Assembly: GCA_964016885.1 (NCBI GenBank)
Contig: OZ024743.1
Coordinates: 340,876,001 to 340,940,000, forward strand
Reading direction: 5' to 3'
From: Eledone cirrhosa
Lineage: Eukaryota
Length of the DNA: 64,000 nt
In this document: positions 1 through 64,000 of the stretch, in pieces
Numbering within the stretch: position 1 is the first letter of the stretch
Layout of the letters: each line of letters begins with the position of its first letter
Notes under the pieces: generated by a model
Told to the model about the DNA's origin: nothing
Databases searched by the model: none
What the model saw: the letters and a program-made list of their open reading frames with translations, nothing else
Program-made: the position numbers and the translations under genes

Positions 1-66
1 CTGTATAATCAGTTCCTGATTATTACTGGAATTCTATAAGAAACCAGCCTCTATAATTTTTGGCAG

Positions 67-182
67 AGGTCGGCGAGTACTTGGCTCTGATGAACACCAA
101 GAGTGTGAAAGAGATCTGTCAGCTTATCTCCCTTCATTTGCTGAAAAAAGAAATAAGTGACATAGTCACTACTTTAAAATAA
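67..182 (+). CDS. Possible terminal coding exon of a gene lying upstream of the window
   Basis: A pyrimidine run plus CAG acceptor (tttttggcag, 57-66) is followed by non-repetitive frame (E)VGEYLALMNTKSVKEICQLISLHLLKKEISDIVTTLK* with TAA at 180-182. No homology recognised. Confidence 0.2.
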
Positions 183-283
183 TAGCGCAAGGTCTTCAAA
201 ATGTTTTTAATTAAACATACAGTATATCACGAAATATACTATACATACATTCATGTATACATCGCTATTTCAGAGCACCAATA

Positions 284-384
<101 letters not shown>

Positions 385-858
385 CGTAAAATAAGAAAGT
401 TATAAAATTAACTTACTTACTAAAATTTCACTCCCTATATACATATATAGAATGTAGAGAAGTGACATACGAGTTGATAAATATAAAAAAATAGTAAAAA
501 AGAAGAAAAAATAGAAAATTCTATGGCGATTTTCTCTCAGAATAACATCAAAACATTTATTTACAAAATAGGAATTGCCGCATTAATTGTACCGGTTTCA
601 GCTTGTGTGCCTTGCATATTAATAAACATAATACTATGGGGAAAAATGTGTTTTTGTATACATACTTAGGGAGAAAAGCTCACATTTTTGTCTGTGGTTT
701 TCTTTCTTTCTCTCTTAGTGTTGACCTTAGTCTTAACAACAGTGGTAGTAGCAGGAGGGAAGAAAATGTTTTGATGTTATTCTGAGAGAAAATCCCTTTA
801 GCATTTTCTACTGTATTCTTCTTTTTTACTATTATATATATATATATATATATATATA

Positions 859-950
859 TTTCATTTCTGAATTTGTTTAGCAGGATTCTTTATCTGAAAA
901 CGAGTGTTGAAACCGATATTGTTATACCCTCCCAAAGTATAACAATATAT
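859..950 (+). repeat. Dispersed short repeat abutting (TA)n (family C); second copy at 9192-9283
   Basis: tttctgaatttgtttagcaggattctttatctgaaa...ccctcccaaagtataacaa|tatata occurs at both loci with the same 3' end at a TA tract. Confidence 0.75.
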
Positions 951-960
951 ATAAATATAA

Positions 961-1000
<40 letters not shown>

Positions 1001-1474
1001 ATATTTATATATAGTACATCACAAATGTTAGAGCAAACAAAGAAGTTTTCTAAAAACAATTTATCAATGGGTTTTGAACTCAATACAAAATAACTCATAT
1101 AGGGTTTGTTGCCAGCTGAAAATCCAGTGAGTGTGGTCTCCTGAATTTGATCCGATCTTTCAATTGTACCTTCAAAGAGTTAAGAGAGGAGGATTGAATC
1201 CTCAAATTTGCATGCATTTATTCAATTTTCTGATAATTGATTTAATATAGCAACTTTTCTGTTTTAACGTTTGAAAATATTTTTGAAGTTTTCATGTAAT
1301 TTGTTTCTCTGAATTCCAGTCACTACGTTCAAACTGGTATTCCTTTGTTCAACTTCTATGGAGTGGACATCAGTTTGTTTGGCACATATGTTCAGAAATT
1401 TTAACTTTAAATGCAATGAATTACACATGGCTATATTATATTATATCATACTATATTATATTCTATTCTATTAT

Positions 1475-1538
<64 letters not shown>

Positions 1539-1826
1539 AAAAGAAATCGAAAATATATATATATATATATGTGTGTGTGTCGCCGCCTTCTAATCATTGT
1601 ACTGATGCTAGTATTATTTACTTCTTGCATTGATTTCCAGTTTGAATAATTTTGGTTTTGTCTTAATAAATGTATATCTATCTACAACTGTATCCTATAT
1701 CTATATTGATTGCTTTTAGAATATGATATCAGCTGGTAGTTTATTTATTACTTGAAATATCTTTGTAGTAAAAAGGAAACAAAACATTTCGATGTCTGGA
1801 GATTTTCGTAAACACATGCATACCCA

Positions 1827-1905
<79 letters not shown>

Positions 1906-2193
1906 GATATATACAATTTTGCCGTTACTGAATTCTCAGAAACAAATATTGGAGAAAATTGGAAGTAAACATCCAATATAAATATATATATTATGCTGAT
2001 TTAGCAATCAATACTGAGGTTTTACTTGGTGCATGCTTAGTGCACTTAAGTATACACGCATTCAGTGCATGCTGTTATATATACATAGATACTCACACAC
2101 ATATACATACATATATACATAAATATAGTGGTAGAACACTGGAAGGTAATATCCGTAGTGGTAGAGCACTCAGTCCATGGGACGAGTTAGGTG

Positions 2194-2321
2194 GAAGTGG
2201 TTACACAACAGTTGGTTCACCATGCCTAGAACAATTGTTTCACCTTATCGGATCCTCAGCCCCGAGCTAAGGTGAAACAATTGTTCTCGGTATGGTGAAC
2301 TAACTGTCGTGTAACCACTTC
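2194..2321 (-). repeat. Fold-back palindrome containing a degenerate minimal hammerhead motif (PLE-like terminus)
   Basis: Arms gaagtggttacac...aacaattgtttcacctta / taaggtgaaacaattgtt...gtgtaaccacttc. The minus strand reads CUGAGGA ucc gaua agg u GAAA C AAUU G UU. Confidence 0.65.
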
Positions 2322-2398
2322 TATATACATAAATATATATATATACCACTTAAATTATTTTCATTACCAAAAGGTAGAACTGCTGGTGCGTTTAATAT

Positions 2399-2469
<71 letters not shown>

Positions 2470-2557
2470 TAGGGCACAAACTATTTACAATACCTACACT
2501 CTACTTTTGCAAGTAGCTCAACAATGGTCTTACTATTCTAAATTGGCAATTTCCAAT

Positions 2558-2639
<82 letters not shown>

Positions 2640-3744
2640 GGTGTGTGCAACCCCCATCACGTCCCCTCCCTTTTGAGGTTATTTTCGATTATTTTCATGT
2701 TACACCCTTTTTACTCGATTATATGTAAACTCCCCCTTTGTATTTGTCCCTTCTTTTTATGCCTTTATGGTAAATAAAGAAATCTATCTATCTATATATC
2801 TATCTATATTTTTTGACACTTTATAGTATAATAAATTGTCCAGAAACATCACATTATAGCTGTATATGTAATTTTTGTAAATAGCTATCCGAATTCATAC
2901 ACGTTATAGCTGTTTCAATTTCAACACAAAGCCATTTGCTAGGCAAGTGTAATTCTGAATAGAAATAATTACCCCCTATTAAAATAAGAAGCTTTTGGGA
3001 GACAGTGTTCTAAAAAATGTTTTGAAAATATTTTGCCAATAGAAGACTTTTTATATCAAATATAATACGGCTTAAAAAACTGTTTAATACAAAACAGATG
3101 ATTGCTTATTGATTCTTTAGATAGAACTATGAAAGCAAGGTTATTACATAACTGGTTATCATTTGTACGGTGTATACCTGTGAGACATTCGCTATAAGTT
3201 TTTGCAAGTAAATATAAGTATAGATTTCCAGATAATAAAAGTGATTTGTAGCCAAAAATATACTTTTCATTAGGTCCAGTCTCCTGGATTTTGATTATTC
3301 TGCGTCACCGCCTAGTTTAATCGATTATATTGACCATAATATTTAGCCTGGTACTAATGTTATCATTATTGATCTCTATTTACTAAATACCTAATTGTGC
3401 CTTTTATATAATGTAATGTAACCCGCCACGTTAATTTCCTTCGCTACTACAATTTGCATTAATATTTTTTTGGTTGTTTCTTAAATCCCGATATGTTCTC
3501 TTTTCATCGGTGGACCCTTAGATCACTGTTAAATCCCAGAAGGAAGTACTTGTTTGTTTATCAAGTCAATTTGAAGTTCTGCATGTATGCTTCTTTTGTC
3601 GCTTCTTCTGATATTACTAATTGTGTCTCTCCTCCAAATGTTTAAACTCTCTTCATCTCTGAAACCACCGAGTTCAGTAGCTAACAGTGATTTCTTATAC
3701 ATTTGGAATATTGATAGAGCTGCTCTTCACAATTGCATACGTAG

Positions 3745-4270
3745 GTAGCTTGATGCTTGATGAATGGCAGAGATTTTGGGCATCTCTCGGCTCTGATTTC
3801 TTTGGTCTTGGAAGTTAGGAGGTGACGGTGTCGTCGAACAGAGCTAGTCATGCCAAGGTTCCCGTTCACAGCTCTGGACATCGTGGAAAGAGACACACTG
3901 CGTTTCTTTGCAAGAGTTGTCATGGGTGTGGATGGGTTGTCTTCAATCGAGCGTTTGAGGACAGCGAGAAACTTTCCTATCAGTCTTTCCCACTTCTTTA
4001 AATTGTTTATACACACGTTAAACTGTTGCTTTTGGAAGTTTCGTCAACTTACCAATTTTATTGGCAGTGTTCCCGGTGCGCGCCAAAACAACAATGGCGG
4101 AACGTTTCTGTTGTTCCATGACTTTCTGTTGTCTAATCAGTTCGCTATTTACTTGAAAAATAAAGAGGAGAATTAGATTTTCTAGCAAGCAAGGTTTTGT
4201 CAAAAGATGAAATGTTAAACCAACTAAGCCAACCGTTTAAAATTAGTTTGAATTTATCTGCAAGACCCTG
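3745..4270 (-). mobile_element. Tc1/mariner-superfamily (maT/DD37D-like) transposon, 5' part only, frameshifted
   Basis: TA + TIR CAGGGTCTTGCAGATAAAT at 4270. HTH-type N-terminus MEQQKRSAIVVLARTGNTANKIGKLTKLPKATV...KRSIEDNPSTPMTTLAKKRSVSLSTMSRAV..LGMTS.VRRHRHLLT. The catalytic domain and right TIR are missing. Confidence 0.8.
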
Positions 4271-5060
4271 TATTTGCCTGATCTATGAAGTACTTCTTCG
4301 GTCTGTTGTCCAGACATTGATGGCCTTAGAGTTGCCGAGTAGGGAGAAGCGAATAAAATATGATTAGAATGAGTGCAATTTAAGTCGACACATAATATTT
4401 AAGTCTCTGAGTGTCGAATGTATGTGGTGAATACATACACATCCATACAGGTAGGTTGTAATAGAGATTTGGTGGATAATTTTCAGACGTTGTATCTATA
4501 GTGGTTATATATCTTTAGTGGTTTTACTAAAATACAACACTAGTGCATGGTGGTGGATTAGCAGAATTGTTCGAGAGACGAATGAGATTGCTTGCATGCG
4601 GTATTTGATCTAACGCTTTATATTTTGGGTTATTATGATGTAGATTTAATTTGCTGCCCGGTTTAACATCACTACCAGGTCTATAGATATCTTTAGTATG
4701 ATTTACTCTGTTACAAGTATGTGCACCACGTCTCTAGTTTGATCATAACTTTCTCTATTCACCCACTAGTCCCGGAAACTTTAAAAAAGAAAACGCCAGT
4801 AGGAATTTCCCTTTCTCAATCTCTAATTGGTAAAATATTATATGAACTTTGATATCGAAATTGAACTATTGGTTTAGAAAGACACGCTTTCTGAGCCTTC
4901 TTAAGGATGTAGAAAGATGTTTGGAGTGGTTGTGAACTCTGTCGTCTAGAGTGTTGTCATTGGAATCAACATACAGATACACACACATGCGCACCTCCCA
5001 CACACATTTGCACATTCACATAATCATGCATACACACGCACACGCATACGTATACACACA

Positions 5061-5349
<289 letters not shown>

Positions 5350-5530
5350 CATTTTGGAAGTTTGAATATATTTCTGGGAACAAATATCACTCATAAAGTA
5401 TTGGTAAGTACAAGACAAAGTAGAGACCATTTGTCTAGTGTAGAATTGAACCCCGAACCACTACGTTCCCAAGTAAACTTCTTAATCACACCCTCATGTA
5501 CTGTCACATTTCTCACCATTATATATTTAA

Positions 5531-5639
5531 AATCCCGTGAAGGTTAACTTTGCCCTTCATCCTTACGGGGTCACTAAAATAAAGTACCAGTAATGTACTG
5601 GGTAATTGCTGGCCTTGTACCAAAAGTAGAAACAATTAT
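5531..5639 (+). mobile_element. tRNA-derived SINE (family 1), 3' half
   Basis: aggttaactttgcccttcatccttacgggg...aaataaagtaccagtaatgtactggg...caaaagtagaaacaattat matches the full copies (e.g. 20656-20846). Confidence 0.85.
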
Positions 5640-5820
5640 AGATTTAGAATTGGCAGCTGACTGTTCACAAAGTAATCTTTGTGAAATATGGGTAGTATTT
5701 GAATGTTTCGAATACTATGTTATTTTAGACACACATTCAGTTAAACACACACACAAACATACACAAACATACACAAACACACACACAAATACACACACAC
5801 ACACACGCACACAAACACAC

Positions 5821-5875
<55 letters not shown>

Positions 5876-6194
5876 TATATGCGAAACGTAAATGGAAGAC
5901 AACAAAGCAACCAATTCAGTACAATAAAGATATATATTAGTTTAATGGTTAATATATATATATATATGTATGTATATTATCTCCCCCCACTCTCTCTCTC
6001 TGTCTCTCTCTCTATCTCTCTCCTCTCTCTCTCTATATATATATATATGTATATATATATGTGTGTGTGTGTGTGTATATATATGTGTATGTGTGTGTGT
6101 GTGTATTGAATACTATGTTATTTTAGACACATTCAGTTAAACACACACACACAAACACAGAAGTACACAAACACACACACAGACAGATAGAAAG

Positions 6195-6229
<35 letters not shown>

Positions 6230-6312
6230 CATATTCAGTTAAACACACACACACAAACATACACACAAACACAGAAGAACACAAAAACACACACAGACAG
6301 ACAGATAGAAAG

Positions 6313-6380
<68 letters not shown>

Positions 6381-6480
6381 GTGTGTGTGTCTTTCTATCT
6401 GTCTGTGTGTGTTTTTGTGTTCTTCTGTGTTTGTGTGTGTGTGTTTAACTGAATGTGTCTAAAATAACATAGTATTCAAT

Positions 6481-6581
<101 letters not shown>

Positions 6582-6669
6582 CATATATGTATGTATATAT
6601 ATATATACATATGTATATATATATACACACATATATATATATACATACATACATATATATTTATGTATG

Positions 6670-6722
<53 letters not shown>

Positions 6723-7080
6723 ATAGCATAAAAGTAAATATCGATCTTTATTTTTATAATTATCTTCAGTATTTTTGTCATGCTGTGTTCATTGTTTGTT
6801 TAAACAAATTGAATTTTGCTCCAACCTGCAACGTATATTTTGTAATTGCATTACGATTGCACCTGCTATACGTTATATCTTAATAACGTGGGAATAAAAT
6901 AACATATGTTGTTAATATTGATTTTTAACATAGAGACACAAGGTGACACATTTTGGGGAACACAACCAAATAAATATTAGATAATTACTGATTATATCTG
7001 ACGCGCAAAAATGAAAGTCGAAGTAAATTTTGGCGGCATTTGAAACCGATAAACATCACCATGTATATTATATCATATAC

Positions 7081-7128
<48 letters not shown>

Positions 7129-7132
<4 letters not shown>

Positions 7133-7440
7133 GTTGAAAAGGTAACATAATAGAGAAAGATACAGTGCGCTATCAATAAGACAGGGAAAAACTACCAGTG
7201 TATGTAATCTATAACCTATGAAAGGTAGACAAGAGACACGATAATTAAAAATATAAATTAAAGCGTAAATAATTACCTCTATAACTATATGTGTGTTATA
7301 TAATTATAGAAGTATTTATTTACGCTTTAATTTATATTTTTTAATTAACGTGTGTATACTCTACCTTTCATAGGTTATAGATTCAATACCCTGTTTTATA
7401 GATAGCGCACTGTATCTAGTGTGTTACCTTTTCAACATAT
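7129..7440. repeat. ~310 bp imperfect palindrome next to (TA)n
   Basis: atatgttgaaaaggtaaca...gatacagtgcgctatc...ctataacctatgaaaggtaga...aaagcgtaaataa is mirrored by ttatttacgcttt...tctacctttcataggttatag...gatagcgcactgtatc...tgttaccttttcaacatat. Confidence 0.85.
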
Positions 7441-7564
7441 TGTATTTTAAAGAGCTCAGGATTTCCTCTCCTTTGAGCACATTATTTACAGGGAATGACG
7501 AGAGTCTATGGCCCCGTTAATGTATAGTGATATATATATATATATATATATACATATATATATA

Positions 7565-7649
7565 CAGGGTGCCCCCCCCCAAAAAAAATGTATACACAAT
7601 TCAACAACATTCTAATAAAAGTGTGCATACATCTTCTTGGGACACCCTG
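7565..7649. mobile_element. Tc1/mariner-type MITE (~85 bp)
   Basis: TA|CAGGGTGCCCC...AAATGTATACAC ... GTGTGCATACATC...GGGACACCCTG terminal inverted repeats. Confidence 0.7.
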
Positions 7650-7655
7650 AATATA

Positions 7656-9041
7656 TCTATACTATAAAATTGACGGCCGTATGTAGGTAACAAACTTTCC
7701 GCCACACGGCTGGACCAAACAGCACCAAATTTTTACCATAGATGTAACTTTTTCCAAGTAAAAAGGTGAGGGGATTTTTGTCTACTGAATTTTATTAAAT
7801 ATTCACTTCTTTAAAATTTAAAATGTCAACTCTTCCAGTTATACGTCATTCCTCACTTTTTCTTATGACGTCGCACAACAATCCCCTCTTTTTCTTAGTC
7901 TTGCTTTTTAGATAGATACATACCCATAACGTAGCGCACTTATAATATGTCTCTGTATGTCTGACTGTCTGCATTAGATAACGTTTTTCGAAATATTTAC
8001 TTCTGCGTTCACAGACTGAGTTTATTATTTAAGGGTGAAATCAGCGATTCTTTGCTTAAATTTTAATGTTATTTTAATATATATATTCGTGTACAGATAT
8101 TTTTGCATACAAAATCCTATTTATTTCACGAAAGCACAGACGGCTTGTCGTCATTGTTACTGTTCGAAGTTAGAAGACCACAGTCTTTCCAAGATCTGAA
8201 AACCATCAATGTCCATCAATGTTCCAATTACCGTTTGGCTTGCCAGATGCATGGTATGTTAGACGATGACAGCCATTGGCACCTCACCCTGCAAGAAGCA
8301 GCAACTTCTAGATTCCCTTTTCAGCTGCGAAAACCTTTTGCTATTATGCTGCACAACTGCGATCTCGCCGACCCTCTCGCAATGTGGAACATCCACCGCG
8401 AAAGTCTAGCTGAGAACAACCTCCAGCGCACACGCAGACACAATCGGAACGTAATATACGATGTCGTTTTCAATGAGGGGCTCATTTGTCTTGAAAACAG
8501 TGTCCTGGAGATTGATGGTAGGCCTCTAAGTCACTACAGCTTACCAGCTCCTGACAGGAGTGTCCAGAGGTCAACCTCTACAGAGCTTCTCCGTGAGACG
8601 AGCTACGAGGTCAGTGCTTCTCCCATGGTAAACTGTATGTAGGTTGCTCTAGGGTGAGCTCGCCAAACAATCTCTTCATCTTTGCTCCGGAGGGCCGAAC
8701 AGAAAATATTGTATACTCTGAGGCTCTAATAATGTCATTTAAATATTTTCTGTTACTTGGAATTTCCATTATGGTTGTACAAATTATTGTTTGTTAAAAA
8801 ATGTGTTCTCTGTTCAGCCTTTATTGTTGTAAATATCAATTTTCTTTAACGTACTGGCTGCTGAACTGGGGAATCGTAAAATTTATTCAAACCCAACATC
8901 AGAGCACATTAACCCCCCCCCCCCTCCCCCTTCGCTGACTTGAGAGTGCATGCGGTATCTTTGCACTGGAGTGGAGGAGGATTCCTGAAAAGATAAAATG
9001 CCGGTATAATTAGCCGGCCGCCAGCCGGACGGGCCATCTAG
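7656..9041 (+). mobile_element. Helitron deletion derivative retaining both termini and RepHel fragments
   Basis: 5' A|TCTATACTATAAAA. The 3' end has a GC-rich hairpin (gccggccgccagccggacgggc) then CTAG at 9038-9041. ORF 8103-8642 resembles the Helitron Rep-helicase linker (LLLFEVRRPQSFQDLKT..YRLACQMHGMLDDDSHW..LQEAA..QLR..FAIMLHNC..P..MW). It is joined to a PIF1 C-terminus (CFSHGKLYVGCSRV..NLFI..TENIVYSEAL) in another frame. Confidence 0.9.
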
Positions 9042-9043
9042 AA

Positions 9044-9114
<71 letters not shown>

Positions 9115-9361
9115 ACACATATGTATATAAATATATGTATATACATATATATATATTTATGTATATATATATGTATAAATATATATATATGTTTCGTTTC
9201 TGAATTTGTTTAGCAAGATTCTTTATCTGAAATCGTGTGTTGAAAACTTATTGGCAACATGACCCTCCCAAAGTATAACAATATATATATATGTATATAC
9301 ATATATATATATATTTTTTTATGAATATATATATATGTATATACATATTTATATATTTATG

Positions 9362-9427
<66 letters not shown>

Positions 9428-9974
9428 TATATATATGTAAATGTATATATATATATAGTAATAAGAATATTTATATGTATATATGTTTGATACAACTATA
9501 AATATGAGGTGTGTACTAGCCGGTTACCAGTATGACAAAAGACTCAATGCAAATTTTGAAGTGTTTTACAGAGCCGAGATACAAAGTGTTATAACGAACA
9601 AACACATTATTTGTTGACAATTGTTTCTTCCAGAGGGATGTCTGGATTCATCGGAGTATAGCGAATTTTGAAACATGTAACTAAAATCCTAATCATTTAG
9701 AACATTTAGGGTAGATAATTGTTTTTAGTATCAAAGCAAATAAATGTTCTAAACTAAAATTTGATCGGTATAACACTTTCGGTATACATATATATGCAAC
9801 TAAATGTTGAAATGGCAAGAGCTCAACCGTTGGGACCCGACACTTTCTAATATAGTCACACTGTACTAACCTAGGTATTGAGGTACTCTGCTGAATAATG
9901 CTTTAACCTGTTTAATATTGGTCGAATCCTGATATATATATATCAGGATTTACTAGTATTAAGCTAGTTAGACC

Positions 9975-10045
<71 letters not shown>

Positions 10046-10061
10046 TATATCTACTCCAAAT

Positions 10062-10135
10062 ACTTGTCGAGTGCTTTATATCAGTTATAAAAATATTTGC
10101 TTGTTGTATCCCAACAATTTAATTAGAACTTTTGC
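10062..10135 (+). repeat. Dispersed short repeat abutting (TA)n (family D); second copy at ~43830-43915
   Basis: gagtgctttatatcagtta.aaaaatattt.gcttgttgtatcccaacaa is shared by both loci, and both end at TA tracts. Confidence 0.7.
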
Positions 10136-10250
10136 ATATATATATATATATATCAGTTAAAAACAAAAAAAAACAACAAAAAAAATACCGAAGTGTGCAG
10201 TACAAAGAGTGTAGGTATTAGATTTACGCTTGAAAGTGGGGGTGGGGGAC

Positions 10251-10362
<112 letters not shown>

Positions 10363-10449
10363 TATATATATATATAATTTATACGTATATTATACCTATA
10401 AAACATCCACTATTCTAGCCTCAACATTTTTGCTTTGTGCATAAGGTGT

Positions 10450-11580
10450 TATCCCTTGCATTACTGTACACATGGAATATTCAATTCATTAAGAATTGGG
10501 TTCCTGATCATCTACACCACATCACCTCAACCACTTCTTTGTCGATTTGTTGACAAACTTTGAAACCAGCTATTGCTACCTTCACCCCAGGCAAAGCTGC
10601 AGTACAGTCAACGTTCAACATTATTGATGAGTTTTCTTGTCTCAACTTCTGCTAGCACCAATACATTGTCACAAACATATTTTGGACCTCAAGTTTAGTA
10701 ACCACATTAACACACTTTACAAAATTGCTGCGGAAAAAACCTCTCCTCTCAATTCATGATATTATTGTTTCTAATCTGAGATTCCACCAGTCAAACGTTG
10801 AACCCAATAACCTTCCCTAGTCCGCCGCTTTGATAATCTGGATTTTCCTAATGCAAACTGGGATGTCAACAGGATTTTCGGTCATACACACCTTCACAAA
10901 CATCACGTCATCTTAGTAAATATTTGTAGGTACTGTTACAAATATAAGTGCAAAACGTACCCCATCAAGATCTGTGAAGAAAACTAAGGGAAACACCTTT
11001 ATAAATAAAAAAAAAACAATTTGAAAAATTAAATAAATAAATAACAAAATAATATCGACAAAACCGCATGATGACCATTATCAAGAACCAAAGAAGGGCA
11101 AAAAACCGCAAGGTCGCTGTTTCCACTGTTGGTACTGACTGACAAAAATAAATCTCTCCATGATGATCCTAAACTTATGGGCGAGATACTGTAGAAACAA
11201 TACTGCTCTGTTTCAAAAATCCTGATATGGCTGATCTGACCAAACGATATCTAACATAACATTTGTCAACCCTGGTATCTTAGCGGCAATAAACAAATAA
11301 ACTCAGTAGTAGGCTCCGGTATGAATCCCTTCTAGTGTCTTGAAGGGGTGTCGACATTTAGGTGTATTACCTAGAGCTAATCTCTGGAGGAACTCACTTG
11401 GCGTAATTGATATCACGGAACATTTTATATCCCAGTTTGTCGTCCCGGTGTTCAGTAAAGGAAACAGGTGCTTTGCAGTGAAGTACCGTCCTATCTCACT
11501 CACCGCTCATATCATTAATGTATATGAGGGGGTGGTGAGATCACAAATAATTCACTCCCCCGAAATAGTTTTAACAATTA
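10450..11580 (+). mobile_element. Degenerate CR1/L2-type LINE ORF2 fragment
   Basis: VVPVFSKGNRCFAVKYRPISLTAHIINVYEGVVR corresponds to RT domain 0/1 (PI.KKG......NYRPISLT). The upstream part is decayed, so its boundary is approximate. Confidence 0.65.
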
Positions 11581-11589
11581 ACAATTAAA

Positions 11590-11862
11590 CGACCAGTGTT
11601 GGACTTACGATCATGATGTCGTGGGTTCGATTCCTGGGCTGCATGTTGTGTTCTTGAGCAAAACACTTCATTTCACGTTTGCTCCAGTATACTCAGCTGA
11701 AAATGAGTACCAGCAATAGCTGGGGGTTTAACCCTGCGATGGGCTGGCGTCCAGTCCAGGGGGGAGTCTTGTACTCTCAGTCGCTTCACGCCATGAAACT
11801 GGGATAAGCACCGGCCAAATGAACCTTCTGGCTTAAAACAGACTTTAGACTTAGAATTAAAC
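11590..11862 (+). mobile_element. tRNA-derived SINE (family 2)
   Basis: B-box GGTTCGATTCC, then tgtgttcttgagcaaaacacttcatttcacgtttgctccagtatactcagctgaaaatgagtacc. Related to 35940-36223. Confidence 0.75.
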
Positions 11863-11992
11863 AACCAGGCGGTGGCTAAACGAACCGACGAATGAATTAG
11901 TTACTCGACTAATAAACTAATAAACTGCTGTGAAATTCTCATGTAGTATTTGTTTTTATTGGCAGCCACACACACACACGCACACACTCACG

Positions 11993-12060
<68 letters not shown>

Positions 12061-12073
12061 TATATATATATTC

Positions 12074-12139
<66 letters not shown>

Positions 12140-13039
12140 GTGTGTGTGTAGCAATATCCGTATGTGTGGAAAGACAAAAGGAAAATAGTGCAATCGGGAA
12201 GAGAGCTGAAATATATTATTTATTTATCTTCCAAAAAAGCGAAAATAAAAAAATAAAATTATTCAATTGTAACTCCTTGACGATATCCTACTCATGGGGA
12301 CAGTCTATTAGGTAAAACATTACTGCATAGAATATACCTGAATTTAATCCAAGCTGTTCTTGTGAGATTAAAATGAATTGCCCTCTCCAACAGAAATGTA
12401 ATATGAAATCCGTTATGTATGAGGCAGAAATGACACACAACGCCACAGTAAATTCTGAAGATAGCGAAAGATATATCGGTATGGTGCAAAATTATTATAA
12501 ATAACGCTTTTACACGCGTCTCCACTCCTTCGAGAATACTGATATGAGCACCATTACAGCCCTGGCGAAAAATGTCTAGCAATTAGAGGAGAAAGGAGTC
12601 CCCCATAAGCTCACTTGAAACATATTAAACATATTTGAAAGATCAAGTCCTTGCACCAATAGTACCAAACAATGTCGTCTTTGATTGACTGAGAAATTTA
12701 GAATATTACCAGGTCTATCATCGCCGAACAATATTTATTTGAACTCAAAGAGGAAAATTCTTTGAGGATGCCTCCATCTCAAAACTGAAATTCTTGCTAA
12801 GTGGAATACTCGACAAATTCAACTTTTTTCCAACCAACTTAATTTGATTTATATGCCTCCGTTATATCTTTTCTTTCCCTTTCTTTTCCCTCTCTTACAT
12901 AATACAATACACTTTAGATACTACTCTACTTCATACCATCTCTATATTACATTCCACTACATAATACAACACCTATGCTATAGCATACAAACACTAACAC
13001 TTTAACAATGTCACATTTCAAATTTACATCTCATGCGGA

Positions 13040-13760
13040 CTAAAACTATTCTCATTGTATTTGGTTGCAATGTTTCACGAACCTCCTGCAGACAATCCAG
13101 GATTATACATCAGATATCGATGTAATGGAGGACTTTTTACCTTAGTAGACTTCAATCCAAAATATGCTGATGACAACATTGCTCTCTGGCATTCAAAAGA
13201 AGAACTCCAACAGCCTGTGAACAACTTTGCTATGGAATACCATCGTTTTGGCCTTACAGTAAACATGAAGAAACCAAGATCCGTGCACACCAACCGCAAA
13301 TACCATCTTACAAAATTTTGATAATGCCATCTCTGATACACCTATCAAACAAGTAGAGCATTTTCTATATCTAGGCAGCCTTTACCAACTGAGTGCACCC
13401 CAGAAAAGAGTATGGATACACAATTGGAGCTGCACATAGGGCATTTGGAAAACTAAGCAAAGGCGTCTTCGACAACAAAAATCTAAACTTAAGAAACATT
13501 ATGGTGTATTATACTGTTGTCATTTTAACCTTGTTTATATGGCTGCGATACATGGACTCTATATCGTTGCGACATCCAAAAATTAGAACGCTTTGTCCAG
13601 CAAAAGCTTTGTTCAATCTTGGAAATCAAATGCGAACACAATGTGACCAACAACAGTCCTGGAAAGAGCCAATAGTCAAATCATTGAACCGTTGATCATG
13701 AAACACCATCTTTAATGGTGAGGATAAGTAGCAAGAATGGAAGAGGGTTTCCCTCTTGAG
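13040..13760 (+). mobile_element. RTE-clade LINE RT/C-terminal fragment, frameshifted
   Basis: GLYIRYRCNGGLF..YADD.IAL.HSKEELQQ.VNNFA..YHRFGLTVNMKK, followed by FLYLGS and AAHRAFGKL..GVF.NKNL. Confidence 0.8.
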
Positions 13761-14214
13761 AGATATAAGGACCAACTATGTCCGTTGTGGCCGGAAGTGG
13801 CTTTTATATTTAATTATTTGTTATATTTATTTATTTATTTTAAACTCTTTTGTGTTAAAATTAAGGTCAAGACAGGTCAAAGAGGCAAAGAGTCGTTTTC
13901 CTTTAAATTCGCTTAGACGTATATATATAAGTATGTGCTTGCTTAAGTATGTGTAAGTACGCACGCATATATGTAAACACGCATGGACGGAATATACGGT
14001 TTCTCACAGATGGATAAATTGGTCAACTTTATCCATCCTTCTCATAGATGGAATAGTTCCTTTATTTTCCTCAGTCGAAGAGATACTAATCTCGAAATAT
14101 CAAGTCATATGAATAAATTAAAGTAAAAAATAACAAACGCTACTTTTTCTCCTTTTTGCGTTTTAATTTTTTCTCTGTCCAAACCTGCATTGTCGTGGCT
14201 TTCTAACTTCGAAT

Positions 14215-14344
<130 letters not shown>

Positions 14345-14366
14345 TATATACACATACATATATACA

Positions 14367-15195
14367 TCTATACTGTAAAGCTGACGGCCGTATGTAAGTA
14401 ACATACTTTCCGCCAAGCGGCTGGACCAAACGGCTCCACATTTGCACCATAGATGTAACTTTTTCCAAGTAAGAAAGTGAGGCTATTTTTGTGTACTGAA
14501 TTTTGTTAACAGATTAAAGACATTGGTGGATTGACAGTATCGGTAGAGAGTCGGATGCCATGCTTTGAAGCATAGAGTTACATCCTTTATGATCTGAGTT
14601 CAAATCCCGCCGAGGTTAACTTTGCCTTTCATCCTTACGGGGTCGATAAAATAAAGTACCAGTAATGTACTGGGTATTTGCTGGCCTTGTGCCAAAAAGT
14701 AGAAACAATTATTTAAATATTCACTTCTTTAAAATTTTCAAATGTCAACACTTCCAGTTATATGACATTCCTAACGTCTTCACGAACCAAAGTATCATGT
14801 TCCTGTTTTCTTTCGGTTGCAAAGTTTTTCCAAATATTTACTTCTGCATTGACAGATTGATTCTTTTAGTTTCAGAAGATCCCATTAAGGGTGACAGCAG
14901 CGATTCTTTGCTTAAACTTTAATCTGTTATTTTAATATATATATATATAATTATATATTCGTGTAGAGATATGTTTGCATACACAAAAACAAAATATAAA
15001 CAAACGTATTTATTTCACGAAAGCACATACGGCTTATCGTCATTGTTACTGCCGATATGCCACCCAAAAAGTCCCTGCCTGGCCGCAAGATCAGATTTTA
15101 CCAGAAGAAAAAATATTACTGGAGCTACAGAGAGACTAAGCTTCGCGATTACCATCAACAAAGCTCAGGGCCAAACCCTAAAAGTGGCTAGCCTT

Positions 15196-15200
<5 letters not shown>
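14367..15200 (+). mobile_element. Second Helitron derivative (same family as 7656-9041), interrupted by a SINE, 3' end missing
   Basis: A|TCTATACTGTAAAGCTGACGGCCGTATG... is collinear with 7656-8160. It then carries the PIF1 motif RLSFAITINKAQGQTLKVA. Confidence 0.85.
14525..14712 (+). mobile_element. tRNA-derived SINE (family 1) nested in the Helitron
   Basis: A-box-like ggattgacagtatcggtag, B-box GAGTTCAAATCCC, and conserved core tttgcctttcatccttacggggtcgataaaataaagtacca (Deu/Nin-domain-like). Confidence 0.9.
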
Positions 15201-15237
<37 letters not shown>

Positions 15238-15240
15238 CTC

Positions 15241-15332
<92 letters not shown>

Positions 15333-15450
15333 TTAAGTGTTAAACAATATTCAATGATTATGTCAAAGAATGAATTTTACAATAGATTGGAAGCACTCTA
15401 CGGTTAAATAATTTTCCGGAGTTATTAATATATATAAATATATATATATA

Positions 15451-15642
15451 TGAAAAAGTTTGACCCTGACGGCAGAGCTCAAGCCGTTTCGACCGCTATT
15501 TGTGGACCAGAAATAGCCGTCGAAACGGCTTGGGCTCTGCCGTCGGGGTCAAACTTTTTCCCATTACCCACTCTACTACCCTAAGTATTGAGTACTCTGG
15601 TGCGTTATGGTCAATCTGGTTCCGTAGCACACCTCCTTCGTT
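15451..15642 (+). mobile_element. Family A terminus with inverted 5' duplication
   Basis: Hairpin gaaaaagtttgaccc..cggc..gagctcaagccgtttcgac / gtcgaaacggcttgggctc..gccgtcggggtcaaactttttc. Ends ...ctccttcgt|tatata. Confidence 0.85.
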
Positions 15643-15983
15643 ATATACATAGATATATATTTAATATATAATTTCAAATTACGTAACAACGCTAGTACAT
15701 TCCAGTTTAAAAAAAAAAACACATGCTCACGACCGCACGCGCACACACACACGCACACAAGTTTAATATGCTTTTTTGTTGATACTTCCTTCTTCTAAGA
15801 ACATGGTCGACCAGACTCTATGCCATGGCCTTGGCGCCATGTGGTGAATTATGTATAATGTAAAATACTTAAAAGCATATATGCTATACCTGCACACCTG
15901 CTTGTCTTCAAAATGTTTTGGTGAAAAACAGATTACACACATACACATACACACGCATACACACACACGCGCGCACACACAGG

Positions 15984-16014
<31 letters not shown>

Positions 16015-16049
16015 CTTTATTTTTTTATTTTTTCATTCGCACCGTTTCC

Positions 16050-16237
16050 TTTCGCTATATGTCTCTCCACCACTCCCCTACACACCCTTTGAACTCTGTT
16101 CCCACACACTTCTCACCTGAGGAAGGGCTTATGCCTGAAACGTCGTCCCCCACCAACGCCACACTCTCCAGAGCGTGAAATTAATAAACATTCGTTGTAC
16201 TGCCTCTCTGTTTTGTCCCTGTTCAAATTTTTCCATT
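16050..16237 (+). mobile_element. PLE-like 3' terminus with degenerate minimal HHR
   Basis: CUGAGGA agggc uuau gccu GAAA CGUCG UC at 16117-16147, then AATAAA, ending at (TA)n. Stem I does not pair. Confidence 0.55.
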
Positions 16238-17039
16238 ATATATATATATATATATATATATGGATGTGCATATAAGCAGCTGTATATATATATAAGGGGA
16301 GCTTAATGGTTAGAGAATTGGATTACCAATCATGAGGTTACGAGTTCAATTCCCTTTATATCTTTGAGCAAGGGAGATTACTCTTTCAGTTAGGAGTTGC
16401 GATTTTTATATAGTATCAGCTTTCTACTTTCTGAGTTCAAATCTTGCTATTTTCAGACATGGAAACGAGAAGGGCTCGGCCAGGTTTTAAGGCTGCCCTA
16501 TACACACAGTATGTCAATACGACTCCCCTTAGACTCCCTCGGAGTACATCGATGCCTAAACAATGCGTTTATATTTAATAAACACACATAATTCATTCTC
16601 ACACTGAGACATTTACACACTCAGTACTGAGTCAAAAAGCTACACTTTCTCATGTGTACGCGCTACTGCTAATTATTACTAGACTCTCAATCCGCATTAT
16701 ATATACAAATAAACATCTCAATGCGTGTGCGTGCGGCATTGGTCCGGTCTGATAAAGTTCACAACAGTTCTTCTATACTTGAGTAGTAGGACGGTGGTTA
16801 GTTTGTGTCCACTATCATTGCTGCCAAATCCTTGCGCTCTGTCAGTGGTAGTTAGGTCGGAGGCAGACGCGGTGATAGTAGTCTACCCAACTGTTATCTG
16901 TCTGTATCGGTAAGTGGGTGGTAAGCACAATATACACACAATAATATTCGCTCGACTATCACTGTGTGTGTGTTCTTGTTCTATTTATTTACACCAGCCA
17001 TCTCGTCTCACTTCTTTCAGATCGATTATTGATTCGCGG

Positions 17040-19130
17040 TTCGAGACGTTTAAGCCAGTGTGCTTTCTTAATCCTTAAAGTGCCGGCCGACGTTGCGCTC
17101 CGTCGCTAACACTGTGACAATGAGCCTTCCGTCTTTGTTTCTGCATTTGATTAAGTTTTTCGGAAAGACGAGGCTCTAGTGTTGACATGTTCTTTGATCC
17201 GGACGTGTAGAGGCCAGGTGGTGCTACCGATGTAACATTTGTTGTTACACCTGTCACATTCGATCCTATACACGACGTAGAAACGAAAGGAACAGTTCAT
17301 CTGACGTATCGAACAGTTGTTGAGAGAACACGTGTCATCCGATTAGTTAGGTTTCCTCGAGAGGCATCTTCGTAGTGAGGGCCCCAAGTGGGCCATGTGG
17401 ATGTCGAAACCCTCCCTCCGTATGACTCTGGTGCGGGATCTTAAGGAAACACTCACCTTTCGAGTTTCTCTGTCTCCTGTGTCTGGGGTCCCCAATTCCG
17501 TTTGCAAACGATGCTGGATATCCATTGGTTTCCAGCACCCTGTGGAATTGCTTGGTGTGGGTGACACCACCCACGGGTTAACTGCATCTATCTCTTATCT
17601 GCGTGATCTCATTTGTGATGTACCCTTTTGGCACTGTTAGGGAGGGTAGATTTGAAGTGGACAAACAAATACCTTCAGGCCGCCTGGCGGTAAAAGTTGG
17701 TGTTGATCTGCTCCTGTTCCGTGATGTTGAGTCGGGAATCGAGGAGGGCAAGGGACCCGTCGTCGCTGTGGTGCTTAATGCTGAAGTCAATATTCTCAGC
17801 CGTATTGCTGAACGTCTCATAAATCCCATTCGCCATCTCCCGGGAAGACATGAGGATGAGAATGTCATCCACGTATCTTGAGAAGAAGGCGGCGGCGTTA
17901 GGGTGGCAGGTGGTGATTGCCTTGCATTTAAGGCTGTCCATATACGAGATCGCCAGCACACGCGACAGACTTGAATCCATGGGTAGTCCTGAGGTCTGTC
18001 AGTACGTGTGACCGAGAAAATTGAAATATGTGTTGTCAACTACAACGGATAGGAGCTGGTGGATGTCGGTGGAGGTGAGCCCCAAACAGTGTAGGCGGGT
18101 AGGCTGGACACGTTCGGTCAATATGTAGACGGTTGGGTGCGGCCACATCAAGGCTGAAGGTATATCTGTTATCTCTTCGGGCGTTGACGTCTCCCGGCAG
18201 TGTGTTTTGTAGAGGTTTAGGTATTTTGGATAGGAAGCATGAAATTTTGTAAAGCGGTCCTTCCACACTGGATACAATAGGCCTGGTTTTCATGTCAGCC
18301 CCTTGCTTGTGGGTTTTCACGAGATGATAGAAGGCGTGTAGTCTACTTTTCCTCGTAGGGAGGTTGCTTCTAAGCCTCTTCGGAAGTTTCCGCCGGTCGC
18401 ATATGCTGGTCCAAGTGGTGTTGATATGTTCCTCGATCCGCGCAGGAGTGATCCCTGTGACCTTGGAGTAGAGGCAGTCATTGTCAATGTGTTGGAGAGC
18501 TAGGTTGTTGTAGGCCTCTCTGATGATGATGCAGAATTCCTTTCCCTTGTCGGAGGGGAGGTAAACGAGGCGCTTCAATTTCAAATTTGTGAGAGTGGTG
18601 AGTTGTGATTTAGTGAGGTTGTATGTTGTGCGTGCGTGTATCTGTTTGTGTAGGATGTCAGAGATAGAGTGTTTCAACCTGATGAGTTTCGTGTCGAGTT
18701 CGTGGCTGGTGGGTGGGTGTGGTTCGGGTTGTCAAGGCGGTACGTGGGGAATTTGGAGCGAGTTGTGTAGGTGCTGTCATTTCGGTGGTATTGTTGATGG
18801 CGGTTACCCATTTGAGCTAGTAGGCGGCTCGGCAGAAGTTGGCTGCGATGTCGAGTCTAAGTCTGTCGTTGAACCACTGTGAGTCGATGAACTTGGGTCC
18901 GAGCCTTGTCGTTTGTGAGGGTACCAGTTAGGTCGGTGACCAGGTGCGTCGCGTCGTTGAGGTGTGGATCGGTGTTGGTGGACGCGGCAGTGTCGGTTGT
19001 TATGTTGTTGTCCATGATGTGGTGCTGGTCCGTCTGTCTGTTAGTCTTGGTGTGTTCGTTGTAAAGTTAGTTCGAGGTCCATTCGAATTCCGCTTGAGTC
19101 GTTTCTTTTCCGCAATGCTTCGAGCAAACT
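17040..19130 (-). mobile_element. Penelope-like retroelement (RT + C-terminal GIY-YIG endonuclease), frameshifted
   Basis: RT motifs: YLPSDKGKEFCII, FYHLVKTHK..TRPIVSS, FSLDV, NTYFNF, GLPMDSSLS.VLAISYM, FSRYVDDILI, SLALLD, LETNGYP. Endonuclease read manually at ~17190-17285: FYVVYRIECDRCNNKCYIGSTTWPLHVRIKEH. Confidence 0.93.
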
Positions 19131-19147
19131 TTAACACTCTCTCTTAA

Positions 19148-19337
19148 ATCTCAGAGAAAAGCCACAAACCTCCATCTCAATTCTACTTTGAAAATCATAA
19201 GAACTGTGAAACCGGTAAAGGGAACAAATAAATATTCTGAAAAAGAATCCAGTTGCAATTTCGATTTCATTTCCTTATACTGTCACTCGTGTAGGACATC
19301 TCGTTCGTTTTTAATTAAAAAACACCTCATTTTCTTA
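19148..19337 (+). mobile_element. Family B TA-abutting element (HHR-bearing PLE-like terminus), diverged copy
   Basis: Aligns with 33594-33803, 29496-29706 and 37318-37520 (ccatctcaattctac..gaactg.gaaaccggtaaag..ccagttgca..tcactcgtgtaggaca). Confidence 0.8.
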
Positions 19338-19390
19338 TATATAAAAGAAAGATAGCGTAGATATACAATACAACAGGAGGAACATAATAG

Positions 19391-19434
19391 TACCACTGAT
19401 GATGTTGCAGATGTGCAACGAAAGAACTTTGTTA
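19391..19434 (+). ncRNA. Hammerhead ribozyme motif (type I, minimal stem III, slightly decayed)
   Basis: uacca CUGAUGA u GUUGCA gaug UGCAAC GAAA gaac UU uguua. Stem II is a perfect 6 bp. Stem I is 4/5 bp. Confidence 0.6.
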
Positions 19435-19897
19435 GACTATATATATGTGTTTATATCTATATTATATCTGTATTTTTGACCGTTGGTCAGTCAAATGAGA
19501 TTAATCGCCTCATTTACACAGACGAGAACACCATATATTCTCGCCTGTTTTCAAGTCCTGCAGTTGCAACAGAGCGCAGGATACCCCGATGAGAACCAGT
19601 TAAGTTCGAAATGCTTTGACGGTTGTCGCCCCTGCTTCTGCTGGGCACCACCACAGGGCGACAGCCTTGGTGCTTTGCATAGCTACTGCTTTCTAAATGT
19701 TTATCCATAAACATACCGTATTTCTTTAGAAATACGAAATTTTGATACATATCTGTATGCAGTTATGCATGAGGCTAAATCCTAATTATATATATATATA
19801 TAATATATATATATATATATAAATATATATAATTGGTGTTGGATGGTTAAAGCGTCCGTATGCGGTAGGCCGTATGAGCACTCGATGCTCTCATAGT

Positions 19898-20130
19898 AAA
19901 AAGAGAATCAGTGTTGCGACGAAAGGAATTTATTGGACATATTACAATTGTTTCTCAGGCGACCAGCTCGAGGCACGGTCGATGTGGTGATCAAACATGA
20001 CTCTGAACTCGCGCGGTCCTCGGATACGTCACGATTCTATGAAGCAGATTTTCTTCGAGCTGGTCGCCCGAGAAAGAATTGTAATATGTCCCAAAAATTA
20101 TTTTCGTCGCGACACTGATTCTCTTTTTTC
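19898..20130. repeat. Inverted repeat (~75 bp arms) abutting (TA)n, PLE-terminus-like
   Basis: aaaaagagaatcagtgt.gcgacgaaa...tttctc.ggcgaccagctcga / tcgagctggtcgcc.gagaaa...tttcgtcgcgacactgattctcttttt. Confidence 0.8.
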
Positions 20131-20146
20131 TGTGATATATATATAT

Positions 20147-20180
<34 letters not shown>

Positions 20181-20193
20181 ATATATATATATG

Positions 20194-20241
<48 letters not shown>

Positions 20242-20262
20242 TATATGTAATATATATATATG

Positions 20263-20305
<43 letters not shown>

Positions 20306-20351
20306 TATATGTAATATATATATATATATATATATAATATATATATATGTA

Positions 20352-20397
<46 letters not shown>

Positions 20398-20409
20398 GTG
20401 TGTGTGTGT

Positions 20410-20455
<46 letters not shown>

Positions 20456-20459
20456 CTCC

Positions 20460-20653
20460 GTGAGTGTACCCGCTAGGGGTTGGTGTGTATATATATATAT
20501 TCTTTTAAAATATCTCAGAACTTTTATCAATTTGTACAACTTGTCAATATTATTTTGTGATAATATTGACAAGTTGTACAAATTGATAAAAGTTCTGAGA
20601 TATTTTAAAAGAATATATATATATACACACCAACCCCTAGCGGGTACACTCAC
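20460..20653. repeat. Essentially perfect ~194 bp palindrome
   Basis: gtgagtgtacccgctagggg...cttgtcaatattat tttgtg ataatattgacaag...cccctagcgggtacactcac. Confidence 0.95.
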
Positions 20654-20655
20654 AT

Positions 20656-21040
20656 GGCGGTGGATTGGCAGTATCGGTAGAGGTTCGGACGCCATGCTTT
20701 GACGCATAGAGTTACGGCCCTTGCCATTCTGAGTTCAAATCCCGCCGAGGTTAACTTTGCCTTTCATCCTTACGGGGTCGATAAAATAAAGTACCAGTAG
20801 TGTACTGGGTAATTTTCTGGCCTTGTGCCAATGGTAGAAACAATTATTTTGTGATAATGGATTGGCAGTATCGGTAGAGGGTCGGACGCCATGCTTTTTA
20901 GCATAGTCACGTCCCTTTACAGTCTGAGTTCAAATCCCGCCGAGGTTAACTTTGCCTTTCATCCTTACGGGGTCGATAAAATAAAGTACCAGTAATGTAC
21001 TGAGTATTTGCTGGCCTTGTGCCTAAAGTAGAAACAATTA
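20656..21040 (+). mobile_element. Two tandem family-1 SINEs (20656-20846, 20858-21040)
   Basis: Each has ggattggcagtatcggtagagg.tcggacgccatgc, GAGTTCAAATCCC, the conserved core and the tail agtagaaacaattat. Confidence 0.92.
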
Positions 21041-21516
21041 TTTTGTGATAAAATCCATTCTTCAATATATATTGTTTCGTTGAATGATTCATTTTCTGTC
21101 TCTCCTGTGCACAAACTTAGCTTTTTAGAAATATTTTCTTGTTTGCTTTTCATAGTCTAACCGAATTTATTCCTTTCATGAATGTATCGATCATACTACT
21201 TTATCTGATACGTATCTGAACATTAACTTTGTCAGTCTTAATACATACATGCAGACACACTACCACAAATATATACATATGTGTATATGTGTGCGTATGT
21301 GTGTGTGGTGTGTGTTTTACCTTGCATCGACTGTTGCTATTAGCAGTACGAAAAAGTTTTAATAGCCGCCCCACAAGACATTACTACTTTAAACAAGTCT
21401 CTGTTTGGGTAGCCCTAGAGCTACACGCTTAAATATGGAGTTCAAAAGTAAACAATTTTGGACCTCGTGTGTCGAAAACGACGGGGAAGTCCATTATATA
21501 TACGCATATATATATA

Positions 21517-22385
21517 CGAGGTGTATCAGAAAACTTCCAGGACTGATGTCACAAAAGATTTATTTCAAACCCCAACTTTATACTAAGAGTTTTCTCCTTC
21601 AAAGTAATCCCCCTGGAGTATGTAACTGTAATCATAGATCTCTACAGCGATCAAACTTTTTTCTTCATAGTTTTATATACATGTCCCCTGTTTCAGGTCG
21701 TCAAGCAATGAGCACAGAGTAGCGAACAAACTTGCAGTTTCTGGTACAGTTGGGCATCTGACGATGTCATGCTCACGTGTTTTTGAGTGGTGCAAGAGGT
21801 TTAAAGAAGGACGCGAGGTCGTGGAAGATGACCCCAGGCGTAGAAGGCCCTCAGCAACCAGGACTGAGGTCAACGTTGACCGCGTCAGGCAGATGGTGCG
21901 TAGCGATCGTCGGCTGACTGTTCGACTGATGGCAAATGAGCTGGGCATGAATCGGGGCAGCGTCTGGAAGATTCTCACTGAAGATTTGGACATGCGGAAA
22001 GTCTGCGCGAAGATGGTGCCAAAACTGTTGAACAATGATCAGAAGGGTCGACGCATGCAAGTGTGGCACGACATCCTCGAGAGTCTTGAAACGAACCAGA
22101 CTTGCTACGGACACTCATCACCCGTGATGAGTCATGGATCTTCGAGTACGACCCGGAGGGGACCCGTTTTGAAGACGTGGACGACATCAAAAAGGCCGTG
22201 ACGACGGAACTGCGGAGGATCCCGGAAGAATCCTTCCAGGAGTGCATGCAAGCGTGGCAGAAAAGAATGGAAAAGTGCATTAGACTCCAGGGGGATTACT
22301 TTGAAGGAGAAAACTCCTGGTGTGAAGTTTGGGTTTGAAATAAATCTTTCGTGACATCAGTCCTGGAACTTTTCTGACACACATG
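21517..22385 (+). mobile_element. mariner (DD34D-type) transposon, internally deleted, ~100 bp TIRs
   Basis: TA|CGAGGTGTATCAGAAAACTTCCAGGACTG... is mirrored at 22284-22385. Transposase VFEWCKRFKEGRE.VEDDPR..RPS...DRRLTVR.MA.ELG...KVCAKMVPKLL, ITRDESWIFEYDPE, ...W.KRMEKCI..QGDYFEG. Confidence 0.93.
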
Positions 22386-22405
22386 ACACATACATATGCA
22401 TATAT

Positions 22406-22455
<50 letters not shown>

Positions 22456-22472
22456 ATATATATATATATATA

Positions 22473-22545
<73 letters not shown>

Positions 22546-22549
22546 ATAT

Positions 22550-22629
<80 letters not shown>

Positions 22630-22678
22630 GAGCTTCAACAGGACTAGAACTGTTTCATTCGTGAGAAATCATCATGAA

Positions 22679-22713
<35 letters not shown>

Positions 22714-22715
<2 letters not shown>

Positions 22716-22909
22716 CAAAGGAGGTGTGGTAAGGAACCAGATGGACCATAACGCACCAGAGTACTCAATACTTAGGGTAGTAGAGTGGGTAATAGGAAAA
22801 TACCAAACCCTGATGGCAGAGCTCAAGCCGTTTCGACGGCTATTTCTGTAGTCCAGAATTAGCTGTCGAAACGGCTTCAGCTCTGCCGTCGGGGTTAAAC
22901 ATTTTCCTA
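22714..22909 (-). mobile_element. Family A terminus with fold-back
   Basis: tata|acaaaggaggtgtggtaaggaaccag...gagctcaagccgtttcgacggcta...tagctgtcgaaacggct..ctctgccgtcgggg...ttttccta|tata. Confidence 0.85.
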
Positions 22910-23544
22910 TATATGTATATATATATATTTGTATTAGAAAGCCGAACACACATAGGCACCCACGACAATTGTAGACCTACTATATTGCATAAGCAAATAA
23001 AAAATACCAACACCGGCTCACACCTGCTTGCGATAATTTTTAGTACAGCAACCAGCTACAAATAAAATGACCATAATTCTAACTAAACACACACATTCGG
23101 AACAACAATCATAATACCGTTATCTTTTTAGAAAATTCATAAAATAGGTTCTTTTATTGAAAGACATAAAATTTATACTGGCATAACCTCACCGTTTTGG
23201 GGTCCGGGAGTGTTCGCAATTCTACGTGGCGCTAATGTTGATTTTGTGTCTGCAATAAGGCTGACTACGTTTCATGACCACACCGACCACGAAAATGGGA
23301 AACGGCTCTCATACACGCACACACACATTCTCCTTCTAAGAGGGTCACACACTCTACTATTCCAAGTATTGTGTACTATGTTGAATGATGGTCTAACTAG
23401 TTCAATACTGGTTTAATGCTGATATATATATATATATATGATATGTGATATATATATATATGATATGTGATATATATATATATATGATATATGATATATA
23501 TATATATGATATATAAATGATATATATATATATATATATAACAT

Positions 23545-23862
23545 AAATAAGAGACTGTTTTATTCGTACATCTTCCTTTGATTACATAATTCCATTATAC
23601 GTACTTCAAGGATGTCAGAGTAGTTATTATATAACTCCCTGGCATGTTTTCATCCGAATGTGTACCCATATTGATGAGGGTCAGCGATGTAAACAAATCG
23701 AGAAACTTCTCAGATATCAATAGATAGGAAAATACATCTTACACAGTCTGATGAAAAGATGCCAAGGTGTTATTATATAACCACTCTGACATCTTTGAAA
23801 TACGTATAATGGAATAATATAATAAAATGAAGATGTACGAATAAAACCGTCTCTCTTATTTA
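23545..23862 (+). mobile_element. Fold-back PLE-like terminus with HHR motif at 23745-23811
   Basis: Arms of ~120 bp. The right arm reads CUGAUGA AAAGAUG...CAUCUUU GAAA UACGUA UA, with a 7-bp stem II and palindromic stem III. Confidence 0.7.
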
Positions 23863-23989
23863 CTATATTAAAACTCCGGTTGATAGCTTACAGCGAAAAC
23901 CCAAAGGAATACAATTCGTTGAGAGCATTACATCTGTTTACGAAAAGGTCGGAAGATTATTTGATCAACCAACTTTCATTAACTGAATA

Positions 23990-24029
<40 letters not shown>

Positions 24030-24041
24030 ACAGACACACAC

Positions 24042-24189
<148 letters not shown>

Positions 24190-24703
24190 TATTCAGTTAA
24201 TGAAAGTTGGTTGATCAAATAATAATAGTTTTTAATTTCCCCCCTCCTCTCACTTATCGTTGTCAACACGTATCTTTTATTTTCGACTTTGTATTTTTTG
24301 TTCTTATTCATTTATTTATTTATTCTTATCACTTCATGTATATGTATGTGTATGTATTTTGTCCATGCCTGTAGATACATATAGGCTTATGTGTACTTTT
24401 TAAGTATATGCGCGTGGTTGAGTGTGTGTATGTTTATATATGTATTGTTTTTATATTTACATATGTATTTTCTTTTTCTTTTTTTTTCTCTTCTTCTTCT
24501 TTGCCCGTGTTTCATCAACCTCACTTCCATATTTTTAATATTTGGTTTTCAAATCCATATTTAATAAAAACAACATGTTTTATTCTTTCTGACAACTGAC
24601 AACAGACATATCTGCTTTCAAGAAACCACTGGTAAATGAAATAATTATCTTATGTTGTTTATTACATAACTATATATATATATATACACACACAAGCACA
24701 CAC

Positions 24704-24738
<35 letters not shown>

Positions 24739-24900
24739 CGTGTGTGTGTTCGGTCATTGGGCGAGATGTAGAAATGGGCCATGTTGCGCCGAGATAGAGG
24801 TCGAAGAGTGCTTACTACTATATAGGAGCTATGTATGCCAGGATTTAACCAGTTTTAAAGCAGTATAGAACTGGCTATATATATATATATATATATATAT

Positions 24901-25101
24901 AACAAAGGAATTTTGGTAAGGAACCAGATGGACCATAATGCACTAGAGTACTCAATACTTAGGGTAGTAGAGTGGGAAATAGAAAAAAGTATGACCCCGA
25001 CGGCTATTACTCATTCCGTTTCGACGGCTATTACTCATTCCTTATTGTAGGGAGGCTTTGCTTGGCCACAGCCAAAGCTTCGATTTTACTAAGCTTCCAC
25101 T

Positions 25102-25137
<36 letters not shown>

Positions 25138-25284
25138 ATATAGGATATATAGAATTAGCCGTGGAAACGGCTTGAGTTCAGCCGTCGGGGTCCTACTCGT
25201 TCCTATTACCCACTCTACTACCCGAACTATTGAGTACTTTGGTGCGTTATGGTCCACCTGGTTCCTTACCACATTTCCTTCGTT
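24901..25284. mobile_element. Two family A termini in opposite orientation (24901-25030 minus, 25151-25284 plus)
   Basis: Both match 56181-56310 and abut (TA)n tracts. Confidence 0.8.
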
Positions 25285-27739
25285 ATATATGTATATATAT
25301 ATATATATAGGTATATATACAATTGGAAGCTTAGTAAAATCGAAGCTTTGGCTGTGGCCAAGCAAAGCCTCCCTACAATAAGGAATGAGTAGGAAAGCAC
25401 CCAATAAGGGTAATATTACAAAACACTAAAATAGAGTAATAACATTACGTTTAAAAGCTTGACAAATTGAAAATTGCGGTAGGCAAAACCCATCCACACA
25501 ATACCAAAAACGACGAAAGAACTAATCAGGTAAAACAACATATATATGCTTTTTCATTCTTTTATTTGTCTCAGGCATTGGGGAGCAACCATGCTGGGGC
25601 ACCTCCTTCAGGTTTTCATTCATAGTCCAATGTATTTTTTCTATATCTGGGAATTCAAGTGTTAAGCGCATGGTTGAGCAAGATTTCTAGAACTTTTAGG
25701 TGCTATTTCTAGCAAATAATGCGGTTACATAGATGTTTTTATTCGGTTGTGTGCGTATTCATTTATGGAATACATATATCTTAATATTCTTATTTTATTA
25801 CTTGCGTCAATTCTACAAGATTTTGTTGGCGTTATTTTTCTATATTCCATCGATCTATGTTCTACCATTAGACTACATAATATATTCTACTTTTATAATT
25901 TTTTACTTTAAAATATACATCTATTGAAAATTTGTTTATTTCTTTCGAATGTTTGAATTTTTCTATGCGTCTTTCACACTCACACACGTTAGCACTTTCT
26001 GTGTTTGTATATGTATATTCTCATATACATTGCAAAATAAGCTTGTGCTGGAAATCTGAAAAATATACGTATGTATCCTGCTGTATATTGAACCACACAC
26101 ACACATACGTTTATACACACGCACGCGCGCGCACACACATATATATATCTACAAACACATACACACACACATATATATATATATATATCTCCCCCCCACC
26201 ACATATTTATATATATATATAATCGACCGAGCCACGTTCTGTGAAAGTAGTCTCAGATTTATGACAAATCAGTTAGTTTCATAGCTATACTGGCAAATAT
26301 CTTAGTTTCAATTGTATACTTGGAATAAGATAATTGTCTCCAGTAATTTTTTCTGACGCATTTGTGATTCGTAGAACATGGCCGTGGGTTTGGTGCCATT
26401 GCAAATGCTTTGAGAATCTAGGTTATCGCGTAGGATCATAAACACTAAACTCCAGTATTAGATAGCGTGAAGGCTTTCCTGCAGCTTTATGGCTGTCCAG
26501 AAACTGAAACTCAGCAAGATAATTGATATGTTCATGAGAACTAACTCTTTCTGGGAAGCAACTCCAGTAGCCTTCTCTTAATTTCCCTCCCTAAATTATT
26601 TCTTGGCCCCAAGATTGCTCGTTTGCAAAGCTATTTGAGAATATATTGTAGGGTGTGAATAGTTGGAAAGACTCAGTAAATTATTGCTTTTTCTTTTTGA
26701 ATGACTTGGCCAAGTGGTATTTGAATTGTTTCAAATCTTGCATTCTCCGATTCAAGTTTTCAACTGCTCGGCTGTGTCACAGTGATGTTATTTGAAATGT
26801 TTGGCCAGAATCTTGTCAGGGTCTTATAGTTTGCTTAATCAAATCATGGTGTTGCACAGAGATCGTTTCTGCCGTTCTGTCTAACCTGCTTTCTCCAGAG
26901 GCTGTTTCCAATGTTTATGTGTTGTAGGTTCATATAGTCTACATGCTTCATCTGGTGTGTTCGCACTACATTCAAAACACAGAGTGTCCGCAAATAATGA
27001 TGGTCACTGAACAATGTGAAGATGTAGTAACAGGTAAAAGCACTGCCTGGGGATGCAACTCGTATAAACATTCCCACTAACATCACATATATTGATTTCT
27101 TCGTGTCCGTTGATTGGTTAATTTTAATTCCGTTGATTTTATTTCTTTTGATTAGTCTAAGCGTAGTAGGTTGTAACTAATTAAAATTAATTAGATACAT
27201 TACAGAGTTGTAATGGCTATCTTTTACTTCATACAATTCCTTTGTAAACAGAATAAGTGAGAGAACGGATATATAGTTTCAAACGATATTAAGTTCTCTT
27301 CAAACGATATTAACTTCTCTTCTTACTTTTCTCTCAATTGTATTTCAAGTAGTTATAATCAAGTGTTTTATTAAACCAGCTACACTGATTTGGATATTTG
27401 TCGCTCTCTTTGAGTGAGTTCAACACGTTAGTAGTGTTTGTTTATGATACTATGGTACTATAGGGAAAAGCTATAGATCTTAGCAGCCACTGCATATTCA
27501 AACTAATTAAAATTAATTAAATACTGTCAACAATCGTAAAGAGTGCACCTTTGTTTATACAATTCTACTGTGAACACACAAATCTAATAACGTTTCAAAT
27601 TATAGCCCATTGATTCCTCTATTACTGTTCCTGGCTGTCCAGTGTATCTATTTACATTTGATTAGTTAACATATGCAGTGGCAGATAAAATATATAGATT
27701 TCATTATGCTGATGTAAGCCTTTTCGGAGGCGGTTATAT

Positions 27740-29420
27740 TCACGTTACGTTATAGATGAACCCTTTATCGAGACGATGATTCCTGAAAGCAGTAATCCTT
27801 ACACTTAGAGGGTCGAGTTCTGTCACTGAATAGTCTGTTGTGTTGGATTATTTTAGTGACACTGGATGGCGTAATATTCTGTGCTTCATTAGGGGTGTTC
27901 GAATATGAGAAATTAACATTATTGCAAGTAATAAGGGCTAGTATACATTTAATAGCCACCACTGCTTTAGGGGGTGGATTATTCCATGTGAGGTTCTGGG
28001 GTCCATTTCTTCGCCCTTTTCCAACGTTATTGTTAGGACTGTACATTATTTTTTCCCGTAAACTTATTACGCCGGAGAGCTTCGTAATAGTAGGAAGCAT
28101 GGTCGTCAAAGGTTGACCAAGATACTGGAGATTCTAAGGGCTACATTTTGTTACACTCTGTTCTTAATTATTATCCAGGGGGCGAATTAGCAGAGTCGTT
28201 AAAACGTTGGACAACATTATTTGCGGTATTCATTCCTGCTCACTGCTCTCTGAGTTCAAATCCTATCAAGGTCAACTTTGCCTTTCACCATTTCGAGGTC
28301 GATGAAAAAAAGTACCAGTCTAGCAGTGAAGTCGATTCTTCCTCAATATCTTTTCCCCCCTTTCCATCTTTGGAAAAAACCTACTGTGTTCAGACGTGGA
28401 GAAGGATGGGCTCCACCAGGCTTAAAATACCCAAGAAACACCGTACGTTACTCCGTCACCGCTAAGACTCCATGAGGAGTTAAGGTGCCATACATAATTA
28501 TAGACCTAAGCTGGTCAGATTTTTCATTAATGTAATGTAGAGATTAATTCAGATAATATAGACATTTGTCTGGGTTTAGAGTAATATCTAAAAAGTTAAC
28601 CTTGCTAAGGTTTAATTCAATCGTAATCTTAAAGACAAAGTCCTTAGAATAGAATATAAATATTTCCAAATACGGTCAATTGTATGCGGATTCGTATCTG
28701 TCATAGCAACCCATCACCATACCAATACAGATATTTTCTGAATATTGGGAATCTCTTTTGCACTATATGCAATTAAGTCTATCAAATCGAATAGAGACGC
28801 TGGCATCACTGTTGACATTGAAAGGAGTGCGATGGGGTTTTTTCTTCAGAGGGGTTCTTTATAATTTACAATTGTGTTAACACCATGAAGAATTTCCCTA
28901 TGTTCATGGTTTCCCATCCTAGTTATTGACTCAACAAATTCTAGCAGTTGGGTTATAGATGAATAATAGTCATAAATGTCGACAACTAGGTAGTCTTAGT
29001 TCTATCTTTATTATCCATGTTGTAAAACTATACAATTATTCATCTAGTCTTTATCCAGGGACTGAATCTACTTCTATGTTTTATTAAGGCGATTATCTTG
29101 TCCAGAATCTTGTATATTCGATCTATTTCTGATTTCGTAGAGTTTATTAGTATGTGATTCTTTAAAGGATAATATGGTTTTTAGCGGGGTTAGGAAGATT
29201 GATTTTAACGTGTATACACAGTTCGTGGGTTATGTTTCGTTGTTCATCATTTATTTGGCTATGAGGTAACTATATATGTCTTCTTATAGTTAACTGTCAG
29301 GCTGATTCAAATAAATCAAATGTATTATTCTATGTAAATCTAGGTGGTATGAAGTACTTATGTCTCACTGTCTGGACTGGATTAGGCCGATGTGTGTGTT
29401 ATGAAAACCTATAATTTATT
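27740..29420 (-). mobile_element. Highly decayed PLE relic, interrupted by a SINE at ~28180-28330
   Basis: RRNGPQNLTWNNPPPKAVVA..NNVNFSYSNTPN..IIQHN resembles the PLE thumb/linker motif (R.IIWFNPP...K.SYSC.PN...I..HN). The remainder is only faintly recognisable. Confidence 0.5.
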
Positions 29421-29461
29421 TACCTTATTGTTGGAAAGCAGTGTAGTTATCTCTCTCTCTC

Positions 29462-29495
<34 letters not shown>

Positions 29496-29497
<2 letters not shown>

Positions 29498-29706
29498 AGA
29501 AAGTGAGGTTTTTTTTACAAATTGAAAAATAACCGAGGTGTCCTACACGAGTGAAAGTATAAAGAAAAAGAGATGAAATCGAAAATGCAACTGGAGTCTT
29601 ATTTTTTTTAAAAATATATATATTTATTTGGTTCGTTTACCGGTTTCGCAGTTCTTCTGCTTTTCAAAAGGTGAGTTGAGATGGAGGGTCTGTGGTTTTT
29701 CTCACA
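29496..29706 (-). mobile_element. Family B element with intact U3-A8 HHR core (29635-29670)
   Basis: Minus strand: cuu UUGAAAA GCAG aagaa CUGC GAAA CCGG UA aac. Ends cctcactttctaa|tatata. Confidence 0.8.
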
Positions 29707-29756
29707 ATGCGGGATATTTTGCAAATGCTATATTATATTATTTACATTCATACTCA

Positions 29757-29882
<126 letters not shown>

Positions 29883-30276
29883 TGTATGTGTTTGTGTGTG
29901 AGTGTACACGCTATGTAATTCTTATTTCCTTTGGTTTCTTTTAGCTATACGCTTAGATATCAGGATATATATATAGATGAATCGATAACCTGTCCTTGGA
30001 AACCCAATAAACACTGTATCTAATTACCTATAAATAAGTAATTAGAGACAAATATATCTATGGAACTAAATCATGGAACATATATTATAATGCACGTCAG
30101 CCTATTAGTGTGTGAAGCAGTGAATATATATCTCACAAATCTTTGTTTTAACACTGTACAAATTATCTGTTAAAAGAAAATCATCGCTCAATTACGTGCA
30201 TGAATTCACTTAATACAATACCTCATAATTCTGAGCAGGCAACTCGTTCGACTTTAGTTTTAACGATCTCTACTAT

Positions 30277-30445
30277 AGGCACAAAGCCAGCGATTATGTC
30301 GATTAAATAGACACCAGTGCATTACTGGTGCTTATTTTATCGATCCTGTAAATATGAAAAGCAAACTAATCTCGGCGGGATTTGATCTCAGATCATAAAG
30401 GGGAGTAACTCTATGCTGTAAAGCATGGCGTCCGATGCTCGATCG
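30277..30445 (-). mobile_element. Family-1 SINE, diverged
   Basis: ctggtgcttattttatcgatcc...ctcggcgggatttgatctcaga...aaagcatggcgtccga. Confidence 0.75.
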
Positions 30446-31077
30446 ACGCAACCATGATCCAACGACTGTCTTCGACAAGGAAGTAGAGATATTTCTATGC
30501 AATTCTTTGGTGTTATGATAATTATATGTTAAAGACTGTATCGACTAATTTTCGATTCACTGTTATTGTAATTATTTAGCTCCATATATGACATAAACGA
30601 ACAGACCAATGGTCAAAGGCGTTCTAGCAGTTATCTTTCTATTTTATTTGTACATCTGAACTCACATTTATATAATGTATCGTTGTGTTTATTTATGACT
30701 GTATAGTGGAATTTGAAAGAGATGGTACTCCTATTTCTAACATGCCAAGTAACAGTGTAAAGGATCCGTCCTTTACCCATATTATTGCTATTTTTTAATA
30801 TTAATTTCCAGATTGGACATTTTATCAAATGACGTCCAACGTTGTTTTTGCCGCTATATCTATTAGATTGCACATTCATGTAGTGCTGCTCTTTTCCCAG
30901 TACTAATCTTTCGCTGGTTTCCTTCTTTAGACTCTAGCTATGTAAATATGTAAAGGTACTGTCATATTTACCCCAGTACCTATTCTTCAAACCTAATCCT
31001 TTTTTGTTGAACAGATAAGTTATAGAACAGACACAGAAAAGACACAAACGGAAGCACAGACACACATCCACACAAAC

Positions 31078-31146
<69 letters not shown>

Positions 31147-31211
31147 CGTGTGCGTCTGAGTGTGCGTCTGCGTGTGGGTATCTGTATGCCTGCGTATGTA
31201 TGTATATGCGT

Positions 31212-31807
31212 GTGTTTAATGCGTAATAATCAACATCAACAAGCATTGTGAGGCACCTGTTTGAATAGAATATCCATATAGCTGCATAATAAAGGCATTA
31301 CACACAATATATGGAGGCTATAGTCTTGTTTCATACCAAAAGAGATCGTTTTGTTGGTGATAAGGAATCCATACATCTGCTTGGCAATCCCTGGCATATT
31401 TGCAAAATATCCCGCATTATTCAGTCGTTAGAATATGAATTCAAATTAGGATATGCACAGGACATAGACAATGGAAAAAACAACGGAAAAAACGGACAGT
31501 CCCATATCCTCTGTCAACCTCTAGAAACCATTACGGTTTCGACATATTAAAGTGGATACCATTCATTCCAGTGCACATTGGCATACAATAAAACAAGTAG
31601 AGAAAAGTTATGACTTAACGCGAATTACACAAATATAGAAGAACAAGTATCCCAAGTGCGTCAACTGACAAATAAGGGAAAAAATGGTGCTCAAGAGTTT
31701 AGCCAAAAGAATATAAAATATAGACAAGAGAGAAATAGCAAAACACAAGAGAATAATATGGATTGTAATCCGACGCAGACAAAGAAGAATGACAAGACGG
31801 GCGGTGT

Positions 31808-31868
<61 letters not shown>

Positions 31869-31888
31869 CTCTCTCTCTCTCTCTCTCA

Positions 31889-31945
<57 letters not shown>

Positions 31946-32555
31946 TAGACAGAGATCACACCGCCCGGCTTGTCATTCTTCTTTGTCTGCGTCGGATGAC
32001 AATCCATATTATTCTCTTCTGTTTTGCTATTTCTCTCTTGTCTATATTTTATATTCTTTTGGCTAAACTCTTGAGCACCATTTTTTCCCTTATTTGTCAG
32101 TTGACGCACTTGGGATACTTGTTCTTCTATATTTGTGTAATTCGCGTTAAGTCATAACTTTTCTCTACTTGTTTTATTGTATGCCAATGTGCACTGGAAT
32201 GAATGGTATCCACTTTAATATGTCGAAACCGTAATGGTTTCTAGAGGTTGACAGAGGATATGGGACTGTCCGTTTTTCCGTTGTTTTTTCCATTGTCTAT
32301 GTCCTGTGCATATCCTAATTTGAATTCATATTCTAACGACTGAATAATGCGGGATATTTTGCAAATGCTAAATGCCAGGGATTGCCAAGCAGATGTAGGG
32401 ATTCCTAATCACCAACAAAACGATCTCTTTTGGTATGAAACAAGATTATAGCCTACATATATTGTGTGTAATGCCTTTATTATGCAGCTATATAGATATT
32501 CTATTCATACAGGTGTCTCACAATGCTTGTTGATGTTGATTATTACGCATTAAAC

Positions 32556-32557
<2 letters not shown>
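31212..32557. repeat. Long inverted repeat (~600 bp near-identical arms) centred on (CT)n(TA)n(GA)n
   Basis: 31212-31812 is the reverse complement of ~31955-32557. The ORF track shows the same peptide MRQLTNKGKNGAQEFSQK on both strands. Confidence 0.95.
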
Positions 32558-32612
<55 letters not shown>

Positions 32613-32621
32613 ATGGAGAGA

Positions 32622-32648
<27 letters not shown>

Positions 32649-32653
<5 letters not shown>

Positions 32654-32879
32654 TAAAATAACAGATTAAAGTTTAAGCAAAGAATCGGTGCTTTCACCCT
32701 TAACGGGATCTTCTTCGGGTTAGTTTCAGAAGATCCCGTTAAGGGTGAAAGCAGCGATTCTTTGCTTAAGCTTGAATCTGTTATTTTAATCAATATTTGC
32801 TCTACGGTTCATATATATTTGATATATATTTATCCTTATCGAGCCCTCTTTGGATTTTAGTCTTCAAATTTATTATTAT

Positions 32880-32885
<6 letters not shown>
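32649..32885 (+). mobile_element. Family E TA-abutting repeat with fold-back; inverted copy at 33840-34018
   Basis: aagatcccgttaagggtgaaagcagcgattctttgcttaa...ctgttattttaat...gctctacggttc...ttatccttatcgagccct...ttattattattac|tatata. Confidence 0.8.
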
Positions 32886-32949
<64 letters not shown>

Positions 32950-33593
32950 TCTCCATCTTAACATGCTAACCATACTCCCACACACACATACGCACACACA
33001 CAACTCCCTGCCCCATTTCTACTAATAGAATCATCCCCCCTCCCACATACACACGAGCACACATATAAACATACATATCTCTACTTTCTTTATTTCAATA
33101 GAAAGTCTGAATTCTGACACCCCAGCTCACCAGCCATATTCACTGAACAAGAACAATTCTCCCCATCCCATTTCTTTTGTTTGGCACAAGATTCTCTAAA
33201 AGGCTACAAAATAAATTCCCAAATACGTGCGCGAAATTTAATGAACTTGTTCACGTGACAGTCATAATTTCATTTATAACCAATCAAATTCATTTCAGCA
33301 CATCAGTAATACTCAGAACAACTCTCGCCATCCCTATATTCTTGATCATTATCTTTTGTTTGGCACAAACTGGCGCGAAAGCTGATGTACTTATTCACGT
33401 GACTGCATCAACCAACCATACTCACTCATATATGAAAAAACAACCTCAGCCCGTTGTTTGAAGAACTTTGTAACGCGAACTGGCGCGAAATTTATTATAC
33501 TTATTCACTAACCAATCAAATTACTTCTCTAAAAACCTGGAATTTCGAGCCACTTTTTTCCATATAAAACAAGTAACATTCAAAGACCAACCA

Positions 33594-33795
33594 GATGTGA
33601 GAAAAACCACAGACCCTCTATCTCAAGTCTACTTTTGAAAAGCAGAGGAACTGCGAAACCGCTAAAGGAACCAAATAAATATATATTTTTTTTAAAAGAA
33701 AGACTCCAGTTGCATTTTCGATTTCATCCTTTTTTCTTATACTTTCACTCGTGTAGGACACCTCGATCATTTTTCATTTTGTAAAAAAACCTCAC

Positions 33796-33803
<8 letters not shown>
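33594..33803 (+). mobile_element. Family B element with U3-A8 HHR motif (33632-33667)
   Basis: cuu UUGAAAA GCAG aggaa CUGC GAAA CCGC UA aag. The 3' end is at (TA)n. Confidence 0.8.
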
Positions 33804-33843
<40 letters not shown>

Positions 33844-34017
33844 ATAATAATAAATGTGAAGACTAAAATCCAAACAGGGCTCGATAAGGATAAATATATA
33901 TCAGATATATAAGAACCGTAGAGCAAATATTTATTAAAATAACAGATTAAAGTTTAAGCAAAGAATCGCTGCTTTCACCCTTAACGGGATCTTTTCGTTA
34001 ATCTGTTATTTTAATAA

Positions 34018-34103
<86 letters not shown>

Positions 34104-34329
34104 TTTACATTTGTTGACATGGGCACAGAAGCCAACGTGAACTATCGATTCTTTTAACTGCTCTATAACAGCAAAAACTATGTGTAGGAATATTAACTTT
34201 GGTGTATATCAGTATATCATACCGATTCGTTCATCAGTGCCCTTGTAGAACGAATAGGCGGACACTGATGAAAGAAACGTGAGAATCCCAACAGTTTTAC
34301 AAAGAAAGAGTTGAGATAATTATAGATTC

Positions 34330-34700
34330 CTCTTTACTTGAACCAGAATATGTTGGTTTCGACACCTGAAAAAATTGATTATAGGCAAACTAGGAATACG
34401 GGATCTCATCAACAGGTAATCCTACAAGGTTAAATTTTCCGTCTTACACATTGCTTCTCTATTTTAACATTTCGGGCCGAATTCTATCCTCTCCAGCGGT
34501 CTGAGCTCTTTAATTGCTCTTGCGACCTCAGCCTCCGAGAGATTTGTCATCGCTCAGAGATGTACATCAGAAGGTGCTGTTGTGATCGAGTTTAAGAGAT
34601 CAGCAAAGTATTCTCTCAACCTCGCAAGGAAGTACCTCTCTGAAGAGAGGAGTCCCTCCGACGCATTCCTAATAGCAGGTGTGAAGGAGAACTTCTTATT
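34330..34700 (-). mobile_element. RTE-like LINE fragment
   Basis: AIRNASEGLLSSE..LARLREYFADLLN resembles the EN-RT linker (RW.EYF.DLLN). Decayed RT domain 0 follows. Confidence 0.55.
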
Positions 34701-35646
34701 ACGCTGTGTACATATATGTGTTATGTAATAATACTTTTTTCCAATCACACGAACATAATTTTCTGTAATACAATCTGTCGCCTCATTAAAAGTTTCGTTT
34801 CTACGTTGTAAAAAAGAGCGTAAAAAAGTAAAACCTACAACCTTTATGATAGTTCTGAAAATATAATATACATGAATTAGTATCTTCGTTAACAAGTGTA
34901 TTACTAATCGAAGCGACATTACACAGAAATTACGCAAGTTTAATTATCAGGAATTAGATTTTGCCTTCTAATTTAGAAACACGTAACTTATGTTATTATA
35001 TATTTCTATCACGACGATTAACAGTTACATTGATAATAATTACGTAATATTCAGCAGAAATGAATTTCATTCTCCAATCAACATAAGGTTTTGAACATAT
35101 TGGAAACATTAAACAATTTAATGATCCGCTAAAATAAGTAAAACATTAAAAATATGAATACACTTATAATTCGAGAAAATTACGATATAAATTGATTAGA
35201 TTCAATTATTGATATAACCATATATTCAAATTGTAATGCAGATATTTCATCTCTTGGGCACGATATTCTATGCAGCGATGTTGGTGTTAATTATAAAGGT
35301 GATGCAGTCGGTAGTGACTAATGCAGTGGCAGTAGTGTTGGTGGGAAGGCGCCACTGCTAAACAGAAAGAACATCCTAGACTACATTTAACTGAAAGCCA
35401 GCAGCGAGCTGATTGATAAATACTCTCTCATCAACACATTGAAACATATAGCCCACAGATGTGTTCTGTTGGAATCTACCGATACTACGTCTCTGATTTC
35501 TCGGAAATAGCTACCCCCTTACCTGATACCCATTTCCTCACAACCAATTCTCCCCCTCTCCCAATCTCCGCCATATATATATGTATATATGTATATAAAT
35601 ATAATCATACATATATATATATATATATAATTATATATCATATATG

Positions 35647-35694
<48 letters not shown>

Positions 35695-35939
35695 TAGGAT
35701 GTGTTTTCGCATTGAATCGACTGATAGTCTGGAGTTAAGTCAAATACTCAACTTCCAAATGAAGATTATTTGATTGCTGTTTCCTTCCTTTGTATCCACA
35801 ACTGTACACACACACACACACACACATACACACCCAACACACACATACACACACATACACACACATACACACACACACATACATACACACATACACACAG
35901 ACACCCACAGCCAAACACATATATATATATATATATAAG

Positions 35940-36223
35940 TAAATACCCCGTTCGGACACGAATGCCCATGGGATTTGCAGCTAGAAAACTTCCCTCCTAG
36001 GCACAAGTCCATGCATACCAGCCTCGGATGATGTCCAAGGGAAAGGCAATGCCCGATATAGCTTGGCACCAGTGACGTCGCAACTCATTTCTACAGGTGA
36101 GTAAACTGGAGCAACGTGAAATAAAGTGTCTTGCTCAAGGACACAACGCATCACCCGGTCCGAGAACCAAACTCACATCCTTCCAATTGCAAGTCCATTG
36201 CTCTAACCGCTAAGCGATGCGCC
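35940..36223 (-). mobile_element. tRNA-derived SINE (family 2-like)
   Basis: Minus strand ggcgcatcgcttagcggttagag (A-box), gtgtccttgagcaagacactttatttcacgttgctccagtttactca..gtagaaatgagt. Confidence 0.8.
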
Positions 36224-36635
36224 TTGATATATATATATATTTGAAGGCGCACACACACACACACAGACACACACACATGCACACACACACACACACACAC
36301 ACATACACACACACAAACATATATATATATACCTGTTAAGTAGTCTTAATATGTATGCTAGGAGATTTTGAAAGCGAAACACTCTGCGTCTTTTTATACC
36401 ACCATGCTGCCTCGGCAAAGGAAACAGTATGTATTATATCTTGTTCAATTTGCCTTAGCTCTTGAAGAATTAAACTCTCCTGAAGATTAAGCGGATTCTT
36501 CAATTATTGGTGGTTCCAATAAGAATTCTTCCCCACACGAAAAAATGGTAGCGAGATCTATATATAAGTAGGGTTGGATAGAATGCTTTTTTTGTCTATC
36601 TTGTTTGCGCTCCCATAATCAGAGTTTGTTCTCAC

Positions 36636-36696
<61 letters not shown>

Positions 36697-36840
36697 ACGT
36701 TACGAAAATCATCCATCGTAGATGTTGTATCTCGTGGCTGGTGCAGGAACGGAGTTAAGTATTTATTAAAACAACAAATGGCCTGACAGGAAAAATTACG
36801 TTAGACATTTTATTTCTGCGAATGCACAAATACATAACTA

Positions 36841-37095
36841 TCATCCTAATATGGTGGAATCAGGGTGGAGTATCTGCAGATTTCTCATCAGTTCTGCATA
36901 AATATTCTCCTTTTCATTAATCTTTGATATTATATTGCCATCTGCTGGGCAGCTAATTTCCACTACTGTGCACGCCTTCTTTTCCCTGTCCCATATCATA
37001 ATATCTGGTCTGTTATGCCTGCATTTTATTGGGGTTTTTACTGGAACATTCCAATAGTACTCTTTCATATTATGTACATGGATGTCTTCCACATT
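36841..37095 (-). mobile_element. R4/Dong-like non-LTR fragment with restriction-like endonuclease
   Basis: YYWNVPVKT....HNRPDIMIWDREKK.C.VVEISCP.D.NI..K..EK...Y.EL (PD-(D/E)xK RLE motif). Confidence 0.8.
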
Positions 37096-37174
37096 GCTGT
37101 ATGTATGTATGTATGTATGTATGTATGTATGTATGTATGTATGTATGTATGTATGTATGTATGTATGTATATAT

Positions 37175-37520
37175 ATAAGGAAAAAAGATGAACTCGGAAA
37201 TGCAACTGGAGTCTTTTTTTATAAAAATATACATTTATTTGGCTCCTCACCGGTTTCGCAGTTCTGCTTTTCGAAAATAGAATTGAGATGGAGAGTTTGC
37301 GGTTTTTCTCACAGATGTGAGAAAAACCACAAACCCTCCATCTGAATTCTACTTTTGAAAAGCAGAAGAACTGCGAAACCGGTGAAGGGGCCAAATAAAT
37401 GTATATTTTTATAAAAAAAAGACCCCAGTTGCATTTTCGATTTCATCTTTTTTCCTTATACTTTCACTAGTGTAGGACACCTCGCTTTTTTTTTATTTTG
37501 TAAAAAAACCACTTTCTAAT
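37175..37520. mobile_element. Family B fold-back palindrome
   Basis: Arms ~37175-37313 and 37317-37460 meet at ctcacagatgtgag. The HHR triplet here is GUG, which is predicted non-cleaving. Confidence 0.85.
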
Positions 37521-37742
37521 ATATATATATATACACGCGTGCATGTTTCTGTGTGTGCTTATGTGTGTATGTGTGTGTATGTATGAGGGCGTGTGGGTGT
37601 GCGTGTATAACGTCAGATTTTCTGCTTCGATAATATCAACAGTTGATTGCGCAAATTTTAAATGGAAGCGATGGAGATAACCGCCGACTAGACAATCAGG
37701 AGAGTCGAGAAATTTGTGTTTGTGACAGGAATAGACACATTA

Positions 37743-38311
37743 ATAATTGTTTCTACTTTTGGCACATGATATAATATAATATAATATATTATAATATAAT
37801 ATAATAATATAATATAATATAATATAGCATAATATAATATAATATAGCATGATATAATATAATATAGTATAATATAATATAATATAGTATAATATAATAT
37901 AGTATAATATAATATAATATAGTATAATATAATATAGTATAATATAATATAGCATGATATAATATAATATAGTATAATATAATATAGTATAATATAATAT
38001 AGTATAATATAATATAATTGTTTCTACTTTAGGCACAAGGCCAGCAATTACCCAGTTCATTACTGGTACTTTATTTTATCGACCTCGTAAGGATGAAAGG
38101 CAAAGTCAACCTCGGCGGGATATAGTATAATATAATATAAAAGTTTCTACTTTTGGCACAAGGCCAGCAATTACCCAGTGCATTACTGGTACTTTATTTT
38201 ATCGACCCCGTAAGGATGAAAGGCAAAGTTAACCTCGGCGGGATTTGAACTCAGAATGGCAAGGGCTGTAACTCTATGCGTCAAAGCATGGCGTCCGACC
38301 CTCTACCGATA
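37743..38311 (-). mobile_element. Family-1 SINE copies (38143-38311, 38016-38120, tail 37743-37766) with an expanded (AATAT)n tract
   Basis: Reverse complement of the SINE body. The pentamer repeat 37768-38015 derives from the SINE tail. Confidence 0.85.
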
Positions 38312-39714
38312 TTTTAATAACACGGTCATATTCATTAAGCACTTCAAAAGTATATAAATATACATATACCGACGTCATAACATTTCCACATTTTACTGTA
38401 ACTGTAAGGATGAAACGCAAATTCACTTCTATGGTAATTAAACTTAGAACGTAACAAACTAACTAAATACCACACAATGTGTTGAATATCACTCTAACGA
38501 TTGCAGTAACTCGCTGGCCTCAATGAAAATATCAACAGGCTGTTGTGATATATCACATCACGTAATTACTGTTAGTAACAGCCAACACATCTTATTCGCT
38601 AGAATCTCGTTCGTAATCTCGTCAGACTACATAATAAACCTGTATTTAAACAGGGAACAGTCTACTATCAACACAATTTGCACTCTGTATCTTTGCGAAA
38701 TACGCAATTATTCTCCTCATTAATCATGACGTATCCATTATCATTTACTCGTTCATAAGATATACGTTTATAAATTACTCGTTCATAACATGAACGTCTA
38801 AAGGGTACTAAATTATTTGGAACATGTTTATAAGATACCCGTTAATACAATAGAAATTCAATGATCAAGTTATTCGGGATATTCGTTTATAAGATATTCA
38901 ATCATAAATAGTGAGAGATGGGGAGAGAGGGAGAGACAGAGCCAGTGACAGTGAGAGTTTAGTTCAATTGTGTTCAGACCTGATGGATATGTATATATTT
39001 ATTTACCATACCACATTTACAGATACGAGTGTGTAAAATACTTGGTAAATATTATCATTTAGACGATAGTTGTTTCTAAGTTGATAAGCTGCACTATATA
39101 TTATACGCATATAAATATAGGATTCAATCTTGTATTGGTATTCTACCAACAATAATTGAGTACCAGTTTATATATGTAGAGCGTTCTTGAAAACTAATAT
39201 ACTTAACAAATTACTGGTGTTCGTATTTGTACACAATATATTTGTGGACAGAAAAAGAGGGATCAGTCGGATTTAGTTGTATCATGCATTGAGCTTGCAT
39301 TAACACCTGCGTGCCCTCATGAAACAGTGTATATGTGGACAAGAAAAGAAGATATCTAGTTGCTGACCTGTCAACTCGCCCCGTCCGACGGGGGATCTTC
39401 CAGCAACTTTGGTGCGGGTGACAGATGTCTTCTCTTGTGAAAATGGGTATAGATTTCATTATGTAAAATCTCCCCATTATGCCTCATTTCTCTCCGTACC
39501 TTTTTTCATGAAGATTTAAGGATTTAGAGGTTGGCAGTTGCTCATAAAATACCAACATATTATGGAAACTAGTACGGCTGATTCCCCTTTATCTGCCCCA
39601 CAAATTATTGTATATAAAGACTACGTAGAGTATGGATACATTCTATAACTCAGTATATAGCATTGAAACAAAACTACTAAGGCACAAGTATATTATCACT
39701 AGCTTGCTGTTGTT

Positions 39715-39902
39715 GTGGATTGGCAGTATCAGTAGAGGGTCGAACGCCATGCTTTGCAGCATAGAGTTACGGCTTTTTACGCTCTGAGTTCAAATCTCGC
39801 CGAGGTTAACTTTGTCTTTCATCCTTACGTGGTTGATAAAATGAAGAACCAGTAATACACTGGGATAATTGCTGGCCTTATGCCAAAAGTAGAAACGATT
39901 AT
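39715..39902 (+). mobile_element. Family-1 SINE
   Basis: ggattggcagtatcagtagagggtcga..gagttcaaatc..ccaaaagtagaaacgattat. Confidence 0.9.
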
Positions 39903-40315
39903 TACTAGCTTATAAGTTATGAGTTTATAAGATAGCAATATACTAATTGATAAAACAATCGTTTCTTATGAAACTTGTTTACAACCTAGTTTATATGTAT
40001 AGTTTATAAATAAATATCAACAGGTTTTCCTGTGCTATAACACGTAATTTCATGTAACATCTCATCAAAAACCTCTCCCACGAAGGTCTTCAGTCATATA
40101 ATATCAAATCTCATAATGGAAATATATTTAAATAGAAAACAATCTAGCATTACCACAATTAGCCCTGGATATGTTTGTTAAATACATTAATACTTTCCTC
40201 ATCAATCACGACATTTAGTTTCTTATCTATGAAGTACGAATATACATGACTACACAGCTACATAAATCACGCTCGACCTTCTTGATATAGCAACAAATTT
40301 ACGTGAAATCACCTA

Positions 40316-40387
<72 letters not shown>

Positions 40388-40483
40388 TATATATATATTA
40401 TAATAATAGTAATGAGTATAATCGATGTTGCAGCTGCAAGTGGCATATATATATATATGTGTGTGTGTATATATATAAATGGG

Positions 40484-40535
<52 letters not shown>

Positions 40536-40555
40536 TGTGCGTGTGTGCGCGTGTG

Positions 40556-40664
<109 letters not shown>

Positions 40665-40767
40665 GTGTGCGTGTGTGTGTGTATAGTCGGACAAATAAAA
40701 TAAAATAAACACAGAGATGCAAATATACAAAGTTTTACTAATATCGCGCTTGGTAGGTGGAGGAAGG

Positions 40768-40801
40768 TTCTACGTTTCGGACGGAAGTCGTTCGTCAGGA
40801 A
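40768..40801 (-). ncRNA. Minimal hammerhead motif in a PLE-like terminus (~40685-41000)
   Basis: uuc CUGACGA ac GAC uucc GUC c GAAA CG UA gaa. Stem I is 3 bp and the core is intact. Confidence 0.65.
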
Positions 40802-41319
40802 ATGGAGAGATCGCCGTATAGAGAGAGAACAGGTAGGTACATGAAATGTTGGAAAACTTGTTAGGTTGGGGTTGTTAGGTGAGTGGTCTGGCATTCGGAA
40901 GTGGGGCCGAATTGGAGTGCCCAGGTGTGGCATGTCCAGTTGTATATGTGCTGATAGGGTGAAATTGATTGGTGTGCATTATTGCTTCAGCTCGTGTATG
41001 TGAACATGTACGTGTCTCTGATTGTTGATGTGAGCACATTGGTGTATATATATTCAATTATACTACACGGCTCGGAAAAATCACTTTCAAAGAGCTATTT
41101 AATTAAAAGAGACTATTTTGAGTTTGTAACTTAATATATACCTATGATATATTCGGCTCCTTCAATTTGTCGAGCTTATTTAAATTTCGAGTAAACTTGG
41201 CTGCTATTAGTAGTATACGTTTGTGAGACACGCTAGGTTCTGATGCCATGTGCGTTATTTTATATACGCACACTATTCAGTCTTCTGAGATACTTAGAAG
41301 TGAAGAGTTTACTAATTTT

Positions 41320-41401
41320 ACACCCACTGATGAGCAAAAGAATTGGTAATTCTTTTCAAAATTAAATTGCGAAACAGCATCACCAAACGCTGTCTGGGTG
41401 T
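41320..41401 (+). ncRNA. Canonical type I hammerhead ribozyme
   Basis: Stem I ACACCCA/UGGGUGU (7 bp), CUGAUGA, stem II GCAA/UUGC, GAAA, stem III ACAGC/GCUGU, GUC triplet with cleavage after 41394. Confidence 0.9.
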
Positions 41402-41694
41402 CTGGTAGTTACCACAATATCGGTTTGTATTTATTTTCTTGATTTATCTTAAATTGAGTCTGGCAAACCCGATTGTTCATAGTTAGTATCTTTTTACCCC
41501 TAGCGAATCTAGTCGCTTACGATTTGAACACATTTATGTATATATCTGTGTTTATCTCTATTTTATATTCAATTATACTCTACGGCTCGGAAAAATCTCT
41601 TTCCTTGAGCTATTTAATTGCAATAGACGATTTTGAGTTTCTAACTCAATATATACCCTTGATATATATATATATATATCAAGGGTATATCCAT

Positions 41695-42453
41695 TTTCGG
41701 GAATCTGAATTAATAATTCGTATTAGTTTCGGAACTCTGAATTACTATTTCGTATTAGGCTTTTTTTAGTATTTCGGCCCCCTCTTGTTGACCTGTCATT
41801 GTAAGATAGATTTGGCCGATTACTACTTACTCATAAAATTCTTTCACTACAATCTTGTATTTAGTTTTCCGCCCCACCTATTAAACTTTTCTATAGCTTA
41901 GCAGTACCAGTGAGAGATTTGATGATTGTGGAAGGGGACTAGTAGCCAGAAATTGTGTTGTTTTTAAATATTTTTTATATTTTTTATATTTTTCTATATA
42001 TTTACTCCATATAGATTTACTTATTGTTTCGACTTACTCCACCTCCCCTTCTCTAGTATACTTTTTTCGACCTCTTAACCTTAGATTCTACTGTAGTTGT
42101 CACTTTCAACGCTTGACTAGGTTTCCTCCACTCCCTCTCCCTCTTTCTTCTACTGGCAAGTTCAGCTACCCCTACCTTCCACAAAATGCCATGATAGAAT
42201 CATGTGTCTCAACAACAAACTTTTGATCAATCCTTGTGACAATTACTTTTACCATATATGGAATTACCCCCTGAGAAGTTCGGCTATTCATTTACCAGGA
42301 TAAACATTTTCATTTAGTCCACAATTAGCCGTCGAAACGGGTTGAGCTCAGCCGTCGGGTTCTACTAGTTCCTATTTCCCACTCTACTACCCTAAGTCTT
42401 GAGTACTTTGGTGCGTTATGGTCCATCTGGTCCCTTACCACATTTCCTTCGTT
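41695..42453 (+). mobile_element. Long diverged family A element with HHR (42266-42360)
   Basis: Collinear with 55500-56310 (ttagtattt.ggcccc.t.ttgttgacc; accatatatggaattacccc; catttccttcgt|tata). The core reads CUGAGAA. Confidence 0.8.
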
Positions 42454-42618
42454 ATATATATATATATATACTCTTTTACTCTTTTACCTGTTCCAGCCAT
42501 CCGGCTGAGGCCATACTGGGGCACCACCCTTGTGATATGTATAGAAAATATGTGTAAGTATATGTATGTTCGGAACTAGCTGTTGAAACGGCGGGAGCTC
42601 AGCCGGGGTCCCGAATCC

Positions 42619-42678
<60 letters not shown>

Positions 42679-42970
42679 CATACATACGCACCACCCATAT
42701 GTGTATATTTATATATATTTATTTATTCATATATTTATTTATATCTATATATAGATTTGGCTGTGCAAACAAGAGAAACAAAATTCAATATCTGTGGAGA
42801 ATCTGTGTACAACTTATTTTATCAAAGCTGGCTCAGTACCAGGAGTTTCTTGTTTAAAAATCTGTTAAGCTCGAAAATATTGGATTCTCAGTCACTGATA
42901 TGGCTAAAAAATTTCACAGTTTCACAATTTCACAGTTTCACAACTATAAAAAGTAAATTCATTCCCCCGG

Positions 42971-43114
<144 letters not shown>

Positions 43115-43467
43115 CATATATATATATTTTTTCACAGTCTACATTTATTGTCAACTGATAACGTACCTATTTCATGCATTAGGTATTTGATAAGGATTTC
43201 TTGTTCCTGGATTGTATTGAGGTTTTCTTTAAAATTAGATGATAGATACTTGCCTAAAACGTACTTGTATATGTGTGTCCACTCATATAACAGCTACATT
43301 TTCCACCTAAAATCTACTCTTCACGTAACGTTTTTATGATGAAACTACTTGTTTCTAAATTGACCAAAGGAGAATCCAGTTTTTAAATATAATCATTATT
43401 TCTGTATTGAGTTATCTCTTATATAAAATTATTTAACTCGTGTTCATACAAATACCCCGCCCGAACC

Positions 43468-43529
<62 letters not shown>

Positions 43530-43690
43530 TTATTTCCGAGCTTTATCTTTTCCATTCTCTCTCTCTCGTCTCACACTCATATGCAGCCCACACGCACACG
43601 CATACAGACATATACGCGCGCGCACATACACACATATACAGACACGCAGGCACACACACATACAAACACACATACACACACACACATATA

Positions 43691-43736
<46 letters not shown>

Positions 43737-43928
43737 TAACAATAGTTTGCTCTGGTGGCCCTTGAACTATGTATAATGAAATAAATATGGTTTTATAAAT
43801 ATAGTTTCCATTTGTTAATATATTGTATATTTACTCCAATAATATGTTGAGTGCTTTATATCAGTTACAAAAATATTTTGCTTGTTGTATCCCAACAAAT
43901 TAAATATAACTTCTACATATATATATGC

Positions 43929-44020
<92 letters not shown>

Positions 44021-44700
44021 ACATATATTAATATATATACATATACATACACACTCGTTTACTGGCTTCAGGTTTTATTCCATCGATCTCACTTGAAATC
44101 GAAGGGGAATTTATTCGTGAGGAAAAGGAAGCAATCGGGTCTGAACTTAATTTCGCGAGGAGTTTTCATTTGGCATACTTAGCTTGTACATGTATAAGTT
44201 ATAAAAATACATAAGCTCATAAACATACACACTTTTAAACAAACGCACATATAAACCGCATGTAAACAAACAGGGGAAAACACACAAGCATGCACGCACG
44301 CACACACACAAATATATGTATATCGTATAATTGAAATTATTAGTGGCTATAATTGTTGTAGTTATAATCATTTTTCAACCTCATTTATAAACCTGATAGT
44401 GCGGTCCTATAACTTAAGATGCTCCAGCCATGACCTTTTCATTTTTGTGCTGACATAGGGTATGTGGAACTTCATTATCTAATATCTTCTTTCTTGTCGA
44501 TTTTGTTTAACTGTAGGTCAGTACTAATCCACCAGATCTATCATCAATGGCATTCGAATCTTCACCATCTGGTATATATATATATTTTTTATTATATATA
44601 TATCTATATCAACATGAATGGACCTGTTATTTTTATCTAAAGACATTTTTTCCAATTCCAGCCTGCCCGTCCCTTTAATCTATCTTATTTCCCATTCTTT

Positions 44701-44735
44701 CTTCTGATGAAGGACTAGCTTCCGAAACGTTAATA
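44701..44735 (+). ncRNA. Degenerate minimal hammerhead motif in a PLE-like terminus
   Basis: CUGAUGA a GGA cuagcu UCC GAAA CGU UA. Stem I is weak. Ends ~90 bp later at a CA/TA tract. Confidence 0.5.
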
Positions 44736-44917
44736 CCCTCTTCCTGCTATTTCAAGCGTTAATCTAATATATTCCTTCCATATACTGTACCGATTGTGTT
44801 GTTATTTCTGTTTCCCTTTTACACACACATATATATATATATATAAAGAAACGAAGCCTGCATGCTCCGATCGAGGTGTAATAGTAATATACGCGAACGG
44901 CAAAGCATAAGCGAACT

Positions 44918-45021
<104 letters not shown>

Positions 45022-45029
45022 TCAAATGC

Positions 45030-45535
45030 GGTGTGCAGAAGAGGAGGATACATTTGTATGGACATGTGCATAAAAAGGTGCAGAGCACTAAAAGTTGATG
45101 GAAGCCGTGGAGTGGGGAGACTCAGGAAGACCTGGGATGAGGTGATAAAAGCGGACTTTGCCCAATTGCACCTCTCAACGGCGATGACACTGGACCGTGA
45201 CTCTGGTGTCACGCAGTAATACAGAAGATCCAACTTTCCACGGGAACAAGCCGAAGCTGAAGCATATAGACACTGCAAAGTGGTTGTGGAGGTGTCACGA
45301 CAAAAAAGCACCCAGCCCACACTGTAAAGTGGTCGTGTAGGCGCCATGAAAAAAAAAGCACCCCGCATTCACTGTAAATGAGATTGATGTTAGAAAGTGC
45401 ATCCAGCTGTAGAAATCAAGCCAAAATCAGTTCCCGTATGAGCAAGACAAGATCAGTAGACCTAGCGTCGCCCACAACAGGACAACCCATGCAAGCGTGG
45501 AAGAATGGATGTAAAACGGTGATTATGATGATGAT
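45030..45535 (+). mobile_element. RTE-clade LINE 3' end with 3' UTR and (ATG)n tail
   Basis: CIKRCRALKVDGSRGVGRLRKTWDEVIKAD (the R.RGRP.KTW motif). The 3' UTR ends in gattatgatgatga. Confidence 0.8.
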
Positions 45536-45849
45536 ATATATATAATAAAAAAAACAACAATAAAGAAAACAGAAAAAAGTGATCAATCAAAGGTTAACTC
45601 TTATTTACTTCGAATAAACAAGTAGATACCGTCAACGGAGATTTATTCGCGGGGCGTGGAATTAATTATGTTGGAGGGTTGTATTTTCGTACACCTTATT
45701 CGCCCATATTGGGTAAACAGACGCTCAGAGGATGGATAGTACTAGGTCAACAAAAATAAGTCCATAAACGAGGATTTAACTCCACCGAAATCTTTATATA
45801 TTTAGAAATACATCATTATTTGATGTGTTCTTCCAGCTTTTTGGAGTAG

Positions 45850-48330
45850 GGTGTGTTTTGAGTAAGACCATATTACTTTTTTCCAGGTTGTACAACTATA
45901 TCGATGCAGTCTCGTTTGCACAACCATAAATGTTGTTCTATCCTCGGTCATCTCTCATTCAGTATAAAACTATAAAGGATGTTTTAACCATGGACGTCAG
46001 ATAATTTTAACCTGGTATATTTAGGATTACATTAACTAATGGGTCTTTCCTTGTTTAACAATTTTGTGTGTGTATCTGAATTTCTGTGACGGTGTATTAT
46101 TATTAACACTGATGTCTTCTTATTTGTTTTCCCAACCTTTCAGCTATTGTACCCTCCGACCGTCTTCATGTGCTTGTTGTATTCATCAAAGCTGTTCCTA
46201 TCGTGACCTTCCTGTATTTTATTCTGCCATTACCAGCATCACCATCATCATTGTCATCATCGTAAAGCGATTCTATTTTTTCGCTTGGCTTACAGCCCCT
46301 ATTGTCGGTGTTTATGATATTACCTTTTCTCACAAAGCAACAAAATTGAAATCGGTTATATACAGCTTGGATTTTAACACACCTATCTACTGCTTGCTTA
46401 AACATTCCCTTCTGAAAACATAAGTTTTTTCCATCATTGTGCATTCTAGATACACATGTAAAAGGCTAGGTAAAAGAGCACACCTTTGTTTGAAACAAAT
46501 ATTTTAAATCAGTTACTTCGTGGATTTTTTAACCCAATTCAAATTTTATGCATGCTTACATAATGACTTTATAACATTAAATAGTGGTTGGCTGATTTAT
46601 TTTTTCTCATAATAAGCCATAGCCATGTTACACATGGTCTAAAGATTGTTTTTAAAGACAATGTAGTTATGCTCAAGGTCGGGCTGGTATTTCAAGTTTC
46701 ATGCTTTTTATAGAATAAACAATATTACAAATCTGCTGGACTGACTTTATCCTTTCCTTGGAAACCAAACTGTGCTCCATTAAATATATTATTTTTACTG
46801 TTGGTTTCATTCGAGAAAGTAAAAGAAATATCAAAACCATACGTTGATGTAAAATTAAACTAATTATACGATTGTTTTCACACACGTTAGTGTTTTATTG
46901 CTTTGGCAGTTGATTCTGTCCAATTACCAGATCGTTCTGCAGGACATAAAATGATATTGTAGATTCGGCAATAAATATAGTTGATGTTCCAGCTTTAGCA
47001 GTTTTCTATATTTGTGAACTGTTCTATGCGATAAATTTCATTTTATTTTCTTGTTTGGCCATATAACCTCATCTGAAATGATTTCTGGCTCTTGTTGTAT
47101 ATCAAAAGAAATTCCTATTTTTGATTGTTTTAGCGTGTCATATCTATTTCTGCTTTGTGGCAAAGATAGATAAATATTAACATGCTAAAATAATCATAAA
47201 AATATCCATTTGCTTTGGTTAGCTGGTTGCCATATTTATCTTTAACAACTTGACATATACGTGTCCTTTCTTAGATATTTAACCATTTGGTATGCTTCTT
47301 GCGTTATTTGCTCTATGACGTCCCTCTGTCTATTTCTACAGATCTTTCGTTTATCCTTGTATATTTTGCCGCTCTTTTGGTCAATCTATATTAATTTTCT
47401 GCTGTTGCTGTTTGATATCTTCTCTTTCGTTACAACATCTTATTTATCCAACTCTTAATTTTCTTCCTTTTTATCAAGAACTCTTTTGAGTGTTATTATT
47501 ATTTCTTCAAAGGACTCTATTCTAAACATATGTATCCACTCTCTGCTTCAACTACTCTTATGTTCGGATTTTTTCATATTTTTCAGGATCATATTTTATT
47601 CTTACATTTTACTTCTTCATCACTAATTTGAGCATAACTTTTATGGCAATTATTGAAATTCCTAACAGTGACCACATCCTATATCTGAATCAGGAAAATC
47701 TCCAGTTTTAGCTCTGTTTATTATTGATTGATATAGTTATGGAGATAGGAATAAAATCGATCTGATTTTTTTTATTTGTCTGAGTGAATGGCATGACATT
47801 GTTCTGATGTATTTTGTTTGCTATAAATAGCTTGTCTTGTTTTGTAAATTCTAATAATCTTATACCCTTGTTGATAGTTTTTTCCAAGTCTTATTTATTA
47901 ACTGTTTCTTCTAGCATATGAGCATCCGATCCAATATTTCTTTATATTCTAATCTTTCTTTATATTTCAATCACATTGAATTATCAGAATACAGATTTTG
48001 TTGTTTTCGCCGATAGTTTTCTAGATAATAAAAAATCTCTATATTTCGTTTTCATTGTTTTCGCTAGTGAAAGCATAAATTTGGATAATTAAGATATTGT
48101 ATTGTTTATCTGTCAATCTTACTGCGTATATTCTGCTGGGAATTGGAAGCAAGGTCTACATTAATGCAAAGCGAACTTCGCCATACGACCACACTGGATC
48201 CGGGCATGTCTGAGAGATTAAGTAGTTCACTTGGAAAACACGATATTCGGTGTTTGAGGCTTTTGCGAAAATCTCGGATCTATGGGAGTGAAATAAGGCA
48301 AATAGAAACTCTGGAAACCCACAATTCAAA
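45850..48330 (-). mobile_element. Old, heavily decayed LINE (APE + RT, RTE/CR1-like)
   Basis: Minus-strand remnants of KNQIDFI (~47750-47770) and KQRCAL.P.L (~46462-46495). Many stops, so boundaries are approximate. Confidence 0.5.
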
Positions 48331-48689
48331 GGTCCAGACTTATCACATTGTGTCATGTTATCTTCAAGTTTTTGACAAACTAGGGTCGGTGGCATCTCAA
48401 CGTACTCAATAGGTAATGTTAAATAAGCTCCCAGAGTATACACATAGTGATTGGCTTCGATACAACGCACGTAAACGGGTTACTTCAATTATTCCCGAAC
48501 TCGAGTTTCGGCCACACTTAATGCAGCAGTAGATTGAACAGCACCTTCTGTCCGCACATATTATGCAACAATGCACATTCGGCGCATGTGGCTTCATCTG
48601 CGGGTTTCGCCTAATCAATAACCGATCGATCGACATAATTCGACTCCAGTCCGTGTCAGCTATGACTGTATGTGACGGTCAACTAAGTA

Positions 48690-48850
48690 AAACGCTAGCA
48701 ACTGGAATCTCTACACGTCACTATGCCGTCTCCTGATTGGCTATCGATTTAGAAATTTACGTGATGGCAGGAGGCGAAATTCAAATAGTTCCGTTCCCGC
48801 CATACGCATCAGCCAACGTATTTCCAACACAAAGTAACAAGTGAGTGAAA
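48690..48850. promoter_or_regulatory. Candidate promoter-like unique, CpG-richer segment
   Basis: CACGTCA (~48714), CTGATTGGCTA CCAAT box (~48733), TACGTGA, CCGCCAT (YY1-like, ~48796), followed by GTGAGT donor-like sites at 48841 and 49098. Confidence 0.3.
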
Positions 48851-49291
48851 ATTGGTTATTAGAAAAATACAGTCTCCCATCGCTCTAACAATAGAATGGT
48901 AGCATCAGCTCTAGTCTCTAAGTGAGAAATAGTGCGACACTAACAATGGTAGTTCCTACAACCTTTCCGGACATTAAATATCAACCGGTGCTTATACAGC
49001 GATATAGAGTTAGCGCGCTGGTAGAGTCTGAATTCTAGATAATTCGACCAACCACGTGTGTAAACCGATCTATTTCACAACTTGTACGATTCAATAGGTG
49101 AGTGAGAGAGAAAATTTATAACAGGTATTAGAGCGTATATTAAAACAAAACAATAAAAATGTGAAATATTGTTCAATTTACTCTCATTGTTATTCTTAGG
49201 AGAAAATAATAATAAGTTGATGGAACTAGCATGGGTATCACTGCTAGGACCGGTTGCATCTCAGCGTACTTAATAGGTAATGTTAAAAAAC

Positions 49292-49358
<67 letters not shown>

Positions 49359-52300
49359 CTTTTAACCAATTGTAAGCAGCCGTGGCGCGAAACTATCTTG
49401 AAGAATGTTACTGGATTATTTGGACCCTAACTTCCAGTCATTATATCCGTCTGTATGTATACACAAATGCAAATAATCGTAAATACATACAACGCAATCT
49501 TCATGCAGAACGCAATCTTCATGCACAATTCCCTCCATGCAGAAAATGATGCCAGGAAAGTCTTGAAATCTCAGTAGAATTTCTAAAGATTATCGTAAGT
49601 AAATATAAAGTTTATTAATGAAAAAGTTTAAATTGGAGCACAGTTATAACATTTATGAATGTATTGAACACATGCAAGTATTCTTCATTTAACGTTTTAT
49701 TTTTATGAGTTCCAATCAGGTTTTCAAATAGATTCTTAATGATTCTAGACGTTCATGACTTTTCTCAATCAAATACCTATATTGGAGAGCTTGTGAATAA
49801 GATAAGATCCGCAGTGTCATTCGTTTGATAACACTAAAGTGAGAATTTAGAGATTTGGAAATTTGAATTTCAATAAGATTTCTCCCACTCTTATATTTCT
49901 CGAATTGTTGCATGTTCCTATCTCTTTTCTATATTTTGATACTTTCTATTACATTTCCTAGCTGTTATTGACTGTGATTTTCTCTTCTTTTCTTTTCACT
50001 TTCTAACTATTTTATTCGTTTTCTCTCACTATCTTTCTCTTTGTTTATATCACTGTATCGTAAACTCTTGTCAGTTTTTACAAGTTTATTGTATTCTAAG
50101 TGCGTTGAATGTCATCGATAATTTTTTGTCTTCTATTTTTCGTTAAACTCTGTTCAAAATATACAATCACTGCAGAAACATTATAACAATACAAACACAA
50201 AATATATGTATAAAACACACACACTCACATATATACACACACATACACGCACTTATATACGCACACACACACTCACATACTCGTGCACACATACATGTAC
50301 GCATATTATATCTATATACAAAATATTATACGTATATATATATATATAATATACATATATATATATATAAAGTTTTGACGTAATAATTTAAGAACTTCAC
50401 TGTATAAATGTTAAGTTATTACAGCATATGATTTTACTCTTACAGCATATCATTAAAACAATAAATACATGAGACATGGGAATTCTAAACTGACAGAAAA
50501 ATGTTTGCCTTAAAGAAATTAATTCACAGTATTATAATTTACGTTGTTGATCTTATGAAAACAATTGAATAAAATAATGAAATAACAAAATAATATTATA
50601 TAATAAAACGTCAATGAAATAAACATGTGAAAAATATAATAAAATGAAATATGAAATATTTTCAAATTCAATTGGTAAAGAAGTTTGTTCTCTTAGTTCC
50701 ACGTTGTAGCCATAATTTATTTTGTATATATTTATTAAGGTGAGAAAGATATAGATATAAATTGTGAATTCAGCTGTTCAATATATTTACGAAGCAATAT
50801 ATGAGGCGATGATTGTCATAGATATCTGTTTTCACTAATAATGATGTCTTTCTACAAATTTCAATTCGATTTTGAATGAGGTGAATCTCTCGCGTGCTTA
50901 ACTCTTTCATATCAGTGATTATTCAAGTTTTGCTCTGGAATCGTATTTAAATTGTTTGCTTTATAGTAATGAATATAACCACATTCATAACATTTCAATT
51001 ATATATTAATATTACGATCCTAGCTGGATCCTTTCCGAAATTAATGATTTTGTTATTCTGCCTGACAAATTAATCAATTTAGGGGACATTGATTTATTAC
51101 TTACTGCTTATAAAAGATGGACGCAGCGTGATCAAATGATTAACAAGTACACTTAGCCATCATTAGGTCACGTTTTCGATTCCATTGCGTGGGATATTCG
51201 GCAAGTGTTGTTTGTCATAGGCTTGTGAGTGAAACTGGGTAGATATAACGGACTGTATTTGTAGTTAAAAGGTCTGCTCTTTTTCAAATACACTCTGTCA
51301 TACTGAATCTCCCTGAGAATTATGTTAAAAGTTGACATGCCTATGAAACTTCATTTACACCTTCATTTCATGAGCAGGTTGTCTATTTGATTATACAATT
51401 GGAAATCCTCATTGGAGGTTCATTCTTTCCCTCCATCTATAGAATATTGCCTGTCATATCATACCACAATTTTTAATAACTACAAGGCCATCTTTGATAG
51501 ATACACGACCAAATTCTCTTTTCATCCAATTAACAACCACGTAACGATGCAATCTGCCAACCTCCTAGCCAACCAATCGGCAAACCAATTATTCATCAAT
51601 GAATATTTTTGAAGATTTCACTGGATGCTGGAAGACGGGTAATGGGTGTACAACATTGGAGCACCCAATCCTTCCTCCCCCATCTAGAGGATTCTATGCT
51701 GCTACGAGTATAAAGCCACAAGTCAATGCCGAAACTTCAAACCTAAGTGATCGCATTCTTTAAAGAAAAGAGACATCTGGGCACAGTTTTCACTAAGCCA
51801 TATAAATTGATTCCATTAAGGAAAGAAAACATTTAAATTTATCATTCTATCTTTTTCTTTTACAAGCAACCATTTTCTGTAATATTTCGTAATACCTCAT
51901 ACCAATAAAACTATTCTCATTATTTCTATTTATCACCAAGTGGTTACTAATCTATGATGAAAGACAGTCACACTTAGGCTGTCTCGTCGTTCATCTTTTT
52001 CCTTAAATAATTTACAAAGGTTTATATTATTTGTATTGTTCAGGACGATTGTTCGAAGGACAATTAACAGCGATTTCTAGCAGTATAAATGATCACACAA
52101 AGGCCCCATACTGGAATCATAATCATACATAGTGATTGTTCTCTAGCCCCACGTCTCCCTTGATCTAGAATAAAGAGCCTTAAAGTCACGACTATCCCCT
52201 CTTAGCATTCAGGAAGTATCATGAACAAAGGCACTCAATATGTTCTTCATGAAAATAGTAGCAGATAGATTGAGTGAGATTTGGCTGCTATTTCTGGCAG

Positions 52301-54108
52301 GTCAAGTTAACATATGGATTAGGTTCCTCATTGTTTTGTTATTGTTGCTGTGCTGCTGCTGTTGCTGCTGCTGTTGCTGTTGTTGTTGTTTCTGTATACC
52401 CTCACACGAGAACAAGATCCAACAGACATAATAACATGTGTTTTAACTCTTTTTGAATATGTAGGATTTTATGGCCCAGTAGTGGCTCCTGGTTTTATGA
52501 CAGTATACATCACACACACACGTACATATATATACACCTATATCTCTATATATATATCTATATCTAGATATATATATCTATATATTATATCTATCTATTT
52601 TAACGAATCTAATTGTGTATAGTCGGAATAGCTCCAGCTGTTATCTAGTCACTCAATAATTTGACAAGAATCGTAGTTAAAAATACGAACATGTAATTCA
52701 GAGTGGACACCTTTCGTTAATTAGTAAATAAACGGCTTCATATGGATTTAATGTACAATTTCTATGTTACGGTCTGTGTGCAATAGTTGCATCGGCAAGT
52801 ATTACTCACAGAAATTATACAAAACTTCCAAATACTACATAACACATTTCAGCAGCGGGAGTTTAGTCCGAATCCTAACGGGAGATTTATCCGAGACACT
52901 GGTACTGTCGAATTAGCACACTACAATGATAATGATAGTAGTTTCAGACACTAGCAAAATCCCGTGACCTGTTGAAATAGGCTGTTACGAAGAAAAAACA
53001 CGTTGCTGGAAATTCAAATAACCGGGTTAATTATGTGATTAACAAAGGTAGATGCAAAATACATACAAACCGAACTAATATAACACACTAGTGTTCAAAT
53101 TATGATTAAAAGCAGATCTACCACATCGGAATTTAGATAAATCTAGTTTAATGAAGTTAATCGCGTATCGTATATGTATACTTCCACAATACTACCCAAC
53201 TAATAAACACAACAAGCCTAATCTAGCCCTCATAAGATGCAATTACCCACTTAAATCATAAAATTAAAACTAAAACAAAACCACCATAGCAGTACTAAGA
53301 GGACGAAATTCACCAGATCCCATTCGCTCTTAATATCTGGTTTCTGTCGAGCTGTAGGTTCCAGATACATTAGTACCATATACTTTGTAATGCACTAAAT
53401 GTTTAATCCTATCAGCAGAAAAAATCTTTCATAAGAAAACCTTCAACGGAGATATTGATCTATACAGTTTCAGACCTTTCAACTCACCCCCTCCTATGGG
53501 GGAGATCTCTCACAGATCTCATCTCCCACCAACTTTGGAGTGGTTGAGAGATGTCTACTCTTGTGAAAATGGTGTAACTTTCATCATGTAAAATCTCCCC
53601 AATTTGCCTCATTTCACCCCGTTCCGAGCCACTTTTTTTCATGGTATTCCCCGTTTGGGTTTTTAGAGGTTGGAAGGTTTGCAGTAACGTAGGCATGATA
53701 CATTACATAATTTCTCCTTATACAACTATGCCCAACAGCCAAATACATCAATGAAAACAAATCAAAAATACACCAAACAATATATAATTACCAGTTAAAT
53801 AAAATGAAAATTAAGCCCACTACAAAAAGAAAAAGCCCTTCGAACATGAGAATTTTCAGCAGGTATGTTAACCCACAAAATATCAGAGGCATGCTACAAT
53901 ATATATATTTTTTCTTACACATCCCTAGCTAACAACTAAATACAATACAGCATGGCCAAACAATTAAGATATTCTCATGGAAGTAACACTTACCATATAT
54001 TTGGATTCACATAAACTTAAGCTTTATGAGTGAAATTGCGTAGATGGTAAGTGTTTAGAAGCCCGTTGAATGGACTGTTACTGGAATTCAAATAGCTAAC
54101 CTTCATCG

Positions 54109-54152
<44 letters not shown>

Positions 54153-54156
<4 letters not shown>

Positions 54157-56309
54157 AACCAGTAAGACCCCGACAGCTGAGCTCAAGCCGTTTCGACGGC
54201 TAATTCTGGACTAAATGAAAATTTATCCTGGTATTTAAATAGCCGATCTTCTCAAGGGGTAATTCCATATATGGTCAAAGTGATTGTCAAAAATCAGTAG
54301 TAATTCTGTGGTTGCAAATTAGTAGGGGAGATGGTGGCTAAACCTGCCAGTAAGAGAAAGAGGGGAGGGGGTGGAGTAGCCCCAATCAAGCGTTTGTAGT
54401 GCCAGCTACAGCTGGGCATGAGGTCAAAGAAGATACAGGGGGAGGGGGAGGAAGTCGGAACGGTAGGTAGAACAATGGGGGGTAGAAATAATACTGAGAG
54501 TGAAGAAAAGCAAATAAGTGTAAAGAAAAACAAATGAGTGTAAAGAAAAAAGTAAAGTAAATTAAATTCTACGACCTAGGTCTCTAGCTATTGTTAGTCT
54601 AGAAAAAATAAATAAATAAAGAAAGAAAGAAGTAAAGAAAGAAATAAAGAAATAACGAAATAAGTAAAAGAACTAGGTGGGACGGATTAGGCGAGGACCC
54701 TTTTAAGTGGTATAAGTACGTAAATGATACGGTGACGGGTCAACAAAAGGGGCCAAAATACTAAAGAGACTACCACGAAATAAACAATAAAGGTTTCCAT
54801 CCCGGGCACAATTCCGGCAACCACCCAGTGCAGCAAAGTGAACTAATACGAGATAATAATTCTGAGTCCCGAGAAAAATATATACTAATGCTAACTCTAA
54901 AAGATCTAAAACAAGCTACATGAAAGTTCGTACGAAGTAAAAGTAGAATACGGAAGAATACATTCAGAATCCACTCCGCCCAAAAGAAAAGCGAAGAAAG
55001 AAATACTGAAACGAAAAAATAAGGCATAAGTGCCACTAAGAAATATAGAGGGCACAGAGAGTAGTGGGAGCGGTCGGAAAAAGGGGACAAGTATCCGGGG
55101 TCTAAACCAACTGCTATAAAGGGCGGAGTCCGCCAAATCTATCCTAGACTAGGGGAGGGGGTGGGGGTACTAAGGCTACAAGGGGCCAAAGGGCAGCCTC
55201 GGGTGGGCGAGAAAAGACGCCGACAAAGGAGAAGAGCTGGGGTAGAAGGACTAAGGAGAGAGGGGGGGAAGGAAGGAAATAAAGGAAGCGATAAAAGAAT
55301 ACAAAGAAGATCTTACGTCTCCCTTGGCAAGCAGGGGTTACCCATTGCAAAATCGGCAAGTGGGGTGTTATAGCCCTAGTCTACCCCCCCAGGTCATTTT
55401 GGGGTTTGAGGGCGAGGTAAGTCCTACGCAATCTATGTTTACATGCAGTAACCAGTTCATCTTTCTTGTTTTAGATCTTTTAGAGTTAGCATTAGTATAT
55501 ATTTTTCTCGGGACTCAGAATTATTATCTCGTACTAGTTCACTTTGCTGCACTGGGTGGTTGCCGGAATTGTGCCCGGGATGGAAACCTTTATTGTTTAT
55601 TTCGTGGTAGTCTCTTTAGTATTTTGGCCCCTTTTGTTGACCCGTCACCGTATCATTTACGTACTTATACCTCTTAAAAGGGTCCTCGCCTAATCCGTCC
55701 CACCTAGTTCTTTTACTTATTTCGTTATTTCTTTATTTCTTTCTTTACTTCTTTCTTTCTTTCTTTATTTATTTTTTCTAGACTAACAATAGCTAGAGAC
55801 CTAGGTCGTAGAATTTAATTTACTTTACTTTTTTCTTTACACTCATTTGTTTTTCTTTACACTTATTTGCTTTTCTTCACTCTCAGTATTATTTCTACCC
55901 CCCATTGTTCTACCTACCGTTCCGACTTCCTCCCCCCTCCCCCTCCCCTGTATCTTCTTTGACCTCATGCCCAGCTGTAGCTGGCACTACAAACGCTTGA
56001 TTGGGGCTACTCCACCCCTCCCCACTTTCTCCTACTGGCAGGTTTAGCCACCATCTCCCCTACTAATTTGCAACCACAGAATTACTACTGATTTTTGACA
56101 ATCACTTTGACCATATATGGAATTACCCCTTGAGAAGATCGGCTATTTAAATACCAGGATAAATTTTCATTTAGTCCAGAATTAGCCGTCGAAACGGCTT
56201 GAGCTCAGCTGTCGGGGTCTTACTGGTTCCTATTACCCACTCTACTACCTCAAGTATTGAGTACTTTGGTGCGTTATGGTCCACCTGGTTCCTTACCACA
56301 TTTCCTTCG

Positions 56310-56310
<1 letters not shown>
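54153..56310. mobile_element. Young, long family A insertion: head-to-head inverted repeat (~760 bp arms) with one HHR per arm, inserted in (TA)n
   Basis: 54153-54915 is the near-perfect reverse complement of 55465-56232, with a ~550 bp spacer. The right arm has a ~78 bp extra tail ending ttccttcgt|tatata. No credible ORF. Confidence 0.92.
56125..56218 (+). ncRNA. Type I hammerhead ribozyme, U3-A8 variant (mirror copy 54167-54260 on minus strand)
   Basis: ACCCC UUGAGAA GAuCGGCUA...UAGCCGUC GAAA CGGCU ugagcuc AGCUG UC GGGGU. Predicted cleavage after C56213. Confidence 0.8.
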
Positions 56311-56359
<49 letters not shown>

Positions 56360-56361
<2 letters not shown>

Positions 56362-56557
56362 CAAAGAGGATGAGGTAAGATGCCAGGTGGACCATAACGC
56401 ACCAGAGTGCTCGATACTTGGGGTAGTAGAGTGCGTAATATGAAAAGATTCAGGACCCCGACGGCTGAGCTCCGGTTCTTTCGACAGCTAGATTCGAGTT
56501 TGGATCTAGCTGTCGAAACGGCCGGACCTCAGCCGTCAGGGTCCTGAATCTTTTCAT
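56360..56557 (-). mobile_element. Family A subfamily terminus with fold-back; related to 42570-42623 and, more distantly, 61833-61905
   Basis: tata|acaaagaggatgaggtaag..ccaggtggaccataacgcaccagag...tgaaaagattcaggaccc.gacggctgag / ctcagccgtc.gggtcctgaatcttttca|tata. Confidence 0.8.
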
Positions 56558-57092
56558 ATATATATATATAAGTTCATACAAGTTGAGAAAACCACTATAC
56601 GTTTGGCAAAGTGAGGCTTAAACTCAATGCGAGTTGATAATCAGGAGGTGAGGATGGTATAAAGCATCTGGAGTTAATCCAAGGTTTACGGTCCACTCAC
56701 TGCATGGATAAGTTATTCACAGAGCATATGTATAACATAAAAAAAACTAAAGCTGTTAATTGTACATTTAATTAACCGACATATATTTAGCCAGGCTACA
56801 CATGAACAGGCAGTATATTCTCATTGAAATCCAGCTCATCAGGATCTATAAAAAATATACTTATATTAACATTAACAAGAGCTCCGTTGTGCATGATGAA
56901 CTAGCAACAATCTAATGTTAAAAGGGAAATAACCACGCTTAGAGTCTAATTAGGGGTTGTAATCAAATAGATTACGGTGACCCCCCCCCCCCCTAAAAAA
57001 ATAATAGTAATAATAAAGATAAAAATATAACGAAAAGATGAGCTTTAGATAAAAAATATAGATTATTACTGAAGAAGCAAAAATGTTTATAT

Positions 57093-57134
<42 letters not shown>

Positions 57135-57137
<3 letters not shown>

Positions 57138-57600
57138 TGTATGTATAGTATATTTGGCAATATACCGTATGTTTAATTAAAATCATTTAGAAGACCATAC
57201 GCTATCAGTTTAGAGAAGGGAGAGACGCTGACAGTCTGTTTCACGCTTGTTGGCGTTTATCAGAACCACGTACTCCCCTGCTTTCACCGAAAATTATAGA
57301 AGCTGGATTCTTATAGAATTCCAGTAATAATCAGGAGCTGATTATACAGAGCCGGTCCAGCAAAAATTAGGTATTAGGATTGGTGCTCTGAAGTTGCGAT
57401 GTGTACATGAATATATGTATAGTATATTTGGCAATATACCGTATGTTCAATTTAACACATTTAGAAGACCATACGCTATCAGTTTAATGTAGACAATATG
57501 TCACTTACTTCTTTTCGGCGAAAGAAGGGAGAGAAGCTGACAGTCTGTTTCACGCTGGTTGGCGTTCATCTACGTCCCTTTTCGCCAACCAGCGTATTTT
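57135..57600 (-). mobile_element. Tandem direct repeats each with an HHR motif (57227-57266, 57536-57570)
   Basis: 57135-57260 repeats at 57413-57570. Minus-strand consensus guu CUGAUGA ACGC caacca GCGU GAAA CAG a CUG UC agc. Each copy has a different lesion. Confidence 0.7.
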
Positions 57601-59428
57601 CTTTCTTTCGAACTGGTAGAGATTTGGTTGCTTCTTTGTTTATACTGAACTCATATTTATTGATATATTTCATTGAAGTAAATGCTTAAGCTCAGATCAA
57701 CCCCGATTAAGTAGACCTAAGCTAGAATGTGTTGTTGACTAGGTTATCACTTCTTTTTGTCTCATTATTCAATGTGATCTTCGTTTCAGTCAGTTTCATG
57801 TAAATTAACGATTGCGCTGATATTTCTTGCAGATCGCAGCAATACGTATATGCTGCCATATTTATTTCTGTATATTTGTAATGTAATTTCTAGAGTAATT
57901 CAATTTTGTAATTGCAACGTGTCTAAAGATTCGGCAATAATATTGTGCTTCGATTAATCCTTTAAGTGAACCATGCCTAATCTATACACAACTAGATTGA
58001 TTGCACCATGGCGAGTTAAATTACGGATCAATCTTAGATATTCGTCTGATATTCATTAATTAACGCGAATGTTAAGATGGAATAGATTGTCAGAATAAGT
58101 AAAGCAACAGTTAAAATGCTTTACGCTATCTAATGGCGTTCTTTTTCACTTTTCACTGTTCAAAGAATTCTACTTTGCCGTTCAACCTTCCGGTGGTTGA
58201 TGAAGCAGGTACTGCAATGGATCTAACCGACTATTGCATCTACAGAAAATGTGTAATCTTTTATCTATGTTAGATCCATTGTAAAATACGAGTCTGGCAA
58301 ATTAGCCAAGTCCTTGGTGTGTTAAAGTAAATGCTTTCTGGTATTTATTCTGCCTGATACGTTCTGAAGTTCAACTCCCGCTAAGGACAACTTAGCTTTT
58401 CGTTAACCCGGGGTCGATATAATCGACTTTCTACTCCCCCTCAAATTACTGGCCTAATGCTTATTAAACGCAAATCAAGAGCGTCAGATTTGTAGAACTG
58501 TTAGAGCGTCGGACAAAATGATATGTGGTCTTTCAGTTCAACACGTGTTTTTCATAACTGCATCTTCACCAGCTTAGTGCTAGTAGGCTTCCCTGCTCCC
58601 AGTGGCTAATTGCGGAGTGTTCCTATTGTCTGGCTAAGGGAGCAGCTGCAGATCGCTGAATTAGTTCAATTCTTTCGCTCCGAAAATATCGTATCTCCTT
58701 AAATGTAAATGTCTAGTTACGGGTTCGATCCCACATTTCACTACCTTGCAAGTGTCTTCTAATTTAGCCTTATGCTAAATAATGCTACATGAATGAAAGT
58801 TTTATGATAGAAACTGTATAAAGCGTTATATATATATATATATATGTGTGTGTTTGTGTGTGTGTGTGTATGTGTGTGTGTGTGTGCATGTGAGTGTGAG
58901 TGTGTGTTTGCCTGTGAATGTATAAATGTATATGTGTGAGTCTACGTGGTCTTTTGTCTATATATGAGCCTGTGAGTGTATTTATATGCATATTTATTTA
59001 TATATTCATAACATACACGTACACACACACACACATATATCTATATGTATATATATATATATATATAGCAGCTTGAAAATGCCGATCAATCAATGTTGAT
59101 CAATCACATAAAGGTAGCCTGTGGTATTTATTTCGGTCGGTTTCTAAAGACACTCCCTTGTCAATCTCCTCTTTGGAACGAAAATGTTTTGACCCAGATA
59201 TTCCTTGGTCAGAAATCTATATAGAACACGTTATAAAATGGAGTTATGAAAAGCAATAGAAGGAAAAGCCACAAATCAAACCAGCAATACAAAAGAACAA
59301 CAAAAACAACAATATAATTTTGTTGCAATTCTTTATATTCGTATGCCTTCTAAAATGTGGATACATCTAAGAATATTCCGTAGCATCGGATGATACCATG
59401 ACAGCTAAGCAAATAAAACAAATATTTC

Positions 59429-59503
<75 letters not shown>

Positions 59504-59643
59504 CATTCTTCTTCTTCTTCTTCTTCTTCTTCTTCTTCTTCGTAATCAGTCTCCTGGGCCCACCACGAGGTAGTCGACAAACAACGTCTATTATAGACGT
59601 CGACAAACTGCGTCTATTATATATTATATTATATATTGGTAAG

Positions 59644-60090
59644 GGCGGTGGATTGGCAGTATCGGTAGAGGGTCGGACGCCATGCTTTGACACATAGAGG
59701 TACGGTCCTTTATGATTTGTGTTCAAATCCCGCCGAGGTTAACTTTGCCTTTCATCCTTACTGGGTCGATAAAATAAAGCACCAGTAACGTACAGGGGTC
59801 AATTTAATCGATTTTTCCCTCCCCCCCCAAATTACTGGCCTCGTGCCTATACTAGAAATCATTATATTATATTATACTATAATGATTATTGTATAGGCAC
59901 ATTATACTATTATGGCGGTGGATTGGCAGTATCGGTAGAGGGTCGGACGCCATGCTTTGCAGCATAGAGTTACGGCCCTTGCCATTCTGAGTTCAAATTC
60001 CGCCGATGTTAACTTTGCCTTTCATCCTTACGGCGTCGATAAAATAAAGTACCACTGGGTAATTTCTGGCCTTGTGCCAAAAGTAGAAAC
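59644..60090 (+). mobile_element. Two family-1 SINEs (59644-59862, 59913-60090)
   Basis: Full head ggcggtggattggcagtatcggtagagggtcggacgccatgc, B-box and core. (ATATT)n-like tails. Confidence 0.9.
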
Positions 60091-60149
60091 TTTTATATTA
60101 TATTATACTATATTATATCATGCTATATTATATTATATTATATTATATT

Positions 60150-61090
60150 ATGGAAAGTTCAGGAGTTCAAAGTGCTTTAAGATCAGAAATATAATCGGGG
60201 ACACACTCAGGCTAATAGGGAAGGACTGGACCTAACAAAAATTGAACGGTGGTCCGAGGCCAGGGGAAAGAGGAGGAGAAATCTGATTTTACAGAAGGTG
60301 GAGAAGGAATAGGATTCCAGAAGACTACAGAAGACAGTTCAGCAGAACCCACTGGACCAGTGGACGGCGTGGGATGGTGCACTACAGAAGTGTGTCAGTT
60401 GGAATGACTTGTGGAATATGGTGCCTCTCAGCATCAGTTTTCACCTCAAATCTGCCTATGATGTCCTGCCCTCAAACACGAATTTAGATTAGTGGGGCAA
60501 ATCAGTTCCCATTCTGCCAGGGCAGACAGACAGCATAACATGTTCTAAGTTCATGCAGAGTAGCACTAGCCCAGGGAAAATAGACGTGGAGACACAATCA
60601 AGTGCTGAAGGAGATCGTACATGTGATAAACATGGCAAAAGTAAAAACCGTAGTATGAGAATCTCCAACAATATTTTATACCCTAGGAAACAGCAAATGA
60701 TGGCCAGTAACAGCCATGCCATACAGATCACGGGAATCGAGTCATCTAGGTGATGTAGACGACTGGGAGTGTACAGCAGGCCTCCTAGGATCAGCAAAAC
60801 AAACAGAAATCATCAAAGCAGCTGATTTTGGTTGAACTTACCGAATCATTTGAATGTAATTTAGAAAAAGCACGCGTATTAAAGACCGAAAAATACGCCA
60901 GTTTGGCCAACAGCCTGGGGGAACCAATTTACGAGTCAAAGTTCTCGCCATATAATTTCAGGAAATAACTTCAGTCTCTAGGAAGACAAGGTCAAAAGCC
61001 CTTAAGTCAATATCAGAGGCAGCGGAAAGGAGTTCCAGCAGGATCTAGTCGAGGAGGAACAAAAACAACCTCCATACCTCGTGAGAGGCA
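60150..61090 (+). mobile_element. Hero/R2-group non-LTR retrotransposon 3' fragment (CCHC + RLE)
   Basis: Manual translation: QWTAWDGALQKCVSWNDLW...ISFHLKSAYDVLPS..NL..WG...PFCQGRQT..HVLSSC..AL.QG..TWRHNQVLKEI ... LVELT..FE.NLEKA...KTEKY..L. Confidence 0.8.
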
Positions 61091-61772
61091 TCGTGTTCTT
61101 ATTTGAACGCACAATAGGTGATGTAATTCTGAGTCATTCGTAGTTTGTAGTGTTGTCGACAGCATGTTGACGTCTTACCACTACCATGACTACCAACATT
61201 ATTTTGTAATTTAAGAAAGCGTTTAAATATAAGTTTGAAAGCGGAGGCAACGGGAATTAGTTACAGCTAGATTCTGTCTGCAAATTCTTCATACGGTTTA
61301 GATACACAGCAAGTCTCCGATTTCTGAATGGTTAAATGTCAGCAATAGGGCATCCAGGAGCCAGGAGTCATGACCTTGATACGACCCGGCTCCCTTAAAG
61401 TGTAAGAAGTTAAGTGTCGAATCCTTCTGCTGGCGAGCTCTCCTGAGAAATTCTTACCACTATTATATTATATTATGTTATGTTACTAGCATAATGGACA
61501 TAACAAATAAGGGCGTTGGTGATAAAATATTTCACTAATTATTCTAGATTATAAAATTCTATATCAAGACGCTTTAATCATCGATTGCTGCTTGAATTTC
61601 CTAATTTTCAATTAGACATTACACCACATCACTAGCCTTATCATCTTCAATGTGGGCTGATCAACTATATAATGAGAGGTATATTTTACGATGTATATGC
61701 AGATACACCTACGCATATATACATATATGATATATGCATAGTTTTATTGTTCTACAATATTACTCACCTCCT

Positions 61773-61834
<62 letters not shown>

Positions 61835-63354
61835 CAAAGACGGTGTGGTAAGATACCAGGAGGACTATAACACAACAGAGGACTCGATACCTAGGGTAGT
61901 AGGATCGATCGACTTTCGTCAAATCGGATCGAGGAAACAATATATGGGTGATTTTGGAAGCGTCTACAATGCAGATGGATAAATCACCGGGTAACAAAAT
62001 CAGGGGGCATAGTAGCAAGGAAGGAAATAGGAAATAGGAAAAAAGAAATGTAAAATGAAATGAAAACCAGAGTTTAAGTTACCTTGGAATAGATTTATTG
62101 GTCCCTATATTTCGGATTCCTCATCCATCATTAGGAGGGATCTGAAGGGACTCGGGAGGACTGTCCGGAAAAAAATCTACGTGTCCATGTGTTGCTAGTG
62201 TCGGTGTCAGATTGATTGAAATAAGCCAATGAATATTCCCTACCGGGCTCGTGCACGCGAAATCGGCGCTCATTCAGATGTCATTAAAGTTAATTGTCAC
62301 CACTATAGCTTCGGTTAGATGATATGGAAGGGACCGTTCTTAAGCGCAAGTATTGTCTCATTTCCTTCTGCCAGTGGCACCTTTTGATGTGGTAGGTAGG
62401 CGGGCGTAAAATTGGTGGCATTTACAGCATAGCAACAGAGCCTGTCTGTTCATTTGTTTGTATAATTTGCTCTTCTTTTATTTTCTGTGTCTGTGTCATC
62501 TATTTGTTTTCACTTCAATTTATTACAAATTTCTGGTTGGTTTGTTTAATAACCAGATGGTTCTTTATTTATGGTCAAAGCTCTTTCGTCACACATTCTG
62601 TGACCTCCTCAATATTTAATTAGTTATTTTGTGTCTCTCCTTTGATTTTTCCTACACCATCTTATTATCGAGTGTTGTAATCTTGCAAAACAAATACAAA
62701 AAGGAAATATATATATATATATAATACATCTCCACATCTCGACACACACAAAAAGTGATATGTTGTTTGCTCTCGTGATCTAAGATGTTATGCCACAAAA
62801 CAAATTTTGTTACGTACCAAAAGTCATGAAAAATACATATTAAGATATCTTATAATATTGTATTTATATTAAACTGGAAACTTACTCGGCATTGCCGGAT
62901 AAATATAACATGCATTTCATGACTAATATATTGAATGAGAAGTATGTAAATTTTATATAAATTGAATATTTCAAGTACATTATATGAACACAACAAATGA
63001 TTCTTTGTGTTAAAATGAAGATAAAAGAAAAAATAACAACTTACATGAATAATTTCAGCTGTAACATCTACGCTATGTCTCTTTAATATAATATATATGT
63101 AAAGTCTATTTCGATATACAATACAAATAATATACATAGTGGAGATGTACAACAAGTATAATCACCCTCTGGAATTGAATACTTGAAATAAATGAGGTTA
63201 TGACAAATAAGTCTAAACAAAAATGTATTATCTTTAATATTTTAGTATGTAATTTGTTCATAAAAGAGAAATTACAAGAGACAGAATAAGAAAATGAGAA
63301 CGGCGATAATAAAAAAAAAAGGAATGAATAAAAAAATAGAGATATACTATAATG

Positions 63355-63542
63355 ATTGTTTCTACTCTTGGCGCAAGGCCAGCAATTACCCAGTGTATTA
63401 CTGGTACTTTATTTTATCGACCCCGTAAGGATGAAAGGCAAAGTTAACCTAGGCGGGATTTGAACTCAGAATGGAGAGGGCCGTAACTCTTTGCGTCAAA
63501 GTATGGCGTCCGACCCTCTACGGATACTGCCAATCCACCGCC
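63355..63542 (-). mobile_element. Family-1 SINE
   Basis: Reverse complement of the full SINE consensus, ending ...ctgccaatccaccgcc. Confidence 0.9.
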
Positions 63543-64000
63543 TTGAATACAATAATAATACTATAATATACTATAATAATAGTGACGTAGGAATGATATT
63601 GAATATAACAGTATGAAAATTATAATACAACAGTTCGGGTATTACAATAAATAGAACGGGGGTAGTAACTTTCTTGAGTTGTTTGTATTAAATATATAAT
63701 TAATCAACAATAAAGTTCTTTGTAACTTTCCAATATAACTGAAATATACTCAGAATTTGTGTTGAAATGTTACTTGAAATACTACCCCTTACAACACTCT
63801 CCCTCTCGCCGCCTTTATTCGTCCCGACGTCTGTTTTCCTCCTATGTTGTTGGTTTCTGTTGAGATAAATCTAATATCCCCCCCCCCCAATTTAATTTAT
63901 AGCCTTTCGTATAATTTCTGGTCACTTTGGCCTCTTTTCGTTTTATATTTTCTCTTCTTTCTTTCTCAAAACCTCTTCCCCTATCCGCAATATATAATTA

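What the first reader, a model, noticed from the sequence alone, without database searches (positions are those of the whole stretch)
41045..41665. Perfect canonical hammerhead inside a 515-nt terminally redundant non-coding unit (retrozyme-like)
Seen: the HHR at 41320-41401 has every core nucleotide and fully paired stems. A ~100 bp block (tattcaattatact..acggctcggaaaaatc..gagctatttaatt..attttgagttt.taact.aatatatacc) occurs at 41051 and again at 41566, giving a 515-nt period with no ORF. Established: non-LTR retrozymes are tandem or partially redundant 150-1000 nt units with one HHR that yield circular RNAs. Inference: this is a cDNA copy of slightly more than one round of a ~515-nt circular RNA, or a PLE pLTR.
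Basis: partly seen in the sequence, partly recalled or inferred. Interest (0 to 1): 0.8.

Follow-up and report, generated by a model that had tools for sequence, protein, structure and literature searches.

The report
Hammerhead retrozyme riding Hydra Penelope elements
A 515-base non-coding repeat with a hammerhead ribozyme motif is scattered in at least hundreds of copies through this animal genome, and it shares two fixed end points and the predicted hairpins beside them with a protein-coding Penelope-type jumping gene that likely copies it, probably from a circular RNA.

Summary
In detail: a type I hammerhead (41320-41401, predicted cut after C41394) and a 104-nt block repeated at a 515-nt offset (86.5% identical), with no ORF. 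The copy belongs to a dispersed family (260 exact hammerhead-pattern hits, control 0). Across 72 insertions, arms stop at two fixed points 88 nt apart (41577, 41665), mostly against (TA)n; 53 have an inverted second arm; none is a terminal repeat behind an ORF. That is the footprint of a Penelope-like element (PLE), so this is a non-autonomous PLE of the non-LTR retrozyme kind. New here: each fixed end lies 5-7 nt before a predicted GGCUC...GAGCU hairpin, and young Hydra-clade PLEs with intact ORFs in the same genome show the same order (hammerhead, end, hairpin, end, hairpin). One insertion joins this element directly to a Hydra ORF. A sister family keeps the hammerhead fold with a changed stem I and a U3-A8 core. 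Cleavage, expression and the circle are untested; the active fold is 2.4 kcal/mol above the minimum. The scan noted similar PLE/hammerhead mini-elements on other DNA.

The parts
41049..41665 (+). One arm of the non-autonomous element: 617 nt = 1.2 periods, 5'-truncated, ending at the family's long end L
41049..41152 (+). Upstream copy of the redundant block (second round of the period)
   Evidence: 86.5% identical to 41564-41667
41069..41096 (+). Predicted hairpin H1 (GGCUC...GAGCU), begins 7 nt after the short end S in register (41062)
   Evidence: upper stem differs but pairs in the sister family and in Hydra PLEs
41118..41134 (+). Predicted middle hairpin (GAGUU...AACU) between H1 and H2; a GAGU...ACUC hairpin sits at the same place in the sister family and Hydra family A
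41155..41176 (+). Predicted hairpin H2 (GGCUC...GAGCU), begins 5 nt after the long end L in register (41150); absent from the 3' end of L-ended arms
41320..41401 (+). Type I hammerhead motif, predicted cleavage after C41394
41577..41577 (+). Short fixed end S (inferred first reverse-transcription start), 183 nt after the cleavage site
   Evidence: 47 arms end here; loose ends to (TA)n in read contigs
41578..41665 (+). 88-nt 'tail' between the two ends; holds the second copy of H1 at 41584
41665..41665 (+). Long fixed end L (inferred second start), 271 nt after the cleavage site
   Evidence: 62 arms end here
41662..41679 (.). (AT)n target tract, centre of a perfect 40-nt palindrome 41651-41690

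Best explanation
This is one 5'-truncated copy of an ORF-less, hammerhead-bearing repeat family with a 515-nt period that inserts at (TA)n with the two-ended footprint of Penelope-like elements, and it is likely copied by the reverse transcriptase-endonuclease of Hydra-clade PLEs, probably from a circular RNA. Steps: (1) a rare locus with two hammerheads in tandem is transcribed (such a locus is shown; transcription inferred); (2) both hammerheads cut after GUC and the monomer is ligated into a ~515-nt circle (inferred from other retrozymes; untested); (3) the Hydra protein binds the hairpin module (module shown in both elements; binding inferred); (4) it nicks both strands of (TA)n and starts cDNA at two internal sites, S and L, just 5' of the hairpins (ends shown; two-site internal start taken from the anole PLE in vitro); (5) the cDNAs run through the uncut hammerhead site for variable lengths and are joined head to head (shown in the copies). 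My odds: non-autonomous PLE 0.9, Hydra partner 0.8, circular template 0.65.
For: Family: 4103 first-look candidates, 40 scored at 85-91% identity; 260 exact hammerhead-pattern hits, reversed control 0. Footprint in 72 distinct insertions: 53 two-armed; of 126 arms 62 end at L, 47 at S, 17 elsewhere; TA-rich flank at 40 of 62 L and 32 of 47 S ends but 2 of 17 others. This matches the PLE structure in PMC8557442 and the two internal starts in PMC11167929. Duplicated parts within an insertion are closer than between insertions in 45 of 48 direct and 45 of 47 inverted comparisons. Hammerhead under constraint: 0 of 40 core and stem columns vary between subfamilies against 53 of 514 overall, p about 0.01; the 559-nt sister family has a different but paired stem I and a U3-A8 core, a variant known from PLE hammerheads. 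Partner: the strict hairpin motif occurs twice per period in both families and only 3 times in the window, all in this element; Hydra family A ends at the same two places (18 L and 5 S of 26 ends); families B and C, fetched by protein likeness and not by the motif, carry hammerhead plus both hairpins, and family C ends there (6 L, 4 S of 12); six end regions of non-Hydra PLEs lack the motif; intact 844-aa ORFs are 98-100% alike over the 162 aa searched; one insertion joins the L end directly to a Hydra ORF. Circle: an L-ended arm lacks H2 behind its end, so a linear transcript would lose one period per generation, yet arms above one period are common and none above 1.6 was found; of 42 shorter arms 14 pass the cleavage site and 1 stops at it; the circular fold beats 60 of 60 shuffles (z -3.3).
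Against: No RNA evidence of any kind. The active hammerhead fold is not the minimum-energy fold. With the terminal stem I pair included the constraint test is not significant (2 of 42, p 0.17), and that pair's compensatory change follows the subfamily split, one event. The sister family also holds a subfamily with U3-G8 and an unpaired base of stem II, so catalysis may be relaxed; in the anole PLE cleavage was not needed for insertion, and 8 of 9 frog retrozyme dimers did not cleave. Outside the ~140-nt module no nucleotide likeness to Hydra pLTRs was found; family A was found with the motif itself, so its alignment score is biased. The chimera is one case of 72, has two S-type outer ends, and a later deletion would explain it too. 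This copy's own two blocks are 13.5% apart, no closer than random copies (rank 0.47), although they share one rare letter (41063). The samples favour long arms. Autonomous Hydra copies also form partial tandems, so template jumping needs no circle.
Confidence: 0.6

Rival explanations
1. A non-autonomous Hydra-type PLE that moves without a circle: linear read-through RNA is the template, the reverse transcriptase jumps between RNA molecules to build partial tandems, and the hammerhead is weak or dispensable.
For: Uncleaved RNA is the main substrate of the anole PLE in vitro. Full-length Hydra and other PLE copies form the same partial tandems. Active fold suboptimal; drifted cores in the sister family. 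Chimera L308 would itself be a template jump.
Against: Both rounds and both arms mostly come from the same variant; arms do not pile up at the cleavage site; core and stems are constrained; circles are shown for coral, mussel and axolotl retrozymes.
Confidence: 0.27
2. The element is non-autonomous but is moved by another PLE clade (the Neptune-like or 'PLE-A' families, which also end in (TA)n); the shared hairpins are a relic of origin.
For: These families are abundant, some near intact, with the same two-armed structure.
Against: Their end regions lack the hairpin motif (0 in 6 regions) and show no likeness to the unit beyond TA-rich stretches; both retrozyme families keep the hairpins exactly at their ends.
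Confidence: 0.07
3. An ordinary pseudo-LTR: the stump of an ORF-bearing PLE whose full-length form was not sampled.
For: All footprint features are those of truncated PLEs; only 72 of several thousand insertions were examined.
Against: 5' of the hammerhead the copies run into the unit's own sequence and then into its own 3' end; two hammerheads 519 nt apart lie in direct tandem (L135); ORF pieces near 8 insertions lie downstream or beyond a (TA)n tract and unrelated DNA.
Confidence: 0.04

Closest known systems
Metazoan non-LTR retrozymes (Cervera and de la Pena 2020, PMC7229834; seen: parts 2-3 of 6 and passages)
   Same: ORF-less repeat with one type I hammerhead per unit, GC 33%, many copies, self-paired predicted circle, PLEs in the same genome; the authors name PLEs as the likely mover.
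   Different: Unit 515 nt against 150-450 bp; dispersed two-armed insertions of at most 1.6 periods rather than arrays up to 62-mers; 29-nt loop II; expression and circle untested; a specific partner clade is indicated here.
Animal retrozymes as non-autonomous PLE derivatives (Li, Clavereau, Pollet, bioRxiv 10.64898/2026.07.22.740005; seen: parts 1-3 of 5, supplements closed)
   Same: Same overall conclusion; units of 51-972 bp; monomers dispersed, multimers rare.
   Different: Their evidence is co-occurrence and pLTR phylogeny in vertebrates; the text read has no insertion-end analysis, start sites or hairpin module, and finds Hydra only in a coral.
PLE insertion units and the Hydra clade (Craig et al. 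2021, PMC8557442; seen: passages and a few supplement rows)
   Same: 5' truncation, partial tandem, inverted upstream copy, tail at one end, (TA)n targets; partner ORF with RW, DKT, CxCX5C and C-terminal GIY-YIG; non-autonomous Chlamys elements are a precedent.
   Different: Tail 88 nt against 30-40 bp; no ORF; partner period 4.7-4.9 kb against the <3 kb typical of Hydra.
Anole Poseidon element in vitro (Frangieh et al. 2024, PMC11167929; seen: parts 1-2 of 4)
   Same: Two internal starts 3' of the hammerhead define the tail; both target strands are extended; AT-rich target; sequence 3' of the start is needed.
   Different: Another clade; start in an AC-rich stem-loop inside the ORF; here the starts are inferred from genomic ends and lie 5' of GGCUC/GAGCU hairpins.

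Membership tests
Type I hammerhead ribozyme | Core CUGANGA, GAAA, UH triplet | tested here: met
   intact in 36 of 50 arms
Type I hammerhead ribozyme | Three helices, stem I open | tested here: met
   7/4/5 bp; sister family with different paired stem I
Type I hammerhead ribozyme | Active fold favoured; loop 1-loop 2 contacts | tested here: inconclusive
   active fold 2.4 kcal/mol above minimum; no Rfam hit; tertiary contacts not modelled
Type I hammerhead ribozyme | Self-cleavage | not testable with these tools
   needs in vitro transcription
Non-LTR retrozyme | Repeat unit with one type I hammerhead, no ORF, GC below 50% | tested here: met
Non-LTR retrozyme | Unit size (150-450 bp in 2020; 51-972 bp in 2026) | tested here: met
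   515 nt: outside the first range, inside the second
Non-LTR retrozyme | Tandem copies with two or more hammerheads | tested here: inconclusive
   one direct pair among the first 100 of 260 listed hits; sister dimers L166, L176; no array; the other 160 hits were not listed
Non-LTR retrozyme | Expressed as circular RNA | not testable with these tools
   only contigs of runs of unrecorded kind were available
Non-LTR retrozyme | Target-site duplication longer than 4 bp | tested here: inconclusive
   hidden by (TA)n targets
PLE insertion unit | Fixed 3' end, 5' truncation, partial tandem | tested here: met
PLE insertion unit | Inverted upstream arm and a tail at one end | tested here: met
   53 of 72 two-armed; tail 88 nt; this copy is single-armed
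Autonomous PLE | RT plus GIY-YIG ORF upstream of the pLTR | tested here: not met
Hydra clade (partner L231) | RW, DKT, CxCX5C linker, C-terminal GIY-YIG, (TA)n, hammerhead | tested here: met
   motifs against criteria; hammerheads; no Pfam or PDB match
Hydra clade (partner L231) | Placement in the Hydra clade of an RT tree | not tested
   no reference Hydra proteins were held

The most novel reading that the evidence does not exclude
The paired GGCUC...GAGCU hairpins are the recognition signal of Hydra-clade PLE proteins and set their two start sites; circular hammerhead RNAs carry this ~140-nt module to hijack the enzyme, which rolls round the circle from either site. That would name, for the first time in the papers I found, the enzyme and the cis signal that move an animal retrozyme.
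Probability: 0.45. Interest if true: 0.78.

Novelty: new variant of a known kind. Interest (0 to 1): 0.6.

Why it matters
What mobilises animal non-LTR retrozymes is open: PLEs are proposed from co-occurrence and pLTR phylogeny. Here a retrozyme family, a candidate partner clade with young intact ORFs, two start sites mapped to a few bases and a shared RNA module sit in one genome, so the question becomes a defined in vitro assay of the kind already run for the anole element. The same assay separates circular from linear templates, which bears on what hammerheads do in PLEs at all. The element itself is one copy among many of a known kind.

Tried and rejected
Rfam at gathering score and at E<=10: no hammerhead hit. 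Expression: no RNA holder listed; the three runs laid are contigs of one sample and say nothing on RNA; their summed depth was not used as a copy number. Direct pattern count of tandem hammerhead pairs could not be run, so dimers were sought only among 100 listed hits and by a longer query. A same-strand hammerhead pair 2684 nt apart looked like pLTR-ORF-pLTR but is a local duplication without ORF (L134). The idea that the upstream minus-strand PLE end (40682-41046) is this insertion's inverted arm was dropped: it belongs to an older family (71-82% alike) with no link to the unit in 14 other loci. PLE-A and Neptune-like families as parents: no shared pLTR sequence; unit pieces near them sit in their terminal (TA)n. 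Enrichment of 5' ends at the cleavage site: none. Pfam and PDB do not recognise the Hydra protein. Literature: searches returned no paper on this module or on a retrozyme-Hydra link (listings, plus the passages named); two searches for the core variant returned nothing, 68 found it. Repbase and Dfam were not searchable, and the bioRxiv supplements and most of the Craig supplement were not seen; they may already hold this family. The words octopus and cephalopod in searches were my guess from composition; the host was not established.

Full report
Observation. The hammerhead is present at 41320-41401 with a complete core and 7, 4 and 5 Watson-Crick pairs in stems I-III; C17 is 41394. The block 41049-41152 recurs at 41564-41667 with 86.5% identity and no gaps. 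No frame of 120 aa overlaps it. Against a simple reading: Rfam misses it, loop II is 29 nt, and the active fold is 2.4 kcal/mol above the minimum.

The family. The window lies in a 3.0-Gb genome. The stretch gave 4103 first-look candidates; the 40 scored are 85-91% identical. An exact two-part hammerhead pattern has 260 hits against 0 for the reversed control. I examined 80 loci from three searches and dropped 8 duplicates. In the 72 left, 53 have two arms on opposite strands joined head to head. Of 126 arms, 62 end at 41665 (L), 47 at 41577 (S) and 17 elsewhere; TA-rich DNA follows 40 L ends, 32 S ends and 2 others. The 5' ends vary. Upstream of the hammerhead the copies run into the unit's own sequence and then its own 3' end, so the period is 515 nt with no ORF. 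The longest arm is 821 nt; no array was found; one locus holds two hammerheads in direct tandem (L135). The first two searches favour long arms.

This is the PLE footprint. Craig et al. describe 5' truncation, partial tandems, an inverted upstream copy and a 30-40-bp tail (passages). Frangieh et al. show in vitro that an anole PLE nicks and extends both strands of AT-rich DNA and starts cDNA at two internal RNA sites whose interval is the tail (parts 1-2). I therefore read S and L as the two starts (inference). Autonomous PLEs in this genome show the same two-armed structure.

The hammerhead looks maintained. In 44 arms chosen by overall likeness, none of 40 core and stem columns varies between subfamilies, against 53 of 514 columns (p about 0.01); with the terminal stem I pair it is 2 of 42 (p 0.17). 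That pair is A-U in 23 and U-A in 41 of 70 loci, but the change follows the subfamily split and counts once. A younger sister family (559-nt period, 94-99% alike) aligns along the whole unit, has the same two ends, includes true dimers, and carries at the same place a different 8-bp stem I, the same stem II base, GUC, and U3-A8 in place of C3-G8, a core variant reported in PLE hammerheads (passage). Some of its copies have U3-G8 and an unpaired stem II base, which argues for relaxed catalysis.

A shared end module points to the partner. A GGCUC...GAGCY hairpin motif occurs twice per period in both families, beginning 7 nt after S and 5 nt after L; its three occurrences in the window all lie in this element. 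A pattern for the pair has 896 hits against 11 controls; the listed ones are related families, an 83-nt satellite and an ORF-bearing element (L220). That element reads hammerhead, end, hairpin, end, hairpin, ORF. Its relative L231 has an intact 844-aa ORF with RVRW, SDKT, YRDD, CxCX5C and a C-terminal YIGST, the features given for the Hydra clade; Pfam and PDB give no match and no tree was built. Of 26 ends of this family 18 are at L and 5 at S. Many copies have intact frames and are 98-100% alike over the 162 aa searched. Because family A was found with the motif, I fetched 16 loci by protein likeness, most at 64-72% identity: in the 14 that could be parsed both hairpins are readable by eye, allowing single changes, behind a hammerhead where the 5' region is present; family B has a U3-A8 core. 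Family C ends at L in 6 and near S in 4 of 12 cases. The upper stem of H1 differs among the five families but pairs in each predicted fold. Six end regions of non-Hydra PLEs hold no such motif, although the relaxed motif is rare enough (7 per window strand) that this absence alone is weak. Outside the module no nucleotide likeness to Hydra was found.

One chimera. Six of 72 insertions have Hydra ORF pieces nearby. In L062/L308 the order is (TA)n, inverted S arm, L arm, then directly a Hydra ORF from residue 366 to its 3' end, then (TA)n. A template jump from Hydra RNA onto this RNA at L fits; a later deletion also fits. In L006 and L026 a (TA)n tract intervenes.

Circle or line. H2 lies 3' of L, so an L-ended arm lacks it at its end. 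If L starts need H2 (inference), a linear transcript loses one period per generation, yet 47 of 62 L arms exceed one period in this long-biased sample and no source above 1.6 periods was seen. Of 42 shorter arms, 14 pass the cleavage site, 1 stops there, 27 stop short. Duplicated parts within an insertion are closer than between insertions in 45 of 48 and 45 of 47 tests. The unit folded as a circle beats 60 of 60 shuffles. These favour a circle but do not exclude jumping between sibling RNAs; full-length Hydra copies form partial tandems too, and cleavage was dispensable in the anole system. This copy's own blocks are unusually far apart (13.5% against a mean of 6.5%), so it is probably an older or more mutated copy; with one hammerhead it could not itself yield a monomer circle.

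Comparison and verdict. It works like a non-LTR retrozyme and meets the sequence criteria; tandem multimers are rare and expression is untested. The PLE origin of such elements is already proposed. What my searches did not find in print is the end module shared with a named clade. Earlier notes of this scan describe similar PLE mini-elements in other genomes; none matched this sequence or genome. New variant of a known kind; interest 0.6.

Noticed in passing
window 40682-41046 (-): 3' end of an older PLE-like family (71-82% alike among copies) with a minimal hammerhead-like motif near 40770-40800; it abuts the 5' end of the finding.
   Followed up: partly
window 41651-41690: Perfect 40-nt palindrome centred on the (AT)n target; it repeats this copy's rare letter, so it formed at or after insertion. 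A similar tail-to-tail palindrome is in L156.
   Followed up: partly
window 42265-42470 and 42567-42651: Another hammerhead-like repeat family (core CUGAGAA, long stems), also seen as inverted pairs in L010, L012, L024.
   Followed up: no
window 16992-19108 (-): Broken RT plus GIY-YIG PLE ('PLE-A'); near-intact relatives elsewhere have a 40-nt tail, and my scanner found no CUGANGA hammerhead in their pLTR.
   Followed up: partly
window 19438-19700 (+): Repeat with a degenerate hammerhead-like motif and a T-rich end resembling the unit's short end.
   Followed up: no
L166 (G000:C5:125290273-125293523): Younger sister family, 559-nt period, U3-A8 core, ~60-nt insertion in loop III, true dimers; a better candidate for expression tests.
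   Followed up: yes
L196 (G000:C5:107165000-107174999), 380-1837: Unrelated hammerhead family, 554-nt period, 2.6 tandem copies plus an inverted arm, palindromic minimal stem III.
   Followed up: partly
L074, L098, L099, L101, L103: Many minimal hammerheads with 8-bp AU-rich stem I and palindromic loop III, often in inverted pairs.
   Followed up: no
G000:C1:214423414-214425581: 83-nt tandem satellite that matches the hairpin-pair pattern.
   Followed up: no
window 54152-56233 and 31195-32574: Large inverted repeats, 94-99% complementary, possibly two-armed PLE insertions.
   Followed up: no
window 14525, 20660, 39715, 59648, 59918, 63384: ~190-nt dispersed repeat, also common in the flanks of fetched loci; SINE-like by my impression.
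   Followed up: no
L136-L165: Several Neptune-like PLE families (CxxxxCxxC linker) ending in (TA)n; relatives of the unit sit in those terminal tracts in 3 of 30 loci.
   Followed up: partly
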